From NCBI GenBank assembly GCA_037308085.1, contig CP147779.1, forward strand, positions 1,216,001 through 1,280,000: 64,000 nt of DNA. Reading direction: 5' to 3'. The stretch is from Promethearchaeati archaeon SRVP18_Atabeyarchaeia-1 (GTDB lineage: Archaea > Asgardarchaeota > Atabeyarchaeia > Atabeyarchaeales > Atabeyarchaeaceae). Positions 1-64,000 of the stretch are shown in pieces; positions within the stretch are counted from its first letter, which is position 1; each line of letters starts with the position of its first letter. The translations under genes were made by a program, and so were the position numbers. The notes beneath the pieces were generated by a model. It did not search any database and had not been told where the DNA came from. It saw nothing but the letters and a program-made list of their open reading frames with translations.

Positions 1-2
1 CC

Positions 3-1208
3 AACAAGACCGGAAAGCAGTACTGCAGTAATGTCTGTTGCATGAACACGATAAAGGACGCTCTGTTGATTAAGGAGCATTGGCCAGAAACTGAGATCAG
101 CGTTTTCTACATTGACATTAGAGCTTACGGAAAGGGTTTCGAGGACCTCTACACACGAGCCAAGAAAGAAGGTGTCAAATTCATACGTGGACTTCCGGCA
201 GAAATCTTAGAGGACAAAACAAGCCACAACATCCAGCTCGTTGGCGAGAACACTCTACTGAAGGAATTATACAGAATGGACGCTGACATGGCGATTCTGT
301 CAATAGGTCTGGAATCGCGAAAAGACAGTGAAACAATTCAACGGCTACTGACAATTTCCAGAGATCAAGACGGGTTCTTCCTTGAAGCACACCCAAAACT
401 CAGGCCAGTAGACGCTGCCACCGGAGGAATATTCTTTGCGGGCTGTGCTGAGGCTCCCAAGGACATCAAGGACAGCGTGACCCAAGCCAGTGCAGCCGCA
501 GCTCGGGCAGGGATCTTGATGGCAAAGGGAAAAGTGACTGTCGAAGCCATTACGCCAATCTACGATGCCGAAAAATGTAAGGCATGTGGACTCTGCGTGA
601 AAGTATGCCCATATAATGCAATCACATTAGACAAAGAAAGAAAAGTCATCAACATCGTGGAGGCTGCCTGTGGCGGATGCGGAACCTGTGCGGCTGAATG
701 CGCATTTGGCGCTCTTACACAGAGCCACTTCACAGACGAACAGATCTCGGCACAGATTGATGCCGCAACAGAGGAAGCGCCAGAAAAGAAAGCAGTCGCA
801 TTTTGCTGCAACTGGTGTTCATACGCAGGTGCAGACTTTGCCGGTGTGAGCAGAATGCAGTATCCACCAGACGTACGAATAATCCGGACCATGTGTTCGG
901 GGCGCGTGGCTCAGAAATTCGTTGAAAGAGCTTTCGCTAGAGGCGCCGCAACTGTGCTAGTAGCTGGCTGCCATCTTGGAGATTGCCACTACATTAATGC
1001 CAATTACCAGACACAGAAACGCGTAGAACGTTTATGGAAAAAGATGGAGCAGAGCGGGCTAGACAGGGAAAGGCTTCAGCTGCTGTGGGCTTCTGCTGCA
1101 GAAGGCGAGAGATTCGCCAACAAGATTCGTGAATTGCACTCGATAATCGAGAAGGTGAAGCCTGAGGACATTGAGAAGTCTAGAAAGACTTTCGCAAAAA
1201 GTCTGTAG
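3..1208 (+). CDS. hdrA: Heterodisulfide reductase subunit A C-terminal part fused to MvhD (methyl-viologen-reducing hydrogenase delta); 5'-truncated by window edge
   Basis: Frame is open from nt 3 (NKTGKQYCSNVCCM, HdrA motif). Also YIDIRAYGKGFE, EAHPKLRPV, GCAEAPKDI and two CxxCxxCxxxC ferredoxin motifs, then MvhD motifs AFCCNWCSYAGAD, IRTMCSGRV, GCHLGDCHY and WASAAEG. Confidence 0.93.
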   Translation, partial: NKTGKQYCSNVCCMNTIKDALLIKEHWPETEISVFYIDIRAYGKGFEDLYTRAKKEGVKFIRGLPAEILEDKTSHNIQLVGENTLLKELYRMDADMAILSIGLESRKDSETIQRLLTISRDQDGFFLEAHPKLRPVDAATGGIFFAGCAEAPKDIKDSVTQASAAAARAGILMAKGKVTVEAITPIYDAEKCKACGLCVKVCPYNAITLDKERKVINIVEAACGGCGTCAAECAFGALTQSHFTDEQISAQIDAATEEAPEKKAVAFCCNWCSYAGADFAGVSRMQYPPDVRIIRTMCSGRVAQKFVERAFARGAATVLVAGCHLGDCHYINANYQTQKRVERLWKKMEQSGLDRERLQLLWASAAEGERFANKIRELHSIIEKVKPEDIEKSRKTFAKSL

Positions 1209-1221
1209 GTGAAAATAAGCG

Positions 1222-1500
1222 ATGCCTGAAAGAATTAGACATGCCCCCCTAGACGCCAAGAGCGTAAAATCACCGAAAGGCGAGATACACCTAATCAAGG
1301 ACCAATGTAAGGGTTGTAGCTATTGCATTGAATTCTGTCCAAAAAAGGTACTAGAAGAATCACAGGAAATAAACGCCCGTGGTGTTCATCCGCCTAGAGT
1401 AGCTGACGAAAGCAAGTGCGTCGTCTGCAATTTCTGCACATCTGTCTGTCCGGACTTTGCGATTTACGTTCTCGAGAAACCATGCAAGGAAGGTTGCTAA
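1222..1500 (+). CDS. korD: 2-oxoacid:ferredoxin oxidoreductase delta subunit (2x[4Fe-4S] ferredoxin)
   Basis: CKGCSYCIEFCP and CVVCNFCTSVCPDFAI; first gene of a delta-alpha-beta-gamma operon. Confidence 0.88.
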   Translation: MPERIRHAPLDAKSVKSPKGEIHLIKDQCKGCSYCIEFCPKKVLEESQEINARGVHPPRVADESKCVVCNFCTSVCPDFAIYVLEKPCKEGC

Positions 1501-1502
1501 GT

Positions 1503-2654
1503 ATGAGCAGGAAAGAGGTTTTTCCAACTGGTTCTCAATTCATGAATGGCGACATTGCGTGCGCGGAGGGCGCGATTGCAGCTGGTTGTAGATTTTTCGC
1601 CGGCTATCCAATTACCCCAGCAACTGAAATTGCCGAGCACCTCTCCCAGAGGATGCCAGAGTGCCGCGGAGTCTACATCCAAATGGAAGACGAAATCGCG
1701 TCGATGGCGGCTGTAATTGGAGCTTCTTATACTGGTTTGAAGGCTATGACCGCTACATCTGGACCAGGCTTCAGCCTCATGCAGGAAAACATAGGTCTAG
1801 CCGTAATGACAGAAGCACCATGCGTAGTCGTAGACATCATGCGTGGTGGGCCGAGCACCGGACAGCCGACCCTGCCGGGCCAACAGGATGTGATGCAGGC
1901 CAAGTGGGGTTCCCACGGAGATTATGGAATAATCGCGCTCTCACCTTCTTCCGTTCAAGAGATGTTTGACTTGACAGTTGAAGCTTTCAACCTCTCCGAG
2001 ACGTACAGGGTTCCGACATTACTTATGGGGGATGAGATTGTTGGACATATGTGGGAGAAGGTTGTAATTCCTGCGCCTAGCCAGATAAAGATAATGAACC
2101 GTAAGAAACCTAATGTTTCACCGGACAAGTACGAGCCTTTTATGCCTGACGACAACTTAGTCCCACCAATGGCATGTTTCGGCGAGGGGTATCATTTTCA
2201 CGCTACGGGCCTAACTCATGATGAACGCGGGTTTCCACGAACATCGAGTTCCGAAACTCAGTCTAAACTCGTCAGACGATTGTGTGACAAGATCAGTAGG
2301 AATGCCGACAGGATCATAAGGCTTCAAAAAATGTCGCTTGAAGACGCCGATGTCGGTGTATTTGCGTATGGGATAGTTGCTCGAGCTGCCCTAAGCGCTG
2401 TAAAGAGAGCGCGGGAAAAGGGAATAAAGGCTGGCCTTCTTCGTCCTATCACATTGTGGCCTTTCCCAGAGAAGGAAGTTGAAAGAATGGCGCAGAAGGT
2501 TAAGGCAATAGTTGTACCAGAGATGAACTGCGGGCAGCTGGTACGGGAAGTTGAGAGAAGTGCGAAAGAGACTCCCGTAAACTTTCTCGGGAAGCTGGGA
2601 GAGGATCCTCATACGCCGGCGGAGATTTTCGATGCGATCAGGAAGTGTTGCTGA
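1503..2654 (+). CDS. korA: 2-oxoacid:ferredoxin oxidoreductase alpha subunit
   Basis: FFAGYPITPATE, QMEDEIAS, TATSGPGFSLMQE, RGGPSTG. ATG at 1503 directly after the korD stop is preferred over the ORF-track start at 1416. Confidence 0.93.
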   Translation: MSRKEVFPTGSQFMNGDIACAEGAIAAGCRFFAGYPITPATEIAEHLSQRMPECRGVYIQMEDEIASMAAVIGASYTGLKAMTATSGPGFSLMQENIGLAVMTEAPCVVVDIMRGGPSTGQPTLPGQQDVMQAKWGSHGDYGIIALSPSSVQEMFDLTVEAFNLSETYRVPTLLMGDEIVGHMWEKVVIPAPSQIKIMNRKKPNVSPDKYEPFMPDDNLVPPMACFGEGYHFHATGLTHDERGFPRTSSSETQSKLVRRLCDKISRNADRIIRLQKMSLEDADVGVFAYGIVARAALSAVKRAREKGIKAGLLRPITLWPFPEKEVERMAQKVKAIVVPEMNCGQLVREVERSAKETPVNFLGKLGEDPHTPAEIFDAIRKCC

Positions 2655-3517
2655 TGGTCGAGCAGAGAGTCGAGCAAACGAGTGAGCAGGGAATTGAGCA
2701 TCCTTTCCTGAAATACTTGAGAAAAGCAATGATGCCTCATATATGGTGCCCAGGATGCGGTAACGGGACGGTCTTGAACTCCTTCGTCCACGCCATCGAT
2801 GAACTGAAGATGGACGTAAACAAGATCGTAGTCATATCAGGCATAGGATGCATTGGTCGAACCGCGGGATACGTAAATACGGATTCGTTTCACACTACGC
2901 ACGGGCGCGCGCTAGCATTTGCGACAGGAGTAAAATTGGCGAATCCGGAATTGCAGGTTGTCGTCATAAGTGGAGACGGTGACCTGTTCGCCATCGGGGG
3001 AAACCATTTCATTCACACTGCACGCAGGAACTTGGGGATCAAAGTAATCTGTGTAAACAACTTCAATTATGGGATGACGGGTGGGCAAGCGGGTCCGACA
3101 ACACCCCTCGAATCAATAACGACGACAACCTCTCGCGGAAACATTGAGCGCCCTTTCAACCTCATGCACCTAGCGGCAGCATCAGGAGCAGTCTACGCGG
3201 CAAGATGGACAACTCTAGACGCGCGGAGGTTGACTCAGTCAATCAGGAAGATGTTGCAGAAAGAGGGTTTTGCATTCATCGAGGTGATATCTCCTTGCCC
3301 AGAGATTTTCGGGCGATATAATAAGAGGAAGTCTGGGCTAGAGAACATGGCGTGGTTCAAGAAATCGGCAGTGGTGGAGAGCTTCTCGGATCCAGCCAAG
3401 GCGGAGATAACCACGGACAAAATACCTATCGGGGAGTTCGTGGATATAGAGAAGCCGAGTTATGAAAAGCTGCTAGATCAGAAAATGTCTCGGATTAACG
3501 AGAAGACTTTGCGGTAG
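2654..3517 (+). CDS. korB: 2-oxoacid:ferredoxin oxidoreductase beta (TPP-binding) subunit
   Basis: WCPGCG, SGIGC, HGRA, GDGD...N TPP motif, YGMTGGQ, SPCP; TGATG overlap with the korA stop. Confidence 0.93.
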   Translation: MVEQRVEQTSEQGIEHPFLKYLRKAMMPHIWCPGCGNGTVLNSFVHAIDELKMDVNKIVVISGIGCIGRTAGYVNTDSFHTTHGRALAFATGVKLANPELQVVVISGDGDLFAIGGNHFIHTARRNLGIKVICVNNFNYGMTGGQAGPTTPLESITTTTSRGNIERPFNLMHLAAASGAVYAARWTTLDARRLTQSIRKMLQKEGFAFIEVISPCPEIFGRYNKRKSGLENMAWFKKSAVVESFSDPAKAEITTDKIPIGEFVDIEKPSYEKLLDQKMSRINEKTLR

Positions 3518-3527
3518 ATGAGCAAAG

Positions 3528-4073
3528 ATGCGCGTCGAAGTTAGGTTCGCAGGTTTTGGCGGTCAAGGCATCATCAAGTCTGGGATTATTACGGCTGCAA
3601 GCGCATGTATTCACGGCAGTAAGAATGCAGTTCAGACGCAGTCGTACGGCCCGGAGTCAAGAGGTGGAGCATGTAAGTCTGAGGTCGTTATCTCAGAAGA
3701 TGACATAGATTTTCCGAAAGTCACTGAACCGGACGTGCTGGTTGTGATGTCTCAACACGCCTACAACGACTACTCAGAGGATCTGAAAACGGGGGGCACA
3801 ATGATCTTGGACCCTGATATGATTCCTAATGAGAAGGATCTTAGAAACGTCAGGGTGTTTCATGTGCCAGCCACAAAGATCGCGGAAGAACTACGAAACA
3901 AGATAGTAGCGAATATTGTAATGTTAGGTGCCTTCACAGCTATCACGGGAATAGTTGATGAAAATGCCATCAAAGCATCAATAAAAGAAAACATTCCCCG
4001 GGGAACTGAGGAACTCAACCTCAAGGCTTTTGAGAAAGGCTATGAATATGGGAAGAGGCTTCTAAGAAGCTAG
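3528..4073 (+). CDS. korC: 2-oxoacid:ferredoxin oxidoreductase gamma subunit
   Basis: RFAGFGGQG, QSYGPESRGG, NIVMLGA. Confidence 0.92.
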   Translation: MRVEVRFAGFGGQGIIKSGIITAASACIHGSKNAVQTQSYGPESRGGACKSEVVISEDDIDFPKVTEPDVLVVMSQHAYNDYSEDLKTGGTMILDPDMIPNEKDLRNVRVFHVPATKIAEELRNKIVANIVMLGAFTAITGIVDENAIKASIKENIPRGTEELNLKAFEKGYEYGKRLLRS

Positions 4074-4141
4074 ACCAAGCTCGGACCAAACTCAGGTCGG
4101 CTAGCGAATTCCCCGCATCGTTTGAATCCGTTGGCTCGTTG

Positions 4142-4996
4142 TCATGCTGAGCTGGTGAGAAGTTCCTCCAGCGTTGTTTTTCCTTTCATCTTCTCTTGGA
4201 GAGCCTTAATCTTCTCGTTCAGCGTCGCAACCTTGACATCGTATAGGACTCCAAAGTACAGGGGATCCTCTTTGAGCGCCATATCTAGGGCTTTTATCTT
4301 GCTTGTCACATCATGCGATTGATCTAGATTCTTGGCCCGACCTTTTATGGAAGCGTAAGTGTTGTTGAAGGCTACACAGGGGCTGACCGCCTCAACAAAA
4401 GCAAAACCCTTGTGCTCAAATGCCTTAACGATAAGTTCGGTCAACTGCGTAGGGTTGCCTGCGAATCCCCTAGCCACAAAACTAGCACCAGTGACTATGG
4501 CAACTGCCGAGGGGTTCAAAGGCGCCTCAAGGGCTCCATAGGGTGTACTGCGTGTGACCGTGCCCTCAAGGGTAGTTGGGGATACCTGTCCTTTCGTCTG
4601 TCCGTATATGGAATTATTCATCATTATGTAAGGTAGTTCGATGTTCCGCCTGCATGCGTGTATGAAATGCCCGCCGCCTATGGATATCCCATCTCCGTCG
4701 CCTCCAACCACTATGACGTGGAGATCTGGTCGTGCAAGTTTCAGTCCCGAAGCTACTGCTAAGGCTCTCCCATGGACGGTGTGAAATCCATATACTTTGA
4801 GGAAACTTGGGGTTCTGCTTGAGCAGCCGATTCCTGAAATTAAGGCTATTTCCCAAGGATTGTAGTTCTTCAGGCTCATCGCGTTCGTAAGCGAGGTGTA
4901 CACCCCGTAGTCGCCACAGCCTGGGCACCAGACAGGTTTCACATCACTCTTGTAGTCCGAGGGGGTGAACTTCTTTTGCGCTACTGTCATTTTCAT
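4142..4996 (-). CDS. Second 2-oxoacid:ferredoxin oxidoreductase, beta subunit
   Basis: WCPGCGDYG, SGIGCSSR, HGRA, GGDGDG, YGQTKGQVSPT, SPCVAFN. Confidence 0.92.
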   Translation of the reverse strand: MKMTVAQKKFTPSDYKSDVKPVWCPGCGDYGVYTSLTNAMSLKNYNPWEIALISGIGCSSRTPSFLKVYGFHTVHGRALAVASGLKLARPDLHVIVVGGDGDGISIGGGHFIHACRRNIELPYIMMNNSIYGQTKGQVSPTTLEGTVTRSTPYGALEAPLNPSAVAIVTGASFVARGFAGNPTQLTELIVKAFEHKGFAFVEAVSPCVAFNNTYASIKGRAKNLDQSHDVTSKIKALDMALKEDPLYFGVLYDVKVATLNEKIKALQEKMKGKTTLEELLTSSA

Positions 4997-5032
4997 TCCT
5001 CCAACTCACTGTCGCTCTCAGAAATTCCACAT

Positions 5033-6763
5033 TCACGGGGCAATCTCCTTGATCTTCTCATAGACCTCATTGGTTGTAAATGGTAGTCCCGTCGTCTTCC
5101 GGAGCGGGACTGATTCCCTGAGCAATGTCTTCTTCAGTAGACTCGAAAGATGACCTGTCGCATTCAACTCCGCAACAATAATTCTGTCCACGCTATCCAA
5201 GTAAGGCTTGATCTGTCTGACTGGCAAGGGCGAAAGCATCAAAATATGTAGTGATGACACCTTCTTTCCTTCCTTGCTTGCCTTGGCTACTGCTTCCCTC
5301 ACTGCACCCTCTGATGGCCCCCAGCTTACTACGCCAACGTCAGCCTTCCTGTTGCCAGCTGGAAACACTCTCGTCATGTTTGGCTCGTCTTCAGCCCTCC
5401 TGAGTTTCAGAAGTCGCTTATCCATCATCATTTGATGAATCTCAGGCTCGTAACTGAATGTTGCATTCTCAAGTCTCTCGAGGCTTTCCGAAATATAGAT
5501 ACCGCGTTTGTCGCCCGGAATCGCCATCGGCGAAACACCGTCTTTCGTCACCTCGTACCTCTTGTAGTGACCCGACTGCTCAACCTCCTTGTAATTTGGT
5601 CTCAACCTGTTCTCGACTTGAATCTTCGAGAGATCCGGTTTCTCGATCATCTCACCGCGATCCGATAACGATTGCTCAGAAAGGAGTATTGCAGGCATCT
5701 GCAGTCGTTCAGCCAAGTTGAATGCTTTGATAGTCAGATAGAAGCAGTCTTCAACATTCGCTGGGGCAAGTACGATCCGAGGCGCATCACCATGTCCTTG
5801 GTACAAGGCTGCATTAAGGTCTCCTTGTTCGGTCTTAGTAGGCATACCAGTACTTGGTCCAGCTCTTTGGACATCTACTATTACAACAGGTATTTCGGAC
5901 ATAGAGGCTAGGCCAAGGGTCTCAGCCATGAGTGAGAAGCCTGGACCAGAGGTTGCTGTCATGGACTTTACGCCGCCGAATGAAGCTCCAATCGCAGCTG
6001 ATAGTGCGGCAAGCTCATCCTCGGTCTGAAACAGTGTTCCGCCAAACTTTGGGAACTCACGAGCTAGGAATTCCATAATAGTTGTTGAAGGTGTGATCGG
6101 ATAGCCTGAGAAAAATCTGCACCCAGCTGCTATCGCTCCCAGAGCGATAGCGATGTTCCCGCTCTGAAATATCTTGGTAGGAGAAACCTTCGGTTTCGGC
6201 AATTCGTAAGTCATCGGCGAGTTCTTCTCTGAGTGCTCGAAACCCAACTTCAGCGCATCGATGTTCTTCTCAACACCCTTGAATCGCTTCTGAACGAGGT
6301 CAGAAATGATTCCGATTGGTATTGACAGAATATACGCTGCGGCACCAAGGGCAACCATGTTCTTGGTCCTAGCGACTCCCACCTTTTCCTTGGATATGCT
6401 AGTCATAGGCAAGCCATACAAACTCAATGAAGGTCTCATTTTGGGTGGCGACGTAAGAAGATCTGGATCGTATACAGCCAGTCCCTTGTCATGGACGCTG
6501 TTGATGTGTGCGTCTAATGAGGTTTCATCAAAAGCGATTAAGACGTCCATGGAATCCCATGGCGACAGAGTATTCTCAATTCCAAGTCTCACTTGGTAAA
6601 GGCTCTGGCCTCCAGTGACTTCGGCAGGATATGTTCTGAAATTGCACAAGCTCATGCCGAGTTTAGCGGCGGCAAGCGTCAGGATTTCACCAGCAGTTAT
6701 TATCCCCTCGCCTGATTCGCCTGCTATCCTAAGGATTATGTCAGAAACCTTGACAGATCCCAT
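5033..6763 (-). CDS. Second 2-oxoacid:ferredoxin oxidoreductase, fused gamma-alpha subunit
   Basis: N-terminal IAGESGEG (gamma domain), then SGYPITPST, QTEDE, TATSGPG, QRAGPSTGMPTKTEQGD. ATG at 6763 is the likely start (track start 6835). Confidence 0.92.
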   Translation of the reverse strand: MGSVKVSDIILRIAGESGEGIITAGEILTLAAAKLGMSLCNFRTYPAEVTGGQSLYQVRLGIENTLSPWDSMDVLIAFDETSLDAHINSVHDKGLAVYDPDLLTSPPKMRPSLSLYGLPMTSISKEKVGVARTKNMVALGAAAYILSIPIGIISDLVQKRFKGVEKNIDALKLGFEHSEKNSPMTYELPKPKVSPTKIFQSGNIAIALGAIAAGCRFFSGYPITPSTTIMEFLAREFPKFGGTLFQTEDELAALSAAIGASFGGVKSMTATSGPGFSLMAETLGLASMSEIPVVIVDVQRAGPSTGMPTKTEQGDLNAALYQGHGDAPRIVLAPANVEDCFYLTIKAFNLAERLQMPAILLSEQSLSDRGEMIEKPDLSKIQVENRLRPNYKEVEQSGHYKRYEVTKDGVSPMAIPGDKRGIYISESLERLENATFSYEPEIHQMMMDKRLLKLRRAEDEPNMTRVFPAGNRKADVGVVSWGPSEGAVREAVAKASKEGKKVSSLHILMLSPLPVRQIKPYLDSVDRIIVAELNATGHLSSLLKKTLLRESVPLRKTTGLPFTTNEVYEKIKEIAP

Positions 6764-7021
6764 ATCTCTTCCAACCCTAGAATTCATGAATAGTGCAAGA
6801 GCAATAGCCCTGCCACTCGGAACAGATCGTTCCATTCACCAGTGAATTTGCTGAGATATAATCCAGTAATGGAATACTCAGCCCAATTCTTAAGTCTTAG
6901 CTTGGTTTCTCAATTGTTTAATTGATGCTATATTCACATTAACAAAGGACCCACATGCTTAATTAACGGTCATCAGCTTTGAAACTATCTGATTGCTGCG
7001 TATTCATTAATATTCAGCAAA

Positions 7022-8233
7022 GTGTACGATGGAGGCCCACACGTTTTGGAGAATAGATTCGACCCTAACCAGTTCGTACGCACCGAGATACAGGAGATCA
7101 GGGACGTCGTAAAGGAAGGGAAAGTCCTCCTATGTTGCAGTGGAGGGGTCTGCAGCAACGTCATGGCTACGCTCTTTCGGAAAACCGCCGAACAACCTAA
7201 TGTCACCTCGGTCCTCATCGACACGGGCTTCTTGAGAGAAAAGGAAGTTGAGACTGTTTCGGAGATGCTGTCGAGGGCTCCAATGAAGCTGAACCTACAA
7301 GTCGTTGATGCAAGAAGGAAATTCATGAAAGCTGTCGAACAGAGTGAAACTGGAATAGAGAAACGAAAGGCGTTTTGCGAGGTCTTCTACGCAACTCTCA
7401 GCGAACTTGCAGAAAGAGAGCAAGCAGAATTTGTAGCACTTGGAACAAGTGCAACCCCCAAGGCTTCTACAAGCCAGATTCCCCAACTCTCTTCAATAAA
7501 CAAGCCGCGGAGTGACTCGGTCAAGAGGTTTGAGCCACTAGCCTCGCTAGACAGATGCCAGGTAAAGCAAGTCGCGGAGGCATTGGACCTTCCGCCAAGA
7601 CTCTCAGACTTGGTTCCATTCCCATCTATGGGACTGTTGATACGCGCAATCGGAAGAATAAGTGATGAGAAGATAAGGACAGCAAGAGAAGCAACAAGTG
7701 TAGTGGAGGATGAGCTTCAGCACATCAGACCCAGCCAGTACTTTGCCGCCGTACTTGACAACAAAGATGACAACTACGAGAAGATCGACAAAGTGAGAGA
7801 GAAGGTCTCCGACCTGTTCGACGTTGCCCCCAGTCAAGTTGACATCGTAATCCCTCAAAGCAGAGTATCTGCCCTAGTTGACAAGACAAGAGTATACCTA
7901 CGGGCATCAGCGGCGAGGGTAACACTTCTCGGATCTAAGGAGACGCTTGAGCCAGACTACGACGATCTCAGCAATTTCCCAATAGAATTCAACGAGAAAT
8001 ACAAGGACTTCGCAAGATGCCTTTACAGCGTCACAAGGAAACCGAAGAACGGGAAGTACATAGTCGTCGTCAGAGCAGTGTCGACAGAGGACTTCAGCAA
8101 GGCAATTATAGCCAAACTCGAGTGGAGCAAACTCTATTCAATCGCAGAGAGGATCATGGATGAATGTAGTAAGGTCGCATCAGTATACTACGACGTGACA
8201 CCGAAGCCTCCGGCAACAATAGAGCTGGAATAA
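7022..8233 (+). CDS. GMP synthase subunit B (ATP pyrophosphatase)-like protein, degenerate active site
   Basis: FDPNQFV...SGGVCS (canonical SGGVDS), IDTGFLRE, EKRK, EPL, PFPSMGLLIR and C-terminal YDVTPKPPATIELE. The IKSHHN motif is absent. Confidence 0.8.
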   Translation: MYDGGPHVLENRFDPNQFVRTEIQEIRDVVKEGKVLLCCSGGVCSNVMATLFRKTAEQPNVTSVLIDTGFLREKEVETVSEMLSRAPMKLNLQVVDARRKFMKAVEQSETGIEKRKAFCEVFYATLSELAEREQAEFVALGTSATPKASTSQIPQLSSINKPRSDSVKRFEPLASLDRCQVKQVAEALDLPPRLSDLVPFPSMGLLIRAIGRISDEKIRTAREATSVVEDELQHIRPSQYFAAVLDNKDDNYEKIDKVREKVSDLFDVAPSQVDIVIPQSRVSALVDKTRVYLRASAARVTLLGSKETLEPDYDDLSNFPIEFNEKYKDFARCLYSVTRKPKNGKYIVVVRAVSTEDFSKAIIAKLEWSKLYSIAERIMDECSKVASVYYDVTPKPPATIELE

Positions 8234-8278
8234 GGAACGATAAATAGAAGCACCCAGACCCAGAGGTCATCGGCACAT

Positions 8279-9292
8279 TCATCTCTCGAGGACTTCCCCG
8301 AATGCCTCACCGACAATTTTCCATGCTAAATCAGGTTTCGTACAGCTAATTGTCGTCCCCTTTGTAGCTCTGTACGACCAGCAGAATATACTGTCCACCT
8401 TTTTTCCGCCAAAATCAATCCCGTCAATCAACTTGATTGTCTGCTTGACCTCCTCCGTCTTGAATGCTGGAACAGCAAACAGCTGGACCCATATCTGCGA
8501 CATCTTGCCGTATTCCTTACAGAGTTTCAGAGCTTTCGTAGTTACTTCTGTCACATAAGGACGCATCGCTGGTTTGCCGAAGACGTAAGGATATGGGTCG
8601 GTGCTTAGTACGTCGATCTCCTTGGCTGAGGCGATCTTTGACCAGTCTCCTATCCCAGATGCTTCCCCCCCGCCAGGGAGCAGGCACGTGATTACTTTTT
8701 TGCCCGGGTCCATCGACTTCACTAGGCGCGCAGCTTCAAGCAGGAGCGCCACCAACGAGTCTTCTCGGAATCTGCGAACATCATCGGTCAGGTCTTTTGG
8801 CATTTCGTAGCCGAACTTCTCCTTGAACAGCTGCTGGCAAGTCGGACAACGGCACGTCCATTCCTTCGACGACGGCACTGCGTAGTGGGGTTCGTCTTGG
8901 AAAAGGTATTCCCAGGTAAGGTCCCTCACAAATGCCTTAACCCACGTCAGATAATAATCTCTAAATCCCGTATTGATGCATGCTGCTGCACATGCTCTCC
9001 CGCTTTCTGCCATGACTTGGCGGCAATCTTCATGGTCCTGAAGAAAGGCTGAGATAGGCTCACCTCCGAAGACTTTGCCGAAACCCCACAGGCTAATGTG
9101 AACACTCAGATCAAATTCCTTCTTGGCTATTCGTGAGATTTCCTTGATCGCCGGCCACCAGTGCTCGCAGTCGAATTCACTCACGGATAGCAACACAGAG
9201 TTGCAGTTGTGGGCAGCCATCTCTCTGAAGTCCTCGCGTGCATGATCAACTTGAGTACAACCATAGTATGCTACGCCTGTTTCGCGCACCAA
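8279..9292 (-). CDS. Glycoside-hydrolase-like TIM-barrel protein with CxCxxC Zn motif (GH42-like fold)
   Basis: AREDFREM..HNCNSV, FQDEPHY, CRCPTCQQLFKEKFG, VLSTDPY. Confidence 0.6.
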   Translation of the reverse strand: MVRETGVAYYGCTQVDHAREDFREMAAHNCNSVLLSVSEFDCEHWWPAIKEISRIAKKEFDLSVHISLWGFGKVFGGEPISAFLQDHEDCRQVMAESGRACAAACINTGFRDYYLTWVKAFVRDLTWEYLFQDEPHYAVPSSKEWTCRCPTCQQLFKEKFGYEMPKDLTDDVRRFREDSLVALLLEAARLVKSMDPGKKVITCLLPGGGEASGIGDWSKIASAKEIDVLSTDPYPYVFGKPAMRPYVTEVTTKALKLCKEYGKMSQIWVQLFAVPAFKTEEVKQTIKLIDGIDFGGKKVDSIFCWSYRATKGTTISCTKPDLAWKIVGEAFGEVLER

Positions 9293-9504
9293 AGGGACCA
9301 GTCCTCCTTCTGATTCAGATGCTACTCTGATCTGCGAATAGTTGATAGTGTGCTATGTGGCTATTGTAGTTTTCCTTACTGAGTGTCCCCCCGCCCATAC
9401 CTCCAGACGGCAGGGCTTACAGCCAAGGACTGCTCCGAAGCACCTATTGTCCCAGTTGAGAGTGGGATAAATAGCAGTGCTATCCTATTCTCTCTTGATC
9501 TAGA

Positions 9505-10332
9505 TTGTGGGTTGTGAGGCAGTTGTCATTCGAGGAGTTCATGAGACAAGGATTCATATTGCTCGACAAGGAAGACTTTGGTGGGGCAATAGAATCATTC
9601 AGAAACGCCGTCAGAATAGAACCGATGAATCCTGACGGATGGTTCTATTTGGGGGAAGCTTACAAAGGAAAAGGGAAGCTCGGTGACGCAATAAGATCCT
9701 TGAAGAAAGTTCTCGGCATGAAACCAAACGACGTGTCTGCCTGGCTCGAACTTGGTGATGCCTATAGGTCGAAAGGGAAGCGAGACAATGAGATAGAGTC
9801 CTACGTGAAGGCAACTCGGCTTGATCCAAGCAGTGAAACCGCATGGTTTGCGCTGGGAGGCGCATACGGCGAAATTGGTCAGCATGACGAGGCGGGAAAA
9901 TGCTTTGAGAAGGCCGTATCCATTGACAAGACCTTCTTCGAAGCTTGGTACAACCTGGGTGTCACACACGGGATCAGAGGAGCCCACGACAAGGAAATTG
10001 ACTGCTACAAGAAGGCGCTGGAGGTAAATCCAAAGTACTCCCTATCTTGGATGAATCTAGGGGTAGAATATGGGAGAATAAGCGAGCACGGCAAAGAAAT
10101 AGTGTGCTACGAGGCATTACTCTCAATCGACGCCCAAGATTCCTGTGGGTGGTATAATCTGGGGATGGCTTACCTCAGCATCGAGAAAGAGGGAAGAGCA
10201 CTCTATTGCTTTGATAGGGCAGGCAAGCTTGGCCTACAAGAAGCGCTGAAAGAAACCGCTAGACTCTTGGGGCGCGGAGTGAAGAGCGAGGAGTTCGAGC
10301 CAAGGGTCGGCAGTCTTCACGACCTATCATGA
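9505..10332 (+). CDS. Tetratricopeptide-repeat protein
   Basis: About seven 34-aa repeats of the type AW..LG.AY...G....A...Y.KA....P. Confidence 0.9.
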   Translation: MWVVRQLSFEEFMRQGFILLDKEDFGGAIESFRNAVRIEPMNPDGWFYLGEAYKGKGKLGDAIRSLKKVLGMKPNDVSAWLELGDAYRSKGKRDNEIESYVKATRLDPSSETAWFALGGAYGEIGQHDEAGKCFEKAVSIDKTFFEAWYNLGVTHGIRGAHDKEIDCYKKALEVNPKYSLSWMNLGVEYGRISEHGKEIVCYEALLSIDAQDSCGWYNLGMAYLSIEKEGRALYCFDRAGKLGLQEALKETARLLGRGVKSEEFEPRVGSLHDLS

Positions 10333-10420
10333 TCTGTTGCGACTCTCTCAACTTCCTAACCTCAGCTAGTGTGATATCATGCCACCGGAAGCGAATGTGC
10401 CTTATAACATGCCATCATTT

Positions 10421-10442
10421 TCATTTTGGTCGAGCAAAATGA
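10421..10442. promoter_or_regulatory. Perfect palindrome, candidate transcription-factor operator
   Basis: TCATTTTG-N6-CAAAATGA in an intergenic region, about 30 nt before AT-rich GAATATAT. Confidence 0.35.
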
Positions 10443-10651
10443 CAAGTTTTCGCATGTGTCACTGCATAATGAATATATGCATTGGCACCCCCAACCTAGT
10501 TAGTTGGCGTCACTCAGCGTGTGAGTCACCCCCTCCTGAGGATGCCAATGAAATGCACTTAGCGAATACTGCTCCGTGAGATACTGAAGGATCATATGGA
10601 AACCATCGCGGCGGGGAAAGTAGCGCACAACGCCAAAAATGTATCAAAGAG

Positions 10652-11080
10652 ATGCATAAGGGAATGACCTCCAACTCAGACGGGAAAGGCACGTTCGCTC
10701 AGCAGACAGCAGAAGCTTCCAGAGTGGAGAAGGAAATGGGAGAATCAACGACAGGCGCGCAAACCACTGAAGAGATCTTCGCAAAGGTTATGAACGTGCT
10801 AAACGAGATGGGTTTTCGCAACCTGAGCGTGGAGAGAAGCGAAGACTTCACCGGAAGGATCGACGCGATTTTCACAAGGCAGACTGGCTTAGGAGAGAAG
10901 GGCAGTTCCGGTTACCTAAGGATTCTGTCGGTTTGCCGCGTTGGCGGAGAGATACATGTCGAATTGTGCAACTTCCTAAGGGAATTCTCTTCAGACGACT
11001 TGGAGATGAGCGAAATAAGAAACTCTCTCGAGAAGCTCTTTGGATCGAATAAGCACTTAAAGATGGACATACATGAATAG
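10652..11080 (+). CDS. Hypothetical protein
   Basis: 142-codon ORF with protein-like composition filling the intergenic space; no family recognised; start uncertain. Confidence 0.6.
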   Translation: MHKGMTSNSDGKGTFAQQTAEASRVEKEMGESTTGAQTTEEIFAKVMNVLNEMGFRNLSVERSEDFTGRIDAIFTRQTGLGEKGSSGYLRILSVCRVGGEIHVELCNFLREFSSDDLEMSEIRNSLEKLFGSNKHLKMDIHE

Positions 11081-11144
11081 TGACCAGAGCCAGGATGCCA
11101 ATTCGCGTGTAGCAGAGCACAGACGCGAGTCTGTGGTGCCGAAT

Positions 11145-13991
11145 CTATCTTACATCTCGCTTTCCCTTGGGAGGAAAAGAATTCTTCACTATTTCGCCTA
11201 CTAGGAGCGGAATGCAGCTCACCAGCAATATGATCAGCCAGTCCATGGCGGCTGGTGCGGTCGTTTCGATAATTGCATCTATTGCCGGCGTGTATAAAAC
11301 TAGTAGCTGAAGTAGTATTGAGGATAGTACCGCGACGTTCAGGTACTTGTTCTTAAAGAAGCCGATCTTGGACACCGGATACTTTTCAGACCTGCAGGTA
11401 TATACGTTGAACATCTCGAACATGACCATGACCGTGAATGCCATCGTCATGGCACTTATGTATTGAGGCGTGGGCGACTCAGGTGTGCCAGTGAGACTTG
11501 GGTTGTACATGTAGAAGACAGGCAGGATTGCCAGAGGCATCAACATGGCCACGCCGAAGATCATCTTCTTTATTCTGCCTGAAAAGATGCTCTCTCTTGG
11601 ATCTCTTGGTGGTCTATTCATTATGTCCATTTCAGGCGGATCTATCGCGAGTGCCAATGCTGGCAATCCATCAGTTACAAGATTCACCCATAGAAGTTGC
11701 AGTGCTATGAGCGGAAGAGGAAAGCCTAGAACGCTTGCTATGAAGAGAGTAAGGACCTCTCCAACGTTGCTTGAAAGCAGATACATGAGGTACTTCTTAA
11801 TGTTGTCGTAAATGCCTCTTCCTTCCTCTACAGCCGCGACGATCGTTGCAAAGTTGTCATCTGACAAAACCATGTCTGCGGCTTCCTTTGTTACATCTGT
11901 TCCCGTGATTCCCATCGCGACTCCGATATCAGAGTTCTTCAGTGCTGGCGCGTCATTTACGCCATCTCCTGTCATTGCCACGACGTGCCCGTTGGCTTTC
12001 AGAGCTTTGACAATTCGAAGTTTGTGTTCTGGTGACACCCTTGCGTATACCGTTACATCGTTTGCAATTCTTGTTAATTCCTTTTCACTTATCTTATCAA
12101 GTTCGGCGCCAGTTAGAATTCTGGGCCTGGCGCTATCCTCTGGCGGATCTTTTCTTGGGTTCTTTAGATCACCAATCGTACGCGATTGGTCAAATAGCCC
12201 AAGCTCCCTAGCAACCGCTTCAGCGGTTAGCTTATGATCTCCGGTGATCATGACGACTTTGATTCCCGCGGTTTTACACTTCTGCACCGCTTCCTTGGCC
12301 TCAAGTCGCGGTGGATCAATCATTCCTACAAGACCTATGAACACCAGTTCTTTTTCAGTCTCCGCGGCGGTGAGCTTGCCTTGTGGTGCACTCGCCGTTC
12401 GTCGATAGGCTACCCCCAGAACACGTAGTGCTTTCGAAGTCATGGTCTCATTTGCATTCATTATCGACTTTCTGACTTCCTGGCTCAGCTCTTCCTCCTC
12501 ACCTGCTTTCAGGTATCGGGTTGAGAGATCAAGAATGATTTCTGGAGCTCCCTTTACGCATATGATGAATCCTTTCCCCTCTGGATGGATGGTTGACATC
12601 CTCTTCCTTTCGGACTCAAACGGAAGTTCTCCTACGCGTTGGCGCGTCGTATCTAGCTCCTCCTTGTTCACGCCTGCTTTTGTCGCTGCTACAAGTATCG
12701 CAGCCTCCGTAGTGTCTCCCGTGACACGCCAAGACTTGCTTTCGTAGATGAGTTGCGAGTCGTTGCAAAGTGATCCAACAGTTAGAAGTTTCATCAGGTT
12801 CCTGTCAGTGCTAGGATTGATTTTCCTGCTATCGCGCAGAAACTCGCCAGCAGGCGTCACACCAACCCCGGTCACATCTATGAACCCGTCTGCAGTGAAG
12901 ATTCTTTGGACAGTCATCTCATTTCTGGTCAAGGTTCCCGTTTTGTCCGAACAGATCACAGTGGCGCATCCAAGGGTCTCAACAGCTGGTAGCTTTCTGA
13001 TGATGGCATTATGCCTCGCCATGCGGCGCATCCCTATGGCAAGCGATCCTGTGACGACAGCGGGCAGAGCTTCCGGAATGGCTGCGACCGCGAGACTTAT
13101 GGCCCATATGAACATGCCTAAGGGATCAAGCTCACCTCTAAGAAAGCCGAATGTGGCCACAGATCCCACAACAAACAAGAACGCTATTCCTAGCCACCTG
13201 CCCACTGACCGAAGCCTCTCCTCAAGTGGAGTTTCCCTCTTCTCGGATTCTTCCAGCATCGTTGCTATCTTACCGAATTCGGTATTCATGGCTGTGGCGA
13301 CCACGACGGCCTTGGCCCTTCCATAGGTCACAATTGTCGAGGAGAATAGCATGTTTTTCCTATCTTGAATCTGAACGTCTCTCTCAAGTGTCTTGGCGGC
13401 CTTCTCTACCGGCGTCGACTCGCCCGTCAGGACAGCTTCATCAACCCTTAGATTCGCTTCTTGAAGTATCCTCGCGTCGGCAGGGATCTTGGTTCCCGCA
13501 TCCAGGACTAGAACATCACCGGGCACAATCTCCCTGGATTCGACAACCGACTCGACGCCGTTCCGCAAAACCTTCGCCTTCGGGGCTGCCATTCTCTTTA
13601 GAGCTTCCATCGACTGCTCTGCACGGTACTCCTGACTGAATCCAAGAGCAGCGCTAGCCACGACAATGATGAGTATGACAACCGAATCCAGGGGAAACTC
13701 ATTCTTAGCCAAATCAACGGCGCCGGATATTATGATCCCTATGATCAGAATTGCCATCAGGAGACTGGTGAACTGCTTCAGGAACAGCTTCAGTGAAGAT
13801 CGCTTTCTTGCAGATATGATCTCATTGAACCCATACTCCCCAAGCCGAGTCCCAGCCTCCTCTGTCCCCAATCCCTTCTCAGTGCTGCCAAGAGCTCTGA
13901 GAACATCGCTAGAACCCATCAGATGCCACTTCGCCTTTTCCTCCAAGGCAGCGCCTTGTCGTGCGGCAATCTCAGGTTCCTTAGCAGGCAT
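11145..13991 (-). CDS. P-type cation-transporting ATPase (P2A, Ca2+/PMR1-SERCA-like)
   Basis: LTGES, IPEALP, CSDKTGTLT phosphorylation motif, KGAPE, DPPR, MITGD, TGDGVNDAPALK, LWVNLVTDGLPA. Confidence 0.95.
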   Translation of the reverse strand: MPAKEPEIAARQGAALEEKAKWHLMGSSDVLRALGSTEKGLGTEEAGTRLGEYGFNEIISARKRSSLKLFLKQFTSLLMAILIIGIIISGAVDLAKNEFPLDSVVILIIVVASAALGFSQEYRAEQSMEALKRMAAPKAKVLRNGVESVVESREIVPGDVLVLDAGTKIPADARILQEANLRVDEAVLTGESTPVEKAAKTLERDVQIQDRKNMLFSSTIVTYGRAKAVVVATAMNTEFGKIATMLEESEKRETPLEERLRSVGRWLGIAFLFVVGSVATFGFLRGELDPLGMFIWAISLAVAAIPEALPAVVTGSLAIGMRRMARHNAIIRKLPAVETLGCATVICSDKTGTLTRNEMTVQRIFTADGFIDVTGVGVTPAGEFLRDSRKINPSTDRNLMKLLTVGSLCNDSQLIYESKSWRVTGDTTEAAILVAATKAGVNKEELDTTRQRVGELPFESERKRMSTIHPEGKGFIICVKGAPEIILDLSTRYLKAGEEEELSQEVRKSIMNANETMTSKALRVLGVAYRRTASAPQGKLTAAETEKELVFIGLVGMIDPPRLEAKEAVQKCKTAGIKVVMITGDHKLTAEAVARELGLFDQSRTIGDLKNPRKDPPEDSARPRILTGAELDKISEKELTRIANDVTVYARVSPEHKLRIVKALKANGHVVAMTGDGVNDAPALKNSDIGVAMGITGTDVTKEAADMVLSDDNFATIVAAVEEGRGIYDNIKKYLMYLLSSNVGEVLTLFIASVLGFPLPLIALQLLWVNLVTDGLPALALAIDPPEMDIMNRPPRDPRESIFSGRIKKMIFGVAMLMPLAILPVFYMYNPSLTGTPESPTPQYISAMTMAFTVMVMFEMFNVYTCRSEKYPVSKIGFFKNKYLNVAVLSSILLQLLVLYTPAIDAIIETTAPAAMDWLIILLVSCIPLLVGEIVKNSFPPKGKRDVR

Positions 13992-14619
13992 TCTAGTTTC
14001 ACACACCTAGCGGCCAGCAATGAGAGTGGAACTAATGTATCCTTCTATGCTAGTCCACCATGGATAAATGTGTCGACCAACGTCAAGAGAAACATGTGCG
14101 TCAGGCTTTTTAAAATCTTGTTTTGAAGAGCTCGTCTTCTGTGGTTATCAGTCTTAGGAAAGCAGCTGTCTTAGCGGCTGCTGACAAACTAGCACAGGGC
14201 CTAACAGAAAAAGCGAAGCAGTGTGCGCGCTAATTAGATTCTATGACGAATCTTGTTCGCTAAGCCAGTCCCACTCCCCCCGAGAATGTTTTGATATTAG
14301 TATATTAGTGACAAACCACACAATTATCACAGTCACCTCAAGGATCCCGGGAGAGCAGTACATAGTAAGGTTTGCCCGTCACACTTGCATTGGGCTGATG
14401 CCAGCTACGGCGGCAGAGAATTCGGACCGAAAGTCCATGACACGGTAGTCACGTCCCTAAGAGAGATAATGAGTTCACCGTAAAAGAGAGATTGGAACAG
14501 TCAGTCCACGGACAGTCTTCTCCTATGAGGAACACGTGGACTCTGAGATTGCCCGCCCCTAGCAGAGTTCCATTAGACGAACAGAACAGAGTTGCCTGCT
14601 GCTTTGAAGGGGAAATCGT

Positions 14620-14829
14620 CTAGGCTTTCTGGTACCTAATCGTGATTGCCCCCGTCGGACAAGAGAATTCGCAAGCAGTTTCCCTGCATTGGCTGCAAAG
14701 TCGCTGATCAGTCAGTACAGCCCTGCCCCCAACTAGTTTCAGCGCGTTCTTTGAGCAGTTTCTTATGCATTCTCCGCTACCAACGCAAGTGTCAGGGTCT
14801 ATCACAGGTATTTTCATGAGTTTAGCCAT
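14620..14829 (-). CDS. Small ferredoxin
   Basis: CVGSGECIRNC and CSQCRETACEFSCPTGAI. Confidence 0.8.
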   Translation of the reverse strand: MAKLMKIPVIDPDTCVGSGECIRNCSKNALKLVGGRAVLTDQRLCSQCRETACEFSCPTGAITIRYQKA

Positions 14830-15004
14830 TCTGTTTCCCCTACCATCACAGACGGTAGCTTTGAATTCCTTAGGGACGCCTTATGAATATATCCTTTTGC
14901 TAGTTCTTGGCGCGAACAGACGATTGGTCTCTCATCTCTCTTTAACGCTTAACGTTGTGTAGGTAACACGTACATCACTCATCGCCAGCAGAAAAGCAAA
15001 CTCG

Positions 15005-15126
15005 AGAAAGGAGGGCCACGGCGGCTTGACTCTGACACCGCCATGCATTACAGGCTTTCGATCGCTTTGCACGCAACCTTGCGGGGATAGCCTTAAACCC
15101 CGCGCCATCATCGGAGGATTTCCGAT
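15005..15126 (-). ncRNA. Candidate structured small RNA (four hairpins plus a possible pseudoknot)
   Basis: TATA-like AATATATT at 15147-15154, four consecutive stems, G-U pairs only on the minus strand and a pyrimidine-rich tail; no known family recognised. Confidence 0.35.
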
Positions 15127-15298
15127 CCCACGCGAGCAACAACGCCAATATATTTGTCAGGCTAACGTCTGGAATGCGCCAGTCCTTCAAAACAGGAAAC
15201 AATACCAGAAAACCAAGCGGCACATGGAGCAGACGTACGCTCACACAGTAATGAAGAAAGACAGTTGCATAGAAATAAGAAAAGCCGGTACCTATTCT

Positions 15299-15556
15299 CT
15301 ATTTCTTACTCGGCTTCACCGCAGTCTTCTTCGCAGGCTCCTTGTTGGCTTTCTCCTTCTTTTCTGCCCCCTTCTTTGCGGATTTGCGGCAAGCTCCCGT
15401 TGGACACACGTCGACACAGGCCCAGATATCCGTGCATTTCTCGGGATGTGCCAGAACTGATTTCTCTTCACTATCCATTTCGAGAGCGTTGTTGGGGCAG
15501 GCCTGCACACAAGCTTGGCAGCCAATGCAGGTCTCCCTGTCAATTTCTGGTGGGAT
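15299..15556 (-). CDS. Dicluster ferredoxin with Lys-rich tail; apparent ATC start
   Basis: Frame extends 16 codons upstream of the track start: (I/M)PPEIDRETCIGCQACVQACP...CTDIWACVDVCPTGAC. GGAAGGTGAT RBS lies 5 nt before ATC at 15556; an in-frame TGA lies just upstream. Confidence 0.8.
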   Translation of the reverse strand: MPPEIDRETCIGCQACVQACPNNALEMDSEEKSVLAHPEKCTDIWACVDVCPTGACRKSAKKGAEKKEKANKEPAKKTAVKPSKK

Positions 15557-15693
15557 ACGACATCACCTTCCAATCCATCTGTGTGATGATACCTCCATCA
15601 TCGATCATCTAATAAGACTTTCCTTGTTACGGGAATGAGAGTGGAAGAGTCTGCACTCCTCTCTTGCACACATCTGATGCGAGTCGCAGGAGG

Positions 15694-17085
15694 TCACCGA
15701 TTAACTCGCTGATCCCTCTTCTTCACATGATCCCTGATGAGTCTCTCAAATTCGTCTTTCGGCACAACTAAGCATCTACGGATTCCCTGGCGTACCATGG
15801 TGGCCTTGAGTTTTCCGCGCTGGCACCAACTGTTCAATGTTCTGCGTGAGATGTGCGCCATCCTCGAAACATCTATGAGCTTCACGCCTTCGCTCTCAAT
15901 TCTCCTAGTCTCTTCTCTCTGTTGCTCTGCCTTCCGCAATACTCTCTCAAGTCTTGCAATTTCGCTTTGCTGAACCACAAGATACTTTAGACTTCCTTCA
16001 CGCACAAAAGCGGTCTCAAGTTTTCCTTGCTGATGCCATCGCAACAGTGACGGATATGAAATGCCTAACATTCCAGCTAGATTCATGAGTCTTACTCCAT
16101 GTCTTCTGATCCTCTTTGTCTTATCTTCCTCTATGAGAGCTTCCTGTTCGACTCTTTTGGCTTCATCCACCGGGATATAGTACCAAGATAGCGACGATTT
16201 GCCCAGGGCCAGTTTCTTCCTGAGATGTCTTATCCTTCCAGATTTGATCCATCTCTCCACGGTGAGATAACTAACGTTTAGCATGCGGGCAACTTGGCCG
16301 GTCGTCAAATAGCCTCTTCTCTCGCTTCTACACTCATCTACTCTCTTCAACCAATCAACAGCCTTGTACGAGAACTCAGCGATTCCTGCATCAAGCAACG
16401 CTATTATTCCAAGTTTCCGAATATAAAGAACAGTAGGTCCATTGCTGCGGACACGTACACGTGTGCTCGCTGGAGCAAGGCACTCAACAAAGCCCTTTGC
16501 ATAACCAATGAGAAACAGATATCTGCTTTGGGTGATGCTCCATTTCCATTGACCGATTGCGCCAAAGCACGGTTTTTTCTCGCCTTTCTCGACACACACT
16601 TGGCAATTTCCGTCTCCATCAATAAGCCCTGCAATAAAAGGGATACCACACTCGACACTCGCCAACTTGTTCTCTTCAAGAAATCTATTCACTGCATCTG
16701 GGCTGTCTCTGAGAGCACTCTTCCTTGGAAGAAACTGAAATAGTGCTTTTGAGTAGGTTAACACAATCCACATGTCTTTCCGCTTGTCCTTGTGAATTTG
16801 CGGGTTTGAAGCGATTCGTCTCAGCAGTCCGGCTATCCTTCGAGCCAGCTCTAACTCATCTATGTTCAAACAGAAGCCAACGCGATACGAGTGGGACTTC
16901 CTCCTCATCGTTTTCTTGCCCAGATGGGAGTATCCGTCTGCAATGTATAACCCAAGCAAATAGGCCAACTCTTTCTTGGAAAGGGCAGTAATGTTTAGGC
17001 AGCGCGTTGGACACATATGTATTCTCACTCGTTTGCCCCGGTAGTAACCTGTGCCATAGAAAAATACGCTGATCATATGATACAA
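15694..17085 (-). CDS. Free-standing double-motif LAGLIDADG endonuclease fused to three Xis/MerR-like HTH domains
   Basis: LAYLLGLYIADG and FIAGLIDGDG; C-terminal repeats YLTTGQVARMLNVSYLTVERWIKSGRI, LMNLAGMLGISYPSLLRWHQQGKL and LIDVSRMAHISRRTLNSWCQRGKL. True start is possibly ATG 17016. Confidence 0.85.
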   Translation of the reverse strand: MYHMISVFFYGTGYYRGKRVRIHMCPTRCLNITALSKKELAYLLGLYIADGYSHLGKKTMRRKSHSYRVGFCLNIDELELARRIAGLLRRIASNPQIHKDKRKDMWIVLTYSKALFQFLPRKSALRDSPDAVNRFLEENKLASVECGIPFIAGLIDGDGNCQVCVEKGEKKPCFGAIGQWKWSITQSRYLFLIGYAKGFVECLAPASTRVRVRSNGPTVLYIRKLGIIALLDAGIAEFSYKAVDWLKRVDECRSERRGYLTTGQVARMLNVSYLTVERWIKSGRIRHLRKKLALGKSSLSWYYIPVDEAKRVEQEALIEEDKTKRIRRHGVRLMNLAGMLGISYPSLLRWHQQGKLETAFVREGSLKYLVVQQSEIARLERVLRKAEQQREETRRIESEGVKLIDVSRMAHISRRTLNSWCQRGKLKATMVRQGIRRCLVVPKDEFERLIRDHVKKRDQRVNR

Positions 17086-17136
17086 AGACCATGAGAACTA
17101 TGGCAACACATGAAAGAGCATAGTGCCGATAGCCCG

Positions 17137-17286
17137 ATGGGTGAATCCAGGGTGAGTAGTCAATCTAAGACGACGATAGAGTTATCGATGGAAACTAGGA
17201 ATCGACTGAAGGCACTAGGCAGAAAGGGTGAAACATACGATCAAATTATAAAGAAGCTTCTGAGGCTGACCAAACAAGCCACATGA
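17137..17286 (+). CDS. Small ribbon-helix-helix DNA-binding / antitoxin-like protein (not in the ORF track)
   Basis: MGESRVSSQSKTTIELSMETRNRLKALGRKGETYDQIIKKLLRLTKQAT matches the archaeal TTI.lS.ET..RL...g.kGETYD.II.rLl pattern; alternative GTG start at 17152. Confidence 0.75.
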   Translation: MGESRVSSQSKTTIELSMETRNRLKALGRKGETYDQIIKKLLRLTKQAT

Positions 17287-17681
17287 AGATGGCCCTACAA
17301 AACAGGGTCTTCTTGACAGTGCACAAAATGCTGAAGACCTAATTCGTCAAAATAAATAATCGAGACCTCAGAGCATAAAGGAGACGGATAGACGCAAGCA
17401 ACCAGAAGACTAATCGAAACCTCAAAAAGAAAGGCTCTTTGACATGTAGCTAAACCAGGATAGTGTTAACTTCTCTTTCAGCTATGCATGTTTCCCCGTC
17501 GATTTCTGGCGGCATGTAGAATCACCTTTTGCTTCCAAATCTCTGATATCAGTCGCTCTTATTATAAGATTTTCTTCTTTTTTTTGGATGCCTCCAATTC
17601 AGCCTCAAGACAAGCGGGATGGTTTGCACAGGTTTAAAAAGAGACGCCGGGAAGGTGAAGTGATGAACGAGGTCCGTAATT

Positions 17682-18665
17682 ATGTCTGATATCTTCATCT
17701 TGCTTTCGCTCTTATCTGCAATTCTAGTCGGGTTCTCAGTTGCCATGGAGAGAAAGGGCCTCTCACAGCTGCCTGAAATAACACCTGGAAAAATCGCGAG
17801 GAATCCAATAAGAGTGGTTTTAAGCTTGATTCTCTGCAAGCTTTGGATCGTCGGTTGGATCATCGCACAAGTAGGCTGGGCTCTTTGGGTTCAAGCGATT
17901 AATATAGGCGACTTCAACGTGGCGAAAACACTGAGCAGTCTCAGCATAGTTGTTGCCACCCTGCTATGTGTTCGTCTATTGGGCGAGAGACTTAACCACA
18001 TAGAAAAAGCAGGCATCATTCTGGTTACTTTGGGAACGCTATCCGTATCGTTGGAGTCTCAAGTAACGAAACCAGGATTCGTAGACTACAATGCGTTCAT
18101 AGCTTTCAATGGAATCGCTTTGGGGTTCGCCTTTTCCCTCATGATAGCAAGCGGCATTAGGAAGAAGGAGCAGGGAAGACCAATCTGGGAAGTCTCGTCT
18201 GCTACCGCAGCGGGGATTTTCTACTCAGTATCCGCGCTCTTTCAGAACCTTGCCAGTTACACGACTCCGAGTGGTCAGGCAGGGTTTAACCTGTTCTCAA
18301 TTCAGAGTTGGCTGGCGTTTCTACTGAATGCTCCATTTATCGTTGGCTATCTGATCATATTGTTGGGATTCTTTTCAATTCAATCAGCCATGAGTCGCGG
18401 AAGAGCTTCTATCGCATACCCCATCTCAACATCACTTGGCATAGCTATACCAGTCTTGGGCTCAGCGCTAATATTCGGCGAGATGCTAGTTGTGCCCATC
18501 GATGGAACCGTCCAGTTCCCGTTATCATATCTGCGTCTTATCGGCACCATTCTGGCAATAGTAGGTGGCGCTCTGATCCAAACTCACTCTTGGAGGATGT
18601 TCGGTAGAAGAAAAGGCGTAGGAACTGCGGTCACCAAGAAAAGCGGGGAGAAACAACCTTCATAA
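17682..18665 (+). CDS. DMT/EamA-superfamily (NIPA-like) membrane transporter
   Basis: About nine hydrophobic segments, LLGERL and IFGE loop motifs, internal repeat. Confidence 0.75.
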   Translation: MSDIFILLSLLSAILVGFSVAMERKGLSQLPEITPGKIARNPIRVVLSLILCKLWIVGWIIAQVGWALWVQAINIGDFNVAKTLSSLSIVVATLLCVRLLGERLNHIEKAGIILVTLGTLSVSLESQVTKPGFVDYNAFIAFNGIALGFAFSLMIASGIRKKEQGRPIWEVSSATAAGIFYSVSALFQNLASYTTPSGQAGFNLFSIQSWLAFLLNAPFIVGYLIILLGFFSIQSAMSRGRASIAYPISTSLGIAIPVLGSALIFGEMLVVPIDGTVQFPLSYLRLIGTILAIVGGALIQTHSWRMFGRRKGVGTAVTKKSGEKQPS

Positions 18666-19039
18666 TGAAAAGAAAAACTGGCAGCCGTTGTTTAGGGGTT
18701 TTGTTCCCCTTCTTCAACCCAGTCAAGCCTCTCCTCGCGCGGCAAGTTGGAAACGTTTCCTGCTCATCAACGTTTCTAGATATCGTATCGCAGATAGGCG
18801 GTCTGATGCCTTCATCGATCGCTCTCCTGCGCAGCTTCCTGATCATCACTGGTGTATCTGTTTTCCCCAGACACTTGTCAATTCAGCCTCCAATAAGTGT
18901 GATATTGGTTTCTCCACTGTTATGTTGATTGTCTGCGCAGAAATGTGAGAGAATGCTTATATCCCAACGAAAGTCAATTACGCGAAAAGAGTAACTGTCC
19001 TCATTCCATTCTGCTTGAATGATAGGGTGGGATCACAAG

Positions 19040-20347
19040 ATGAGCGAGAAATATGACATCGCAGTAGTGGGAGCGGGAATCTTCGGCGTGGCGTCGGCAT
19101 ATTACTTGCAGAAGAATAACCCAGGCAAGAGAATACTCCTCATCGACAGGTTGGCCGATGCAGGGCAAGCAAACACGGCTATGAGCGCCGCGGCCGTCAG
19201 GAATATGTTCTCCTCAAGAACAAACCAGATCCTGACTGATACAACGATCAGTTACTACATCAATATTCAGGAGAAGTTGAAGTTCGATCTCGACCTTCAG
19301 CTGGTGGGATATCTATGGCTTCTGACGCAGAAGCAGCTCGACAACCCTCTTAACAGGAAATGGATGGAGAAAATGGATGCAAACAACATCAAGTACGCTC
19401 TTTATGAAGGAAACGAGTTAAAGAAGAGGCTCCCAGAGTTGAGTATGAAGGTCTCAGATGACGAAGAAGCGAAAATAATGGGTTTAGAGGATGTCGCCGC
19501 AGGGCTCTATGGGCCAAAGTGTGGCACTTGTGATCCGAGCAAACTTGTCGCCTTTTACAAAAATGAATTTGTGAAGATGTCAAAAGTAAAACCAATGTTC
19601 AGCACCGAGGTAAAAGGGCTGATTCTGGAACCGACAAACAAGCTTGGCGTTCCCGGTGAGCCGTTCATATGGCAGGACTCAACCGTAGTCGGAGTGAAAA
19701 CAGCGAAAGGCGAGATCAGGGCTGATACTGTCGTCATGACCGCTGGAACGTGGGTCAATCAGCTGACCGATCCGATTGGTGTCGACGGCCGCGTAAAAGT
19801 AAAGAAGCGGCAGCTCTTCAGAGTTTCAACGGAAGCAAGTAAGGCACTGAAGTCAATTCTGAATGCAAAGGGATTCAATAAGTTCAACCTACTCCCGTTC
19901 ACAATCCTGCCGAGAGGAGTCTATCTGCGCCCCGTAAGGCAGGAAGAATCATTCTGGGTTGGGTGCGCAGACAAGCTAAACCGGGCTTTCAAGTATGTGC
20001 AGACAGAAGATGACTGGAAGAGCGAGAACACGTACTTTGAGCAGAGTATGTACCCCGTACTGTCAAAGTACCTGCCCGCTTTCAGGGATATCAGACCAGC
20101 TAGTGGATGGGCAGGCGCCTACGCATACAGTTATGATGCTGTTCCTTATGTCTACAAGGAAGCGGGAATGATCTTTGCCACTGGCGATAGTGGGTCTGGA
20201 ATCATGAAGGGAGACGCCCTTGGAAGAATGGTTGACGCCCTTTACAGAGGAGAGAAGGTGACTACTCTCTATGACGGAGTTAAGGTCGACACCGATACAC
20301 TCAGTGTAGGCAACCGCAAAGTTGAGAAAGAAGATGTGCTGATCTGA
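19040..20347 (+). CDS. FAD-dependent amino-acid oxidoreductase (DAO / sarcosine oxidase beta / proline dehydrogenase beta-like)
   Basis: YDIAVVGAGIFG Rossmann motif, NTAMSAA, WAGAY, GDSGSGIMKGDALG. Confidence 0.88.
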   Translation: MSEKYDIAVVGAGIFGVASAYYLQKNNPGKRILLIDRLADAGQANTAMSAAAVRNMFSSRTNQILTDTTISYYINIQEKLKFDLDLQLVGYLWLLTQKQLDNPLNRKWMEKMDANNIKYALYEGNELKKRLPELSMKVSDDEEAKIMGLEDVAAGLYGPKCGTCDPSKLVAFYKNEFVKMSKVKPMFSTEVKGLILEPTNKLGVPGEPFIWQDSTVVGVKTAKGEIRADTVVMTAGTWVNQLTDPIGVDGRVKVKKRQLFRVSTEASKALKSILNAKGFNKFNLLPFTILPRGVYLRPVRQEESFWVGCADKLNRAFKYVQTEDDWKSENTYFEQSMYPVLSKYLPAFRDIRPASGWAGAYAYSYDAVPYVYKEAGMIFATGDSGSGIMKGDALGRMVDALYRGEKVTTLYDGVKVDTDTLSVGNRKVEKEDVLI

Positions 20348-20448
20348 CACCTTCAAATCACTTAAAAGGAGAAAGAGGAAGAAGAAAGCAACAATGCCCA
20401 GGCATCACATCCTCAAAATGCCGGCAAGTCATCCAGGATCTAGGTGGG

Positions 20449-21891
20449 CTAGCTAGATTTCTTTGCCCACTCGCCTACCCCAGTGACGTTCGGGTCATCT
20501 ATTTTGACGTAGCCGTCTTGTTGAAGTTCCTGTGAGTACCTTCTTGCTATAGCTATTGGCTGACCTATTGCACGTGCTATTTCGGTGAAAGACAGAGTGC
20601 CCAGATCTTTGAGGATGGTGAGTATCTTGTATTTAGGCTCCTTTGACATGACTTTCACTATTCTGGCAACCTCGGCCTTCTTTTCGCTGAACTTGTCTTC
20701 AGTCTCTTCAACTATGCTCTTCAAATCTTGAACTTCTTGCTTTGCTCTCTGGTACGCTGTCTCCAGTTCTATTGCTCTGCTCTTGGCCTTCATCACATCC
20801 ACATTTTCAGTTCTGATTCTATCAACTTCCGATCTAAATGATTTGTTCTGAGTTTCAAGATCGCCAGCTCGAACCTCGGTTTCTGCGAGTTTTCCTTCAA
20901 GCTCGATGATTCTACCGTTTAGCTCCTCCGCCTTCTTCCTCTTTTCTTCGATGTTGTCCTCATACGCCTTCAGTCTAGCCTTGATCTCGCTCGTCTCGAT
21001 GATCTGCGATCTTAGGCGTTCGATCGTCTGCTGCTGATTTTCAAGCCTCGCCTTCAGTTCCTTAACTTCGATGCCTGTTTTCGCACCACTGGCAGCCTCA
21101 TTGAGTTCTTCTTCAAGCCGGACAACATTGCCCTGAAGTTCGCTCATCGTCGCCCGCTGCTCACTCATAATTGTGTCACGCTTCGCAACTTGCTCCTTGA
21201 GCTCTCTCACTTGCTTCTCGTTAATGGTCAACTCGTCTTCCAGGCTTCTTCCATGGGCGCCATATATCTCAGCTTGCTCTTTGAGAGAAGCTAGCAACCT
21301 GTACTTTGAGTTTGTCAGCTCCTCTCTGAAGCCCTTGAATTTCCCCACGAGGTCCCTGGAGAAGGATTCGAGTAGTGTCTCTTCGAGCTTCTTGACCTCG
21401 GCGACAACTACCTCGGAAATAGCATTCTCGACAAGGGGTGCAAAGGCCTTCATTCTCAGCCTCTCAGTCAGCTTCCTGGCGATCTCGGTTCTCAAGTCGA
21501 CGAGCTTGCTGCGGAACTCTAGTAGCTCGGAGGACAGGCTTGCTGCGATGTTTCTCTCAAGCGATTGGACGGTGCTCGCCATCTCATCCAGTTTCTTAAA
21601 CATGTGCTCAATGCTCGGTGTCGAAGCTGCAGGTTCTTGCTCTTCCGTAATCTCTTCAGAAGTGGCTACGGTTGTTCGTGAGGCAGACCCCCTCTGAGGA
21701 ATCGGGACCGACATTTCGGCAGCCTTGGGTTTTATCCCTTCAGCAATCGGGCCGCCAGTCGGAGCTAGAATAGTATCTACTTCCTTGGGTGTGAGCCCCA
21801 TTTCGCCGAGCAGGTTCTTAACAACCTTTTCCTGCTCTTCTCTCAGATCATCAGCCACCTTCTTTGATTTCTCATCTTCCTTGTCGGACAA
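20449..21891 (-). CDS. Long coiled-coil protein with C-terminal winged HTH
   Basis: About 300 aa of heptad-rich E/K/L sequence, then KYKILTILKDLGTLSFTEIARAIGQPIAIARRYSQELQQDGYVKI. Confidence 0.75.
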   Translation of the reverse strand: MSDKEDEKSKKVADDLREEQEKVVKNLLGEMGLTPKEVDTILAPTGGPIAEGIKPKAAEMSVPIPQRGSASRTTVATSEEITEEQEPAASTPSIEHMFKKLDEMASTVQSLERNIAASLSSELLEFRSKLVDLRTEIARKLTERLRMKAFAPLVENAISEVVVAEVKKLEETLLESFSRDLVGKFKGFREELTNSKYRLLASLKEQAEIYGAHGRSLEDELTINEKQVRELKEQVAKRDTIMSEQRATMSELQGNVVRLEEELNEAASGAKTGIEVKELKARLENQQQTIERLRSQIIETSEIKARLKAYEDNIEEKRKKAEELNGRIIELEGKLAETEVRAGDLETQNKSFRSEVDRIRTENVDVMKAKSRAIELETAYQRAKQEVQDLKSIVEETEDKFSEKKAEVARIVKVMSKEPKYKILTILKDLGTLSFTEIARAIGQPIAIARRYSQELQQDGYVKIDDPNVTGVGEWAKKSS

Positions 21892-22072
21892 CTCTCAAGT
21901 CACCCTAAACCACCAAATTCAAAATACGCTCTGACTCCCGGAGAACTGGTCGTGCAGTCCGGGAGCGCCCCGTATAATATTCTGCGTGGATTTCCTTATC
22001 AACCTTTTCTAACTATGCGTAGCTGAAGACAATCTATGATGCGAATCGGTCCGCGGATCCTAAAGGATATCG

Positions 22073-22828
22073 CTAGAGCGATATCTCCAACCCATCTCTT
22101 GCAAGGATCACATTTCCCGTGTAGACTCTCTTAGCTTGGGCAACTAGGAGCTGTTCCTTTCCCTCGTTTACACTGCTCCAGTGGAAAAGAACGAGTGTTT
22201 TTACGCCAGCTTCCTTCGCCACGGTTGCTGCTCCCACAGAGGTCGAGTGGTTGCTGCTCTTTGCCTTCTCGACCATTTCCTCAGGAAACGCAGAATCATG
22301 TATGAGTAGTTTGCAGCCTTTCGCCAGTTTCGAGACGTCTTTCGACGGTGCCGTATCGCCAGTGTAGCAGAATGAAGCTCCATCTCTCTCAAAACGATAC
22401 GCCAATGTGGTCGGATTATGGATCGATTTGGTCGTTGAAACCATATTATCGTACTTGGCGCCTGGAGCCAGCTCCCTGAACTTAAGTGGGAACGTCAATG
22501 AGTCAAGCGGCGTGTTGAGGATCCTAAGAAGAGACATGACGGTTTCCTCAGTTTTCTCAGGGCCAATTATGGAAAGGGGCTCCTTCCTTGACTCCCTTAG
22601 CCACATTGCCCATATTAGACCAAGAAGACCAGAAACATGGTCGCTGTGAAGGTGAGTAAGAAAAACTATCTTCAGCGAGTCAAGTGACCCCAGTTTCCTA
22701 AGAAGAGACTGAGTAGCTCCCTCACCACAATCGAAAAGTACATCACGATCGACCAGAATTGCGGGAAGAGAACGATCAGGAGAGATCGAGCTTCCACCTG
22801 AGCCAAGTATAGTTATCTTCAAAACCAA
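22073..22828 (-). CDS. rnz: Ribonuclease Z-like metallo-beta-lactamase
   Basis: ITILGSGG, LFDCGEG, THLHSDH, YTGDT, LIHDS, HST, LFH. Confidence 0.8.
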   Translation of the reverse strand: MVLKITILGSGGSSISPDRSLPAILVDRDVLFDCGEGATQSLLRKLGSLDSLKIVFLTHLHSDHVSGLLGLIWAMWLRESRKEPLSIIGPEKTEETVMSLLRILNTPLDSLTFPLKFRELAPGAKYDNMVSTTKSIHNPTTLAYRFERDGASFCYTGDTAPSKDVSKLAKGCKLLIHDSAFPEEMVEKAKSSNHSTSVGAATVAKEAGVKTLVLFHWSSVNEGKEQLLVAQAKRVYTGNVILARDGLEISL

Positions 22829-23027
22829 TCATCCTCTCGCAAACACGTACACGTTGACTAGCATGGCCGGTTTCTAATCAACCTTTCGCTAGATTAGTCA
22901 AATGTTGAAATGCAGCAGTGATAACGTTTATCACTTTACCTGACCATTCTAATTCATCAGACCATTGAATCGATTCTGCTTTACGGGCAACTTGGTTCAT
23001 CATGCCATGGGAGAAGGGACACACGGG

Positions 23028-24299
23028 ATGGCTAAAGAGAATGAAACCAGCGGAAAAGAGACCGTGATTGTGGTCGGCTTCAACGCTAGGCCCATAGTGT
23101 CATCCGCGAAGCGGGCGGGCTTCAAGGTTCTCGCAGTGGACTATTGGGGAGACACCGATCTCGTTGCCACAGCAGACGACACCGAAACTGTACTCAAGCA
23201 GGTTCCTGGAAAGCGACCAAGAGAAGAGTTGAGGAGGCCTGCGTCTGATCTCCTGTTTGATTGCGTCGAGAGGATTGCCTCCAGACACCGTGGAGAGGCT
23301 GACTTTATCTTGGTGGGAAGTGGACTCGACGACCGCCCTGATCTCTGGCTAGAGCTTGAAAGCACTGCCCCGATACTCGGGAATCCCCCTGCCACTTTAG
23401 CCAGAGTCAGAGATCGTTTCCAACTCTATGAAACAGCATCGAGGCTCGGCATAGCAACTCCCACTACTTTCAAAGCTTCAAGCCTCAAAGAGACGCTTGA
23501 CTTCGCCAACAAGATCAGGTATCCCGTGGTTGTGAAACCTCCGGGAGGAGGCGGGGGTCTGGGCATACGATTCGCAAAAACAGAGTCGGAACTTAGAAAA
23601 CTCTACTTGACTGAAATGAAGCCACACTTTGGCGATACCGTCTTCCTGCAGGAGTACATAGAAGGAGACCATACAAGTGCATCTATAATGGGTAACGGCA
23701 GTAGCTGCGTCGTACTGACCGCAAATGAACAACTGATTGGATTGGGCGAGCTTGGAGCCAGTGCGCCTTTCGTTTGGTGTGGCAATGTTGTCCCATTAGA
23801 TCGATCTCCAAACAATAGGAAGGTTAGGGCCATAACTGCAGCCGCAAAATCGCTCGGGGAGAACTTGAAGCTCTATGGTTCTAATGGCTTCGATTTCGTC
23901 TTGAGACGAAGAGATGAGACTCCAGTAATAATAGAATGTAACCCTCGTTTCCAGGGCACGCTCGAATGCGTTGAGATGGCCACAGGGATCACTCTTGTGA
24001 ATGAGCATGTCAAAGCATGCAGAGGCGAACTCCCAAGAAAGCTACCAGCACCAGAACGGTATGTCGCCAAGATGATACCTTTCGCCAAAGAAAGATGTAT
24101 GGTCGGAGACCTCAAAAGTATCCAAGGGGTGGGCGATGTGTCACCCGAGGGCGTGATATGTGAGCGCGGTGATCCGATCTGCACTGTTCACGGAACAGGG
24201 GAAACAAGAGATGAGTCCATGAAGAATGCGAGAAAGTCAGTAGCAGAAATCTACAGAAGAACAACAGTGCAGGGAATCTTGGAGAATTCCGAGGAATAG
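23028..24299 (+). CDS. ATP-grasp ligase (archaeal family associated with C1-cofactor biosynthesis)
   Basis: VGFNARP...DYWGDTD, YPVVVKPPGGGGG, LQEYIEG, GSNGFDF, IECNPRFQGT, D.....G...GDPICT. Confidence 0.8.
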   Translation: MAKENETSGKETVIVVGFNARPIVSSAKRAGFKVLAVDYWGDTDLVATADDTETVLKQVPGKRPREELRRPASDLLFDCVERIASRHRGEADFILVGSGLDDRPDLWLELESTAPILGNPPATLARVRDRFQLYETASRLGIATPTTFKASSLKETLDFANKIRYPVVVKPPGGGGGLGIRFAKTESELRKLYLTEMKPHFGDTVFLQEYIEGDHTSASIMGNGSSCVVLTANEQLIGLGELGASAPFVWCGNVVPLDRSPNNRKVRAITAAAKSLGENLKLYGSNGFDFVLRRRDETPVIIECNPRFQGTLECVEMATGITLVNEHVKACRGELPRKLPAPERYVAKMIPFAKERCMVGDLKSIQGVGDVSPEGVICERGDPICTVHGTGETRDESMKNARKSVAEIYRRTTVQGILENSEE

Positions 24300-24334
24300 A
24301 TGAAAAAGAGGCACAAGCGCAGTCCCCGTCGTGC

Positions 24335-25768
24335 TCACGCAGATATTTTGACGTTTGAGAACCTGATGGATGGCGTGATTGTGACTCTGTGCCTGAGCTC
24401 ATCTTCGTAGGTTCTGACGTCGTTACCTACTTCATTTACGTTCCTCAGAAGCTGCACTATGTCTGACCCTATCATGGCTTCCTTCACGGGGTATTTTATC
24501 TCTCCGCCCTCGATTTTGAACGCTGTTTGGACTCCAATTGAAAAGGCCCCTGACACTTGATTGGAAGTGTGAGCACCTATTACGGTGTATGCGAGTACTC
24601 CGTCTTCAACTTCTGATATTAGCTTCTCAAGGTCCTTAGTTCCGGGTCTAACTACGATGTTGCTTGTCTCTATTATTGGTTCAGAACTATAGGTTCTGAG
24701 TCCCGTGACATCCTTTCTTGTTGAGTTACCTGTGCTTTTGGTGTTAGCTTGATTGGCCCAAAGTGAATCATAGAGGAAAGAATTGATGACTCCCTTCTCG
24801 ATTAGGCGTGTGTTCTTTCTTGGGTTGCCTTCATCGTCGAATGACTGCGAAGCGAATCCCTTCTCAATTACGCCGTTATCCTCAATCGAGATGAGATCAG
24901 ATAGAATCTTCTTCCCCAACTTACCCGCAAAGGGGGTTTTGTTCCGTTGAAGGTTGTCTCCCATAAACGCTGGATGTATAGTGTGTGCGAAGAGATCACC
25001 CACGGCATATGAGTGCAGCACTAGATCCATGCTTCTGGTCTCGATAGGTTTCCTCGCGAGCTGGTCCACACACAGCTTTGAGACCGTCTTACCCAGCTGC
25101 TCCACATCGACGTCACTTGAGTTCCTTGCAAGTTGCAGGTAGTCTACACCTGAGACATCCCCATCGCCCTTAGCCATAGATGAAACTCGAGCGTCGACGA
25201 GCGTCTCAGTCTCCTCAAGGTCTACACCAGCGCTATTTGCTATTGCCCTATTGTATGTAATGTACGTGATTGTGCCACTGCCCGATTCTACGCGTTTATC
25301 GTAGTTTCTCATTGCTTCGGCAAGGGTTCTTCCCTTGTCGATCAGCTCCTCTATTTGGGCGTTCCTAACCTGTTTGTCAGAGATTCCCCTGACCTTCTGG
25401 TACGTGCCCTTTGCTGGAAATGCCTTGAACCTTGGATCCTCTTCCCTTGCCCGAGCGGTTCTCAGAGCTTTCTCTATGGTTTCATTCATCGGTTTTTCAG
25501 ATAGGTTTGAAGTGCAGGAGAACCCTAGTTTCTTGCCCATTGCTACGCGAATACCCAAGCCTGACTGGACTTTGCGCTGGGCGAATGTGACTTGAAGTCT
25601 CTCAATGAAACATGCGGATATGACCCTTCGGAGTGCAAAGGCCTCAGCTTGCGTAGCTCCAGTCTTCTCAGCTCGAGCCACTGCCTTGGACGCGGTTGGA
25701 GCCAAGCCGAGGTAACTGTTAAGCTTGCTCTGCTCTCCGGGACCAGTTCTAGCTTTGATGTTCGCCAT
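24335..25768 (-). CDS. tldE: TldE/PmbA family protein
   Basis: GLGIRV...GFS, FDDEG, LIEKGVI, STGN, SGAFS, PVKEAMI; lacks the HExxxH motif. Confidence 0.88.
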   Translation of the reverse strand: MANIKARTGPGEQSKLNSYLGLAPTASKAVARAEKTGATQAEAFALRRVISACFIERLQVTFAQRKVQSGLGIRVAMGKKLGFSCTSNLSEKPMNETIEKALRTARAREEDPRFKAFPAKGTYQKVRGISDKQVRNAQIEELIDKGRTLAEAMRNYDKRVESGSGTITYITYNRAIANSAGVDLEETETLVDARVSSMAKGDGDVSGVDYLQLARNSSDVDVEQLGKTVSKLCVDQLARKPIETRSMDLVLHSYAVGDLFAHTIHPAFMGDNLQRNKTPFAGKLGKKILSDLISIEDNGVIEKGFASQSFDDEGNPRKNTRLIEKGVINSFLYDSLWANQANTKSTGNSTRKDVTGLRTYSSEPIIETSNIVVRPGTKDLEKLISEVEDGVLAYTVIGAHTSNQVSGAFSIGVQTAFKIEGGEIKYPVKEAMIGSDIVQLLRNVNEVGNDVRTYEDELRHRVTITPSIRFSNVKISA

Positions 25769-25774
25769 TCTGGT

Positions 25775-25849
25775 TCAACCTCCACCAACCACCACATTCT
25801 TCACTCTAACACTGGTGCTCCCATTTCCCAGGGGCAGACTACCCTATTC
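25775..25849 (-). pseudogene. Stranded duplicate of the tldD 3' end (24 codons plus stop)
   Basis: Translates E*GSLPLGNGSTSVRVKNVVVGGG* versus the TldD C-terminus EQSNLPVGNGGSSTRIRNVVVGGQ* (14/24 identical, ungapped); its GGAGGT serves as the tldE RBS. Confidence 0.85.
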
Positions 25850-26048
25850 ACGACTCGTCATTCATTTCTCATCAATGTTTAGCCAAGACTAGACTATATG
25901 TTTATCGCGATAGTTTCAGAGTGCGTGGAAAGTTGACTTAAATGGTTCTGAGCCTGAAGTCACTGGTTTTCTGCAGTATGTGAGACTGCACATGCATCAC
26001 GAGACCCTCATGGATTCCGTCTGATCTTGGTCTACTTACGGCACCCCA

Positions 26049-27110
26049 ATGGCAAGCGGGAAGCTTAGCGAGGAATACGGCATAGACAAGAGAACTCTTC
26101 GCCGCGGGCTAGTAAAACTGATTGGCGAGAGAGAATACAAAGGGATCATGGATCGAAATGTGAAACAGAGGAAGAAACAGGTTCCGCTAGAGTGGGCACT
26201 CAGAAGACTAAGGAACGCGGAGTTGTTAACTAAACTCAGTAACGAATATGGAGTAAGCAGGAAGACTCTGCGATCCGCCTTCCGGTTGCTGATCGGTGAA
26301 GGAGAATACAGCGCGATAATAGACAGAAAGGCTAGGAAGCAGGTTCCAATCAAAAAGGTGTTAAGGCGATTCAAGAGCGGAGAGACATTGAAGAGTCTTT
26401 GTATGGAATATCATGTCACGTGGGAAACCCTGAGGAACATTCTCACGAAGGCAATTGGTGAAGAAGAGTACCGGAAATTAGTTCCAATGCACAGGGGAGG
26501 AAGAGCGCGGAGACAACTTCCAGTTCAGGAAGTTTTGACGAGAGTCAAAGCCGGTCAGTCACTAGGAAGACTTGCCAAAGCTTACAATGTAAGCTGGCTG
26601 ACTTTGAAGCGTAGGCTGGTAGAACTAGTTGGCAAAGACGGATATAAGTCGGCTAGAAAACGAACAACGCGAATCCGAGTGAAACCTCGAAGGGCCACAG
26701 TGGGATACGGCTCTCCTCTTGCAAAGGAAAATGGGGCTGACAGCCTTATTGAACTCAAGGTCAGAATGCTCCTACAGAATAACAGGGTTTCCTTCGGATA
26801 TCGGGAAAGCCTAGTTGTCAGGGGACACTGCTATGAACCAGACTTCATGTTCGGTGATAGGACCATCGTTGAGGTCATGGGAGTCACGAATACTGAGTAT
26901 TGGACGCGGTGCCACAAGAAACTGTAAGATTACGTCGGAAGTGCCTATAGAGTCATTGCAGTGATACCAGACTACTTAATCGACATAAGAAGCAAGTATA
27001 TTCCAAAAGGAGTCAGCATGATCAGGTACAACGACTTCACGAATAACATCGAAAGATACATAAAACAATTAGTGAACAAAACTAATATCGACAACTCAGC
27101 CATTCACTGA
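26049..27110 (+). pseudogene. Four-HTH-repeat protein fused to a PD-(D/E)XK (Vsr/DUF559-like) nuclease, interrupted by in-frame TAA at 26925-26927
   Basis: Repeats of L..EY.V...TL......IG..EY; nuclease motif S..E.....L......YEPDF.....IVEV.G. The frame stays open for 60 more codons (DYVGSAYRVIAVIP...) after the TAA. Confidence 0.75.
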
Positions 27111-27391
27111 TGAACTGCCACTCACGCGTGGTGATTTCAAGCATCATCGACAGTATTGCTGCAGGGGCTGGAAAAGATCCCATATTCTTCTTCCGTTAGA
27201 TCTCGACCCAGCTTGTCAAACCCTTTCCGACGTCGGATTTTGATTGGGGGAATCATACTGATGGGAGATTAGTCGGAGTTCCAGATGGGGCCCATAATAT
27301 ACCCCCTTGCCGAAGTAGAGCCTTGGTACTACCCTGCCTGTTTCAAGGAAATCGGTTGGAGGTTTCTCGCATGTTTCCAGTCTGGCGACCA

Positions 27392-28822
27392 CTACTGCCC
27401 GCCGACAACAACATTTCGGATTCTTGTGCTACTCCCTCCATTACCCACGGGCAAATTGCTCTGTTCATTCTTACCACAGAATCCTATGCCAGCCACCGAG
27501 AAGTCTTTTCCGACTGCATCGATATTCTGAAGTGTCTCCAGAGTTAGTCCGCTCAATGAGACGTCGAGGAGCGGTTTCGTGACTTGACCCTTTTCGATCA
27601 AGAAGGCTTCCTGGGCTGAGAACTGGAACGATCCTATCGCGATGTTAACTTGGCCTCCTCTGGTTCCTTTCACATAAATGCCGTTTCTGATATCCTCAAT
27701 TAGTTCATCAAATGAGTAGTCTCCAGGGGCGATGTACGTGTTGGACATGCGAGGGATCGGACGGAAGTGGTATCCTTGGGCTCTGGCTCCCCCGTTTGGT
27801 GCGAGATTTAGCTTAGCCGCGGCTTCCCTGTTCAAGATGTATTCTCGAAGTACGCCTTTCTCGATTATCGTTCTTTTCTTCGCTAGTGTTCCCTCAGAAT
27901 CATATTTGAAAGACCCGAAGCCATCAGGGACGCTTGGATCATCGTAGACTGTCGCCACTTCTGAACCGACCTTCTGTCCAAGCTTCCCAGTCAGTACACT
28001 CTCCCCAGAGATTACAAAGTCAGCTTCAGCGGCATGTCCAAGCGCTTCATGGACGAAGACGCCTATGTGCTCGGGATCTGCAACCACGGTAAATCGGCCA
28101 CCTGTTGCTTGCTCAGCTTTCAACAAAGCCGAAGCTTTGTTGGCAGTCTCCTTAGCGGTCGAGTCAAGGTCCTTCTCAAGAAACTTCTCAAATCCTCCCA
28201 TAGCACCGATCCTCTTCCGGTACTGACGGATCTTGTCCCCCTCCTTAGCGACTGGAACGAAGACGAGTGATCCCCTTGAAGGCTCACCTGTGATCTTCGA
28301 GCCTTCGCTATTGAGAAAAATGGTTTTCCCATAAGAATCGCCGTAGGTGACGGAGGCGCTAGCTATACTTGGGTTCTCTCGGATCACACGTGAGAGCTTC
28401 AGCGCTAGACCAAGCTTCTCATCGATCGGGACATTGGCGAAAGGCGTCTTCGCCTTGGCAATAAGTGAGTCCTCAATCTTCCTCAATCGGGCTATCTTGA
28501 CCTTCTCCTTGAGGTGCTCACTCGTCGCCTTAGCCATCTTGAAAGCGGCTTCGACGCCCCCCATGATCTCTTCGCGCGATATATCAGATGATGCAGCAAA
28601 ACCCCAGGCGCCATTAGCGAGCACTCGAATTCCGATTCCCTCACTGTAACTTGAAGTTGCCTGGTCAATCGTTTTGTCCCCCACGACTATCGATGTCGCG
28701 CTCATCATCTCGATCCTCATATCTGTGTACTCGGATCCAAGCTTGTCGGAATAATCAAGAGCCTTCTCAGAGATATCAAGAACATCCAATACCTGTAGAA
28801 CCTCCGAAAACAAGTCACTCAA
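27392..28822 (-). CDS. tldD: TldD metalloprotease
   Basis: GIGIRVLANGAWGFA, VHEALGHAAEAD, YDSEG, PRMSNT, GGQV, CGK. Confidence 0.93.
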   Translation of the reverse strand: MSDLFSEVLQVLDVLDISEKALDYSDKLGSEYTDMRIEMMSATSIVVGDKTIDQATSSYSEGIGIRVLANGAWGFAASSDISREEIMGGVEAAFKMAKATSEHLKEKVKIARLRKIEDSLIAKAKTPFANVPIDEKLGLALKLSRVIRENPSIASASVTYGDSYGKTIFLNSEGSKITGEPSRGSLVFVPVAKEGDKIRQYRKRIGAMGGFEKFLEKDLDSTAKETANKASALLKAEQATGGRFTVVADPEHIGVFVHEALGHAAEADFVISGESVLTGKLGQKVGSEVATVYDDPSVPDGFGSFKYDSEGTLAKKRTIIEKGVLREYILNREAAAKLNLAPNGGARAQGYHFRPIPRMSNTYIAPGDYSFDELIEDIRNGIYVKGTRGGQVNIAIGSFQFSAQEAFLIEKGQVTKPLLDVSLSGLTLETLQNIDAVGKDFSVAGIGFCGKNEQSNLPVGNGGSSTRIRNVVVGGQ

Positions 28823-29073
28823 CGTAGGCTGATTTAGACCAGAATACTATAAAACACTTTTCCGAAAAACCAGTGAGAGCGTCTAGCCCCCTGCGAACTT
28901 TGCTGGGCATCTCAGAGTACGTTCATCGACTTTGAAAGCAAGGCCAGAGTCCCAAGAATCATGTCACCCTGGTCTCCTTATTCCCGTCCTCTCTCGGTAG
29001 ACGTCACGGGGACGGTTAGCTAAGAAGTTATATAATCTCACCCGGGTTGTTCTACCTCTGGTGAGTGCGCCCC

Positions 29074-29622
29074 ATGAAGATTGTAGCAGTAGGAACAAAG
29101 AATCCCGTGAAAACCTCTGCCGTAGCACACATACTTGGTAGGCTGTTCAAAGAAGAATTTAAAGTCGTTCGAGTCGACGTCGCTTCCGGCATACCAAAGC
29201 AGCCAATAGGGCTGAGCCAGACCGTTAAAGGCGCCCTGAACAGAGCTAGACAAGCAATATCGGCTACACGTGACGCGGAGTTCGGAATCGGAATAGAGGC
29301 AGGTCTAGTCAAGATGCCAAACACGATGACAGGTTACTTCGACATACAATTCGCCGCCATAATCGATTCGAGAGGCAAGGTAACAATCGGGTGTGGATCT
29401 GGATTCGAATATCCGCCGGTAGTCGTGAGAGAGGTTCTCGGGAAGGGTAAGGAGGTAGGCGATGTCATGGAGGCGCTGACGGGTATAGACAACATAGGGG
29501 AAAGGACTGGGGCAATAGGCTACCTTTCGCATGGCGAACTTGACAGATGCTCCTTGACTGAGCAGGCGGTACTGATGGCTTTCATCCCAAGGATCAACGA
29601 GAAACTGTATGGCGCGGGGTAA
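29074..29622 (+). CDS. yjjX: Non-canonical purine NTP phosphatase (inosine/xanthosine triphosphatase, DUF84)
   Basis: VGTKNPVK, SGIPKQP, GALNRA, GIGIEAG, GAIGYLS. Confidence 0.9.
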   Translation: MKIVAVGTKNPVKTSAVAHILGRLFKEEFKVVRVDVASGIPKQPIGLSQTVKGALNRARQAISATRDAEFGIGIEAGLVKMPNTMTGYFDIQFAAIIDSRGKVTIGCGSGFEYPPVVVREVLGKGKEVGDVMEALTGIDNIGERTGAIGYLSHGELDRCSLTEQAVLMAFIPRINEKLYGAG

Positions 29623-29821
29623 CATGATCTGCTTGGTTCAAGCTACGGCTAGAACGGCAAACTCTGCAATGTCATCCCTTTTTAGCCCTCGCTCCATGCG
29701 GAAGCTATATACATAATTCTACATTCTTCTGCACACATCTACTTATCCGCAGACCGTTACCATGGCGGTCATTCCTTGCAGTAGAAGAGCAACTCGATCT
29801 CACGATGAGGAGATTCTATAA

Positions 29822-31795
29822 TTGAAGTTCCCAATTAGGGCGCCACTCTATTGGTGCCACAACTGCAATGTCCCGATAGTCGATGCTGGGATCTGCTCGG
29901 CATGTGACGAACGAGGAGAGGAACTGCGTCTGTACCCGCCAGCAGACGTCAGACCAGCGTTCAGGAATGACCTGGAATTCATTCGGAGTGTAGTCAGATC
30001 ACAATATGGGAAAGCAGCTGAGAAGGTTATTCCTCTCAACAAGATAGTTCTTCTGAATAAAACGCCAGCCATAGATCATCTTGACGACATTATTGTGGAT
30101 GGTCACTCCATCGGCTCCATCGGATTTGACCCGTTCAGAATGAAGTGGCTCTTTAGACCCAGAGCCGAGGGCGCAAAGAGAATAGGTGACAGCGCAGACA
30201 AGAGATTCGTGAAGGTGAATTCAGGCGCTAGGCGATATGTGCGCAGAGAGCGAGACATTTTTTCATCAAACATTGCGGAAGTCGGACCAGAAGTCTCGAA
30301 GGGAGACTACGTGCTGATCTACTCAAACACAGGTGACATCATCGGTGTAGGCAAAGTCATGAAGGATATGAGAGAAGGAGAGTCAGCAGTAGCAGTCAGA
30401 GTATCATCTCACGTTGCAGGCTCCTCAGGTGTTGAAGCAGGTCACGAGCAAGTCTCCTCTTCACCGCACGAGGGCGGGCAGGATTGGCAGCAAGTGATAA
30501 GCTGCAACGAGGAAACCCTAAATAGAAGAGAGCAGAAAGCTAAGCGATTCATTGTACGTGCTGCAGCGAGGAAGAGCGATCTGCCTAAAGCGATATCTTT
30601 CTCAGGTGGAAAGGACTCGCTGTCAATGCTTCTATTGTCAGGTGACATAGTCAATGGTCCAGTCGTCTTCATAGACACTGGATTGGAGCTTCCTGAGACA
30701 ATAGAGCACACTCATGAAATAGTACCAAAACTTGGTTTTGAGCTGGTTGAGGAAAAGGCTGGCGACATCTTCTGGGAAAGTCTTGATGTCTTCGGTCCCC
30801 CTTCAAGAGACTACAGATGGTGCTGCAAAACCTCCAAGCTCTCCCCAATAGTCAAGCTTACGAAGGAAAGGTTCCCGAGAGGTTGCCTGATGTTTGTCGG
30901 CCAAAGGCGATACGAGAGCCTAACGAGGGCTAGGAGACCAGATATCTGGATCAATCCGTGGATACCTGTGAACGTTGAGGCTTCGCCCATAAACGATTGG
31001 ACAGCGCTTCATGTCTGGCTCTACTTGATGAGAAAGAAGGTCACCCCAAACCCGCTTTACTTTGAAGGAATGGATAGAATTGGCTGCTGGCTGTGCCCAG
31101 CCTGCGAGATGGCTGAATTCAAGATTGTTGAGAACAAACACCCTGACCTCTGGGGCAGATGGAACTCCTTCCTCCGCAACTGGTCAAAAAAGATCGGATA
31201 CGACGAAAGGTGGGTGACCCACGGTCTGTGGAGATGGAGGAAGTATCCAGGAAACATGAGAGACTTCATCACAACTCAGAACATAGACGTCACTCCAAAG
31301 AGAGCTGCCAACAAGGAGGAACCGCTGACGCTGACACTCGTGGGTGGCATGAGACCATGCGGCAGAGGAGGAATAAGCGTCGAAGGAGCATTCAACCGCC
31401 CGCCCCAGATCGAGAGTGTAGCTAACATACTTAACAGCGTAGGGATTGTCAAGGAGACCAAGGGAGCCATCAGAGTATGGAGCAAGGAAACCGAGATCTA
31501 TCTCTTCAACGACGGACGGGCAGTAATAAACTCCTCCAACGAGCTGGTCGCAAGAAATCACGCGATGAAGCTTGCCATGGCAATAACGCGTGTAGAACGA
31601 TGTATCAAGTGCGGCTCATGTGCTTCAATCTGCCCGACAGGCTCGATGGTGATCGATGCTGAGGGACCCTCCATAGACGAAGAGAAGTGTTCCCACTGTG
31701 GACTCTGCAATAAGGTATGCCCAGTTGCATACTTCGGAACGAAAGGGGGTGCGCGTTCAGGCATCTTCGGTGCGAAACTGCCTGCTGCAGTATAG
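29822..31795 (+). CDS. PAPS-reductase-family protein with PUA domain and C-terminal 2x[4Fe-4S]
   Basis: WC..CNVP Zn ribbon, PADVRPAF, SFSGGKDS, IDTGLE, RWCCKTSK, GQRRYES, RIGCWLCP and two CxxCxxCxxxCP motifs. Confidence 0.88.
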   Translation: MKFPIRAPLYWCHNCNVPIVDAGICSACDERGEELRLYPPADVRPAFRNDLEFIRSVVRSQYGKAAEKVIPLNKIVLLNKTPAIDHLDDIIVDGHSIGSIGFDPFRMKWLFRPRAEGAKRIGDSADKRFVKVNSGARRYVRRERDIFSSNIAEVGPEVSKGDYVLIYSNTGDIIGVGKVMKDMREGESAVAVRVSSHVAGSSGVEAGHEQVSSSPHEGGQDWQQVISCNEETLNRREQKAKRFIVRAAARKSDLPKAISFSGGKDSLSMLLLSGDIVNGPVVFIDTGLELPETIEHTHEIVPKLGFELVEEKAGDIFWESLDVFGPPSRDYRWCCKTSKLSPIVKLTKERFPRGCLMFVGQRRYESLTRARRPDIWINPWIPVNVEASPINDWTALHVWLYLMRKKVTPNPLYFEGMDRIGCWLCPACEMAEFKIVENKHPDLWGRWNSFLRNWSKKIGYDERWVTHGLWRWRKYPGNMRDFITTQNIDVTPKRAANKEEPLTLTLVGGMRPCGRGGISVEGAFNRPPQIESVANILNSVGIVKETKGAIRVWSKETEIYLFNDGRAVINSSNELVARNHAMKLAMAITRVERCIKCGSCASICPTGSMVIDAEGPSIDEEKCSHCGLCNKVCPVAYFGTKGGARSGIFGAKLPAAV

Positions 31796-31836
31796 GTAAT
31801 CGGGAGTAGTGAGAAGAATTTCTGCAAACCCATACC

Positions 31837-32811
31837 TTAAGGTCTCCAGCCTTCGAGTAGCGCCACCATGATCGAGGAGCATGTTAAATCAGCGGTCGTC
31901 CCGGGGTTAAGCTTCCCATCTTCCTTTGATAGATCATCGTCTAGACTCTGTATCATTTTCTTTCCCCTATTAGATGTGAGACCCCCTGCCTCAATTATCT
32001 CCTTAGCTCGCTTTGATATGCCTTGGGCAGCAGACTCCCCACCTTTGCGAAGGATGAGCGTATCTGTTTCTCTTGAGAGGATCGTAAGGTATGTGTGAAC
32101 TGTTGCAGTGTTGATGTCTTGGGTATCTTCAAAAGTCTTGGTGAAGGCTGGATAACCAACCTCGAAGGTTACCCTCATTCCGGTGACAAGTTCTTTGCTT
32201 ATGGCATCCCATGGTGCACTTATCTCAAAGACCTTGAATAGACTTGCATTCCTCTGAATGATCTCGTCGCGAGATGCTTCAGAGTTGACATCAAGTTCTG
32301 GAACCGCGCGCAGACCGCCCGGTCTGGCAACCCTGATAGCCTCGTAGACGTTAACCGCATCTTTTGGTGTGGTCCCCCGCATCACGCGGTCGGCTTCTTG
32401 CCTTATCCCTCCAACAGTCATCATTCCTGAAGAAGAAGCCGCTCCGGCAGCCACACACAATGGTGCGAGAAGTAACACTGAACCGAGGTTGGTGTTCCCA
32501 CCATGCTGCCATCTCTGGGTATCCGAAATCGCTTTCAAGATGTGCTTGCCAAGCTCCACTTCTCCCTCGGTCAGTCTTTTCAGACCAAGGAGGGCACCAT
32601 TCAGCGCAAGGGTCGTCATAGCAGGAGTTATCGCCACGCCGCTACATAGGAAATGCTCATACCTAGTTTTGCTAAAGTCCTTGGTTCGGTGAACATTTCC
32701 AGGCTTCGGGAATCCACTCACTTCCAGAAGTATTGAAAGTGAGGCACTTCTCCCAATGTCATCGGCAAGGTCCGAGAGAACAAATTCCTGCAAGCCCGCA
32801 AACCCTCTCAC
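31837..32811 (-). CDS. citG: Triphosphoribosyl-dephospho-CoA synthase (CitG/MdcB family, archaeal type)
   Basis: LEV..FPKPGNVHR, NTNLG..LLLAPL, DTLILRKGG, LNPGTTADL. Confidence 0.88.
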   Translation of the reverse strand: MRGFAGLQEFVLSDLADDIGRSASLSILLEVSGFPKPGNVHRTKDFSKTRYEHFLCSGVAITPAMTTLALNGALLGLKRLTEGEVELGKHILKAISDTQRWQHGGNTNLGSVLLLAPLCVAAGAASSSGMMTVGGIRQEADRVMRGTTPKDAVNVYEAIRVARPGGLRAVPELDVNSEASRDEIIQRNASLFKVFEISAPWDAISKELVTGMRVTFEVGYPAFTKTFEDTQDINTATVHTYLTILSRETDTLILRKGGESAAQGISKRAKEIIEAGGLTSNRGKKMIQSLDDDLSKEDGKLNPGTTADLTCSSIMVALLEGWRP

Positions 32812-33158
32812 TGAACGCTAGCATTACATTGGAGGCAATTTATAGCCAAATTCTACAACGATTTCAGACATCACACCATTGAAAATCATACTACCTCAAA
32901 TGATTTAACATTTTTGCTGAAAGTGGACTGCGCGTCACCAGCAAAGCCAGCCAAGAAAGCTCTGCGCCTGGACTAATTCAGAGCCTTCTGATCGATTTAG
33001 GGCTCATCCTACGCATTGGCGCCTGACAGCGCGATTCGAGAGGAGAGGTAACTATTTATCGGGATTGATCGCCTTCGTTCCATCTGGCCCCATATGCTAG
33101 CCCTGGCAGTAGAAGGTCAAAACCATTCTCGGAAAAAGTGTTTCCTGAGGAGATCACA

Positions 33159-34727
33159 GTGGCCAAACTGGCAATAGATAGACTAGACGCACTGTTCAAT
33201 CCAAGAAGTATAGCCCTCATCGGCGCTAGCAATAACCCGCTAAAGTGGGGCTTCATCATCCCCACAAATATCATAACAGGTCAGTACAAGGGAGAGCTCT
33301 TCTTGGTGAATCCAAAGGAGAAGACAATACTCGCCAGGCAATCCTATCCGAACCTTGCTGCCATACCCAGAGACATAGACCTAGCCATCATAGCGACTCC
33401 CTCCGGCACCGTACCGTCAGTAATGGAAGAGTGCATTGAGAAGCGCATCAAGGCTTCCATAGTCATAACAGCGGGCTATAGCGAGACGGGCGAAGAAGGA
33501 GCTAAACTGGAGAGAGAAGTGGTCAATATTGCCACGCGAGGCGGAATTACCGTTGTGGGACCAAACACCATGGGAGTCTACAGTGCTTCTACGAGTCTCT
33601 ACGCGCTGATGCCCCCTGTCAGACCAAAACCAGGTGCCGTTGCCTTGGTCTCCCAGAGTGGTAACCTGGGAACCCAGTTACTCGACATGGGCGAACCTGC
33701 CGGCATAGGCTTCACGAAGTTCGTAAGCTCAGGTAACGAGGCTCAGACCACCACAGAGGACTATCTCGAGTACTTCGGCAGAGACCCAGAGACAAAGGTC
33801 ATACTCGCTTACATAGAGGGTCTCAAAGGCATCGAGGGTGGAAGAAGATTCATGGAAGTCGCGCGAGAGATCACCAAGAGGAAGCCAATAATAGTCTACA
33901 AAGCCGGTCGTTCACAATCCGGCGCCAGAGCAGCAAAATCACACTCAGGCGCGATTGCGGGCTCAGAACAGATATATGAGGCAGCTTTCAAGCAGCTTGG
34001 AGTAATTCAAGCCTCGACCATAGGGCAACTACTTGACCTAGCACGGGGCTTCGAAGGATCGCCGCTCCCTCGGGGCAGACGCGTTCTAATTGAGACATGG
34101 GGTGGCGGTTACGGCGTTGTTACTGCAGACGCATGCGAAGAGGATGGACTGGAGGTAGCCAAGCTTTCACCGAACCTGGTGGCAGAGTTGGACAAGATCC
34201 TGCCGCCTTACTGGAGCAAGGGGAACCCTGTCGATCTCGTCGGCACGCTCAACAGGGATGCACACCTAAAATGCTTGGAGCTACTCGCCAAGAGCAGTGA
34301 CGGCGACGCGACTATTGCGCTAGGCGTGATTGCTGGCGCGTCACGATTTGTCGAACTCATCCTGCAGTCGGGCAGTTTGCCGGATATCAAAGGCGGAGAG
34401 GAATTTGCCCAGATGTTCAAGAAAGGTGACGAAGACTCGGTGAATGAGATATCAAAACTCGTAGCGAAGTATGGAAAACCTATAGTAGCGGTCACCCTAA
34501 CTTCAGGCGGCGGAGGGATAACAGAGGAACTAAAGCAATGGAAAAACATACTCGTTTACCCGACACCTGAAAAAGCAACCAAGGTCCTATCGAAACTATA
34601 TGAGTACCAAAGATACCTTGACACGGAAACTCAGAGAAAAGGCAAAAACGCAAAGTCTAGAGGACATGCAAGGCTGAGTCCATCAGAAGCAAGCAGAAGA
34701 AAACCAAGCCAGAACCAGGAAATCTAA
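33159..34727 (+). CDS. acdA: ADP-forming acyl-CoA synthetase alpha subunit
   Basis: LFNPRSIALIGAS, ITAGYSE, GPNTMG, SQSG, SSGNEA, phospho-His loop AAKSHSGA, NPVDL. Confidence 0.88.
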   Translation: MAKLAIDRLDALFNPRSIALIGASNNPLKWGFIIPTNIITGQYKGELFLVNPKEKTILARQSYPNLAAIPRDIDLAIIATPSGTVPSVMEECIEKRIKASIVITAGYSETGEEGAKLEREVVNIATRGGITVVGPNTMGVYSASTSLYALMPPVRPKPGAVALVSQSGNLGTQLLDMGEPAGIGFTKFVSSGNEAQTTTEDYLEYFGRDPETKVILAYIEGLKGIEGGRRFMEVAREITKRKPIIVYKAGRSQSGARAAKSHSGAIAGSEQIYEAAFKQLGVIQASTIGQLLDLARGFEGSPLPRGRRVLIETWGGGYGVVTADACEEDGLEVAKLSPNLVAELDKILPPYWSKGNPVDLVGTLNRDAHLKCLELLAKSSDGDATIALGVIAGASRFVELILQSGSLPDIKGGEEFAQMFKKGDEDSVNEISKLVAKYGKPIVAVTLTSGGGGITEELKQWKNILVYPTPEKATKVLSKLYEYQRYLDTETQRKGKNAKSRGHARLSPSEASRRKPSQNQEI

Positions 34728-34787
34728 AGATTTAAGTATCCATAGAATGCTTAGCAAGAAACGAATCATCAGGCGGTGGAGTAAGCA

Positions 34788-35192
34788 TTGCCAAAACCCC
34801 TCAGTAGAGAGGAAGCGAAGAAACCCAAGAACGCCCCGACAGCTCCAACGGGAAGAGGAGCCACGCTATTCCACTACGGCGTCGCGTTTTCTCTCATAGC
34901 ATCCCTACTGATTATCGCTGAAGGCATCAAGATCATCATCTACTCGCCTCTGGCCTACCACATCCCGCTTCTTGCGGATTTCGGAGGGTACCTCAACCTC
35001 CTTTTCGGCATCATCGCGCTAATCGGGTTCATCGGCGTAACCTTGGCGAGCGGGCATAAGAAGGTCAAGAACATCAGCGCAGCCATGATTGGCCTCTTCT
35101 CCATCTTGAGCTTAATATTCTTCGGAGGAGGATTCTACCTAGGATTCATACTCGGTGTATTCGGTGCGCTCCTTACGGCGGCGCGGGAATGA
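34788..35192 (+). CDS. Small membrane protein (about 4 TM)
   Basis: Hydrophobic segments ending GGGFYLGFILGVFGALL; RBS GGTGGAG. Confidence 0.7.
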   Translation: MPKPLSREEAKKPKNAPTAPTGRGATLFHYGVAFSLIASLLIIAEGIKIIIYSPLAYHIPLLADFGGYLNLLFGIIALIGFIGVTLASGHKKVKNISAAMIGLFSILSLIFFGGGFYLGFILGVFGALLTAARE

Positions 35193-35355
35193 GCAAGTAG
35201 TATGATGAGGCTGGGCAGAAGCGCATACACCATCCTTATTTAAGATTCCAGCCAACGTTTACAGTCCTGTTTTGGAACAACCGCACTGCAAGGTCATGAT
35301 ATATATGCAACGCATTGTTTAGGATTATGCCACGTTAGAAGAGGAGTGATGTCTA

Positions 35356-35742
35356 ATGTCTCAAATCATCGTAGACGGCGGCGATCTTGCAAAGTCTAAG
35401 GGCGACTCGATGGCAAGATTAGCCGAGTTCTTGAACGGCATTCGTTCGCTCAAGGTACAGGCCAAAGTAGGTGGAAAGGGAATAACAATAACGCCGAAAG
35501 AGGCAACGGCAAAAGCCCCAACCAGGAAAGGATCGAAAAAGAAAGGCAAAAAGGCCTCTGGGGCGGAGACGGCGACCGCGGTCATCTCGAAGACTAAACT
35601 GAAAGTATACCTGAAGAGATTCATCAACAAGGAGGGGCTTAGTGACGGGATGAGGGTCATCTCCAGTGGACCTGACGGCTTCACTTTCCATGAGAAACCG
35701 ATACTCGGAGAACAACTCGCGCCTTTGGAGGGAGAAGAGTGA
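35356..35742 (+). CDS. rpl22e: Eukaryote-type ribosomal protein eL22 homologue
   Basis: ISKTKLKVYLKRFINKEGLSDGMRVIS resembles eL22 [26 protein letters not shown]; N-terminal IVD...L.EFL; acidic tail; strong RBS GAGGAGTGA. Confidence 0.7.
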   Translation: MSQIIVDGGDLAKSKGDSMARLAEFLNGIRSLKVQAKVGGKGITITPKEATAKAPTRKGSKKKGKKASGAETATAVISKTKLKVYLKRFINKEGLSDGMRVISSGPDGFTFHEKPILGEQLAPLEGEE

Positions 35743-35828
35743 AAACCTGCTCTGGCATAAAGGGCGGGTTCCTCAATCCTCCTTTTCTGATTCTCAGTCA
35801 GACAAGTTGAAAGCTTATTAGAGTTCTG

Positions 35829-37058
35829 TTACCTCTGCGGCTGATAACCGTTTAGGTCAACTTCTCCGCTTTGGCTCATAGCCTTGTTGAAGGGACTAAT
35901 CACTGCTACACGTGCGGAGCGATCCAGGGTGAACCGCACCCTTTCATCTTGGGCTTTAAGCATGTTCAGACAAGCATTTACATGTCGATCTATTCCGCAG
36001 CATTCTAGGGTTTTCGCTTTCGGGTCTCGCATGATACACCCACACACCGCGCATACCCTAGAAGTGTTCCAAGGACTCACTTTGACGGCTTTGACTCCTT
36101 CCCAGAGAGCCTTGTACTCGATGAAGCCTTGTAGCCTGTGGAAGCTCCACGAGTTCAGCCTCCGCTTCAGCCTCTTGGAGCGCACGCTGATCATCTGGAC
36201 CTTCCCGTTGAAACTGTTGACGCCTAGTGCTTTCCTGTTGATTGCCCTGCGGATGTGTCTAAGGTCTTCGAGAATAATGCCTTGCCCTCTGTTCTTCGCT
36301 TGCCTAACTATTGCTGAACTCACCTGATGCAGCATCGTGTTGACTTTGTTGTTCTGGTTAGCGAACCATCTTCTCTGGATCTTCGTCGCCACCCGCCTAT
36401 CCTTAGCGTACTTGGATTGAGCTCTCCGCACCCGCTCAAAGTACCCTTGCCTAGCCTCTGAAACTCCTGACAAGTCGTGGCTTTCAACAGCCAGTTCTCC
36501 GCCTTCTCTTACGTAGGCTCCATCTATTGAGCGTTCATTCGTGTCGTACGCCACGTAGCTCCCTGGTTCGGTAATCTCAGCGGTCTTCGAGAAAACCACT
36601 GAAACCGTGGAAGCAGTCAAGGTCACTGAGCCTAACTTGAGCGCGGCGTCTGATAGGAACTGTGCCGCCCTCTTGTGGAGGGGGACGTAGAAGTACTCTC
36701 TGGGCTTGATCGGTATTCTCAGCTTGCCGTCAACGACCTTGTAGGCTTGGTTTCCCAGTTTAGCCGTGAGCTTCGTAGCTCTCGGCACTCGAGCGTTCTG
36801 GCGCCTTCTCCTCTTCGCTTTCCGGTAGTTCTTCAGGATGGCGGTGGCAGCCTCTGTGGCTGAGAGGCTGTACCAGGTGTGGAGACCGAAACCACTTAGC
36901 TGGTGGTAGACCTCGCTTTGCAGGCTGAACCTCGAGGTCACATTCTTCTCCAGGCCGACGCGGATGCAGCAGTTAACCATGGTTCTGAAGGTTTCTAGTA
37001 GGCTGAGAACACGACTTGTAGGCTCGTACGGTATCTGCACCGCTTTAATTGCCTGCAT
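35829..37058 (-). CDS. tnpB: TnpB family RNA-guided nuclease (RuvC-III Asp replaced by His)
   Basis: RuvC-I YVAYDTNE, RuvC-II IILEDL, W.F..LQGFIEYKA, NTSRVCAVCG, DRHVNA. ATG 37058 lies 24 nt below TTTAAATA. Confidence 0.9.
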   Translation of the reverse strand: MQAIKAVQIPYEPTSRVLSLLETFRTMVNCCIRVGLEKNVTSRFSLQSEVYHQLSGFGLHTWYSLSATEAATAILKNYRKAKRRRRQNARVPRATKLTAKLGNQAYKVVDGKLRIPIKPREYFYVPLHKRAAQFLSDAALKLGSVTLTASTVSVVFSKTAEITEPGSYVAYDTNERSIDGAYVREGGELAVESHDLSGVSEARQGYFERVRRAQSKYAKDRRVATKIQRRWFANQNNKVNTMLHQVSSAIVRQAKNRGQGIILEDLRHIRRAINRKALGVNSFNGKVQMISVRSKRLKRRLNSWSFHRLQGFIEYKALWEGVKAVKVSPWNTSRVCAVCGCIMRDPKAKTLECCGIDRHVNACLNMLKAQDERVRFTLDRSARVAVISPFNKAMSQSGEVDLNGYQPQR

Positions 37059-37081
37059 AAAACCAAATAAGCCAAAAATCT

Positions 37082-37089
37082 TATTTAAA
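37082..37089 (-). promoter_or_regulatory. TATA box of tnpB (leaderless transcript), inside element E1
   Basis: TTTAAATA on the minus strand, 24 nt upstream of ATG 37058 and just inside the TIR. Confidence 0.65.
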
Positions 37090-37237
37090 CTCACCAACCG
37101 CAGAGGTAACAGATCCCTTATTAGGTAGGATTGTAAGATCACAGCATGCTCCTAGATACGCGCGACGCATCTAGGCTTGCTAGAGGAGCCGTGTCGGGGA
37201 AGCGCACTCTGATGGCTACTCGGAAGAGGCGATTCAC

Positions 37238-38032
37238 TTGCCAAAGGTAAAATGCAATGACATAAACATCTGTTATGAGGTTCAAGGTAAGGGGTATCCG
37301 CTTGTAATGATAATGGGGCTATCCGCCAACATGGACTGGTGGGATCCAAAGCTAATCGAGGAAACCTCGAGGAAATACAAGATAGCCATCTTCGATAATC
37401 GTGGCGCCGGGCGCACCGACGCACCCAAGATTGACTATTCCATCAAGATGTTCGCCGACGACACAGCAAAACTAATGGACAACCTGAAGATACAGAAAGC
37501 ACACGTACTCGGCATCTCAATGGGGGGAATGATAGCACAGGAATTCGCTCTTACCTATCCACAGAGAGTTGAGAAGCTCGTCCTCTGCTCAACTAGCTGC
37601 GGAGGGATCAAATCAGTGCCTCCAGCACCCAAAATAATGAGCGTCTTAAGTGGCGGTGGAGCAAGGACACCAGAGGACCTGGTAAAGAATACTATCCCAG
37701 TCCTCTTCACTGAAGACTTCATTAAAGGCAATCCTGCCTTCATAAAAGTGGTAACTGAGCGACTTATGAAGGCGCCAATTGCGCTCGACGCGTATATGCG
37801 ACAAGTAAAAGCGATTATGGCGTGGGACACGTACGCTCGGCTTCCGAAGATCAAAGCGCCCGCGTTAGTGATGCACGGTAAGAAAGATATTCTTGTTCCT
37901 CCAGAGAACGCTAAGATCCTAGCTGATAGAATACCAGGGGCAAAGCTTGCATACTTCGATAATAGCGCACATGCACTTTTCTCGCAGGAAACTGACAAGG
38001 TGATCAGCACTCTGCTTCAATTTCTTGCATGA
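37238..38032 (+). CDS. Alpha/beta hydrolase (enol-lactone hydrolase-like)
   Basis: FDNRGAG, GISMGG nucleophile elbow, HGKKD, SAH. Confidence 0.9.
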   Translation: MPKVKCNDINICYEVQGKGYPLVMIMGLSANMDWWDPKLIEETSRKYKIAIFDNRGAGRTDAPKIDYSIKMFADDTAKLMDNLKIQKAHVLGISMGGMIAQEFALTYPQRVEKLVLCSTSCGGIKSVPPAPKIMSVLSGGGARTPEDLVKNTIPVLFTEDFIKGNPAFIKVVTERLMKAPIALDAYMRQVKAIMAWDTYARLPKIKAPALVMHGKKDILVPPENAKILADRIPGAKLAYFDNSAHALFSQETDKVISTLLQFLA

Positions 38033-38036
38033 CTAC

Positions 38037-39002
38037 CGCTCTGTTAACTCTTCGGGTGACAGTTGGTGCCGTTAGCTTCTCGGCCGTATGGTGGCCTTAT
38101 TAGTCGAAGTACCCCCTTTTTCGGGCAAGCAGGCGGTCAAAGCCGTCAAGCAGAGCTACACGCCACCAACCGAACTACTCAGCCTCCTAGACGAGTTCAG
38201 AAAGATGGTGAACGACTGCATACAAATCGGTCTGGCTGAGAATGTTACGTCGATGAAGGCGCTCTCAAAGAAAGCATACCGTGAACTCGCACGATACGAC
38301 GCGCCAACCTACTACCGTCTGACTGCGATTAGTAAAGCTACCGGGATCCTTCGGAATTATGGGCACGCGCTGAGGAAGCTGCAGAGGGTGAAGAAGCCCT
38401 ATGCAACAAGGCTCATGCTCACTGACTGCTACGGCTTCAAGATAATTAATGGCGAACTCAGACTGCCCATCAGGGCAAGAGAGTACATCCATGTTCCGCT
38501 GAACGCCTACACGTTGCAGTCTATTGAGGGTTCGACTGTCCGTTCAGTCTGCTTGAGCGCCTCCGCCCTGTCATTAGCTTTCTCGAAGGAGGTTACTCAG
38601 GCTGAGCCTGCGGGTCTAATCGGGGTAGACCGCAACCTCGACAACGTAACCGCTGCATCCTCAAACGAAGGTGTGAGGAGGTATAACCTGTCAAGGGCAA
38701 CCGATATCAAGGAGAACTGCAGGCAGGCCAAGCGGGGTTTCAAGCGAGGCGATTGCCGAGTCATGAAGCAGCTCTACTCCAAATATGGGCGAATCCAGAG
38801 GAACAAGGTAAACTGGATACTGCACAACACCTCAGCAAGCATAGTGGAGCAGGCGAAGGAGAAACAGTTCGGCATAGTCATGGAGGACATCAAGGGCATC
38901 CGAAAACTCTACAGGAAGGGAAACTGGCAGGGCAAGGACTACAGGGCGAGGATGGAGCAGATGCCACCCAGCTAACTCTTCAACCGAAGAGTTAACAGAA
39001 CC
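38037..39002 (+). mobile_element. Second TIR-bounded TnpB element, internally deleted (E2)
   Basis: TIRs at 38037-38055 (CGCTCTGTTAACTCTTCGG) and 38984-39002 (rc GGTTCTGTTAACTCTTCGG), 17/19; flanks CATGACTAC / CACGAGTAC (7/9, degenerate). Confidence 0.8.
38088..38975 (+). pseudogene. tnpB: 3'-truncated tnpB
   Basis: LLDEFRKMVNDCI, RuvC-I IGVDRNLDN and RuvC-II IVMEDI are present. The ORF ends YRARMEQMPPS without the Zn finger or RuvC-III. Confidence 0.85.
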
Positions 39003-39246
39003 CACGAGTACTCTCCTTTTTCTTTTGATCTGAAGCAGACGAATCCATCGTCGAACTCAAGTTCACATGTTTTGATGGCGGTATTACGCTGATCGTCTCA
39101 GTAGACGATCCAGAACATACTAGCCTTGGAAAGGGATAAAAGTGCCGCGAACTCATTGATGTGTTAAGCATGGTAGGAGATGTCTTCGGCAAAGTATCAC
39201 GTGGGGGCGGTCACTGAAGTCCACGGAGTAAGAAGAGGTAGTCGAC

Positions 39247-39747
39247 ATGACAAAAGAAGTTAAGGTACTCATTACGGGTCCCTATCGAGTAGGAAAGTCA
39301 ACCCTAGTCAGATCGATGACTAGTGGAAGGGCCATTAACATAGATCGACGCGGCACAACGGTATGCATGGACTACGGCTACATCGACCTCGACGGGATCA
39401 GACTTCACCTCTTCGGAACACCGGGACAAGAAAGATTTGCCATCATACGGGAAGTACTCTCCACGGGCATGAGAATATTGGTCATGGTAATAGACTCGAC
39501 GAAACCAGACTCCATCGCGCAGGCAAAGAAGATCTTCGGTCAGCTAGCAATGAAAGATGTTCCGTGCATAATAGCCGCCAACAAGCAGGATTGCCCAGGC
39601 GCAATGACCCCCGCAGAAGTCCAGAGAACGATAAACCTTCGAATCCCGACTGTGGGCACTTCGGCAGTCTCAAGAGGCGGTGCACAACAGTTACTCGCAG
39701 AGATGTACAAAGCCGCTCTGAAAGTCCCAGCTTCACTTATGTCCTAG
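39247..39747 (+). CDS. Small GTPase (MglA/Ras-like)
   Basis: G1 GPYRVGKS, G2 GTTV.MDYG, G3 FGTPGQERF, G4 NKQD, G5 TSA. Confidence 0.9.
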   Translation: MTKEVKVLITGPYRVGKSTLVRSMTSGRAINIDRRGTTVCMDYGYIDLDGIRLHLFGTPGQERFAIIREVLSTGMRILVMVIDSTKPDSIAQAKKIFGQLAMKDVPCIIAANKQDCPGAMTPAEVQRTINLRIPTVGTSAVSRGGAQQLLAEMYKAALKVPASLMS

Positions 39748-39831
39748 GGAGCCGACAAGGAGCGCTTCCTATCTCTTTCTTCTGGAGCAGTGGCAAGCGG
39801 GAATCGCAACCAGAGGATTTGATTGCCACGG

Positions 39832-40578
39832 TCATTCCGTCTTCAGGCGTATTCCCGTGCTGGCAATCTCATACTCGACGGGTTTGAGACTGTGCGTGGT
39901 TCCACGCATTTTCAGGATCTCAATATAGCGCTTTCTTTCCTCAGTGCCTTCACTCATGGTTCTCAGAGATATCACGCCATCTGTAAGGAACGAGTCAAAC
40001 CCGAGTGGAACCCTGTGTTCAAGGCCCTGCACATTCTCTGATGTTAGGAGCGCCGTGACAAGGGCAGCGCCCAGAGTCCTGATGATCGTGGTGATGTCGT
40101 ACCGCGTCTCGAACGGGTCCTTCCTACTCTGCGCAAAAGGAGTTACAGAGTCTATAACTACCCTCTTAGCATTGATCTCCATGATGTTCTTGTTTATCAC
40201 AGAGATTAGTTCCCCAACGTGAAATCCCTTCGCACCTAGCGCAGTCTCGTCTCCAGGGATAGCATAAGTCATCTCGCGATCAACAACAACCCTAACTGGG
40301 CTCACGTCGAGAACACGCAGCGAACCCTCAGCATCACACTTCGCCAGGTCGAATCCAAGCTCCTTCGCATTCTCAAAGAGTATCTCCTTGGGCTCCTCCA
40401 TAAGAGTGACGAGAACACCATTCTCCTTATGGTTGACTATCCCATCCAGCAAGAACTGCAGACCAAAGGTCGTCTTACCAGACCCAGGATCCCCCGACAC
40501 CAGAATAGATCTACCCTTCGGATAGCCGCCATCAATTAGCTCATCAAGTCCCGGTACACCTGTTGAAACCCGCTCCAA
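39832..40578 (-). CDS. KaiC/RAD55-like RecA-superfamily ATPase
   Basis: STGVPGLDEL.GG, Walker A GDPGSGKT, Walker B VVIDS, DGVI, ILKMRGT.H. Confidence 0.9.
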   Translation of the reverse strand: MERVSTGVPGLDELIDGGYPKGRSILVSGDPGSGKTTFGLQFLLDGIVNHKENGVLVTLMEEPKEILFENAKELGFDLAKCDAEGSLRVLDVSPVRVVVDREMTYAIPGDETALGAKGFHVGELISVINKNIMEINAKRVVIDSVTPFAQSRKDPFETRYDITTIIRTLGAALVTALLTSENVQGLEHRVPLGFDSFLTDGVISLRTMSEGTEERKRYIEILKMRGTTHSLKPVEYEIASTGIRLKTE

Positions 40579-40918
40579 CTAGACGCAACCCCCACAACCG
40601 ACGATAGAAGCGACGAAAAGATCGTTGCAGACATTAACACTAGGTAATTCATTAGTGACACCGATTATTTATGGGTTTCCTAAATCGGGATCGGGATCAT
40701 TTCCTTCTTCTTAATCCAAAATGTGCAACGCCTACTGAAAACCAGCTGCCACTGTACGTGGTAATTGCAGACTCATGCGGCCAATAACGGAATACGAATA
40801 AAGGATCAGAACCCGCAAACATGGAGGCCCGTTTCTAATTCAAGCTCGGACGACAGGAAATTGGGGAAAAAAAAGGAGGGGATTAGACTTTTCTTAGCGG
40901 AATTGCGCAGCAATCAGC

Positions 40919-42499
40919 CTACTTTATACTGACAGCCTTGGAACCAGACCTTTTTCGCATGAACATCAGACCAGCAACAACAATGATGGCACCCAGTGCA
41001 CTGACAATCAACAGCATCGTTGGTAGGCCGGATGGACTAGTTAGAGGCGACAACTCCACAGTGTAGGTATACGCTGGGTCGTCACACACATATAGCACGC
41101 CAGTCGCGGACCAGTATTGTGTCGCGTTCACTGGTGTCCTTGTCCCACTATCGACTTTCCAAACGGCCTTGACAGTGTACCCATCAGGAACTGCAAGTTT
41201 GAAGTACACCCAGTCTCCGAGAGATACCTTCGACAAGGTAACGTTGCGGATGCCGCCAGTGCCAGTCACTGCACCCGTGTGATCCACGAGTTGATCGGGC
41301 TCGCCAGTTCCATTGGTCGCAAAGTCAGGGACCCCATCCCAGCCATAGTCGACGAAGAACATTGTGCTACCGCCAAAGTGAGTGCTACCCTGTGCGCCAC
41401 CCCCGGTGACATCAATCTGATGGGCATAGCTGCCGTAGTAGACTATAACACCGACCTTCTTCCACACAATCGTTGCGTTCTCAGGAACCTGTATTTCATA
41501 CGTGTTCAATGACCATTGTCCACCACTGTCCGCAGTCTTGACTTCCCAGTTACTTGTAACCGCGAGTCCAAGGTAAAGTCCAAGCTCAGCAAAGACGTTG
41601 ATATCATACTGAATGTTGACATACATATGAAGCGCATCGCTGTAGCCACTGATGCCCCCATGCCCAACTACTGCAAAGTCGACTACCAGGTCAATGAATC
41701 CTCCCGCCATCAGGAGGATGTTGTCAGGCGAGGTTCCACTTGTCTTCCATACGTCAATTTTGCCAACACATTTCACAACATTGAAACCGCCTTGGATTCC
41801 AGGTATGTTAAGATCCTGGAGTGCTGTGGATACCTTACTCCATACCGAATTGAGTGCGCCTTGTATTCTGTTTCGTAGCCAAGCGCTGAAATCCCACTGA
41901 ACATGGTTTACAACGTAGTTTGTTCCTGTCCATGTGTCATTTGCGTCTGTGAACTTAATCGTCAGAGGATTGGCGCTACCAGTATGAGTGACAGGGTCTA
42001 CGCTCTCAATTGCTGGGAACGGAATACTGAAGTTCTTCGTGGTTCCTGTCGGAATAAGCCATTTGGCGTCCCAACTTGTGCTAGAATTCCACTTATTGTA
42101 GAACACATTCGCTGTGCCATTCACGTCAATGTTTACGTCGATCACCAGCATCGCATTGACAGCAATGGTTGCCGTGACAATTCCTGTTGACGTGCTAACG
42201 TTTATGTCATGGGCCGCAACTGATATCTTGGCACCTATGTACAGCTTGTTGACGTTGATGCTGTAGGAATGGAAACCAGCAATGTTTGTAGTGATGATAA
42301 CGTGTCCTGACGCGTTGATCCAGGCCATGAGAGTCCCGTTTACGTCATACAAGAGTGATCCAGGGATGGTCATAGCCATTTGCCGTTGAGGTGCCGCCTC
42401 ATTCTGCTGTGTCGAAGTTGCTGTCGCTGGAGATGCGAACGCTGCTGTTGTCGCTAGAATTGCGATGAAGAGTGCTGCGAAGATAGCTTTACCATTCAA
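40919..42499 (-). CDS. Secreted, C-terminally membrane-anchored cell-surface glycoprotein
   Basis: TTG 42499 after GGGGAGAT; signal peptide; many N-x-S/T sequons; beta-rich body; C-terminal TM helix plus RKRSGSK. Confidence 0.75.
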   Translation of the reverse strand: MNGKAIFAALFIAILATTAAFASPATATSTQQNEAAPQRQMAMTIPGSLLYDVNGTLMAWINASGHVIITTNIAGFHSYSINVNKLYIGAKISVAAHDINVSTSTGIVTATIAVNAMLVIDVNIDVNGTANVFYNKWNSSTSWDAKWLIPTGTTKNFSIPFPAIESVDPVTHTGSANPLTIKFTDANDTWTGTNYVVNHVQWDFSAWLRNRIQGALNSVWSKVSTALQDLNIPGIQGGFNVVKCVGKIDVWKTSGTSPDNILLMAGGFIDLVVDFAVVGHGGISGYSDALHMYVNIQYDINVFAELGLYLGLAVTSNWEVKTADSGGQWSLNTYEIQVPENATIVWKKVGVIVYYGSYAHQIDVTGGGAQGSTHFGGSTMFFVDYGWDGVPDFATNGTGEPDQLVDHTGAVTGTGGIRNVTLSKVSLGDWVYFKLAVPDGYTVKAVWKVDSGTRTPVNATQYWSATGVLYVCDDPAYTYTVELSPLTSPSGLPTMLLIVSALGAIIVVAGLMFMRKRSGSKAVSIK

Positions 42500-42600
42500 A
42501 TGCTTTATCTCCCCACATTTCCATTTTGTTTCGCGTTGATCCCACTGTATGCCCACCGTCGCTTAAAAATGTTGAGGACGTAATCGGTGTATGAAGAATG

Positions 42601-42676
42601 TATATAAATGTATATTTTTAGAATAATGGCTATTTTGTGTGGCAAAGACTGCTGTAAAATATATATAAATGTATAT
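42601..42676. promoter_or_regulatory. 15-bp direct repeat TATATAAATGTATAT (two copies, 61 bp apart), candidate operator pair
   Basis: Exact copies at 42601-42615 and 42662-42676 in an AT-rich divergent promoter region; quasi-palindromic. Confidence 0.55.
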
Positions 42677-43026
42677 CTGATATGACTTGGGAATGTTAGA
42701 TCCCTAATGGAAAAGCTGTCTGAGAGTGGGGAGTGAGGTGGAGAACTTGGGTAATTTCCTGCCCGTAGAAGGACATCTCAGCCCCAAGCCCCAAGATGAT
42801 GCAGACCAACGGTAGGCTGGACGTAGAAGCTGCGGAACGTCGAAGCCGATAAGATATTTAACGTGAAGGCGAATGATGTACATCTCTCATGAAGACGCAC
42901 CTAACATCAGGCATCACACACCTGAGTATCCAGAGAGAATGCATTGCGTCACAAGTTGGCAGAGTTGCACACGAATTTCCTGAAAAGAGTTATTGGGTCA
43001 GAAATTCCCGATGAGATGCTCAGCGT

Positions 43027-43635
43027 ATGGAGAAGAGCTATAGTCCGCGCGAGGCTGCAGCCATACTTGGCGTTGCAGTGCACACCATTCAAGTATGGGA
43101 CAGACAGGGCAAGATACGCTGCGTCAGGCTACCTTCTGGCCGGAGGCGTGTTCCCGAGAGCGAGGTTAGACGCCTCCTGAACGTAAAGGAGGAGAGGAAA
43201 GACGCAATATATGCGAGGGTTTTCTCCAGCAACCAGAAGGGAGAACTCGAGAGGCAGGTAAGCTTACTGAAAGAATTGGCGCCCAGCGCGGTAGTGTACA
43301 CCGATGTTAGATCTGGCTTGAATTTCAAGAGGAAAGGATTATTCCAGCTTCTAGAGGATCTCGTCGACAGGAAGATCGCCAGACTCTTCATTGCGCACGA
43401 AGACAGGCTTGCAAGGATCGGATATGAGCTCATATCATGGTTGTGCGAGAAATACGGCACAGAGATAATCGTCGCAGAGAAGGAGGTAAATCCTTCTCTC
43501 CGACAAGAGTATGGCAAGGATATGATTGCACTCAACATGGCATTTTCGGCGAAGCTTTTCGGGTTGAGGAGTCATAATACAGCTAGGATTCTTCGAGCTG
43601 TAAAGGACGCCATAGCCGAAACGAGGTCTTCTTGA
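43027..43635 (+). CDS. tnpA: IS607-family serine recombinase (TnpA) with catalytic Ser replaced by Phe; no adjacent tnpB
   Basis: N-terminal MerR-like HTH, AIYARVFSSNQK.ELERQ (canonical YARVSS..Q), SGLNFKRKG, HEDRLARIG, FSAKLFG.RSH. Confidence 0.85.
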   Translation: MEKSYSPREAAAILGVAVHTIQVWDRQGKIRCVRLPSGRRRVPESEVRRLLNVKEERKDAIYARVFSSNQKGELERQVSLLKELAPSAVVYTDVRSGLNFKRKGLFQLLEDLVDRKIARLFIAHEDRLARIGYELISWLCEKYGTEIIVAEKEVNPSLRQEYGKDMIALNMAFSAKLFGLRSHNTARILRAVKDAIAETRSS

Positions 43636-43703
43636 ATCGGAGATGAAGGTGCGATTCGCCAAGCCAGGATTATTCATAATGTGGGAGGGGGAATGCTAGA
43701 TAT

Positions 43704-44387
43704 ATGAGAATTTTCGCATCACGCAAGGTTAGGATGGAGGCTATCGAAGATTCTGGCGTGGCAACGTCGTTTGACCGTATAACCGGCATGCCTCAGTTTG
43801 GGCTTCTCCTGCGGCTATTTACCTTGAAGGCGCTCAGCAGTCAGAGTGGCGGTAGAGTCATTGACATCGGTTGCGGCGGAGGGCGACTTGTCCTCAGGCT
43901 TGCGAAAAGTTATCCCTTTGAAGAAGTCATCGGTCTGGACCTGTCTGACAAGATGCTGAGGCTAGCTAGAAGGAGGGCGATAGATGCAGGTCTCGGTGAT
44001 CGAGTCAAGTTCAAGGAGGGGAACGCGGAAATGATCCCATACCCCAGCGGATCGTTTGATCTGGTTGTGAGCACTCTGTCCTTGCATCACTGGTCGAGAC
44101 CAGAGCTTGTCTTCGATGAGATTGCGCGGGTTCTTAGGCCTGCGGGAAAGTGTGTGTTGGGAGACATGCGCAGAGATCCCATGCCCGTATTCACGGGGCT
44201 TATGTGGGTTGTAACGCATTTCATAGTTCCACGCTCTCTGAGGCGCGCAGGAGAGCCTCTTGGGTCTCTGCAGTCAGCATACACGAAGGAGGAGACCTCT
44301 GCCTTTTTGCAGAAGTCCAAACTCGGAGCCTTCAGCAAGGTCACAACGGGACCATTCTGGCTAATCATCAAAGGAAGAAAAATGTGA
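43704..44387 (+). CDS. Class I SAM-dependent methyltransferase
   Basis: VIDIGCGGG, GLDLS..M, FDLVVS...HH, RVLRP.G. Confidence 0.9.
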   Translation: MRIFASRKVRMEAIEDSGVATSFDRITGMPQFGLLLRLFTLKALSSQSGGRVIDIGCGGGRLVLRLAKSYPFEEVIGLDLSDKMLRLARRRAIDAGLGDRVKFKEGNAEMIPYPSGSFDLVVSTLSLHHWSRPELVFDEIARVLRPAGKCVLGDMRRDPMPVFTGLMWVVTHFIVPRSLRRAGEPLGSLQSAYTKEETSAFLQKSKLGAFSKVTTGPFWLIIKGRKM

Positions 44388-44432
44388 TGCGCGTAGCAGA
44401 ACAGGCGGGTTGAAGTAGATACTCTATCTCAA

Positions 44433-44701
44433 GGTTCTGTCAAGTCTTCGGTTGATGACTCGACTGACTCGCATCGACTTTCAGGATTACCTTTCCTTCC
44501 GTTCCGAGGGTTCCTGTACCATCGCTTCACCTGCGAGTCCCTTCAGGCCGAACCACAGCCCTGCACCTGCTTCCACGTCTACACAGGTTCTCTCTTTCCC
44601 CTCCGCCTTCAGCTATAAAGCCACATACCGCGGAGCGAGAAGACTCTTAGACTCACTACCCCGTTCCCAACATATAAATCAACCATAGACTTTGCAGAGC
44701 C
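44433..44701 (-). mobile_element. 269-bp MITE-like derivative of the TnpB elements carrying only a promoter and an omegaRNA-like scaffold (E3)
   Basis: TIRs GGTTCTGTCAAGTCTTCGGTTGAT and rc GGCTCTGCAAAGTCTATGGTTGAT (19/24); flanks TATCTCAA (44425-44432) and TATTTCAA (44702-44709); TTTATATG at 44671-44678; interior aligns with the 3' end of E1. Confidence 0.8.
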
Positions 44702-44844
44702 TATTTCAACAAAGAATTTATATAGAAGTATGATTCGCCTTCTAGGAAGGATGAATATTACCATAAGGTAACAAATAGCGTTGTCTCCACTGCTTAGAGA
44801 CAGCGTTGAACTGACTCTATTTAGGGACTCGGCATAATCTGAAC

Positions 44845-45651
44845 TTGTCACTAAAGTCAACTCTAAACCAGCAAGTTGTCTTGCCCTTAACGATGGGACA
44901 TGTCATGTCGGAGGCGTTGACGGGTTTGGCGTCTCACAAGGATCAGCGTAGCACTTCAGGCAAGGAAAAGACCAAGATGCTAGGCGAGGCATCTGAGGAG
45001 ACAAACACGCCGGAAGCCAGTGAAGCGCCAAGAGAGGAACAGAGCGCAACACCGACGACGCCGATCGCAGATCCCATGGAAAACGAACTAGAATTATTGC
45101 GGAAATCACTTCAGGAGGAAAAGGATAGAGCGGAACAATACCTTGTTTCGCTCAAGTACCTGAAAGCTGAATTCGAGAACTATCAGAAGAGATCCGCAAA
45201 GGAAATGGATGAACTCGCCAAGAGGGGAAGCGAGAGGCTTGCCCGAAAGCTGCTCGGAATCGTGGATGACATCGAGAGAACAATTAATGCATGCAAGGCT
45301 GTAGGCGACCAGAGCAAGCTGCTCGCTGGCGTCGAGATGATCCTAAAAGAACTCGTCAATACCCTCAGAAGCGAGGGAATATTCAAGATAGAGGCAGTCG
45401 GCAAGAGGTTTGATCCTCAACTTCACGAAGCTATCATGGTGAAGAAGACAGACGAATGTCCTCCTGGCACTGTGGTTGAGGAGTTGAGAGCCGGCTACAT
45501 GTTTGATGGCAGAGTCATTAGGCCAAGCATGGTAACGGTGGCAAATCCGCCTGACCGGCAAGGCAGTCCTGAGCCAGAAAACAAGGTGAAAGGTGGGGGA
45601 GGGCAGAGGACAAGCAGTGGTGTTGACAAACGACCCCTCCACGAAACATAG
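44845..45651 (+). CDS. grpE: Nucleotide exchange factor GrpE (true start probably 44926 or 44977)
   Basis: AEFENYQKR, LL.IVDDIER, FDPQLHEA, GY....RVIRPSMV.V. Confidence 0.93.
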   Translation: MSLKSTLNQQVVLPLTMGHVMSEALTGLASHKDQRSTSGKEKTKMLGEASEETNTPEASEAPREEQSATPTTPIADPMENELELLRKSLQEEKDRAEQYLVSLKYLKAEFENYQKRSAKEMDELAKRGSERLARKLLGIVDDIERTINACKAVGDQSKLLAGVEMILKELVNTLRSEGIFKIEAVGKRFDPQLHEAIMVKKTDECPPGTVVEELRAGYMFDGRVIRPSMVTVANPPDRQGSPEPENKVKGGGGQRTSSGVDKRPLHET

Positions 45652-45727
45652 AAGCATCAGCTGATGCCGGATACCTGCAATACAATAATGAATATCACGT
45701 AACAACTGTATCGGTTCATGGAAAGAG

Positions 45728-47719
45728 GTGAATAGACTGATGCCTTCCTCAAAAAGCGAGGCCTCTGAATGGCAGAAGCAAGAGGCGGGAAAGAAAGAGA
45801 AAGTCCTTGGAATAGATTTGGGGACAAGCAACTCAGCAGTAGCAGTCGTGATGGCCGGAAGACCAGTTGTTATCCCGGCCTCTGAGGGCGTGTCCGTTAC
45901 AGGCAAAGCTTTTCCTTCGTTCGTTGCATTCACAAAGGACGGTCAGCTACTTGTCGGAGAACCGGCGAGACGGCAAGCTGTTAGCAACCCTGAGGGAACA
46001 ATCTTAGAAGTTAAACGGAAAATGGGAACCAACGAGAAGATCAAGGTCTTCGGAAAGGAGTATACACCACAGCAGATATCAGCATTCATCCTGCAGAAAA
46101 TGAAGAAAGACGCTGAGACATTTACAGGTGAGAAGTTCGAGAAAGCCGTAATCACAGTTCCTGCCCATTACAACGACAACCAAAGGCAGGCAACCAAGGA
46201 TGCTGCCGAAATAGCTGGGCTCAAGACAATAAGGCTCATCAACGAACCTACCGCCTCAGCGCTGGCATACGGCGTGGACAAAGCTGGAAAAGAACTGAAG
46301 ATCCTCGTGTTCGAACTTGGCGGCGGAACATACGACGTCACAATCATGGAGTTCGGAAAAAATGTCTTTGAGGTAAAAGCAACCAATGGTGACACTCACC
46401 TCGGTGGAACAGATATGGACAAGAGAGTCACAGACTATATTGCCGACATGTTCAGGAAAGATACGGGCATCGATCTGAGAAATGACAAAATGGCCGCGTA
46501 CCGCTTGAAGGAAGCGTGTGAAAAGGCGAAGATAGAACTTTCCACAACCTTGGAGACAGAGATCAACTTGCCGTACATAACGGCTGACGCCACCGGTCCC
46601 AAGCACCTGAACTATAAGATGACGAGGGCCAAACTCGAGGAACTAGTGTCTCCGATACTGGAGAAATGCAAGGAGCCCCTTAGGCTGGCACTGGCCGACG
46701 CTAAGATGACTCCGCAGGACATTGACAAGATTATTCTCGTGGGAGGTCCAACCAGGATGCCCCTAGTAAACAGGTTCGTTGAGCAGATGCTAGGGAAGAG
46801 ACCTGAGAGGGGCGTTGACCCTATGGAGTGTGTGTGCATAGGTGCCGCAATACAGGGTGCAGCTCTGGCTGGAGAGATAAGCGACATACTACTCTTGGAC
46901 GTTACCCCACTATCGCTGGGAGTCGAGACTCTCGGAGGGGTTATGACGAGAGTCATGGATAGGAATACGACAATTCCTGCCAGAAGAAGCCAGATATTCA
47001 CTACGGCAGCAGACTTCCAGACCGCCGTAACCATACATGTGCTCCAAGGGGAGCGTACGATGGCATCGGACAACATATCGCTTGGAGTGTTCAACCTCAC
47101 TGGAATACCGCCCGCACCAAGAGGGACTCCTCAGGTTGAAGTCTCGTTCGACATAGATGCCAGTGGTATCCTTCACGTCACTGCAAAGGACATGGCCACG
47201 GGCAACAAACAGGAGATAGCCATAACCGCCTCCACGAAGCTGAGTCAAGAACAGAAAGACCGCATGAACAGAGAGGCTGAAACCTACGCGGAACAGGACA
47301 AGCAGAAGCGAGACGAGATCGAAACTCGAAACAACGCGGACTCCATGATCTACCAAGCTGAGAAAATGCTTCGCGACCTGGGCGAGAAGGTCTCCAAGGA
47401 CAACAAAGACAAGATAGAGAAGGCCATCAAGGAACTTAGAGGGGCGCTTGATGGAAAGGACATCTCGGGCGTCAAGGCGAAAATGGGGGAGCTATCCAAT
47501 GTGCTCCAGGAAGCTGGCGCAGCAATGTATCAGCAAGCGGGACAGCAGCAGGGACAACAGCAGCAGGGACAACGACAGCAAGAGGGACAACAGCAACAGC
47601 AGCAGGACCAACAAAGATATCCAGGCGATCAGAACAAGGGACAGAACAAGAGCTCACCAAAGGGCGGAGAAGACGTGGTCGACGCAGAATTCAAGGAAGT
47701 AAATGATGAGGACAAGTAG
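45728..47719 (+). CDS. dnaK: Chaperone DnaK (Hsp70)
   Basis: [56 protein letters not shown]. Confidence 0.97.
47531..47612 (+). repeat. Gln-rich degenerate tandem repeat (GGACAACAGCAGCAG-like units) in the dnaK tail
   Basis: Encodes [27 protein letters not shown]. Confidence 0.75.
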
Positions 47720-47898
47720 GGTTAGCTTTCCACTGCCTACCCTAGAATGCCACTCTTTTCTTTAATCAAAGGCTGCCATGCCCTACCATCCTTCGGCTTG
47801 TGAGATGATTTGCTGCTACTACAAAATTAATAGAAGACCTGTGTATTCTTAGGTACAGGACTAGGGCGAGGCAATGTCCGCTCTAAGAGGTAATTTGT

Positions 47899-49017
47899 AT
47901 GAAATCAGCCACTGAGGTCGATGGGAGCGGTTTTCGGAGTCTCTTCGGATTGAAAGTGAAGTTGCTCTGCGAAGGTTTGAGGGTTCCCGAGGGTATGAAT
48001 AAGGGAAGAAAAGCAGGCGCAGGACCCGCCGGAGGCATATACCTCCAGCTCAACGACACGTTTGGTGTCAATGCCCCCACATGGCCGAAGTTTGCCCAAT
48101 ACTCCTCGATGTCACTTCAGAGCGTTGGCGAGAATTCGTGGGTGATCAGAGACGGTCAAAGGGAGTGGAGGGTCAAGCCCTTGGAAAGACCCAAATTTTA
48201 CGATAAGCTTACTAAAGACGGCATCCAGATGAGTAAGATAGTTCTGAGGCACAGCACCGACTGCATTGCCTCAACGGTACTTCAGACATGTGTCTACTGG
48301 AGAACAGGCGAACAGTGCAGATTCTGTGGAATCGAGTTATCCCTGAGAGAGAGCAATACTGTTGCCAGGAAGACACCCAGACAATTGATAGAGGTTGTCG
48401 ACGAGGCCTTATCAGAAGGAGTATGCAAACATATCACGCTTACAACTGGGACTCCAACAACGGATGACAAGGGAATCAAGACTTACGCCGGAATGGTGGA
48501 GGCTCTGAAGGTTACCCAGCCTTCCCTTCCAGTACAGGTCCAATTCGAGCCGCCAAGGACGGTGCTTACGATGGACGAGCTCAACCGAGTTGGCGTCGAC
48601 TCGGTGGGGATTCATATTGAGTCATTCGACAGGGATGTCTTGAAAAAATTATGCCCTGGCAAATCAAGAACGGCAGCCGAGGAGTATATCGAGGCTTGGA
48701 GGTATGCGACGGAGCTATTTGGGGAAGGTCAGGTAAGCACGTACATAATCGCTGGTCTGGGAGAGAGCGATGATAATATTGTGTCAGCGGCAAGGCTGCT
48801 GGCCCATCTGGGAGTCATACCGTACGTTGTGCCCCTGAGACCGATCACGGGCGCACCAATGGAAAATGTTAATCCACCTTCGACAGATAGGATGACAAAG
48901 CTCTACATGGATGTAGCTGACGTTCTCAATGAGTGTGGATTGGATCCTGCTTCCAGCAGAGCAGGATGTCCAAGATGCGGTGCCTGTTCTGCCCTCGACA
49001 CAGCAATGAAGGCATAA
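47899..49017 (+). CDS. Radical SAM protein, MSMEG_0568-like family
   Basis: RKAGAGP, ASTVLQTCVYW.....CRFCGI, LTTGT, PGK, FGEGQVSTYIIAGLGE, C-terminal GCPRCGACS. Confidence 0.8.
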   Translation: MKSATEVDGSGFRSLFGLKVKLLCEGLRVPEGMNKGRKAGAGPAGGIYLQLNDTFGVNAPTWPKFAQYSSMSLQSVGENSWVIRDGQREWRVKPLERPKFYDKLTKDGIQMSKIVLRHSTDCIASTVLQTCVYWRTGEQCRFCGIELSLRESNTVARKTPRQLIEVVDEALSEGVCKHITLTTGTPTTDDKGIKTYAGMVEALKVTQPSLPVQVQFEPPRTVLTMDELNRVGVDSVGIHIESFDRDVLKKLCPGKSRTAAEEYIEAWRYATELFGEGQVSTYIIAGLGESDDNIVSAARLLAHLGVIPYVVPLRPITGAPMENVNPPSTDRMTKLYMDVADVLNECGLDPASSRAGCPRCGACSALDTAMKA

Positions 49018-49146
49018 GTCCCCAGCTGGAATAGCAGGGAATATTAAAATACGGGAGGCAATGTTGGATACTCAGTATTCTTGATCCTTCTTGGGATGCC
49101 CTGGCTTGATACCTTCATAGCTGATGAAGAGGGGGCAACTACTCGA

Positions 49147-50493
49147 ATGTCTAAAGGCAACAACATACTCAATTCGTTCTTCTCGCCCAGAAGCGTCTTG
49201 CTAGTCGGTGCTTCCGATAAGCGTGGCAAGTTTGGGAACCAGGTCATAAGAAACCTGAAGGTCATCAAGTACGCTGGAAAGATACTTCCCGTCCACCTGT
49301 CGGGAAAGCCGATACTAGGGATAAGCGCCTACAAGGACATACGCTCACTTCCAGAAGAGCCTGAGCTGGCTGTGGTGCTTTGCTCGCCCGAAGACACGGT
49401 AAGGGTTGTCAAAGGATGCGTGAACCTAGGCATTAAAGCGATTATGGTACAGTGCTCAGGTTTCTCCGAAATTGGATTATCTGGAGCGAAGCTAGAGGAA
49501 GAGATACTGAGAACAATTCAAGGAACAGGCACACGGATCATCGGACCAAACACCACCGGTCTCACAGATCTGCACTCGAGATTCACCACCCAGATACTTC
49601 CGCTGCGCCTAACTAAACCCGGTTCAATAGCATTCTTGGCTCAAAGCGGGGGTTTAAGTGGAGGATTGGGTTGGTGGGAGACACCATCATGCCGCTTCAG
49701 CAAGAGCATTGCACCTGGAAACGCTGCAGACTTGAAGGAACATGACATATTGAGCTACCTGGGGGATGATCCTGACACAAACGTCATCGCGGTATTCCTC
49801 AAGACTATGCGCGAGTCGTCGATGCTCGATATCCTGCAGAATGTGTGTAAGAAGAAACCCGTAATCATACACTGCACCGACAAGTATTGGATTTCTCGCC
49901 TAGAAGAAAGCGGAGCCATAATCGCACCAACATATCAGGACCTATTCAGCTACGCAAAGCTCTTCTCGCTAACCAAGGCTCCCCTTCGGGGATTAGACAT
50001 AGCGCTGGTGAGTCCAAGTTCGGGTCCGATAGCGATAGCTGTCAACTCCTTGAATGAAAATGGACTGAAACTAGCTAAGATGACCCAGTTGTCCGTTGAT
50101 CGCCTGCGGAACGCAGGAATACTCAGAGCCGAGAACCCAGTGGATTTGTGGCCGCCAAAGATGCTCAGTGGAAACGAGCTGTATGAGAAATACCTACAAG
50201 CGATAGATACGTTCGTGAAGGATGACAACGTTGGCTCGATAATGATACTCTATGAAGCCTTCAAGGAGATCCACTTTGACTTCAGAAAAATGCTAAAAAG
50301 CATCGAAGGCCTTGACAGCAAACCAGTAGTAATGGCGTGCATCCAACTAGAAAACAACTTAGCGAAGGAAGTAATCAAGAAGGTCGAGGAATTCAACATA
50401 CCAGTATACATCGATGACATCCACGCCGCAGCAAGGTCGCTAAGGCTATACTATGATAGGGCAAAGCGAATTGGCCAGCAAGGTAGCCCATAG
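49147..50493 (+). CDS. Acyl-CoA synthetase (NDP-forming) alpha-like CoA-binding protein lacking the phospho-His loop
   Basis: FFSPRSVLLVGAS, SGFSE, GPNTTG, AQSGG, GNAADL and NPVD are present; the K.G......A.SH(T/S)G segment is missing. Confidence 0.8.
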   Translation: MSKGNNILNSFFSPRSVLLVGASDKRGKFGNQVIRNLKVIKYAGKILPVHLSGKPILGISAYKDIRSLPEEPELAVVLCSPEDTVRVVKGCVNLGIKAIMVQCSGFSEIGLSGAKLEEEILRTIQGTGTRIIGPNTTGLTDLHSRFTTQILPLRLTKPGSIAFLAQSGGLSGGLGWWETPSCRFSKSIAPGNAADLKEHDILSYLGDDPDTNVIAVFLKTMRESSMLDILQNVCKKKPVIIHCTDKYWISRLEESGAIIAPTYQDLFSYAKLFSLTKAPLRGLDIALVSPSSGPIAIAVNSLNENGLKLAKMTQLSVDRLRNAGILRAENPVDLWPPKMLSGNELYEKYLQAIDTFVKDDNVGSIMILYEAFKEIHFDFRKMLKSIEGLDSKPVVMACIQLENNLAKEVIKKVEEFNIPVYIDDIHAAARSLRLYYDRAKRIGQQGSP

Positions 50494-50520
50494 CAGAAAA
50501 GAATCAGGCCAGTGACTCAC

Positions 50521-51231
50521 CTATTCTCCTTTGAACAATATCTTATTGCCAGATAAGGTGAAGGGAACCCAAGCAGACGGCTCTTGACCCGACATTTTCC
50601 TGAGACGAACCTTGTTAACTAGCTTTTCTCCTTCCTCAAAGCCTCTGAACTCAACAATCACGTCCGAGTTGAACCCAAGGATGTCATTGATGCGCCTTCC
50701 GATTGCGACAGGCGAAAGGATGACTGAAGCAATGCCTGCCTGAACTGATACCTCCCTGAGAAGCAGTGCGAATGAGACCATTTTCGAGGCGCCATGACCA
50801 AAGAACAATGAAACAGTCGAATCCACGACGCACCTGCAGCTATTAGTCACGTCACCGGCCGCATTGTCCTTGATGGATGCAAACACGTTGACGACTTCAG
50901 CGTAGTTTGAAGGATCTCTGATGAAGTAGGTTCCTTCCTTCTCACCCCACCTAAAACCATTAATTATGAAGAATCTGCGGGACTCCTCAAATCCCTTGAC
51001 ATCCAGGCCATAGTTGCTCAATATGTGCCTGATCAACCTCGGCGAGTGATCGAAAGTTATGTAGACTCCGAACTCTTCCTTCTTGAGACCGTCGAAAAGA
51101 AGGCTGGCAGCGTGATGCCAACCGTACGTAACTGGAGAAACCTCAAATAGAATAATGCTTGAGCGTGGCAAACCTCCGCCCAGAATCTTGTCAAAGGCTG
51201 GTGAAAACGTCTTGAAAGTCGTAGCTGGCAT
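50521..51231 (-). CDS. KaiC/RAD55-like protein with degenerate Walker A
   Basis: FDKILGGGLP, YITFD.SP, VVDS, DVIVEF, LRKM.G; the P-loop reads EVSPVTYGW. Confidence 0.75.
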   Translation of the reverse strand: MPATTFKTFSPAFDKILGGGLPRSSIILFEVSPVTYGWHHAASLLFDGLKKEEFGVYITFDHSPRLIRHILSNYGLDVKGFEESRRFFIINGFRWGEKEGTYFIRDPSNYAEVVNVFASIKDNAAGDVTNSCRCVVDSTVSLFFGHGASKMVSFALLLREVSVQAGIASVILSPVAIGRRINDILGFNSDVIVEFRGFEEGEKLVNKVRLRKMSGQEPSAWVPFTLSGNKILFKGE

Positions 51232-51516
51232 TTCATTTCCTCCAACCGGTCAACCGAGCTGATCTGAATACAGTAAGGTCCGATATCCGAGATCTTCTAT
51301 CTGAGTAATATTGGTTTTGTCCGCATATTACATTATTGATCAGCCTTCTTGCAGCCCAGCGGTAAGCTAGGGAACTTTGGCAACGTCTCGAAGGAAAACC
51401 AGAAGTCATCAAAAATGTAAGGTAATTAGAATTGGAGTGCCGACGAGTCAGCAAGGGAAAGAGCGAAGGTTCTTAGCATGCAGCCTGCCTTGCATGTTTC
51501 CCCAGCCCCGCCTGAC

Positions 51517-52056
51517 TTATTTCTTTTTGAACTCCCACTCGCACCAAGTGTTTTGCGGATGGGAGCCTGGTGGGCAGACTCTGCAGCTGACCTCAAGTTC
51601 CGGGCTGAGTTCCTCTGCAAAGCTCTTGAGGTAGCCATACCTTACGTTCTTACAGGGAAACTCCCCGAGACCCTTCTGGATCCGAGTCTCCTGGGTTCTA
51701 CATTTTGTCACTCTGAATATCCCGGATCTGCTATCCTGCATCTCCACTTCTTTGCCGACCTGATATAGAGCCCAACTCGTGTTCCTAAGAATCCACAAAA
51801 CAGTTGGAATGTCCACCTCTCCCTTGGGTACGCCAAGCTTCTCTCTAAGTTCTCTCGCCTCTAGCTTTCCGATAACCTTCCAGCAATCAGCGTCGATGTC
51901 GGTCGCCGCTTCAGTGCCGAACTTCTCCTCTATTCCGGTGAAGTAGAGGCCATCTACTCTCCATAAGTTGCGGATGTGAAGCATGAGTAAGTCGACGAGC
52001 TGGGACTTGGGCATCTCAGCCAGGAACTCACTATCTTTCTTCTCAGCCTTCAGCAT
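51517..52056 (-). CDS. DUF6125 / ATC-hydrolase-like (V4R-related) ligand-binding protein
   Basis: DGLYF..IEEKFG.EAA..D, C..Q..R...GLGEFPCK, C..CPP..HP...WCEWEF. Confidence 0.75.
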   Translation of the reverse strand: MLKAEKKDSEFLAEMPKSQLVDLLMLHIRNLWRVDGLYFTGIEEKFGTEAATDIDADCWKVIGKLEARELREKLGVPKGEVDIPTVLWILRNTSWALYQVGKEVEMQDSRSGIFRVTKCRTQETRIQKGLGEFPCKNVRYGYLKSFAEELSPELEVSCRVCPPGSHPQNTWCEWEFKKK

Positions 52057-52206
52057 TCCTAACCACACCCCACCATCAGCTTGTTCCACAAGCAAAATTG
52101 GTTCCGACGCTAAGAATATGACCCTAATGCGTGTACTTCAAAGCCTCATGTGTCTTAAAATATTATGGGAAAAAGCGGATGAGAATTCGTCTTTCCTTCA
52201 GATAAC

Positions 52207-53004
52207 GTGAGGATGACCATGATCGTGCCTATCAACAGAAACACCAATAAGGTGGCGCCTTCAGTCCCAATTATCGTTACACCCGGATTTCGGTTGGATC
52301 TGAGAAAGTTGAGTGGCACCCAGTTTTCTGTTGCGATCTTTGATTTAGACGGGACGCTTGTAGGGGTCAGAGACATAAAGAAACATGCCGATGATGTCCT
52401 CAAGAGAGCGCTCTCACGAGTTGGCGTAGGAAGAACTACCTTCAAAGACAGATACGAATTCTTCTTCTGCGGCGCAGAATACGTCAATCTTCTCGAGCAG
52501 TGGGGCATCACCAGCGAAAAGCAGAGGAGATCATTCGTTGAGGCTTTGAGTGCGGAGGAATACGCCGAGAAGAAGCGGCTCATGGAACGCGGCTCAGCCC
52601 GACTATACAAGGACGCGGAAATCCTTAGCTTCCTTAAGGGAAAAGTGAAGTTGGGGCTAGTGACGAATGCATCTTCACAAGCAACCTCACTCGAAGTGAA
52701 ATACCTTGGAATCGAGCAGTGCTTCGACTGCATCGTAAGCTTGGGAGACTTTGCCAATCACTTGCCACCAAAGCCTGACCCAAGTGGCATATCGTATTGC
52801 CTGAAGACACTAAATGAACCTCCATCCAAAGCCATCGTAATAGGCGACAACCTAACCGACGTAATCGCCGGAGAAAGAAGCGGAGCAAAGACAGCAATAA
52901 TACTAAGAGGAAGAGAAAGGCTCCCAAAACAAAAGGGACAGGCACAACCGAGAATCGATTTCACGCTGAGAAGCCTAAAAGACTTGGAGAAGATAATCAG
53001 ATGA
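52207..53004 (+). CDS. HAD-superfamily hydrolase (phosphoglycolate phosphatase-like); start likely downstream of 52207
   Basis: IFDLDGTL, LVTN, KPDP, IGDN..D..AG. Confidence 0.88.
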   Translation: MRMTMIVPINRNTNKVAPSVPIIVTPGFRLDLRKLSGTQFSVAIFDLDGTLVGVRDIKKHADDVLKRALSRVGVGRTTFKDRYEFFFCGAEYVNLLEQWGITSEKQRRSFVEALSAEEYAEKKRLMERGSARLYKDAEILSFLKGKVKLGLVTNASSQATSLEVKYLGIEQCFDCIVSLGDFANHLPPKPDPSGISYCLKTLNEPPSKAIVIGDNLTDVIAGERSGAKTAIILRGRERLPKQKGQAQPRIDFTLRSLKDLEKIIR

Positions 53005-53086
53005 GCCAAGAAGACGAGCCAAATCCGACCATGCCCGAGAAATGGTTTTATATTAAAGGTCGGGTTCTTCTAGGACATTCGCGGAT

Positions 53087-53278
53087 GTGAGCCTAGTGAA
53101 AGACAAAGATGAAGATGAATCCCCTCCATCACCGGAGCAGCTGAAGAAGGATAAGGAGATTATCGCCAAGCTGCAGAGCAAGAGGAAAGAGGAGCTCAAG
53201 CAGACTGAGCTAGAAAAACCGGCCGACAAGAAGAAGGCCGAAGCTCTGTTTGAGAAGAGGCTCAAGAAAGAGAAATAA
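53087..53278 (+). CDS. Small highly charged hypothetical protein
   Basis: K/E-rich 63-aa ORF downstream of TTTATATT; codon usage resembles host genes. Confidence 0.5.
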   Translation: MSLVKDKDEDESPPSPEQLKKDKEIIAKLQSKRKEELKQTELEKPADKKKAEALFEKRLKKEK

Positions 53279-53364
53279 AGGGAACAGGAATTGAATCGAG
53301 CTCCCGCGGTGCGCTTCCCTTCCCTACGCACACACAAATGTCATTAGGTCAGCAGAGATAGGCG

Positions 53365-56300
53365 TTAAGCTTGATTGGTAGTCCTATCTGTCCAGCTCTT
53401 GGCTACCTGCGCAGCTTGCTCCACGGTCAGCTGCCTGAACACGCCTTTCTTGGTAAGCGAGTTGATCACATCCATCGCCTTGCCCCTCCTAAGCCCTTGC
53501 TTGGTGAGGAGGAAGTCCACGACTCGTGGCATGAAGAAGACTCCTCGCTCAGCGGAAAGCATCCTCGCGGTGTGTACGGCTGCTCTTTCGACGCGGTTCA
53601 GCTTCGCGCTTGGGGCTTCGAGCAACATGTAGGGCGAGCACAGTGGCATAGCGAATACCTCGTCGGCTACGTCGTCAGCGCCCTTGAACGCATTCGGGTC
53701 TCCGTCCCATGACTTAAGGGTCGCCGCATACTTCTTCTCGAAGTTCTCTGTGAAGCTTCGGAGAACGCCCTGCAGCTCTTCGCCTGCAGCCTCAGTGCAG
53801 AACAGTGTCGCCATGATGTAGTTCCCCACGTTGGAGACAACTTTATACTGACCGTAATCAGCGAACTTCAATCCTGCCCCGGTCTGCTTCTTGAAGACTT
53901 CCCCCAAGATTGCCTGGTTGGCGGAGAGAAAGCCGCTTATTAGGTTGGGGTCAACGCTCTCCTCTGACCCTATGCTCCTGCTGTACAAGGCGCGACCGCT
54001 TGCAAGGTGAACGACAATGAGCTGAGCCAGGCTCGTTGTCTGCATAAGAACCTTCGCTTTCCTCTCCTCAGTACGCTTCCTAGAACTGCGCAACCTCAAT
54101 ATGCCGACTAGCGCAACGACAAGTGCGCCACCCCCACCACCAATAATGGCAATTGTCAGCAAAGACAATCCTTGAGGGATAACGACCTCGATGTTCAGTT
54201 TGAGATCGCTGGCTGACTTTGTTATTCCATCCCCCAAGTAGGTTGCATTGACGTTGATGGACTTCATGTCGCTCGTCGCGGGAAGGGAAGATTCCCCCAC
54301 GCCACCATTGATGACCGCTGACCTAATGATGGTTATTACGGATCCATTTGTGTAAGTGACTATGAAGTTGAACTGGATGCCAAATCCGTTCGGAGCCGAG
54401 GTTCCATTCCCATATTTCAGTGCAGCAGAGACCGACAATGACGATCCAACTGTTACCGAAGTCTCAGCCACTTGAAGGGAGACGCTCATAGGTATCTTCG
54501 ATAGGTTGAGGGTAAACGCTGTTTGATTAAGGTAGGCTCCATTGTATGATGCGTAGATTGTCAGAAGGTGGCTTCCAGCCGATGGCAGATTGCGTGTCGA
54601 ATAGCTGAAGTTATAGCAGCCGCCAGCATGCTGAGTCACTCCAGTCGCAACAACGCTTCCCACCCTGAAGGCTGGGACTGGGCTTGACGGGAAGGTGGCA
54701 TTTGCGGCGTCTGTTTCATTTAGGTAGCGGACACTTAGGGCTATTATATCTCCCCACGTTGCGCCTATCACCGGCGATGCGAGTTTTATTGCCGTCTGAG
54801 CTCTAACTACATTGATTTCACTGGTCGCGAAGCTTACTTCGTTCTCCAGATCGTAGGTGTCCAAGAATGTTATGTTGTAGTTGTCGCCCTTATTGAGCTT
54901 CAAGGAGTACACAGTTGACGAACCTATGTGTATGGTGGTACTGTTGACTAGTGAGTCCGTGCTGTTGTAAGCATTAATTGTGATGCTGCTGTAGGCGAGT
55001 GGGGCGGAAATGGTTAAGTTAAACGCGCACCCCTCTATTGCCTTAGATGGCACGGACACAGTGATCGCATAGATGGACTTTACGCTGATGAGCCAATCAC
55101 TGTTCCAAGCGTTGCTGAGGTTGCTTATCTGTGAGATTAGGTAGTAGCTAGAGCTATTGGTGAAGCTAGAGACGTAGGTTCGGTTGTTCCAGATGTTGGG
55201 CGGGTGAGCGGTTCCGTTCCAGAATGGTGGGATCGGTGTGACCTTGAACGTCTTGTTATACCACGTGTACGGGTTGCCGGGCTTGCCGTCGCTTGTGAAC
55301 GTGGCGTTCCAGAGAGTGAAGTCGTCGCGGGCGATGTATCTAGTCGTGACAGCGCCGGCGGAAAAGACCTCCATCCTCGCCGTCCAGTTGACTGTGAAGG
55401 TGACCGATGTGTTCGTCACGAACATGAAAAGGCGTACATTGTTGCCGACTTGCGTAGTGTTTCTGTCTATGGGCTGGGTCGTGGCGTTAAGATACAGGTA
55501 CATATTAACTTGGGCAGGAGAGCTATACTGTCTGGGTTGCATACTGTCACTGACTGGGAGAACTCTCACAAGGGCTAAGAAGTTCCAACCCGGACCGAGA
55601 TCACTTTCCTGTTTCCAATTGTTTGTATAGTAACAGGCGAGCTTTTCGTCGTATGGCGGTGGCGTGGGGTCAGGGGAGTAATACCACTGATAATAGTTAC
55701 CAAATCCAACGATGGACGAGCCGTCCATGACAATCCAGTACCTCGTTCCGCCAGTAAGAGTGATGGGAAGCCCGGTCGGGGTGCTCACCGAAACATTGTG
55801 CCAAGCTGGATTCGCGGAGTTTGACAGCCAGCCATACCCCAGGGAGAGTGCGATGGGTGCTGGCGTCGCCTGCGGTCCACCGCTATCTGGCACAATGTGC
55901 AACATTATTGCTGGCGGATTGTTGAATGCAGAGTAGAACAGGCGGATGACGGTAATGTTGACGGTGTCGGTGGGTGTGAGGCTCATTGCCAGCATAGGAT
56001 ACCTGGGAGGGGGACCAGCAGAGAGTTGTCCGCATCCATAATCCGCAGTCGGGTCGCCGCCCTGTATCTCCCTTATGTCATTCGCGGCGACTATGTTCTT
56101 GATGGTGATGTCCTGCCAGGCTGGCTGAGAGGGATTGTTATAGAAGAACGCAGTACGATTACTGTACTGCGCGAAGGTGTTGTTGGCATTCAAGTTGTAT
56201 GATTGCCATCCGTTCACGGACTCCGTCAAGTCCATCGGGTACCCGTTCCCAGACTGGCTTGCAGGTGGCGAAAATGATGTCTGCGGGTATCCCCCAAATG

Positions 56301-56412
56301 TGCTTGCTGATGGAGGAGGAACGGAAGGCGTCAAGACTGGCATATTAAACGAGGCTATCATCATTGTCGCGAGTATCAGTGACACCAATAATAGTGAACT
56401 ACTTTTCCTCAA
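53365..56412 (-). CDS. Type I membrane protein: large extracellular beta-rich glycoprotein, TM helix, cytoplasmic longin-like domain and wHTH-like tail
   Basis: TTG 56412 after GAGGAG; signal peptide; many sequons; TM near the end; LIVVHLASGRALYSR...DPNLISGFLSA...FEKKY..L.SWDGD...F. Confidence 0.8.
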   Translation of the reverse strand: MRKSSSLLLVSLILATMMIASFNMPVLTPSVPPPSASTFGGYPQTSFSPPASQSGNGYPMDLTESVNGWQSYNLNANNTFAQYSNRTAFFYNNPSQPAWQDITIKNIVAANDIREIQGGDPTADYGCGQLSAGPPPRYPMLAMSLTPTDTVNITVIRLFYSAFNNPPAIMLHIVPDSGGPQATPAPIALSLGYGWLSNSANPAWHNVSVSTPTGLPITLTGGTRYWIVMDGSSIVGFGNYYQWYYSPDPTPPPYDEKLACYYTNNWKQESDLGPGWNFLALVRVLPVSDSMQPRQYSSPAQVNMYLYLNATTQPIDRNTTQVGNNVRLFMFVTNTSVTFTVNWTARMEVFSAGAVTTRYIARDDFTLWNATFTSDGKPGNPYTWYNKTFKVTPIPPFWNGTAHPPNIWNNRTYVSSFTNSSSYYLISQISNLSNAWNSDWLISVKSIYAITVSVPSKAIEGCAFNLTISAPLAYSSITINAYNSTDSLVNSTTIHIGSSTVYSLKLNKGDNYNITFLDTYDLENEVSFATSEINVVRAQTAIKLASPVIGATWGDIIALSVRYLNETDAANATFPSSPVPAFRVGSVVATGVTQHAGGCYNFSYSTRNLPSAGSHLLTIYASYNGAYLNQTAFTLNLSKIPMSVSLQVAETSVTVGSSLSVSAALKYGNGTSAPNGFGIQFNFIVTYTNGSVITIIRSAVINGGVGESSLPATSDMKSINVNATYLGDGITKSASDLKLNIEVVIPQGLSLLTIAIIGGGGGALVVALVGILRLRSSRKRTEERKAKVLMQTTSLAQLIVVHLASGRALYSRSIGSEESVDPNLISGFLSANQAILGEVFKKQTGAGLKFADYGQYKVVSNVGNYIMATLFCTEAAGEELQGVLRSFTENFEKKYAATLKSWDGDPNAFKGADDVADEVFAMPLCSPYMLLEAPSAKLNRVERAAVHTARMLSAERGVFFMPRVVDFLLTKQGLRRGKAMDVINSLTKKGVFRQLTVEQAAQVAKSWTDRTTNQA

Positions 56413-56563
56413 GTCCCTTTTCTCCTCAATCTTCAGCAATCGGAGGAGGCACCGCGGCACATTTCTGCCCAGATGAAGAGACAGATACACCTTGGCGGGC
56501 AAGGCGGTGAAGAGTCCTCTGCTAGTTCTTAGATTCCCCCTTTAATATAGCTTCTGACATCCT

Positions 56564-56590
56564 CGCAGATGGCTCGGACTGCGTTGCGAA
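56564..56590. promoter_or_regulatory. Conserved motif CGCAGAT-N11-CGTTGCGAA upstream of paralog 1
   Basis: Same arms and spacing as 59475-59501; 13 nt from the TATA-like element in both cases. Confidence 0.6.
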
Positions 56591-56643
56591 AACAACAACG
56601 GACACCCCAGACCTGTACGGCTGTTCCACCAGCTCAGCAACTG

Positions 56644-59352
56644 TCACGCACCGTTCTCTTGGTCATCGCCAATTTCGTCACTTGACTTGGAGGCGTTCTC
56701 CGTCTGGCTCATTATTAGTGCTGCTTCATTAACGGTTAGCTGTTTGAAGACGCCCTCTTCGACAAGTGAGTCGACGGTAGCAACGATCTTGCTTCGCTTG
56801 AGCTTCCTTTTGGTTAGTAGATAGTCGAAGATGCGCGGCATGAAGATAACGCTGCGAGTGGCGGAGAGCCGTCTTGCTTCGTCCACCGCTGCCTTTTCCA
56901 TCCATGAAAGCTTGACCTTCGTAAGTCGGTCTAGTTCTAGAATGTAGGGCGAGATTAGTCGAATCGAGAAGACATTGTCCGCGATCGTGTCGGCGCCCCT
57001 GAGGACTTCAAGGTCGCCATTCCATCCGACAAGTTCCTTTTGATACTTCTTCTCAAATTCGTCTGTGAACTGTTTGAGAAGGTCCTGCAGTTCCTCACCA
57101 GCGGCTTCCGTGCAGAATAGCGCTGACATGACGTGCTTGCCTACATGGGATACGACCTTATATTCACCGTAATCCGCGAATCTTAGTCCGGAAGGAGCCT
57201 TGCCTTTGAAGACTTGGCCCATGATTGACTGATTAGCAGTCAGGAATCCGCTTATGAGATTGGGATCAACGGTCTCCTCCGTGCCAAGACTTCTGCTGTA
57301 CGTGGTCAGGCCACTGCGGAGCTCAACGACGACCAGCTGGGCTAGGCTTGCGGTCTGTCTCAGTATCTTCATTTTCTTCTCTTCCTTGACTTTTCTCCTA
57401 GTCCGGTATCTCCAAGCAGCCACTACTGCTATCACCGCTCCGGCGGAGCCGCCTCCGGCAAGAAATATCGGCAATGGGGAGAGCCCCTGCGGGTCGATGT
57501 GAAGCAGCATGGTCGTCTGGTTTAGATACATTGCACTGTATGAGACGATGATCGTGAGGATGTAGTCTCCGGATGAGGGCAGGAGTCTTGTTTCAATAAC
57601 GAAGGAGAACCATCCACCTCCAGCGGCTTGAACGCTGATAGCCGTGAAATTAAGGCTGCTTGCGGTCACGTTGACGATTGGGGTGCCTGGGAATTCTTGG
57701 TCGGAGCCAAGAGTTGTGTTCCTGTACCTGAAGGCGATGGTGACAGCGTCCCCCCAAGTCGCCCTTAGTGACGAAGACTGCAGGTTAAAGGAGGTGAGAG
57801 GCGCGGTCACATTTATCGGCATTGTCAAATAACTTATGTCAGGATAGTCAGCTGTGTCGAGGAGGGTCATTACGAAGTTGCCAGTTTGATTCAACCTGAC
57901 CGGGAAGTATGTTGAGGTTGAGGGAATCAGTACAGTTCTGTTTAAGGCGACGAAATCCGTACTGTTGAAGATAGTTATCCTGCAACGTGTGGAGCTAACT
58001 GGAGCGGTTATACCGATATTGAGCTGCTTTCCCCTTATTACCAGTGAGGGGGTTGACGAACTGACCGAGTAATGAGACATCGCCACGATAGTCCAGGTTG
58101 CATCCCATCTGAGAGACACATCTACATTGTCCGTCTGCACTATATACATGGAGCTCGGGGCGGAATACGCTGCTGTGAAGTTGATGTTCTTGTCGTTCGT
58201 CACGTCAGTCGCCAGGTTGACCTCCCAGTCAAGAGGAATTGACATGACTGTCAAGGTTCGATTATACCAGACGTACGGGTCGTAGGGTCTAGTCGCGCTA
58301 AAAAACCGAGCAGTCCAGTTCGTCGATCCCGGCTGCGCTTTGTACCCCGTTTCCACCGACATCGGTAGGTGCTTCTCGAACCTTGCTGTCCAGTTCTCCA
58401 CGAAGGCGATTGAAGTATTTGTGCCCAAGTTGAAATAGCAGGCGTCCGGGCGTGGCTGCGTTACATTTAGCGTCATGTCGACCTTATCAGACGAGGAATA
58501 AGTCATAACCTGGGAAGGGTTTCCGTCTACGACTGGGAGGACCCTTAGTACCAGCATCAAGTTGATGTAGGTACCAAGCCGCGTCTCATTCCACCACGAC
58601 GTCGGAGTCGCGTATGCAGCCATGGGTCGCTGATCCATGCTCGCTCCTGCATCTCCTACGTAGCCCCAATGAATTACGTTATTTGCGGGGATGCCGCTCG
58701 CATTTACTACCACCCAATAGTAGTTTCCTCTCGTCAGGTTCAAAGGTCGGGTAAACTTCACTTCGCCCCATCCTATGTTTGGCAACGGGGGCAACGTAAC
58801 AGTTGCGACAAGTTTTCCTCCTTGCGGAGTATAGGTGCTGATACTCCCTGTTGAGTAGACTTGCAGCGGCATGGTGGTGGAATTCGAAGAGTAGCACATC
58901 CATACGCTCGTTAGGTTGGCCGTATCCGGTAGCACAAATCTCATGGCAAGCCTCTGCCACGATGAGGCCGTATTCTTTAGAGTCAAAGTGTTATTGGGAC
59001 TGGGCGCAAATTGCACCTCTCTGAAGTCAGGGGCTGCCACTAACTCGGACACCAGGAGACTCTGAGATGAGACCAAGAATCCGGTGGGGGCATTGTGGCT
59101 GAAGTTGGAATTGCGCGGACCACGGCAAGTTGTATAACTGTTAACTGTCATCTGGTTGCTCCATTGCCATCCGTAAACGGAATCAAGTAGATTGATGCTG
59201 GGTCCCGTCCCGGTCAGCGTTAGTGCAGGAGCAAAAGTTGCCCTTGGGTTGGGAGCTGAAGCGGCATAAGTTGCTGCATAAGAATCCAATGAGCTAACCG
59301 CGATGCATACTGCGAAGAGAAGCGTGAATAACAAGGCTGATCTGTTCTTCAT
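56644..59352 (-). CDS. Tandem paralog: extracellular domain, TM helix and cytoplasmic longin-like domain
   Basis: Signal peptide; shared blocks (RVLPV, NWTAR, PY.WYN.T, ATWGD); cytoplasmic VDPNLISGFLTANQ, LRFADYGEYKVVS, LFCTEAAGEELQ. Confidence 0.8.
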   Translation of the reverse strand: MKNRSALLFTLLFAVCIAVSSLDSYAATYAASAPNPRATFAPALTLTGTGPSINLLDSVYGWQWSNQMTVNSYTTCRGPRNSNFSHNAPTGFLVSSQSLLVSELVAAPDFREVQFAPSPNNTLTLKNTASSWQRLAMRFVLPDTANLTSVWMCYSSNSTTMPLQVYSTGSISTYTPQGGKLVATVTLPPLPNIGWGEVKFTRPLNLTRGNYYWVVVNASGIPANNVIHWGYVGDAGASMDQRPMAAYATPTSWWNETRLGTYINLMLVLRVLPVVDGNPSQVMTYSSSDKVDMTLNVTQPRPDACYFNLGTNTSIAFVENWTARFEKHLPMSVETGYKAQPGSTNWTARFFSATRPYDPYVWYNRTLTVMSIPLDWEVNLATDVTNDKNINFTAAYSAPSSMYIVQTDNVDVSLRWDATWTIVAMSHYSVSSSTPSLVIRGKQLNIGITAPVSSTRCRITIFNSTDFVALNRTVLIPSTSTYFPVRLNQTGNFVMTLLDTADYPDISYLTMPINVTAPLTSFNLQSSSLRATWGDAVTIAFRYRNTTLGSDQEFPGTPIVNVTASSLNFTAISVQAAGGGWFSFVIETRLLPSSGDYILTIIVSYSAMYLNQTTMLLHIDPQGLSPLPIFLAGGGSAGAVIAVVAAWRYRTRRKVKEEKKMKILRQTASLAQLVVVELRSGLTTYSRSLGTEETVDPNLISGFLTANQSIMGQVFKGKAPSGLRFADYGEYKVVSHVGKHVMSALFCTEAAGEELQDLLKQFTDEFEKKYQKELVGWNGDLEVLRGADTIADNVFSIRLISPYILELDRLTKVKLSWMEKAAVDEARRLSATRSVIFMPRIFDYLLTKRKLKRSKIVATVDSLVEEGVFKQLTVNEAALIMSQTENASKSSDEIGDDQENGA

Positions 59353-59474
59353 AACGATCTTCCTGCACTCCTCATACTGAGGAAAACCGTCCTTCCAGAA
59401 TCGCCGCCCGAAACACTAGGTAAAAGGTTGATCAATACTGATATTTCGTCCGCTATAATAGTTTTCTGTTTCTC

Positions 59475-59501
59475 CGCAGATCACTTGACCCCCGTTGCGA
59501 A
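59475..59501. promoter_or_regulatory. Conserved motif CGCAGAT-N11-CGTTGCGAA upstream of paralog 2
   Basis: See 56564-56590. Confidence 0.6.
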
Positions 59502-59662
59502 GGTAACAGGAACTGGGGCATCAACGAAGACCAAATAGCTATAATATATGGTGCGCAGATAAACGAACAAGAGCTCCCCAGCATCTTATGAAGACTCCAA
59601 GAGCCTGCTGTTACGAATGCCTTGCTTGGCTTTGTCTATTGCTTCGAAGAGAAGGAGGTATT

Positions 59663-61435
59663 ATGACTGGGATGTCTGATATCCTTGACAAGAGATTTCT
59701 GATAGCCCCCCGCGAAACTGAGGACAAGCGTGCCTCCCTTGATCAGGCGATTAAAGAGTTCGTGAAGCCCGGGATCACCTTGCATGTTTCATGTGCGGGA
59801 ACAATTCCATACGGGATTGGCTACGAAATCATCCGGCAGTTTGTGGGCAAGAATCCCCAGTTCAGAATTGTCGCCTTGGGTGCCACAAATCTCGTTCAGC
59901 TTCTATGTGCTACTGACCTCGTGGGTTCTCTTGTCGTCAGCTATGCTGGTGATATCTACCCAAGGCCAAATGTCTCTGCAGTGTTCCAACGGGCATTCAA
60001 GAGGGGTGTCAAGATCGAGAACTGGTCCATAGTCTCACTCATTTCGAGGCTCGTTGCGGGTGCAATGGGACTTGAATTCCTTCCAACCAGATCCATAGTG
60101 GGGTCCTCGATGGAGAGAGATAACAAGGATTCTTTCACAACCATTGACGACCCGTTTGGCACTGGTGCGAAAGTCGGATTGGTGAAGTCGCTGAGGCCCG
60201 ACGTGTCGATTGTTCACGCTTGGTGCGCTGACAACGCAGGCAATGCAATAATAGTTCCTCCTCTTGGAGATAGTAACTTCGCCTTCTACGCAAGCACTGG
60301 CGGAGTCATAGTCAGCGCTGAGAAGATAGTTCCAACGGATTTCATCAGGCAACACGCTACGATGACAAGAATACCTGGTCATCTTGTGAAAGCAGTTGTG
60401 GAGCTACCGTTTGGCGCGCATCCTAGCGCCCACTTTGGACTCCATGGGGAAGGCTATAGCGAGGACCTACAGTTCATAGTCAACCTCAGGCAAATCGGGA
60501 AAGATGAGGCGACTCTGAAGAAATGGATCGACGACTGGATTCTCGGAGTAGACCACAACAAGTACCTTGCGAAGCTTGGAACGGAGCGTCTCATGTCTCT
60601 GGTTGGTCTTAGGAATCCCGAATCGTGGAAGACCGAGATCAGGAATAAGCTGGGCATGATCCCATTTGATGAGAACTGCAGTAACATCGAGAGGGTAGTA
60701 ATCAACGGTTCTCACGAGGTTATCGAATCAACCGTCAAGGCGAATTACAGGGTTATGCTTGCGGGACAGGGAATATCGAATCTGGCTGCGTGGATGGCCC
60801 TCTATGCCCTCAGAGATAGGGGTTTGCCGGTGAATCTGCTCGCGGAGATTGGTTTCTACGGATATTTGCCGCGCGCTTCAAGCCCCTTCATATTCAACAA
60901 GAGCAACATACCAACATGCCTGATGCTGACCGACTCATTTGAAGCGCTGGGCATGACCTTAGGTAGCAGAGACAGCATCGCTGTACTCGCAGCAGCGCAG
61001 ATAGACAAGAAAGGGAACATCAATGACACGAGGGTCGGTGACTTCTTCCTTGTCGGGTCAGGCGGCGCTAATGACATCGGATCGAATGCCAAAGAGATAG
61101 TCGTTGTCGCTCCTCATGAGCCCCTCAGGTTGGTCAGCGAAGTTCCCTACGTGACCGTTCCGGGTGAGAAGGTCACAAAGCTCGTGACGGATCAGGCCGT
61201 TTTCGAGAAGATCGATGGAGAACTTGTGCTGACCAAGTGCCTTCCCCTCTTTGGTCTGCCAAATGACATGATTGTAGCAGCTTTGTCCAAGAGAACCGGC
61301 TGGAAACTCAGCGCAACAGAGGGACTACTATTCATGAAAGAGCCTAGCAGATATGAGATCCAACTGCTCCGCCTCTTCGACCCAGATAGATACTTCGTCG
61401 GAAAAGCAAAGGAAGCAAGCAAACGGGAACAGTAG
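59663..61435 (+). CDS. Family I CoA-transferase, fused alpha+beta (glutaconate CoA-transferase-like)
   Basis: AGAMGL.FLP, DPF, PDV.IVH...D..GN, PFGAHP, catalytic Glu in LLAEIG, AQIDKKGNIN, GSGGAND; ATG after GGAGGT. Confidence 0.85.
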   Translation: MTGMSDILDKRFLIAPRETEDKRASLDQAIKEFVKPGITLHVSCAGTIPYGIGYEIIRQFVGKNPQFRIVALGATNLVQLLCATDLVGSLVVSYAGDIYPRPNVSAVFQRAFKRGVKIENWSIVSLISRLVAGAMGLEFLPTRSIVGSSMERDNKDSFTTIDDPFGTGAKVGLVKSLRPDVSIVHAWCADNAGNAIIVPPLGDSNFAFYASTGGVIVSAEKIVPTDFIRQHATMTRIPGHLVKAVVELPFGAHPSAHFGLHGEGYSEDLQFIVNLRQIGKDEATLKKWIDDWILGVDHNKYLAKLGTERLMSLVGLRNPESWKTEIRNKLGMIPFDENCSNIERVVINGSHEVIESTVKANYRVMLAGQGISNLAAWMALYALRDRGLPVNLLAEIGFYGYLPRASSPFIFNKSNIPTCLMLTDSFEALGMTLGSRDSIAVLAAAQIDKKGNINDTRVGDFFLVGSGGANDIGSNAKEIVVVAPHEPLRLVSEVPYVTVPGEKVTKLVTDQAVFEKIDGELVLTKCLPLFGLPNDMIVAALSKRTGWKLSATEGLLFMKEPSRYEIQLLRLFDPDRYFVGKAKEASKREQ

Positions 61436-61479
61436 CAGCAGTAGGATGGGGTTCCCTAAAAGCCAATATTGCTCTCCGT

Positions 61480-62628
61480 TCACTTTCTGGTTTTTTCGTA
61501 CCGGTCAATGCCAGGTGGAGGTATCTTGGGTTCAAGCTCCGATAGTTCTGTTATTAGTTTCCTTTGCTCACTGGTGAGTTTAGATGGAGTGCGCAAAACC
61601 ACTCTGACTAGTTCGTCCCCCTTTCCATGAGACTTGAGCTTCGCTAAGCCTTTGCCTTTCAGACGAAGAACTGTCCCACTCTCGGTTCCAGGAGGAATGC
61701 TAAACTTGACGATGCCATCCAGTGTTGGAACGGAGACCTCGTCGCCCAGCACAAGCTGAGAGTAATTTACAGGCAGATTGTACAGGATGTCTGGTCCACG
61801 CCTTTCAAAAACCTCGTCTGGCTGGACTCTTATCACGACATAGAGGTCACCTGGGGGGGCCCCTCGCTCGCCGGCTTCTCCCTCTCCCTCTAGCCGAAGG
61901 ACTGAGTCAGTGTCGACACCAGCTGGGATTTTGACTTCCAGTTTTGTATTCTTCCTCGTTGTCCCTGTTCCACCGCATACGGGACATGGGTGTGGTATGA
62001 TCTTCCCAGTTCCTCGGCATTTGTCGCAAGACGTGATCTGAACTATCTGCGTGTAACCTGCATTACGCACGTAACGCAATTCCCCACTTCCGCGGCACTT
62101 CGGGCATGTTTGTGGTTGAGTCCCTGGCTTGACTCCACTTCCGCGGCAATTATCGCACACGGATCTTCTGGGGATTTCAAGCTCTACCTTCGTGTCAACT
62201 GCCGCTTGCTGAAGGGTAATTGTGAGTTCTCGCTCTACGTCTCGCCCTTGAGCGGGTCCAGAGGGTCTGCCTGCGCTGAACCCGCCTCTTCTTCCAAATA
62301 GCGAGTCAAAGATGCCACCGAATCCGCCAAACCCGAATCCAAGGTCCCGGAAAACATCGTCGAAGTTCGCTCCCCGGAAGATGTCTTCGGATGAGTACCT
62401 GCCGGAGATCCCAGCATGCCCAAACCGGTCATACTGTGCCCTCTTATCATCGTCCGAGAGAACAGCGTAGGCCTCAGAGATCTCCTTGAACTTCTCCTCC
62501 GCGCCTGGGGACTTGTTACGGTCAGGATGGTACTTTAGAGCAAGATCACGGTAGGCCTGCTTTATCTGATCCTTGGTAGCATCCTTGGGAATGCTCAGCA
62601 CCTCATAGTAATCCTTTTTCTCACTCAT
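61480..62628 (-). CDS. dnaJ: Chaperone DnaJ
   Basis: DYYEVL, YHPD, G/F region, four CxxCxGxG motifs. Confidence 0.96.
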   Translation of the reverse strand: MSEKKDYYEVLSIPKDATKDQIKQAYRDLALKYHPDRNKSPGAEEKFKEISEAYAVLSDDDKRAQYDRFGHAGISGRYSSEDIFRGANFDDVFRDLGFGFGGFGGIFDSLFGRRGGFSAGRPSGPAQGRDVERELTITLQQAAVDTKVELEIPRRSVCDNCRGSGVKPGTQPQTCPKCRGSGELRYVRNAGYTQIVQITSCDKCRGTGKIIPHPCPVCGGTGTTRKNTKLEVKIPAGVDTDSVLRLEGEGEAGERGAPPGDLYVVIRVQPDEVFERRGPDILYNLPVNYSQLVLGDEVSVPTLDGIVKFSIPPGTESGTVLRLKGKGLAKLKSHGKGDELVRVVLRTPSKLTSEQRKLITELSELEPKIPPPGIDRYEKTRK

Positions 62629-62761
62629 GGCTGAGACACATCCCTCGTCTACTGATTGAAGCAAGAGGTTTCGATATTCTATGACTCAGATCTGAGAACA
62701 GATTTTAAGGTTTGTTGCCTCTGCGGTTGTTGATATCGGTTTGAGGTAGCTTCTCCGCTAT

Positions 62762-63547
62762 TCATGTCTTTGCTGTAAGCGCTCTGCATGCACTGACAAT
62801 CTTGAGCATTACGTCACCGGCTTTCTCATGGATAACCACGTCGCATTGATCGTCCATCTCGGTCGGTTCCATGTTCACGAGAATCATTTTTGCCCCATTG
62901 TCCTTGGCCAGCTTAGGCAATACCGCGGCTGGATAAACGACTAAGGAGGAGCCTACAATTAGCATGACATCACACTCCATCGATTTCTTTGTTGCCTCCT
63001 GGAAGATGAGCGGAGGCAACGGCTCCCCAAATAGAACTATGTCGGGCTTCAAGATGCCGGCGTCGAGATCACACATGGGTGGATTCTCACCCATCTTTAC
63101 CAACTCCATAACCTCCTCCCGAGGATAGCGCGCCCCGCATCTTGTACACGATGCTGTCGCCATCGATCCATGAAGCTCAAGAACGTAAACGTTCCCAGCC
63201 TTCTGATGCAGACCATCGATGTTTTGGGTAACTACGGCGTTGACTTTCCCCATCTTCTCAAGTTCAGCTATGGCGACATGTGCCTTGTTGGGCTTCGCAT
63301 CCAGCACATCTGGACCTAGAGAGAGGGCCCAGATCCACCACGATTTAGGATCACTCCTGAAAGCGCCGATTGAGGCCACTTTCATCGGGTCGTACTTCGA
63401 CCAAAGCCCTCCGGGGCTTCTGAAATCAGGGATGCCACTTTCAGTGGAGATGCCTGCTCCTGTGAGGACAACTAGCTTCTTTGAATCCATTATTATTTTG
63501 GCTGCCTTGGCGATTAGGTTGTCCGCTTCTCCTTTCTTTCTACTCAA
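62762..63547 (-). CDS. cobB: NAD-dependent protein deacylase (Sir2)
   Basis: TGAGISTESGIPDFR, TQNIDGLH, ELHGS, KPDIVLFGE, GSSL.VYPAA. Confidence 0.93.
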   Translation of the reverse strand: MSRKKGEADNLIAKAAKIIMDSKKLVVLTGAGISTESGIPDFRSPGGLWSKYDPMKVASIGAFRSDPKSWWIWALSLGPDVLDAKPNKAHVAIAELEKMGKVNAVVTQNIDGLHQKAGNVYVLELHGSMATASCTRCGARYPREEVMELVKMGENPPMCDLDAGILKPDIVLFGEPLPPLIFQEATKKSMECDVMLIVGSSLVVYPAAVLPKLAKDNGAKMILVNMEPTEMDDQCDVVIHEKAGDVMLKIVSACRALTAKT

Positions 63548-63891
63548 ATCCTAAAACACATCCCTAGCTGCGAGTCGTTACGTCAGAAGAAAGCGCTTTT
63601 CAAGATCCGCTTTTCAGAAAGTCTAGATTCTGCACACTTAAAAAAGTTGCCTACTCTAGATTTGTTGCTGCATTGAGCGAAGTTCAGACTTCATTCGGGG
63701 CGATCTGCTTAGTCGAGCATATCGTGCTTGACGTGGAACAACCGCCAATCGAAGTCCAATGTGAAGAGCAGAAAAGGTATTTTAAGGTTGAACAAACATA
63801 CTAACTCGACAATCGTGTACGATTCTTCTTTAGCTGGTTTTGATCGGAGTCTTCTGAGTCACATGTCGAAAAGAGGAGTTGAGAAGGAATC

Positions 63892-64000
63892 ATGCCATCG
63901 AAAGTTTTTCACATGAATGATAGGAGCACAACTATTCCTACGAGTCTTGTGGCTAAGGCTCAGACCTTGTTTGACGAAGCAGGGCTGGCTGACTGCTTCA
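63892..64000 (+). CDS. 5' part of a probable DUF362 Fe-S protein (runs off window)
   Basis: MPSKVFHMNDRSTTIPTSLVAKAQTLFDEAGL resembles the M.SKVYF.D.R....L..K...L...AG N-terminus of DUF362 proteins; purine-rich RBS. Confidence 0.5.
   Translation, partial: MPSKVFHMNDRSTTIPTSLVAKAQTLFDEAGLADCF

Follow-up and report, generated by a model that had tools for sequence, protein, structure and literature searches.

A probable gene-end-replacing homing cassette between tldD and tldE on an Asgard archaeal chromosome

The insert that splits tldD from tldE in Promethearchaeati archaeon SRVP18_Atabeyarchaeia-1 is probably a gene-end-replacing homing cassette, of the kind represented by the WHO elements of yeast and the mORFs of fungal mitochondria. 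It was studied in a window of 64,000 nucleotides (by the window we mean the whole stretch of DNA analysed) and in the corresponding loci of relatives. The unit would consist of the spare last ~25 codons of tldD, an antisense gene for a site-specific nuclease and a right end, the latter probably with promoters. Judging by its sequence, the copy in the window is an old, decaying element, because its nuclease gene contains a premature TAA, the first repeat is partial, the C-terminal extension has been lost and a stop has appeared in the stranded tldD tail.

An earlier note on this DNA had placed about 1.6 kb with an oppositely oriented HTH-nuclease gene between tldD and tldE, and this was borne out: the genes lie 1,623 nt apart, with an open reading frame on the + strand between them (26049..26927; Table 1). 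Going from tldD, the order is spare tail, antisense nuclease pseudogene, element sequence, old tail, stop, 6 nt and tldE start, the 6-nt spacer (25769-25774) separating the TGA of the stranded tail from the ATG of tldE. All three PmbA_TldD domains of tldD are complete according to Pfam; identity to the G002 and L038 orthologues is 72-77%, and the gene body shows 80% nucleotide identity to that of L190. Directly past the tldD stop, a short left-end similarity (CAGACT ... CCTCC) is common to the window and L039.

Table 1. Features of the tldD-tldE locus in the window
Feature	Position	Strand	Description
tldD	27392..28822	-	intact, 476 codons; body native, last ~25 codons probably cassette-supplied
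working (cassette-borne) tldD tail	27392..27466	-	24 codons + TAG stop
cassette left inner part	27111..27391		spacer + decayed nuclease C-terminal extension
nuclease pseudogene	26049..27110	+	antisense to tldD; four HTH repeats + PD-(D/E)xK-fold domain
cassette right inner end	25853..26048		~195 nt of non-tldD element sequence, common to other occupied alleles
stranded native tldD tail	25775..25852	-	25 codons + TGA stop (25775-25777)
tldE/pmbA	24335..25768	-	intact, Pfam domains complete

The last 24 codons of tldD (27395-27466) align without gaps to positions 25778-25849, with 14 of the 24 residues and 43 of the 72 nucleotides (60%) identical, and with 9, 5 and 15 differences at the first, second and third codon positions, respectively. 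This alignment confirmed the previous claim that the last 75 nt of tldD have a homologue before tldE, written mostly in different codons: the codon differs at 10 of the 15 same-coding positions (stop included). Equally correct was the reported change of CAG in tldD to TAG in the stranded copy, located at codon -23. When the working tail was compared with ~128,000 words of 22 residues, taken from all six reading frames of the window, the stranded tail scored 74 and the runner-up 25; the likeness of the two tails is not due to chance. Near the end of the stranded tail GGAGG is present (25779-25783), by motif the ribosome-binding site of tldE. Native tails have this motif, whereas the working tail is without it.

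Among relatives, six empty alleles were found (G002, L052, L190, L191/L192 and L195), in which the tldD stop is followed by exactly 6 nt and the tldE start, and in more distant archaea tldD and tldE are likewise adjacent. As the note had predicted for empty alleles, these end in a Gly-Gly-(Gly/Ala) codon run before the stop, and none of the six ends in ...GGQ. On the evidence of this spacing tldE of the window was once coupled to tldD through its 6-nt spacer, because the empty-allele orthologues start 6 nt past the tldD stop. The stranded copy had been taken for the original operon junction, and the identical spacer in the six empty alleles speaks for it, together with the similarity of this tail to the native tail of L190, which is the closest allele to the window by tldE (78%) and is empty. 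Over the last 10 codons, to which the usable signal for grouping of tails is confined, the stranded tail matches L190 at 25 of 30 nt and the working tail at 16 of 30 only, and the tails of L038 and L194 are 93% identical vs ~78% in the gene body, a signal of tail history carried by 30-72 nt with saturated third positions. The working tail agrees better with those from alleles that are occupied or scarred (21-23/30 nt over the same codons; 21/30 each for L038, L039 and L194), and with that of the scarred L196 it shares 51 of 72 nt and 21 of 24 amino acids, which points towards its proposed origin from a divergent allele. As to its donor, no grouping received support from split counts over six tails. 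Identity over the last 72 nt is just 54-71% for all orthologue pairs, and third positions are saturated; a drop of nucleotide homology to G002 at 27450 was rejected as a recombination boundary, since every orthologue pair drops alike.

Four other alleles are occupied (G001/L177, L193, L194 and L197), each with a stranded tail of its own and with homologous non-tldD sequence upstream of that tail. In the window, G001, L193, L194 and L197 the stranded tail starts at one and the same junction, following the Lys codon of GFCGK. Pairs of stranded tails differ mostly at third codon positions and without indels (5/4/17 for window-G001 and 4/1/13 for G001-L193), as is expected if each of them had been a working tail until its own invasion, and their condition varies, those of G001 and L193 being pristine and those of L197 and L194 badly decayed. 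On two further contigs, L038 and L039, intact homologues of the nuclease, 53-56% identical, converge on the end of tldD and extend to 42-55 nt from its stop. In L196 a 54-nt scar alone remains, although L196 is 89% identical to the empty L195, so the distribution is patchy. The relatives show the whole life cycle of the element, i.e. empty, intact, decaying, cargo-swapped and scar, and the system is therefore directly testable. Several observations at tldD were counted against homing: the nuclease of the window is itself a pseudogene, third codon positions of the tails are saturated, neither tldE nor a stranded tail was found past the L038 nuclease, a KaiC-like ATPase gene occupies the place of the nuclease in L194, and the spare tail, by its first codons, makes the junction almost identical to what it was before, a poor fit to an escape of occupied alleles from cutting.

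In the window, the 130 nt that precede the stranded tail gave no alignment with tldD, and they align with the same region of G001 at a score of 18.5 (shuffles 3.4 ± 1.9; 0/2000). The alignment extends three-way to L193, and a conserved 32-nt right-end motif is present in G001, L193, L194 and L197. A tldD similarity upstream of the G001 tail, detected with tblastn, was discarded as not significant after removing the tail itself. The right end holds A/T-rich TATA-like boxes and is a candidate two-way promoter for the nuclease gene and tldE.

The nuclease of the window, which gave Pfam HTH matches, has four HTH repeats of ~56 residues each, the first of them partial; the in-frame TAA lies at 26925-26927 and reading continues to 27107. 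The protein is 56% identical to the intact 483-aa P0002 (L038). The AlphaFold model (pLDDT 86.5) contains a restriction-endonuclease-like alpha/beta core fold in the nuclease domain, and the structures ranked highest for it by Foldseek and VIA are without exception PD-(D/E)xK nucleases: Bax1, T7 endonuclease I, PspGI, Vsr and I-Bth0305I. The best match is the catalytic domain of I-Bth0305I (Z 9.5, rmsd 2.8, 95/98 residues), its Z being within 1-1.5 of those of unrelated PD-(D/E)xK nucleases, so that the likeness concerns the fold and not a particular family. Against Pfam the nuclease domain gave sub-threshold matches only and no model attained its curated cut-off; weak Pfam Phage_endo_I and PHROG endonuclease matches were obtained, and distant profile matches reach DUF559.

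In the family alignments of 10 and 11 sequences Pro-Asp-Phe and a following Glu are conserved, and the conserved His of the EDxHD signature is absent. Residues E, G, Y, W, K and Y do not vary, nor does P-D-F. The position Glu+2 (E-x-x-G) is taken by Met, Thr, Gly, Cys or Ala, never by the canonical Lys, which may be replaced by an invariant Lys on the next helix after the catalytic Glu; the absence of the canonical Lys was counted against homing too. The number of HTH repeats varies in the family from 4 to about 10. Such an architecture, an array of HTH repeats joined to a PD-(D/E)xK domain, is an undescribed nuclease type.

Wherever the context is known, members of the family face a gene's 3' end, be it that of tldD, of EF-2, of an acdB-like (acetyl-CoA-synthetase-like) gene or of others. 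Each of the three named genes has its own nuclease subfamily against its 3' end, and stranded tails occur at two of them, tldD and EF-2. At the EF-2 site of G002 the stranded tail comprises 42 codons (94/126 nt identical, differences 5/8/19) and in G000 a 15-residue remnant is left; both were detected only with longer flanks. The note had asked whether homologous nucleases elsewhere sit beside duplicated gene tails; one does at the EF-2 site, with its stranded tail, and nucleases at the tldD end were found on the two contigs L038 and L039. G001 and G002 have an empty acdB-like site; in the window's own genome a sensitive search of the L002 insert at this site found no stranded tail, which was also counted against homing, and tblastx self-comparison gave no gene-end duplications at L002, L003, L042, L043, L046 and L047. 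In a set of 400 Asgard genomes the nuclease family occurs in a single archaeal family, where it is multi-copy. Tentatively, and with the balance somewhat against it, these proteins might constitute a new structural family of homing endonucleases, in which the variable tandem HTH array (4 to ~10 repeats) would read a long target and the non-canonical PD-(D/E)xK domain would cut it, with sublineages specialised on Asgard housekeeping genes (tldD, EF-2, acdB-like). The cassette would then rescue the cut gene by a spare recoded end and the operon partner by an outward promoter, that is, act as a natural cleave-and-rescue system whose DNA reader is modular.

For the tldD cassette itself we propose the following course of homing. 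The nuclease would cut an empty tldD-tldE allele in or beside the tail, and the break would be repaired from an occupied allele, with the left end pairing in the tldD body and the right side pairing with the donor's stranded tail and tldE. The recipient would in this way acquire the donor tail and the nuclease gene, and its own tail would be displaced downstream, where it would go on serving tldE as leader and ribosome-binding site. Recoding of the tail may make the occupied allele immune.

A different history could have produced the same layout: one ancient insertion in an Atabeyarchaeia-like ancestor, inherited vertically without later movement, with the empty alleles arising by tail-tail recombination and the stranded tails kept under selection, e.g. 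as the tldE leader. All occupied alleles do have the same junction and a homologous right end, the two tails are direct repeats able to recombine the insert out, and the end of the stranded tail is constrained, as it bears the GGAGG site of tldE. However, selection on an RNA leader does not yield the third-position differences seen between stranded tails, and the gradation from pristine to decayed tails fits different ages. The tails of the empty L190 and L195 are of native type with the ribosome-binding motif and not cassette-type chimeras, and the L038 and L194 tails are closer to each other than the gene bodies are; we regard this history as unlikely. The occurrence at three host genes of a separate nuclease subfamily at each 3' end, with stranded tails at two, argues against the view that a segment of tldD with its neighbour arrived by illegitimate recombination or horizontal transfer and that the HTH-nuclease is a passenger with, for example, a defence or regulatory role. 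The same junction in five alleles and the confinement of a multi-copy family to one archaeal family point in the same direction, and we judge the passenger role to be quite improbable, despite the cleavage being only predicted, the different cargo gene at the same site in L194 and the non-canonical catalytic motif.

Another possibility is that the stranded fragment is the remnant of a deleted tldD paralogue, or that the working tail was copied from a paralogue of the same genome, where ~16 TldD/PmbA paralogues with similar C-terminal motifs are indeed present. In a genome-wide comparison, though, the working tail finds its best match in the stranded one, ahead of all other TldD/PmbA paralogue tails, and the stranded tail is placed as the native tail of the empty alleles, with the same 6-nt spacer and the 25/30 nt match to L190. 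The paralogue origin, which the note had named as a refuting outcome, is accordingly disfavoured and seems extremely improbable. Several classes of elements were rejected as well. A transposon or insertion sequence would not fit the insert ends, which have no terminal repeats, nor the lack of a transposase domain, and the flanking repeat is a diverged 75-nt gene end, not a short and exact target duplication. An integrase-borne island was dismissed as no recombinase is encoded within the 1.6 kb and the tails are only 60% identical. As for a group I/II intron or an intein, there was no Rfam intron match, the nuclease gene is antisense and the tldD stop precedes the insert.

If the insert is a homing cassette, gene-end-replacing homing extends to an Asgard chromosome; proof of this strategy has come from yeast nuclei only, alongside descriptions from fungal mitochondria. 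Gene ends beside such cassettes can be foreign and may mislead phylogenies and annotation of Asgard housekeeping genes, and the cassette repeats break metagenome assemblies at such loci. If it is true that the HTH array sets specificity per module, the family could be of interest to genome engineers.

Free-standing homing endonucleases of the seg and mob type in phage T4 lie between conserved genes, cut alleles that are without them and spread by repair with co-conversion of flanks. Unlike the tldD cassette, they are placed in intergenic DNA, normally without a duplicated stranded gene end. A paper on Atabeyarchaeia mobile elements makes no mention of tldD or of an HTH-PD-(D/E)xK nuclease. The domain order of the cassette nuclease, with DNA binding at the N-terminus and a PD-(D/E)xK-superfamily nuclease at the C-terminus, recurs in I-Bth0305I and the EDxHD (Vsr-like) homing endonucleases (PMC3239194). 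In contrast to the intron-encoded I-Bth0305I the cassette nuclease is free-standing, its DNA-binding part being a variable HTH array, and in contrast to EDxHD proteins its family conserves Glu, Pro-Asp-Phe, Glu-x-x-Gly and a later Lys, with no conserved His.

Closer in gene order are the fungal mitochondrial mORFs, which make gene hybrids of atp6 in Allomyces and of atp6, atp9, cox2 and nad3 in Glomus (PMC3630166; Paquin et al. 1994 cited there). As at tldD, the gene core is followed by a foreign C-terminus, an endonuclease gene and the native C-terminus downstream; the two C-termini are conserved in protein and only ~60% identical in DNA, and the native one groups with close relatives (PMC3630166). 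Unlike here, the mORF nucleases are LAGLIDADG or GIY-YIG proteins, organellar, usually encoded in the same orientation as their host genes and in many cases in the same reading frame.

The WHO elements at the yeast aldolase gene FBA1 (Coughlan et al. 2020, eLife, PMC7282813) differ in their intein-like LAGLIDADG and zinc-finger proteins, the eukaryotic nucleus and meiotic homing, whereas here a PD-(D/E)xK fold, predicted to cut, is joined to a tandem HTH array and encoded antisense on an archaeal chromosome, where it interrupts an operon. Old elements in a tandem cluster, as known for WHO, were not seen at tldD. The likeness consists in a nuclease gene that travels with a spare copy of the 3' end of its target. 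In every homing event of WHO the host 3' end is exchanged, and the displaced end persists downstream as a fragment that doubles as the homology arm on the right. With age the nuclease genes and the fragments degenerate, and the host gene's 3' end comes to have a history different from that of its body (PMC7282813).

Features of the tldD-tldE locus and of a second cassette in the window
Feature	Position	Strand	Remarks
tldD	27392..28822	-	own TAG stop; Pfam domains complete
Spacer, 281 nt			between the tldD end and the antisense ORF
Nuclease ORF	26049..26927, readable on to 27107	+ (antisense to tldD)	in-frame TAA at 26925-26927
Non-coding sequence, 195 nt			between the nuclease ORF and the stranded fragment
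Stranded tldD fragment, 25 codons	25775-25852	-	terminal TGA
tldE/pmbA	24335..25768	-	ATG 6 nt past the fragment's TGA; Pfam domains complete
LAGLIDADG protein with three HTH repeats, 463 codons	15694..17085	-	between two 5'-end copies of a small ferredoxin gene

The earlier note described the tldD-tldE locus of this closed, 2.8-Mb genome correctly in each detail checked. The fragment stranded before tldE gives a gapless alignment with the 24 final codons of tldD, the working tail, in which 14 of 24 residues and 43 of 72 nt are identical and differences are distributed 9/5/15 over the three codon positions. The alignment scores 74, the next best among some 128,000 words from the six frames of the window only 25, and in a genome-wide comparison the fragment scores above every other TldD/PmbA paralogue's tail; the likeness of the two tails is far above chance. 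Genomes of this archaeal family hold about 16 such paralogues each, mostly as adjacent pairs, an unusually large expansion of the peptidase family.

Empty alleles, with tldD ending directly before tldE, had been predicted and were indeed found. In the family-level relative Candidatus Atabeyarchaeum deiterrae (Atabeyarchaeia-2, G002), an Asgard archaeon which keeps the synteny upstream of the pair, tldD ends in a Gly-Gly-Gly run and a stop, and tldE starts 6 nt further on. The same stop, 6 nt and start occur in metagenome contigs L052, L190, L191/L192 and L195, and the two genes abut in more distant archaea too. L190, the closest relative of the window by tldE identity (78%), is among the empty alleles. 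All empty alleles, as well as the stranded fragment, carry GGAGG in the final Gly codons, 8-12 nt before the tldE start, a motif matching the 16S rRNA 3' end of the window genome; in occupied alleles the Gly codons of the working tail are different ones and the motif is absent.

The claim that the stranded copy is the native end is supported by the last 10 codons, in which it shares 25 of 30 nt with the L190 tail, being as alike as the gene bodies (80%), whereas the working tail shares only 16. At one position the stranded tail and L190 both have Lys, other orthologues Arg. The working tail resembles instead those of contigs L038, L039, L194 and L196 (21-23 of 30 nt), its best overall match being L196 (51/72 nt, 21/24 residues), and between L038 and L194 the tails are 93% identical, the gene bodies about 78%.

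A survey of tldE orthologues and their contigs revealed four further alleles with a stranded tldD tail and the 6-nt spacer before tldE: contig C69 of the related genome G001 (L177), L193, L194 and L197. In all four, tldD homology begins just past the GFCGK Lys codon, within two codons, and upstream of this junction lies non-tldD sequence in which the occupied alleles are homologous to one another. Between the window and G001 it scores 18.5, against 3.4 ± 1.9 for shuffled sequences, none of 2000 reaching this value; a 32-nt TATA-like motif is near-identical in the four, and this right end of the cassette may drive tldE. Stranded tails of different hosts differ mainly at third codon positions, without indels (5/4/17 for window and G001, 4/1/13 for G001 and L193), and are pristine in G001 and L193, heavily decayed in L194 and L197. 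Under the model for yeast WHO elements every homing event strands the recipient's own, previously functional, gene end (PMC7282813), and native-like tails with codon-type divergence and varied decay are what it predicts. No donor could be identified and no supported tree obtained from the tails, because their signal covers few sites and is saturated at third positions. L196 has an occupied-type working tail followed by a 54-nt scar retaining the last codons of the old tail and the spacer; its tldE is 89% identical to that of the empty L195. The relatives thus present the locus empty, intact, decaying, with swapped cargo and as a scar.

Several other features were observed around these alleles. 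In L194 a KaiC-like ATPase gene (2453-3244) replaces the nuclease, with spare tail, right-end motif and stranded tail all retained. The G001 contig breaks within a repeat of about 90 nt (L177 3388-3473) that recurs on four further G001 contigs and at one place in the window genome (C1:2662420-2662459) and is probably a small mobile element that has entered the cassette. TnpB-like genes adjoin the locus in L038 (4059-5186) and L195 (6393-7661).

The nuclease ORF comprises four HTH repeats of about 56 residues and a C-terminal domain, and has only three close homologues among 5.8 billion proteins. Two of them (L038, L039) and a neighbouring tldD orthologue are convergent, with 42-55 nt between the nuclease gene and the tldD stop; the third is on a contig that breaks off before its context can be read. 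The L038 homologue is intact (483 residues) with more repeats than the window copy. The latter is a pseudogene: compared with its homologues, it has the TAA two residues past an invariant Lys, its first repeat is only partial and its C-terminal extension has decayed. The C-terminal domain was predicted with confidence (pLDDT 86.5), and its leading structural matches are all PD-(D/E)xK nucleases, headed by the catalytic domain of the homing endonuclease I-Bth0305I (Z 9.5, rmsd 2.8, 95/98 residues), although unrelated superfamily members also reach Z of at least 8. Family alignments conserve a Glu in the first helix, the motifs Pro-Asp-Phe and Glu-x-x-Gly and, in the helix after these, a Lys; they lack both the classical PD-(D/E)xK Lys and an EDxHD-type His. 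A profile search of 1.8 billion representatives gave about 25 strong and 300 weak relatives, some of the latter DUF559 proteins; among 400 Asgard genomes the family is limited to the archaeal family of the window.

Wherever the context can be read, members of the family point at the 3' end of some other gene. One paralogue in the window genome lies between an acetyl-CoA-synthetase-like (acdB-like) gene and its neighbour, a site empty in G001 and G002 (about 85 nt between genes) and without a detectable stranded tail in the window genome. Another faces EF-2: G002 has the last 42 EF-2 codons a second time, 2.5 kb past the gene (94/126 nt, differences 5/8/19), and the window genome has a 15-residue EF-2 remnant beyond its EF-2-linked nuclease. 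The earlier suggestion to look for such nucleases beside duplicated gene tails was thus fruitful at EF-2, and in L038 and L039 homologues face the end of tldD; these observations argue that gene-end replacement is a trait of the nuclease family, no accident at tldD. In G002 (L176 = G002:C1:120000-131000; 6473-6598, 6715-8880) a 722-codon opposite-strand ORF without Pfam match separates EF-2 from its stranded tail, and a MarR-like ORF and an HTH-nuclease paralogue follow beyond; several cassettes may have piled up at this site one after another, like those of WHO clusters.

As best explanation we regard, with good confidence, the insert as a probable homing cassette of the type of WHO elements, which replace the FBA1 3' end in yeast, and of mORFs, the fungal mitochondrial endonuclease ORFs making gene hybrids. 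Speaking against it, the spare tail brings back nearly identical codons at the junction, although occupied alleles would need protection from cutting. Insert anatomy ruled out a transposon, an integrase island, an intron and an intein. The main rival, a single ancient insertion followed by losses without later movement, seems unlikely, as it must account for codon-like divergence of non-coding tails, for the unequal decay of these tails and for empty sister alleles having tails of the native type. That the nuclease is a passenger is slightly more doubtful, since each of three host genes has a nuclease subfamily of its own at its end. Origin of the fragment from a deleted tldD paralogue, the alternative named in the earlier note, is highly improbable, being contradicted by the paralogue-tail comparison and by the match to the native tail of L190.

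At a distance of 8 kb there is a second cassette (15299-17600, minus strand). The upstream ferredoxin 5' copy (17483-17515) has an ATG and extends for only 11 codons, the full-length gene (15556 onwards) has ATC instead of ATG as start, and promoter-like boxes upstream of the 5' end are likewise duplicated. By its arrangement this looks like replacement of a gene start by a different nuclease type.

The published account of Atabeyarchaeia mobile elements does not mention the tldD-tldE locus. The gene-end-replacing principle itself is already published for yeast and fungal mitochondria; new here are the nuclease architecture, the antisense, operon-splitting layout and a full life-cycle series around one archaeal gene.

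Follow-up and report, generated by a model that had tools for sequence, protein, structure and literature searches.

TnpB and guide-RNA scaffolds between IS6-like ends in an Atabeyarchaeia genome: non-autonomous elements probably mobilised in trans

A 64,000-nucleotide stretch (the window) of the genome of the Promethearchaeati archaeon SRVP18_Atabeyarchaeia-1 (GCA_037308085.1 CP147779.1:1216001-1280000) holds three elements, E1, E2 and E3, in which tnpB or guide-RNA sequences lie between inverted repeats. The locus raises the question of what kind of element this is and how it is moved. Unlike these three, elements of the IS200/IS605 type have neither inverted ends nor a target duplication and move as a single strand by means of a Y1 transposase. 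The first-pass annotation had proposed that TnpB and its RNA were carried on an IS6-like DDE chassis mobilised in trans. The features of E1, a family-A element, are as follows (window positions).

35814-35821, no strand assigned: duplication copy adjoining the guide-RNA end, CTTATTAG, 8/8 identical to 37117-37124
35822-37116, minus strand: E1, intact non-autonomous family-A element of 1295 bp, tnpB and guide-RNA scaffold between IS6-like ends (from ends and duplication)
35822-35845, minus strand: right end (tnpB orientation), inverted repeat; here lie the stop codon of tnpB and the last scaffold stem's 3' strand
35822-35971, minus strand: omegaRNA-like scaffold, wholly inside the 3' end of the tnpB frame (model R2, 177 bits; compensatory pairs)
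35829-37058, minus strand: tnpB, 409 aa, intact; RuvC-I D, RuvC-II E and zinc finger present, RuvC-III reads DRHVN (D to H)
37082-37089, minus strand: TTTAAATA box about 25 nt ahead of the tnpB ATG, candidate archaeal promoter, read from the sequence
37098-37116, minus strand: left end, inverted repeat (from end comparison)
37117-37124, no strand assigned: second duplication copy, CTTATTAG (8/8)

E2 belongs to family B and has suffered an internal deletion, the junction of which was placed at 38954/38955 on the basis of the loose ends of intact copies.

38025-38027, plus strand: TTG directly outside the duplication, candidate family-B target-adjacent motif (TAM)
38028-38036, no strand assigned: decayed duplication, left copy, CATGACTAC (7/9 against 39003-39011)
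38037-39002, plus strand: E2, family-B element with an internal deletion, 966 bp long (intact copies about 1260 bp)
38088-38975, plus strand: truncated tnpB, 295 aa, without zinc finger and RuvC-III
38955-39002, plus strand: remnant of the family-B scaffold, last 48 nt, with terminal stem and right end (43-48 nt match to family-B and miniature elements; partial R1 match)
39003-39011, no strand assigned: decayed duplication, right copy, CACGAGTAC

Of the three, E3 is the miniature. Homology links its scaffold to the final 135 nt of the family-B tnpB elements (76-80% identity). The first-pass annotation did not recognise E3 as a guide-RNA-only element.

44425-44432, no strand assigned: duplication copy adjoining the guide-RNA end, TATCTCAA (7/8)
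44433-44701, minus strand: E3, miniature element of 269 bp, inverted ends, TATA-like box and family-B-type scaffold, no protein
44433-44573, minus strand: guide-RNA scaffold (model R1, 156.9 bits)
44671-44678, minus strand: TTTATATG box directly inside the left end, putative promoter; motif GGTTGATTTATAT common to miniature elements
44683-44701, minus strand: left end, inverted repeat (from end comparison)
44702-44709, no strand assigned: second duplication copy, TATTTCAA (7/8)
44710-44712, minus strand: TTG directly outside the duplication, candidate TAM

The coordinates and counts of the first-pass annotation were all reproduced. For E1, AGTTCTGTTACCTCTGCGG at 35822-35840 agreed with the reverse complement of 37098-37116 (GGATCTGTTACCTCTGCGG) at 17/19 positions, and the 8-bp duplication was perfect. 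The same score of 17/19 was obtained for E2 (CGCTCTGTTAACTCTTCGG at 38037-38055 against GGTTCTGTTAACTCTTCGG, the reverse complement of 38984-39002); its flanks were identical at 0/8 positions in a strict 8-bp reading and at 7/9 in a 9-bp reading, in agreement with a decayed duplication. The inverted ends of E3 matched at 19/24 positions. Within each of the three elements the inner end positions were identical between both ends, as the annotation had noted, and a transposase gene was absent from E1, E2 and E3 alike, again as claimed. The end pattern occurred eight times in the window (1.76 expected), a count reached in 0/100 shuffles. Across the whole genome 24 end pairs were found, comprising 11 E1-type tnpB elements, four E2-type, seven miniature and two transposase-bearing elements. 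Duplications of at least 7/8 flanked 15 of the 24 pairs (binomial tail about 1e-44), whereas the next 8 bases outward, used as a control, never agreed above 4/8. A chance origin of ends and duplications is excluded. GGTTCTG (GG start, G at position 7) opened almost every right end and the majority of left ends; the family-B left ends consistently differed from the right ends in the first three bases.

The encoded proteins were recognised by the TnpB models PF07282 (51.9 bits, cut-off 26.3) and TIGR01766 (62.2, cut-off 32), and by NF040570 with E 2e-25 and 89.7 bits, under its cut-off of 100. Their PDB matches were TnpB and Cas12f. The intact relatives of E2 have the canonical residues (D, E, DRDEN). 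Family A, with amino-acid identities of 71-87% among its 11 copies, has kept D and E and reads DRHVN in RuvC-III in all copies. Because H replaces the RuvC-III aspartate, the E1-family protein may be a non-standard nuclease. D to H is also conserved in a large TnpB clade described in PMC10691335, where its members are considered likely active.

The annotation had also claimed that the right end forms part of the RNA scaffold, and this was borne out by covariation. Base pairs join the right end's inner half to a segment upstream of it, and compensatory changes are seen among them. In an alignment of ten sequences 94.7% of the cells paired, against at most 44% when the strands were slid; for 29 sequences from several phyla the value was 89.8%, with compensatory changes in 23 of 30 pairs, in an alignment fitted to the model. 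In the last stem, right end included, 6/8 pairs showed compensatory changes. The presence of G-U pairs points to RNA. Models R1 and R2 each recovered the scaffolds of the other family, and an Rfam search with the scaffold gave no match. The guide-RNA scaffold is thus conserved and covarying, and one of the two strands of its last stem is supplied by the right end's inner half. Contigs from RNA libraries cover the E1 tnpB and span the junction of the E3 right end with its flank; these are unstranded, and neighbouring genes are a possible source.

An autonomous DDE gene between the same ends was searched for in the genome, and two were found. Tn614 (614149-618567) has 25-bp perfect E1-type ends and the duplication TGAAAAAA/TGAAAAAC, and in Tn549 (549276-555829) the ends are of the E2 type and the duplication, TGGAGAAC, is perfect; each encodes a DDE_Tnp_IS240 protein (PF13610, 65.4 and 63.7 bits, cut-off 27). 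Identical 24-25-bp ends, specific to each subfamily, bound both IS6-like transposase genes and tnpB elements. The assignment to an IS6 type is upheld by the GG ends, the G at position 7, the 8-bp duplications and PF13610. Membership of the family proper is less firm: IS6 was the best NCBIfam match of both transposases, covering positions 1-201 of the 202-position model, but at 120.7 and 116.1, below the cut-off of 125, and it is disputed whether IS6-like elements of archaea should be placed in the IS6/IS26 family proper (PMC6807381). The catalytic signature E--N---R-R is closer to the archaeal E--F---K-R than to the bacterial E-DH---K (signatures as in PMC6807381). Transposase-bearing elements measure 2.2-6.5 kb and carry cargo, in one case an Eco57I-like methylase gene. 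No tnpB was found inside the six that are bounded by ends, and only one of 12 transposase loci had a tnpB match nearby, beside a partial fragment in L047. Orthologous transposases with 54-73% identity were present in LC30, Bathyarchaeia and Nitrososphaerota genomes. Four of those from Bathyarchaeia and Nitrososphaerota lie within ends of the same type, three with perfect 8-bp duplications, and the same design is present in these genomes.

Empty sites were found in a relative. In a genome of the same genus both E1 and E2 are missing at the syntenic locus; at E2 a single copy of the duplicated bases, ATAACTAT, is readable, and at E1 one copy only roughly. No empty alleles were seen in four metagenomes of near-identical populations. 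Together with the ends of Tn614 and Tn549, the empty sites largely support the proposed chassis, and movement in trans is its probable mode.

A short motif outside the duplication had been overlooked in the first-pass annotation. At positions -3/-2 beyond the duplication TT was found in 13/22 elements at the strict offset, against a background of 6.7% (p about 1e-10), and four more elements fit if an offset of 1 nt is allowed. In family A the motif is completed by A (TTA), in family B and the miniatures by G (TTG). The motif is one-sided, occurring on the far side only and following the scaffold orientation, and the mirror side showed no enrichment. Independent insertions agreed: TTA was present at the copy in genome G002, and TTG at 4/5 copies of the same-genus genome and G002 and at one Nitrososphaerota copy. 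On transposase-bearing elements it was seen on 1/10 sides read (five of six elements), the exception being a TTA beside Tn614. At E1 the position reads TAC, not TTA. Judged from its place on the empty allele, the motif fits a TnpB TAM.

The explanation considered probable is that an archaeal group of IS6-like DDE transposons includes E1, E2 and E3 as non-autonomous members. E1 would be the intact cargo element with tnpB and scaffold, E2 an old sister-subfamily copy that lost the C-terminus of the nuclease and the bulk of the scaffold to the internal deletion, and E3 a miniature that kept only ends, promoter-like box and scaffold. All three would be moved in trans by the SWIM-zinc-finger/DDE_Tnp_IS240 transposases of the two larger, cargo-carrying transposons located at other places in the genome, with the 8-bp duplication produced on insertion. 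The right end would then have a dual role, as transposase-binding repeat and, with its inner half, as 3' strand of the last scaffold stem. If transcription reads through the right end into the flank, the guide starts with the 8-bp duplication; its first 8 nt, on the minus strand, would be 35814-35821 for E1 and 44425-44432 for E3. On the empty allele the sequence matching the guide would be preceded by TTA in the E1 family and by TTG in the E2 family and the miniatures. With the motif in TAM position, TnpB could cut empty alleles, possibly also in the E1 family, and repair might copy the element into the cut allele, resulting in homing or retention. IS6/IS26 elements move by copy-in via cointegrates, without excision, and the restorative-homing role published for TnpB would therefore be inapplicable as such.

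About 85% of the copies lie beside the motif, which is not easily explained by a transposase inserting at random combined with homing. TTA and TTG could instead be an insertion preference of the transposase or its complex, with TnpB irrelevant to the location of the copies. The TTA beside Tn614 would fit such a preference, and the deviating first three bases of the family-B left ends could make the transposition complex asymmetric. However, the target preference of a DDE complex is normally symmetric, whereas the motif is one-sided and tracks the scaffold, differs between the two TnpB families and is missing on 9/10 of the transposase-element sides read. Although in IS605 and IS607 the TAM coincides with the transposase's target preference (PMC13565253), this reading is held to be unlikely here. 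More doubtful still is the idea that TnpB and its RNA, especially in the E1 family, are no homing nuclease but bind DNA or regulate under RNA guidance, or form a selfish module of the addiction type, the flank guide being otherwise used or unused. It could draw on the DRHVN of all family-A copies, on IS6-type copy-in leaving no empty donor site for restoration and on nuclease-dead TnpB derivatives published as regulators (PMC10691335, PMC13565253). But family B has the canonical residues, D to H also occurs in the likely active clade, and the elements are multicopy and mobile while regulatory TnpBs are immobile; the position of the motif suits cleavage as well as binding of empty alleles.

That a Y1 or serine TnpA processes the ends, or that they stem from an ISL3 or IS256 donor, is very improbable. 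The genome does contain three Y1 TnpA and three serine recombinase genes, and one serine recombinase (43027-43635) lies between E2 and E3. Such enzymes do not, however, make paired inverted ends and 8-bp duplications (PMC13565253), the genome's Y1 and serine genes are unlinked to the elements, and about 17 other tnpB genes of the genome are without such ends. Membership of IS200/IS605 or IS607 is contradicted by the inverted ends and duplications and the unlinked Y1/serine genes. The ISL3 or IS256 donors suggested earlier are superfluous, since ends identical to those of the tnpB elements bound IS6-like transposase genes.

As non-autonomous IS6-like elements, E1, E2 and E3 share features with several known systems. 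Like the tnpB-only IS1341-type elements of IS200/IS605 (e.g. ISDra2 TnpB/omegaRNA), E1 has a single tnpB and a scaffold that overlaps the 3' end of the gene and stops at the right end, and a flank-derived guide and a short T-rich TAM on the far side are predicted; here the 8-bp duplication stands between the left end and the candidate TAM. The DDE_Tnp_IS240 core, GG start, G at position 7 and 8-bp duplications are shared with IS6/IS26 and the archaeal IS6-like group, where one also finds longer members whose N-terminus bears a zinc finger and, rarely, miniature derivatives (PMC7986276, PMC6807381). Unlike typical IS6/IS26 elements of about 0.8 kb (0.7-0.9 kb) with a single transposase gene, the present transposase elements are larger, carry cargo and have longer ends of about 24 bp. 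In the review of the IS6 family one passenger-carrying member and no tnpB cargo are listed, and experimental data on mechanism exist for none of the archaeal IS6-like members (PMC6807381). Fanzor, the eukaryotic TnpB, is likewise an RNA-guided nuclease carried in DDE transposons between inverted ends with target duplications. There the TAM is taken to include the 5' duplication (PMC13565253), whereas in the present archaeal elements the duplication would match the guide and the motif lies beyond it.

The claim of a distinct OMEGA architecture holds in part. In 2023 Altae-Tran et al. (PMC10691335) had described TnpBs that are linked to DDE transposases and bounded by inverted ends, the branches DDE-1 to DDE-6, together with solo TnpBs that move in trans. 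These branches too have TnpB and guide RNA between inverted repeats and the tnpB 3' end near the transposon end, and mobilisation of the solo TnpBs in trans is presumed, as here. In the present elements, by contrast, tnpB was never found in one element with the transposase, the right end belongs to the scaffold by covariation and the candidate TAM lies outside the 8-bp duplication. The transposase, IS6-like with DDE_Tnp_IS240 and a SWIM finger, is outside the families named, a comparison that for DDE-1 to DDE-5 was by named families only; a 2026 review names ISL2, IS630 and IS1031 for DDE-linked TnpBs (PMC13565253). On this comparison the transposase group and the layout are new, and the few cases in print of TnpB on DDE transposons are thereby extended to both.

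The sequence was re-read, and the three small elements with IS6-like inverted ends, E1, E2 and E3, were found at the positions and with the end matches reported in the first-pass annotation. Positions are those of the window unless prefixed with G000:C1 (this genome).

Elements with IS6-like inverted ends in the window
E1, 35822-37116: 17/19 inverted ends, perfect CTTATTAG target-site duplication
E2, 38037-39002: 17/19 inverted ends
E3, 44433-44701: 19/24 inverted ends, flanks TATCTCAA and TATTTCAA

The end pattern was matched eight times in the window, compared to 1.76 expected, and none of 100 shuffles reached eight. A search of the genome, a single contig of 2.81 Mb, resulted in 24 paired ends, a count that excludes a looser 299-bp pair at 2346131-2346429. 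Eleven were E1-type tnpB elements (family A), four were E2-type (family B), seven were miniature elements of 257-381 bp, E3 among them, and two were large and transposase-bearing. Duplications of at least 7/8 were observed in 15 of the 24 pairs and the next eight bases outward agreed at 4/8 or less (binomial tail ~1e-44), bearing out genome-wide the 8-bp target-site duplications first proposed from the window. E1-E3 are very probably non-autonomous elements of IS6-like type with a TnpB/guide-RNA module as cargo.

Two internally deleted family-A copies (G000:C1:813620-814847 and 2135115-2135847) had good ends and unmatched duplications (3/8 and 2/8), as expected after recombination between copies or an intramolecular transposition. 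A 52-nt remnant at 62708-62759 resembled the family-A right end (the guide-RNA end, in tnpB orientation) with the adjoining 3' part of the scaffold (AGGTTTGTTGCCTCTGCGGTTG...). No partner end and no scaffold match were found for this remnant, which is probably a decayed solo end. Within E1, GGTTCGGTAATCTCAGCGG at 36565-36583 (+) resembled the terminal repeat, with two mismatches to the pattern. This type of internal sequence was conserved at the same place in the coding sequence of family-A tnpB genes, and may be a coincidence or a cryptic end.

In LC30, an Asgard genome of the same genus, the two genes flanking E1, for an L22e-like protein and a hydrolase, were about 200 bp apart, and the hydrolase and the next conserved block, flanking E2, about 90 bp apart. 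E1 and E2 are therefore both missing from this syntenic locus, which provides an empty site of the kind the first-pass annotation had proposed to look for in relatives. The intergenic DNA of LC30 has diverged; the E2 site is still a single ATAACTAT, compared to CATGACTAC ... CACGAGTAC around E2 in the window, where the duplication is a decayed 9-bp one (7/9). In a same-family genome (G002) the locus was also shorter, and the difference roughly equalled the lengths of E1 and E2, as judged by match coordinates alone. No empty-allele joints were found among contigs of four public metagenome runs over 35300-45000. The E1, E2 and E3 junctions were occupied wherever a contig from these runs bridged them, and the joints listed from the contigs were short-sided and derived from other copies. 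An L22e-like protein (35356-35742; a weak Pfam match just below the cut-off) and an Arf/Ras-type small GTPase (39247-39747) were encoded in the flanks of the elements, and both fit an Asgard archaeon as the host.

Searching the genome with Pfam DDE_Tnp_IS240 identified two genes, both located inside elements with the same ends, as anticipated for a mobilising DDE transposase.

Transposase-bearing IS6-like transposons elsewhere in the genome
Tn614, G000:C1:614149-618567 (L003): 4.4 kb, perfect 25-bp family-A-type ends, duplication TGAAAAAA/TGAAAAAC
Tn549, G000:C1:549276-555829 (L004): 6.6 kb, family-B-type ends, perfect TGGAGAAC duplication

Both transposases exceeded the Pfam cut-off; the top NCBIfam match was IS6, with full model coverage and scores of 120.7 and 116.1 bits, compared to a cut-off of 125. 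An N-terminal SWIM zinc finger was present in the longer transposase and absent from that of Tn614, which may be N-terminally truncated. The cargo of Tn549 was a 995-aa Eco57I/MmeI-like methylase-type protein and that of Tn614 an HxlR-type regulator, a DUF5678 protein and several ORFs of unknown function. No guide-RNA scaffold was found in Tn614 or Tn549 with the scaffold models. Because a transposase-bearing element with matching ends exists for each of the two TnpB families, mobilisation of E1-type and E2-type elements in trans is the simplest reading. ISL3 or IS256, named earlier as alternative donors, were set aside since identical ends bound the IS6-like genes. The Y1 and serine recombinases of the genome were linked to other tnpB genes or stood alone, and about 17 other tnpB genes had no inverted ends. 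In the window, an IS607-type serine recombinase with a MerR-like HTH and a resolvase domain was encoded at 43027-43635 (+), followed by a methyltransferase gene; no tnpB adjoined it and it is unrelated to E1-E3.

The earlier interpretation, a TnpB on an IS6-like DDE chassis mobilised in trans, was supported, with corrections regarding precedent and family membership. Altae-Tran et al. (2023, PMC10691335) described six branches of TnpB that are DDE-associated and have inverted terminal repeats, as well as solo TnpBs with near-identical ends, probably mobilised in trans, and a 2026 review (PMC13565253) named the DDE transposases linked to TnpB as ISL2, IS630 and IS1031. DDE-linked TnpB with inverted ends is thus a known kind, published before. 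The IS6 family is characterized by 8-bp duplications, short GG ends and long members with a zinc finger; its review lists two miniature elements and one passenger-carrying member, and no tnpB cargo (PMC7986276). Family membership of the archaeal IS6-like elements is disputed, and none has been tested experimentally (Harmer and Hall, PMC6807381). A literature search for TnpB linked to IS6-type elements found no paper. Novel features are an IS6-like partner, an arrangement strictly in trans, an end shared with an RNA stem and a candidate target-adjacent motif (TAM) outside the duplication, the branches DDE-1 to DDE-5 of PMC10691335 being compared by description only.

The tnpB of E1 (35829-37058, minus strand) was intact, and its 409-aa product matched PF07282, TIGR01766 and NF040570. 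The TnpB of E2 was truncated to 295 aa and belonged to a sister family that is 37-39% identical to family A. E2 has an internal deletion at 38954/38955, a position taken from the loose ends of intact copies; the zinc finger, RuvC-III and the scaffold up to its last 48 nt are gone. No protein was encoded by E3. Family B had the canonical D, E and DRDEN residues, and all copies of family A had DRHVN, in which H replaces the RuvC-III aspartate. A D to H change also marks a large, presumably active TnpB clade (PMC10691335), which is without the zinc finger that family A has kept.

A conserved structure was present in the last 140-150 nt of family A, family B and the miniature elements. Read in reverse complement, the final 135 nt of intact family-B elements were 76-80% identical to the first 135 nt of E3. 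Among ten family-B and miniature sequences 94.7% of cells paired, compared to at most 44% with the partners slid, and eight pairs were compensatory. The same design was seen in family A with other bases (GCCTG...AGGC replaced by GGGTG...CACCC, TAG..CTA by CCG..CGG), and a model built on family B found the family-A scaffolds, as did the reverse. In an alignment of 29 sequences, drawn from several lineages of archaea and fitted to the model (which favours pairing), 89.8% of cells paired and compensatory changes were seen in 23/30 pairs. In the last stem an upstream segment paired with the inner half of the right end (GTTAACTC/GAGTTAAC, GTTACCTC/GAGGTAAC and, with G-U pairs, GTCGAGTC/GACTTGAC). 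Compensatory changes in six of the eight pairs of this stem uphold the proposal that the right end belongs to the RNA scaffold, and since the left end carries the same variant, the left end, right end and RNA stem change together. A 381-bp miniature element (G000:C1:763237-763617) combined a family-B scaffold with family-A-type ends; its upstream last-stem strand was changed to GTTACCTC and pairing was kept, which suggests a natural exchange of ends that was compensated. The tnpB frame of both families spanned the whole scaffold and ended at a TAA or TGA within the right terminal repeat (35829-35831 in the window, 1423-1425 in locus L034), where the T/C variation of the repeat preserves a stop.

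No Rfam family matched 35000-45500 at E values up to 1. In one small metatranscriptome, mismatch-free, unstranded contigs covered parts of the E1 tnpB, a 264-nt contig (44299-44561) covered the E3 scaffold and 134 nt of flank, and another crossed the right-end/flank junction of the miniature copy M673k; the hydrolase, E2 and the GTPase gene were not covered by its contigs. These contigs are a weak hint of E1 and E3 expression.

Copies were oriented by the scaffold, and the three bases just beyond the duplication were read on the far (left-end) side. TTA was observed in 6/11 family-A copies, the third base being A in 9/11, and TTG in 6/11 family-B and miniature elements at the strict offset and in four others shifted by 1 nt. 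TT at -3 and -2 was found in 13 of 22 elements, compared to a background of 6.7% (p ~1e-10), and the motif was not enriched at the mirror position on the other side. E1 itself had TAC. An independent insertion in G002 had TTA with a perfect TATATGAA duplication, four of five further copies in LC30 and G002 had TTG with perfect duplications, and a Nitrososphaerota genome had TTG with a perfect ATAAGTCT duplication. Among five transposase-bearing elements, two here and three in other genomes, the motif was present on 1/10 sides. If the guide starts with the duplication, TTA or TTG would directly precede the guide-matched sequence on the empty allele, which is the TAM position. At the occupied locus the guide match was preceded by GAACC and not TTR (R being A or G), and the left junction matched 8 nt only; self-cutting of occupied loci would therefore be avoided. 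On this positional evidence, the odds lean slightly towards TTA/TTG being a functional TAM that serves homing or retention.

Related TnpBs with the same type of ends were found in Bathyarchaeia MAGs, and with more degenerate ends in Nitrososphaerota and another Bathyarchaeota MAG; of three relatives re-read for ends (L039, L041 and L042), L039 and L042 had degenerate ends and perfect 8-bp duplications. Orthologous SWIM/DDE transposases, 54-73% identical, were present in those genomes. Four Bathyarchaeia and Nitrososphaerota transposases resided in 2.2-3.8-kb elements with the same type of ends, three of them with perfect 8-bp duplications. At 12 transposase loci examined, no tnpB lay inside an end-bounded transposase element; the sole tnpB match adjoined a partial transposase fragment (L047). 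In the TnpB tree, family A formed one clade (100/100), as did family B with relatives from LC30, Bathyarchaeia and Nitrososphaerota (98/99). The two families joined at only 86/90, with o1964k and o2422k, a tnpB pair without inverted ends, in the same open fork and one fragment row misplaced. CAGAACC near the 3' ends of this pair was ruled out as an element end, as homology runs past it.

Cas12 evolved from TnpB, itself a compact tool for genome editing. The natural role accepted for TnpB is donor-site restoration after scarless excision, tied to IS605 and IS607. Tentatively, the TnpB clade, present in at least three archaeal lineages (Asgard, Bathyarchaeia and Nitrososphaerota), could be a long-term passenger of IS6-like transposons mobilised in trans. 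One 24-bp sequence would serve both as transposase-binding end and as last guide-RNA stem, the target duplication would supply the first 8 nt of the guide, and the TAM would lie beyond it. The persistence of an insertion would then depend largely on TnpB, acting as a homing drive of the non-restorative type and possibly between the copies of a polyploid chromosome.

Restorative homing has been argued to suit excising transposons only, and homing by OMEGA (TnpB with its guide RNA) with duplications and without excision was raised as an open question (PMC13565253). The present elements provide a testable natural case, in which duplications are made, excision is possibly absent and a family-specific motif lies exactly at the empty-allele TAM place. 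Surveys scoring all tnpB-only elements as IS200/IS605 (e.g. PMC13343696) would misassign them. The practical yield is a pair of small TnpBs from archaea whose scaffolds are defined and whose candidate TAMs are TTA and TTG. For the family itself, a single sequence is under three constraints, as left end, right end and RNA stem, and if the proposed role is true, OMEGA homing would here be linked for the first time to a transposon that is unlikely to excise.

Follow-up and report, generated by a model that had tools for sequence, protein, structure and literature searches.

The window analysed here, a 64,000-nucleotide stretch of contig CP147779.1 from the Asgard-lineage archaeon SRVP18_Atabeyarchaeia-1, carries two TnpB elements, E1 and E2, and a third, far shorter element, E3, between a methyltransferase gene and grpE. 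These elements, and the ends of E3, lie as follows:

35822–37116, minus strand: E1, a family-A TnpB element with a terminal inverted repeat (TIR), a TATA box and a perfect 8-bp duplication, CTAATAAG
38037–39002, plus strand: E2, a truncated family-B TnpB element identified by tblastn and TIR analysis, with a covariance-model match at 38847–39002
44433–44701, minus strand: E3, the whole MITE, 269 bp, with boundaries common to seven copies
44702–44709, minus strand: left copy of the target-site duplication (TSD), TTGAAATA, directly outside the left TIR
44687–44701, minus strand: left TIR, GGCTCTGCAAAGTCT, the reverse complement of the right end
44433–44447, minus strand: right TIR, AGACTTGACAGAACC, pairing with the left TIR as a 15-bp terminal inverted repeat
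44425–44432, minus strand: right copy of the duplication, TTGAGATA, matching the left copy at 7/8 positions

Searches with blastn and an nhmmer profile recovered six further full-length E3 copies in the genome, at positions 2198749, 673143, 2205592, 868840, 537694 and 1526452, and similarity ends exactly at 44701 and 44433. Identity across the seven copies is 72–90%; as not even the closest pair exceeds about 90%, the family has not been active recently. The TIR consensus of the family is GGTTCTGTCAAGTCT, and the 8-bp duplication is perfect in copies M2205 and M868 and degenerate in several others. E3 is absent from the orthologous methyltransferase–grpE spacer of a genome of the same genus (G001), which gives absence rather than an exact pre-insertion sequence, and the orthologous spacer is ~281 bp shorter in a family-level relative (G002), whose spacer is too diverged for a base-exact empty site. 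Together with the TIR and the 8-bp duplication, these two spacers identify E3 as a true insertion. A blastn search of G001 and G002 found no E3-type 5' half in either genome. E3 encodes no protein: its residual reading frame is stopped, and indels vary among the copies. All seven copies are intergenic and beside genes, with different gene neighbours at each. E3 is thus short, non-coding, repeated, TIR-bounded and flanked by a target-site duplication, as a MITE should be. The original prediction had described it as a protein-less MITE with a promoter-like box, and both this description and the motif coordinates given for E3 and E1 agree with our re-reading of the sequence.

The ends of E3 resemble those of IS6-type elements. 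Their tips read GGnnCTG (GGTTCTGT...) and are accompanied by 8-bp duplications; the inverted repeat of IS257, for comparison, is GGTTCTGTTGCAAAGTT (PMC4856351). Two DDE_Tnp_IS240 genes are present in the genome, both with IS6 as the best NCBIfam model (116 and 121 bits, full model coverage); as these scores fall 4–9 bits below the equivalog cut-off of 125, we use the wording IS6-like. Inverted repeats starting with GG, 8-bp duplications and a DDE_Tnp_IS240 transposase are all in place, and we infer from these sequences that E3 was mobilised by an IS6-like enzyme. We also considered an IS200/IS605-derived PATE and rejected it: such elements insert immediately 3' of a tetra- or pentanucleotide target, whereas E3 has TIRs and 8-bp duplications, and the duplication stands between it and its T-rich motif. 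Y1 TnpA genes occur in the genome; E3-type ends do not fit IS200/IS605.

IS6-like genes are found at several related ends. One of the two DDE_Tnp_IS240 genes, which may be split into ORFs of 259 aa and, upstream, 109 aa, lies in a 4.4-kb element at genome 614149–618567; this element is marked by the family-A TIR GGTTCTGTTACCTCTGCGGTTGATC, an additional subterminal repeat and an 8-bp duplication. The other encodes an intact 387-aa SWIM-finger IS6-like DDE (549896–551059); a B-type end lies beside it, as does a TIR-bounded mini-element of 451 bp, the whole spanning genome 549276–551059. In G002, a 399-aa IS6-like DDE gene (853–2074) is followed, 22 nt past its stop, by ...ATACTTGACAGAACC, an E3-type end (...ACTTGACAGAACC), for which no matching left end was found. 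An autonomous IS6-like element with the E3 TIR variant, GTCAAGTCT, was not found in the SRVP18_Atabeyarchaeia-1 genome.

From which element did E3 derive? The TnpB identity of E1 (35829–37142) is supported by Pfam PF07282 and NCBIfam, and the protein has about a dozen relatives in the genome. Family B, whose protein is ~36% identical to that of E1, comprises elements at genome 1697571–1698831, 1808115–1809377 and about 899438–900700, with E2 as its truncated member in the window. Positions 50–264 of E3 align (nhmmer) with the last ~260 nt of the three family-B elements, and its guide-RNA scaffold is 73–80% identical to theirs. A covariance model of the scaffold, described below, scores the end of E1 (35822–35950) at 33.4 bits versus 139–145 bits for family-B 3' ends. 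The original prediction had paralleled the 3' half of E3 with the end of E1: a distant likeness does exist, at 33 bits, but the close kin is family B, which replaces E1 as parent and as likely protein partner. In family B, the ORF ends at a TAA within the right TIR, and the sequence encoding the C-terminal tail of the protein (...GAGLRFGLKGVAGEAVKGNPE...) therefore overlaps with the scaffold. The residual frame of E3, GLWFGLKGLAGEAMVQEP, had been said to resemble a TnpB tail, and it is indeed a remnant of the family-B tail GAGLRFGLKGVAGEAVKGNPE, cut short by an early stop codon.

The first ~110 nt of E3, in turn, are a left end, with a TIR, a TATA-like box and a hairpin region common to family-B left ends. 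Between this left end and the scaffold lies the least conserved part of the element:

44596–44641, minus strand: 5' hairpin region (CUCCGC...GGCU-UUAU-AGCU...GCGGAG), homologous to the family-B left end
44573–44595, minus strand: deletion junction or spacer, 27–44% identity among copies, with indels

Three pairs of the 5' hairpin region show compensatory changes among the MITE copies. Because a left end of ~110 nt stands joined to a family-B-type 3' scaffold, E3 is, by its sequence, an internal-deletion derivative of a family-B-type TnpB element in which the promoter region has been joined to the guide-RNA region. A full-length TnpB element combining the E3 TIR type with a B-type scaffold was not found in this genome; the TIR variant GTCAAGTCT is present on one family-A element and on Nitrososphaeria and Thermoproteota elements. 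Other internal-deletion derivatives that keep the scaffold occur as single copies: 763237–763617 (381 bp), 2751691–2752055 (365 bp), 2135115–2135847 (733 bp) and E2 (966 bp). Among the short TnpB derivatives, only the E3 type, with its promoter box fused to the scaffold, reached seven copies.

The promoter box had been predicted to follow the left TIR in the same layout as in E1, and this holds:

44671–44678, minus strand: TATA-like box TTTATATG, a candidate promoter, 8 nt after the left TIR

The block that contains it, GGTTGATTTATAT, is kept in 7/7 copies at 83% identity, versus 51–61% in adjoining sequence, and TTTATAT is present in all seven. The box is equally spaced from the TIR in E1 (TTTAAATA) and in Nitrososphaeria and Thermoproteota relatives (TATATTA). 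A second TATA-like motif, GGCTTTATAGC, homologous in position to the family-B tnpB promoter, was set aside: it is a loop sequence within a conserved hairpin, and two or three of the three subfamily-2 copies have it disrupted, in contrast to TTTATAT, which no copy has lost.

We next describe the right-hand part of E3, in which the candidate guide RNA resides. Its features are:

44433–44572, minus strand: omegaRNA scaffold, 140 nt, matching covariance model R1 at 162.5 bits
44545–44561, minus strand: hairpin 1, GGGCUG-UGGUU-CGGCCU, a covarying stem
44465–44540, minus strand: long-range stem enclosing two inner stems, with its core at 44532–44538 paired with 44467–44473 (ACUCGCA/UGCGAGU)
44439–44464, minus strand: terminal hairpin, GUCGAGUC-loop-GACUUGAC, with the right TIR as its 3' arm

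RNAalifold on 11 sequences returned hairpin 1, the long-range stem, the two inner stems and the terminal hairpin, and this alignment served to build R1. Every family-A and family-B element, E1 included, has an R1 match at its 3' end, and further matches fall on elements of G001 and G002 and on TnpB elements of Bathyarchaeia, Nitrososphaeria and other archaea; an Rfam search (E up to 1) of positions 33000–47000 gave no match. In E1, the counterparts are the hairpin AGGGTG-CGGTT-CACCCT and the stem CTCCGC/GCGGAG at 35919–35914 and 35869–35864. The proposal that hairpin and long-range stem are preserved between E3 and E1 despite sequence change proved sound, as both pairings are real and covary. 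Hairpin-1 stems include GGCUUG/CAAGCC, UGGGUG/CGCCCA, GCGCUG/CAGCGC and others, around a loop GGUU(C) that is nearly invariant across most; one pair of the long-range stem appears as CG, UA, GC and AU among the MITE copies alone; and the 5' arm of the terminal hairpin tracks the TIR type (UUAACUC/GAGUUAA, UUACCUC/GAGGUAA, UCGAGUC/GACUUGA).

Covariation across copies, scored with a covariance model, was one of the checks that the original prediction had set for itself, and covariation was found. Over 30 sequences and 31 pairs, 91.8% of cells are paired versus 29–42% when the pairing is slid; 17 pairs are double-changed, and 0/500 shuffles reach the score. For the seven MITE copies alone, aligned with MAFFT without fitting to the structure, 99.1% (215/217 cells) are paired versus 24–41% when slid, with five double-changed pairs and again 0/500 shuffles; this set also holds 13 one-sided changes, all of which are wobble pairs on the minus-strand RNA. 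The minimum free energy structure of the single sequence is the same fold, but its energy is unexceptional (z = -1.47). Folding the whole element merely pairs the two TIRs, and we disregarded it as irrelevant if transcription begins past the TATA box.

Conservation varies along the element. Between the two MITE subfamilies, identity is 77% in the scaffold, 94% in the right TIR, 70% in the left TIR, 51% at positions 32–60 and 27% at the junction; among copies, it is 77–82% in the scaffold, 27–44% at the junction and 70–75% in the left TIR. The scaffold is homologous to sequence overlapping the tnpB 3' end, finishes at the transposon right end and has a covarying fold, as omegaRNAs do. Because pairing and scaffold conservation persist in seven protein-less copies, the fold has been maintained by selection after the loss of coding. 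This maintained fold is the strongest argument that the RNA is used.

The same conservation could be a matter of shared descent, with E3 an inert relic that moved a few times by way of its retained TIRs and carried the omegaRNA as a passenger, untranscribed or unused. The lack of copies closer than about 90%, the several degenerate duplications and the absence from the genome of a cognate full-length parent or matching autonomous element are in keeping with a relic, as are the weak expression support (see below) and the other one-off deletion derivatives (at 763 kb, 2751 kb and about 2135 kb, the last being the 733-bp A2135k, together with E2). A passenger, however, would hardly be expected to keep 215 of 217 cells paired in copies down to 72% identity, with five double-changed and 13 wobble-compatible single-changed pairs, nor to hold its scaffold at 77–82% beside a junction at 27–44%; and of the short derivatives, it was only the fusion of promoter box and scaffold that multiplied to seven. 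We regard an inert relic as unlikely, though serious enough to be kept in view.

Alternatively, the 140-nt block might act as DNA, by enlarging the part of the right end at which the transposase binds or the transpososome assembles. Such a role would suit the terminal hairpin, whose 3' arm is the TIR and whose 5' arm covaries with the TIR type, as does the left TIR. IS6-type transposases, however, are known to need only the terminal inverted repeats, and the covarying long-range stem and hairpin 1 lie 70–130 nt inside the end. Moreover, G-U is tolerated on one strand only, as the 13 one-sided changes on the minus-strand RNA attest, and the left end has no matching block. A purely DNA-level role is, in our judgement, highly improbable.

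The right TIR, at 94%, is far better conserved than the left, at 70–75%, as would suit an end that serves both the transposase, as its site, and the RNA, as its 3' hairpin. A further side observation concerns the loop of hairpin 1: GGUU(C), at 44551–44555, is complementary to a nearly invariant GAACC at 44433–44437, just before the guide, while the stem that presents the loop covaries freely across archaeal phyla. Known TnpB and Cas12f guide RNAs contain pseudoknots, and one between the hairpin-1 loop and the terminal GAACC is plausible here; both partners are too invariant for covariation to bear on it.

Expression data consist of unstranded metatranscriptome contigs. In a wetland RNA library, one 264-nt contig is 100% identical to 44299–44561, at a depth of about 3. 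Hairpin 1, the remainder of the scaffold up to the right end and 134 nt of flank are all within it; on the other side it stops short of the start predicted near 44647, and it continues beyond the first T-run. A second RNA-library contig, at copy M673 (genome 673004–673174), likewise extends from the right end into 139 nt of flank, where no ORF of at least 100 aa is found and two ORFs under 100 aa overlap. Runs X8, X9 and X5 gave no contig on 43000–46500, and uncovered parts carry no weight. The contig at 44299–44561 could also stem from DNA carry-over, or belong to the convergent methyltransferase gene (43704–44387, plus strand) as its 3' UTR. Together, these contigs are a weak hint of E3 transcription.

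Which nuclease might use such an RNA? The three family-B TnpB genes, one of them at genome 1697661–1698824, encode proteins of 386–388 aa with the motifs GIDRN, MEDI, DRDENAALN and CxxC...CxxC. These proteins pass NCBIfam's guided_TnpB model, and they have matches among the solved structures of TnpB and Cas12f. The RuvC triad (D, E, D) and the zinc finger are thus intact in three genes of the same genome, and family-B TnpB is probably compatible with an E3 scaffold that is 73–80% identical to its own. The family-A TnpBs of E1 and of genome 655232–656523 read (D/N)RHVNACLN where family B has DRDENAALN; as DRH replaces DRD, a His stands in place of the RuvC-III Asp in these two proteins.

If the E3 RNA is bound by a TnpB and directs cleavage in trans, as its scaffold suggests, its guide should lie outside the element, and the matching TAM on the other side of it:

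44413–44432, minus strand: predicted guide UUGAGAUAGAGUAUCUACUU, directly 3' of the scaffold and outside the element
44710–44714, minus strand: TAM-like motif CTTTG, directly 5' of the left duplication

The right flank starts TTGAGATAGAGTATCTAC and begins with the target-site duplication. A genome search with the 16-nt cores of the seven MITE guides, allowing up to three mismatches, returned only the self sites, and the E3 core at fewer than two mismatches finds itself alone. This lack of a second target fits homing or retention rather than regulation.

The RNA might nevertheless be made for a purpose other than homing, as a TnpB decoy or competitor, as a guide for the RuvC-III-altered family-A TnpB in TldR-like repression, or through its promoter as antisense read-through into the methyltransferase gene. 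The DRH of the family-A TnpBs at RuvC-III would suit a guide of the TldR kind, the RNA contig, whose 134 nt beyond E3 enter the convergent methyltransferase gene at its 3' end, would suit read-through, and all copies are intergenic and beside genes. Against these readings, no guide has a second near-perfect genomic target, the scaffold scores 140–165 bits for the family-B type versus 30–40 bits for the family-A type, and the gene neighbours differ at every copy. We consider a non-homing RNA quite improbable.

The position of the TAM-like motif recurs across insertions. We compiled 27 TnpB-family insertions in three genomes, 19 of them with a clear 8-bp duplication. YTTR stands directly 5' of the left duplication in 17/19 of these and at the mirror position in 0/19. 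Among the seven MITE copies, it is exact in four and apparently offset by one base in two more; in relatives from other phyla, TTTG, CTTG and GTTA are found there. E1 is an exception, with CCTAC at 37125–37129; the E2 motif lies upstream of 38037. If the guide starts with the duplication, this is the position where a TAM must lie, and YTTR is a putative TAM for TnpB. YTTR might instead reflect which targets the transposase prefers; the motif is strictly asymmetric relative to the orientation of the guide RNA, however, and for this reason we favour a link with TnpB. Two small TIR pairs, at 1383691–1383862 and 549276–549726, were uninformative as omegaRNA-less TAM controls.

The reading that we favour, and hold to be probable if only moderately so, is that E3 is a family-B-derived MITE, moved by an IS6-like transposase, that gives a guide RNA in trans to family-B TnpB. 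Internal deletion of a family-B-type element would have fused ~110 nt of left end to the last ~140 nt of scaffold, and an IS6-like DDE transposase from elsewhere in the genome would have moved the product. The TATA box would drive a minus-strand RNA from near 44650 through the scaffold into the right flank, and family-B TnpB, encoded by three copies with intact RuvC triad and zinc finger, would bind the scaffold in trans. With the right duplication copy and its flank (UUGAGAUAGAGUAUCUAC) as guide, the complex would cut the empty allele, in which CTTTG (YTTR) lies directly 5' of the guide-matching sequence, and repair from a filled chromosome copy would re-install or spread the MITE. As both enzymes are supplied from elsewhere in this scheme, E3 would borrow a transposase as well as an RNA-guided nuclease.

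An extension of this scheme, tentative and somewhat unlikely, is that YTTR is a footprint of TnpB-dependent fixation: only those IS6-type insertions, the MITE's among them, that land with a TAM 5' of the duplicated bases would become fixed in a multi-copy archaeal chromosome, by RNA-guided cutting of the empty copies. If true, the protein-less MITE would parasitise a DDE transposase and an RNA-guided nuclease at once, and the spectrum of insertion sites would be direct genomic evidence for stand-alone omegaRNAs working in trans in Asgard archaea.

Much of this has precedent. Stand-alone, mobilised trans omegaRNAs and omegaRNA-encoding PATEs of IS200/IS605 elements have been published (PMC10691335; Meers et al. 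2023, PMC10055086), the former including the stand-alone omegaRNAs of Altae-Tran 2021 as summarised in PMC10691335, and both papers already contain the notion of a mobile guide-RNA cassette; a Haloquadratum PATE, HqIRS71, that keeps a tnpB 3' remnant was described in 2011 (PMC3119063). Like these, E3 is a protein-less miniature with a right-end scaffold, a tnpB 3' remnant and a guide set by the insertion site, and like the stand-alone omegaRNAs it would need TnpB in trans. Unlike IS200/IS605 PATEs, which have subterminal palindromes and no duplication, E3 has long TIRs, 8-bp duplications and an archaeal TATA box fused to the scaffold; and whereas the TAM abuts IS200/IS605 elements, the E3 guide would start with the duplication, leaving the TAM 8 bp from the element.

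TnpB branches associated with DDE transposases and inverted terminal repeats are also known (DDE-1 to DDE-6; Altae-Tran et al. 2023, PMC10691335), and share with the elements described here the TIR-bounded architecture, a tnpB 3' end at the transposon end and solo TnpBs inside transposase-type ends. The main text of that paper names only IS630, for DDE-6, and there has no IS6; the ends and linked DDE genes here, by contrast, are IS6-like, and E3 has no TnpB. With IS6/IS26/IS257, E3 shares the GGnnCTG tips and 8-bp duplications, and a full-coverage DDE_Tnp_IS240 transposase is present in the genome; unlike them, it has no transposase of its own, and the genomic DDEs, at 116–121 bits, score under the 125-bit cut-off. 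The E3 scaffold resembles the reRNA/omegaRNA of ISDra2 TnpB (Karvelis 2021, PMC8612924) in its length of ~130–140 nt, its tnpB 3' overlap, its flank-derived guide and a T-rich 5' TAM; it differs in that no sequence similarity was detected and the final E3 hairpin is built from the TIR. Our literature search found no paper linking IS6 with TnpB guide RNAs, and a paper on Atabeyarchaeia mobile elements makes no mention of TnpB or MITEs.

The architecture of E3 is therefore no new principle: stand-alone omegaRNAs and DDE-linked TnpBs are already known, and E3 combines a protein-less guide module with IS6-like TIR/TSD ends. It shows that, on an IS6-like TIR/TSD transposon of an Asgard-lineage archaeon, a guide module that has parted from its nuclease can still survive and increase in number; most records of such modules so far come from IS200/IS605-type elements of bacteria and halophiles. 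The family also makes up a natural test set, with seven diverged copies, three intact candidate nucleases and a YTTR TAM predicted at a constant distance of 8 bp, for asking whether stand-alone omegaRNAs act in trans and how transposons that duplicate their target can be squared with homing by TnpB.

More broadly, TIR/TSD transposons with TnpB relatives (Fanzors) are typical of eukaryotes, and an Asgard and archaeal clade with TIR/TSD TnpB architecture is for that reason of evolutionary interest. In a Bathyarchaeia genome, two omegaRNA-only matches turned out to be 5'-truncated right-end remnants rather than two-ended MITEs. TnpB relatives 33–60% identical to family B are found in Bathyarchaeia, Nitrososphaeria and Thermoproteota MAGs with the same GGTTCTGT... 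TIRs (seven loci), several of them with 8-bp duplications and a T-rich motif 5' of these, so that the TIR/TnpB architecture spans archaeal phyla.
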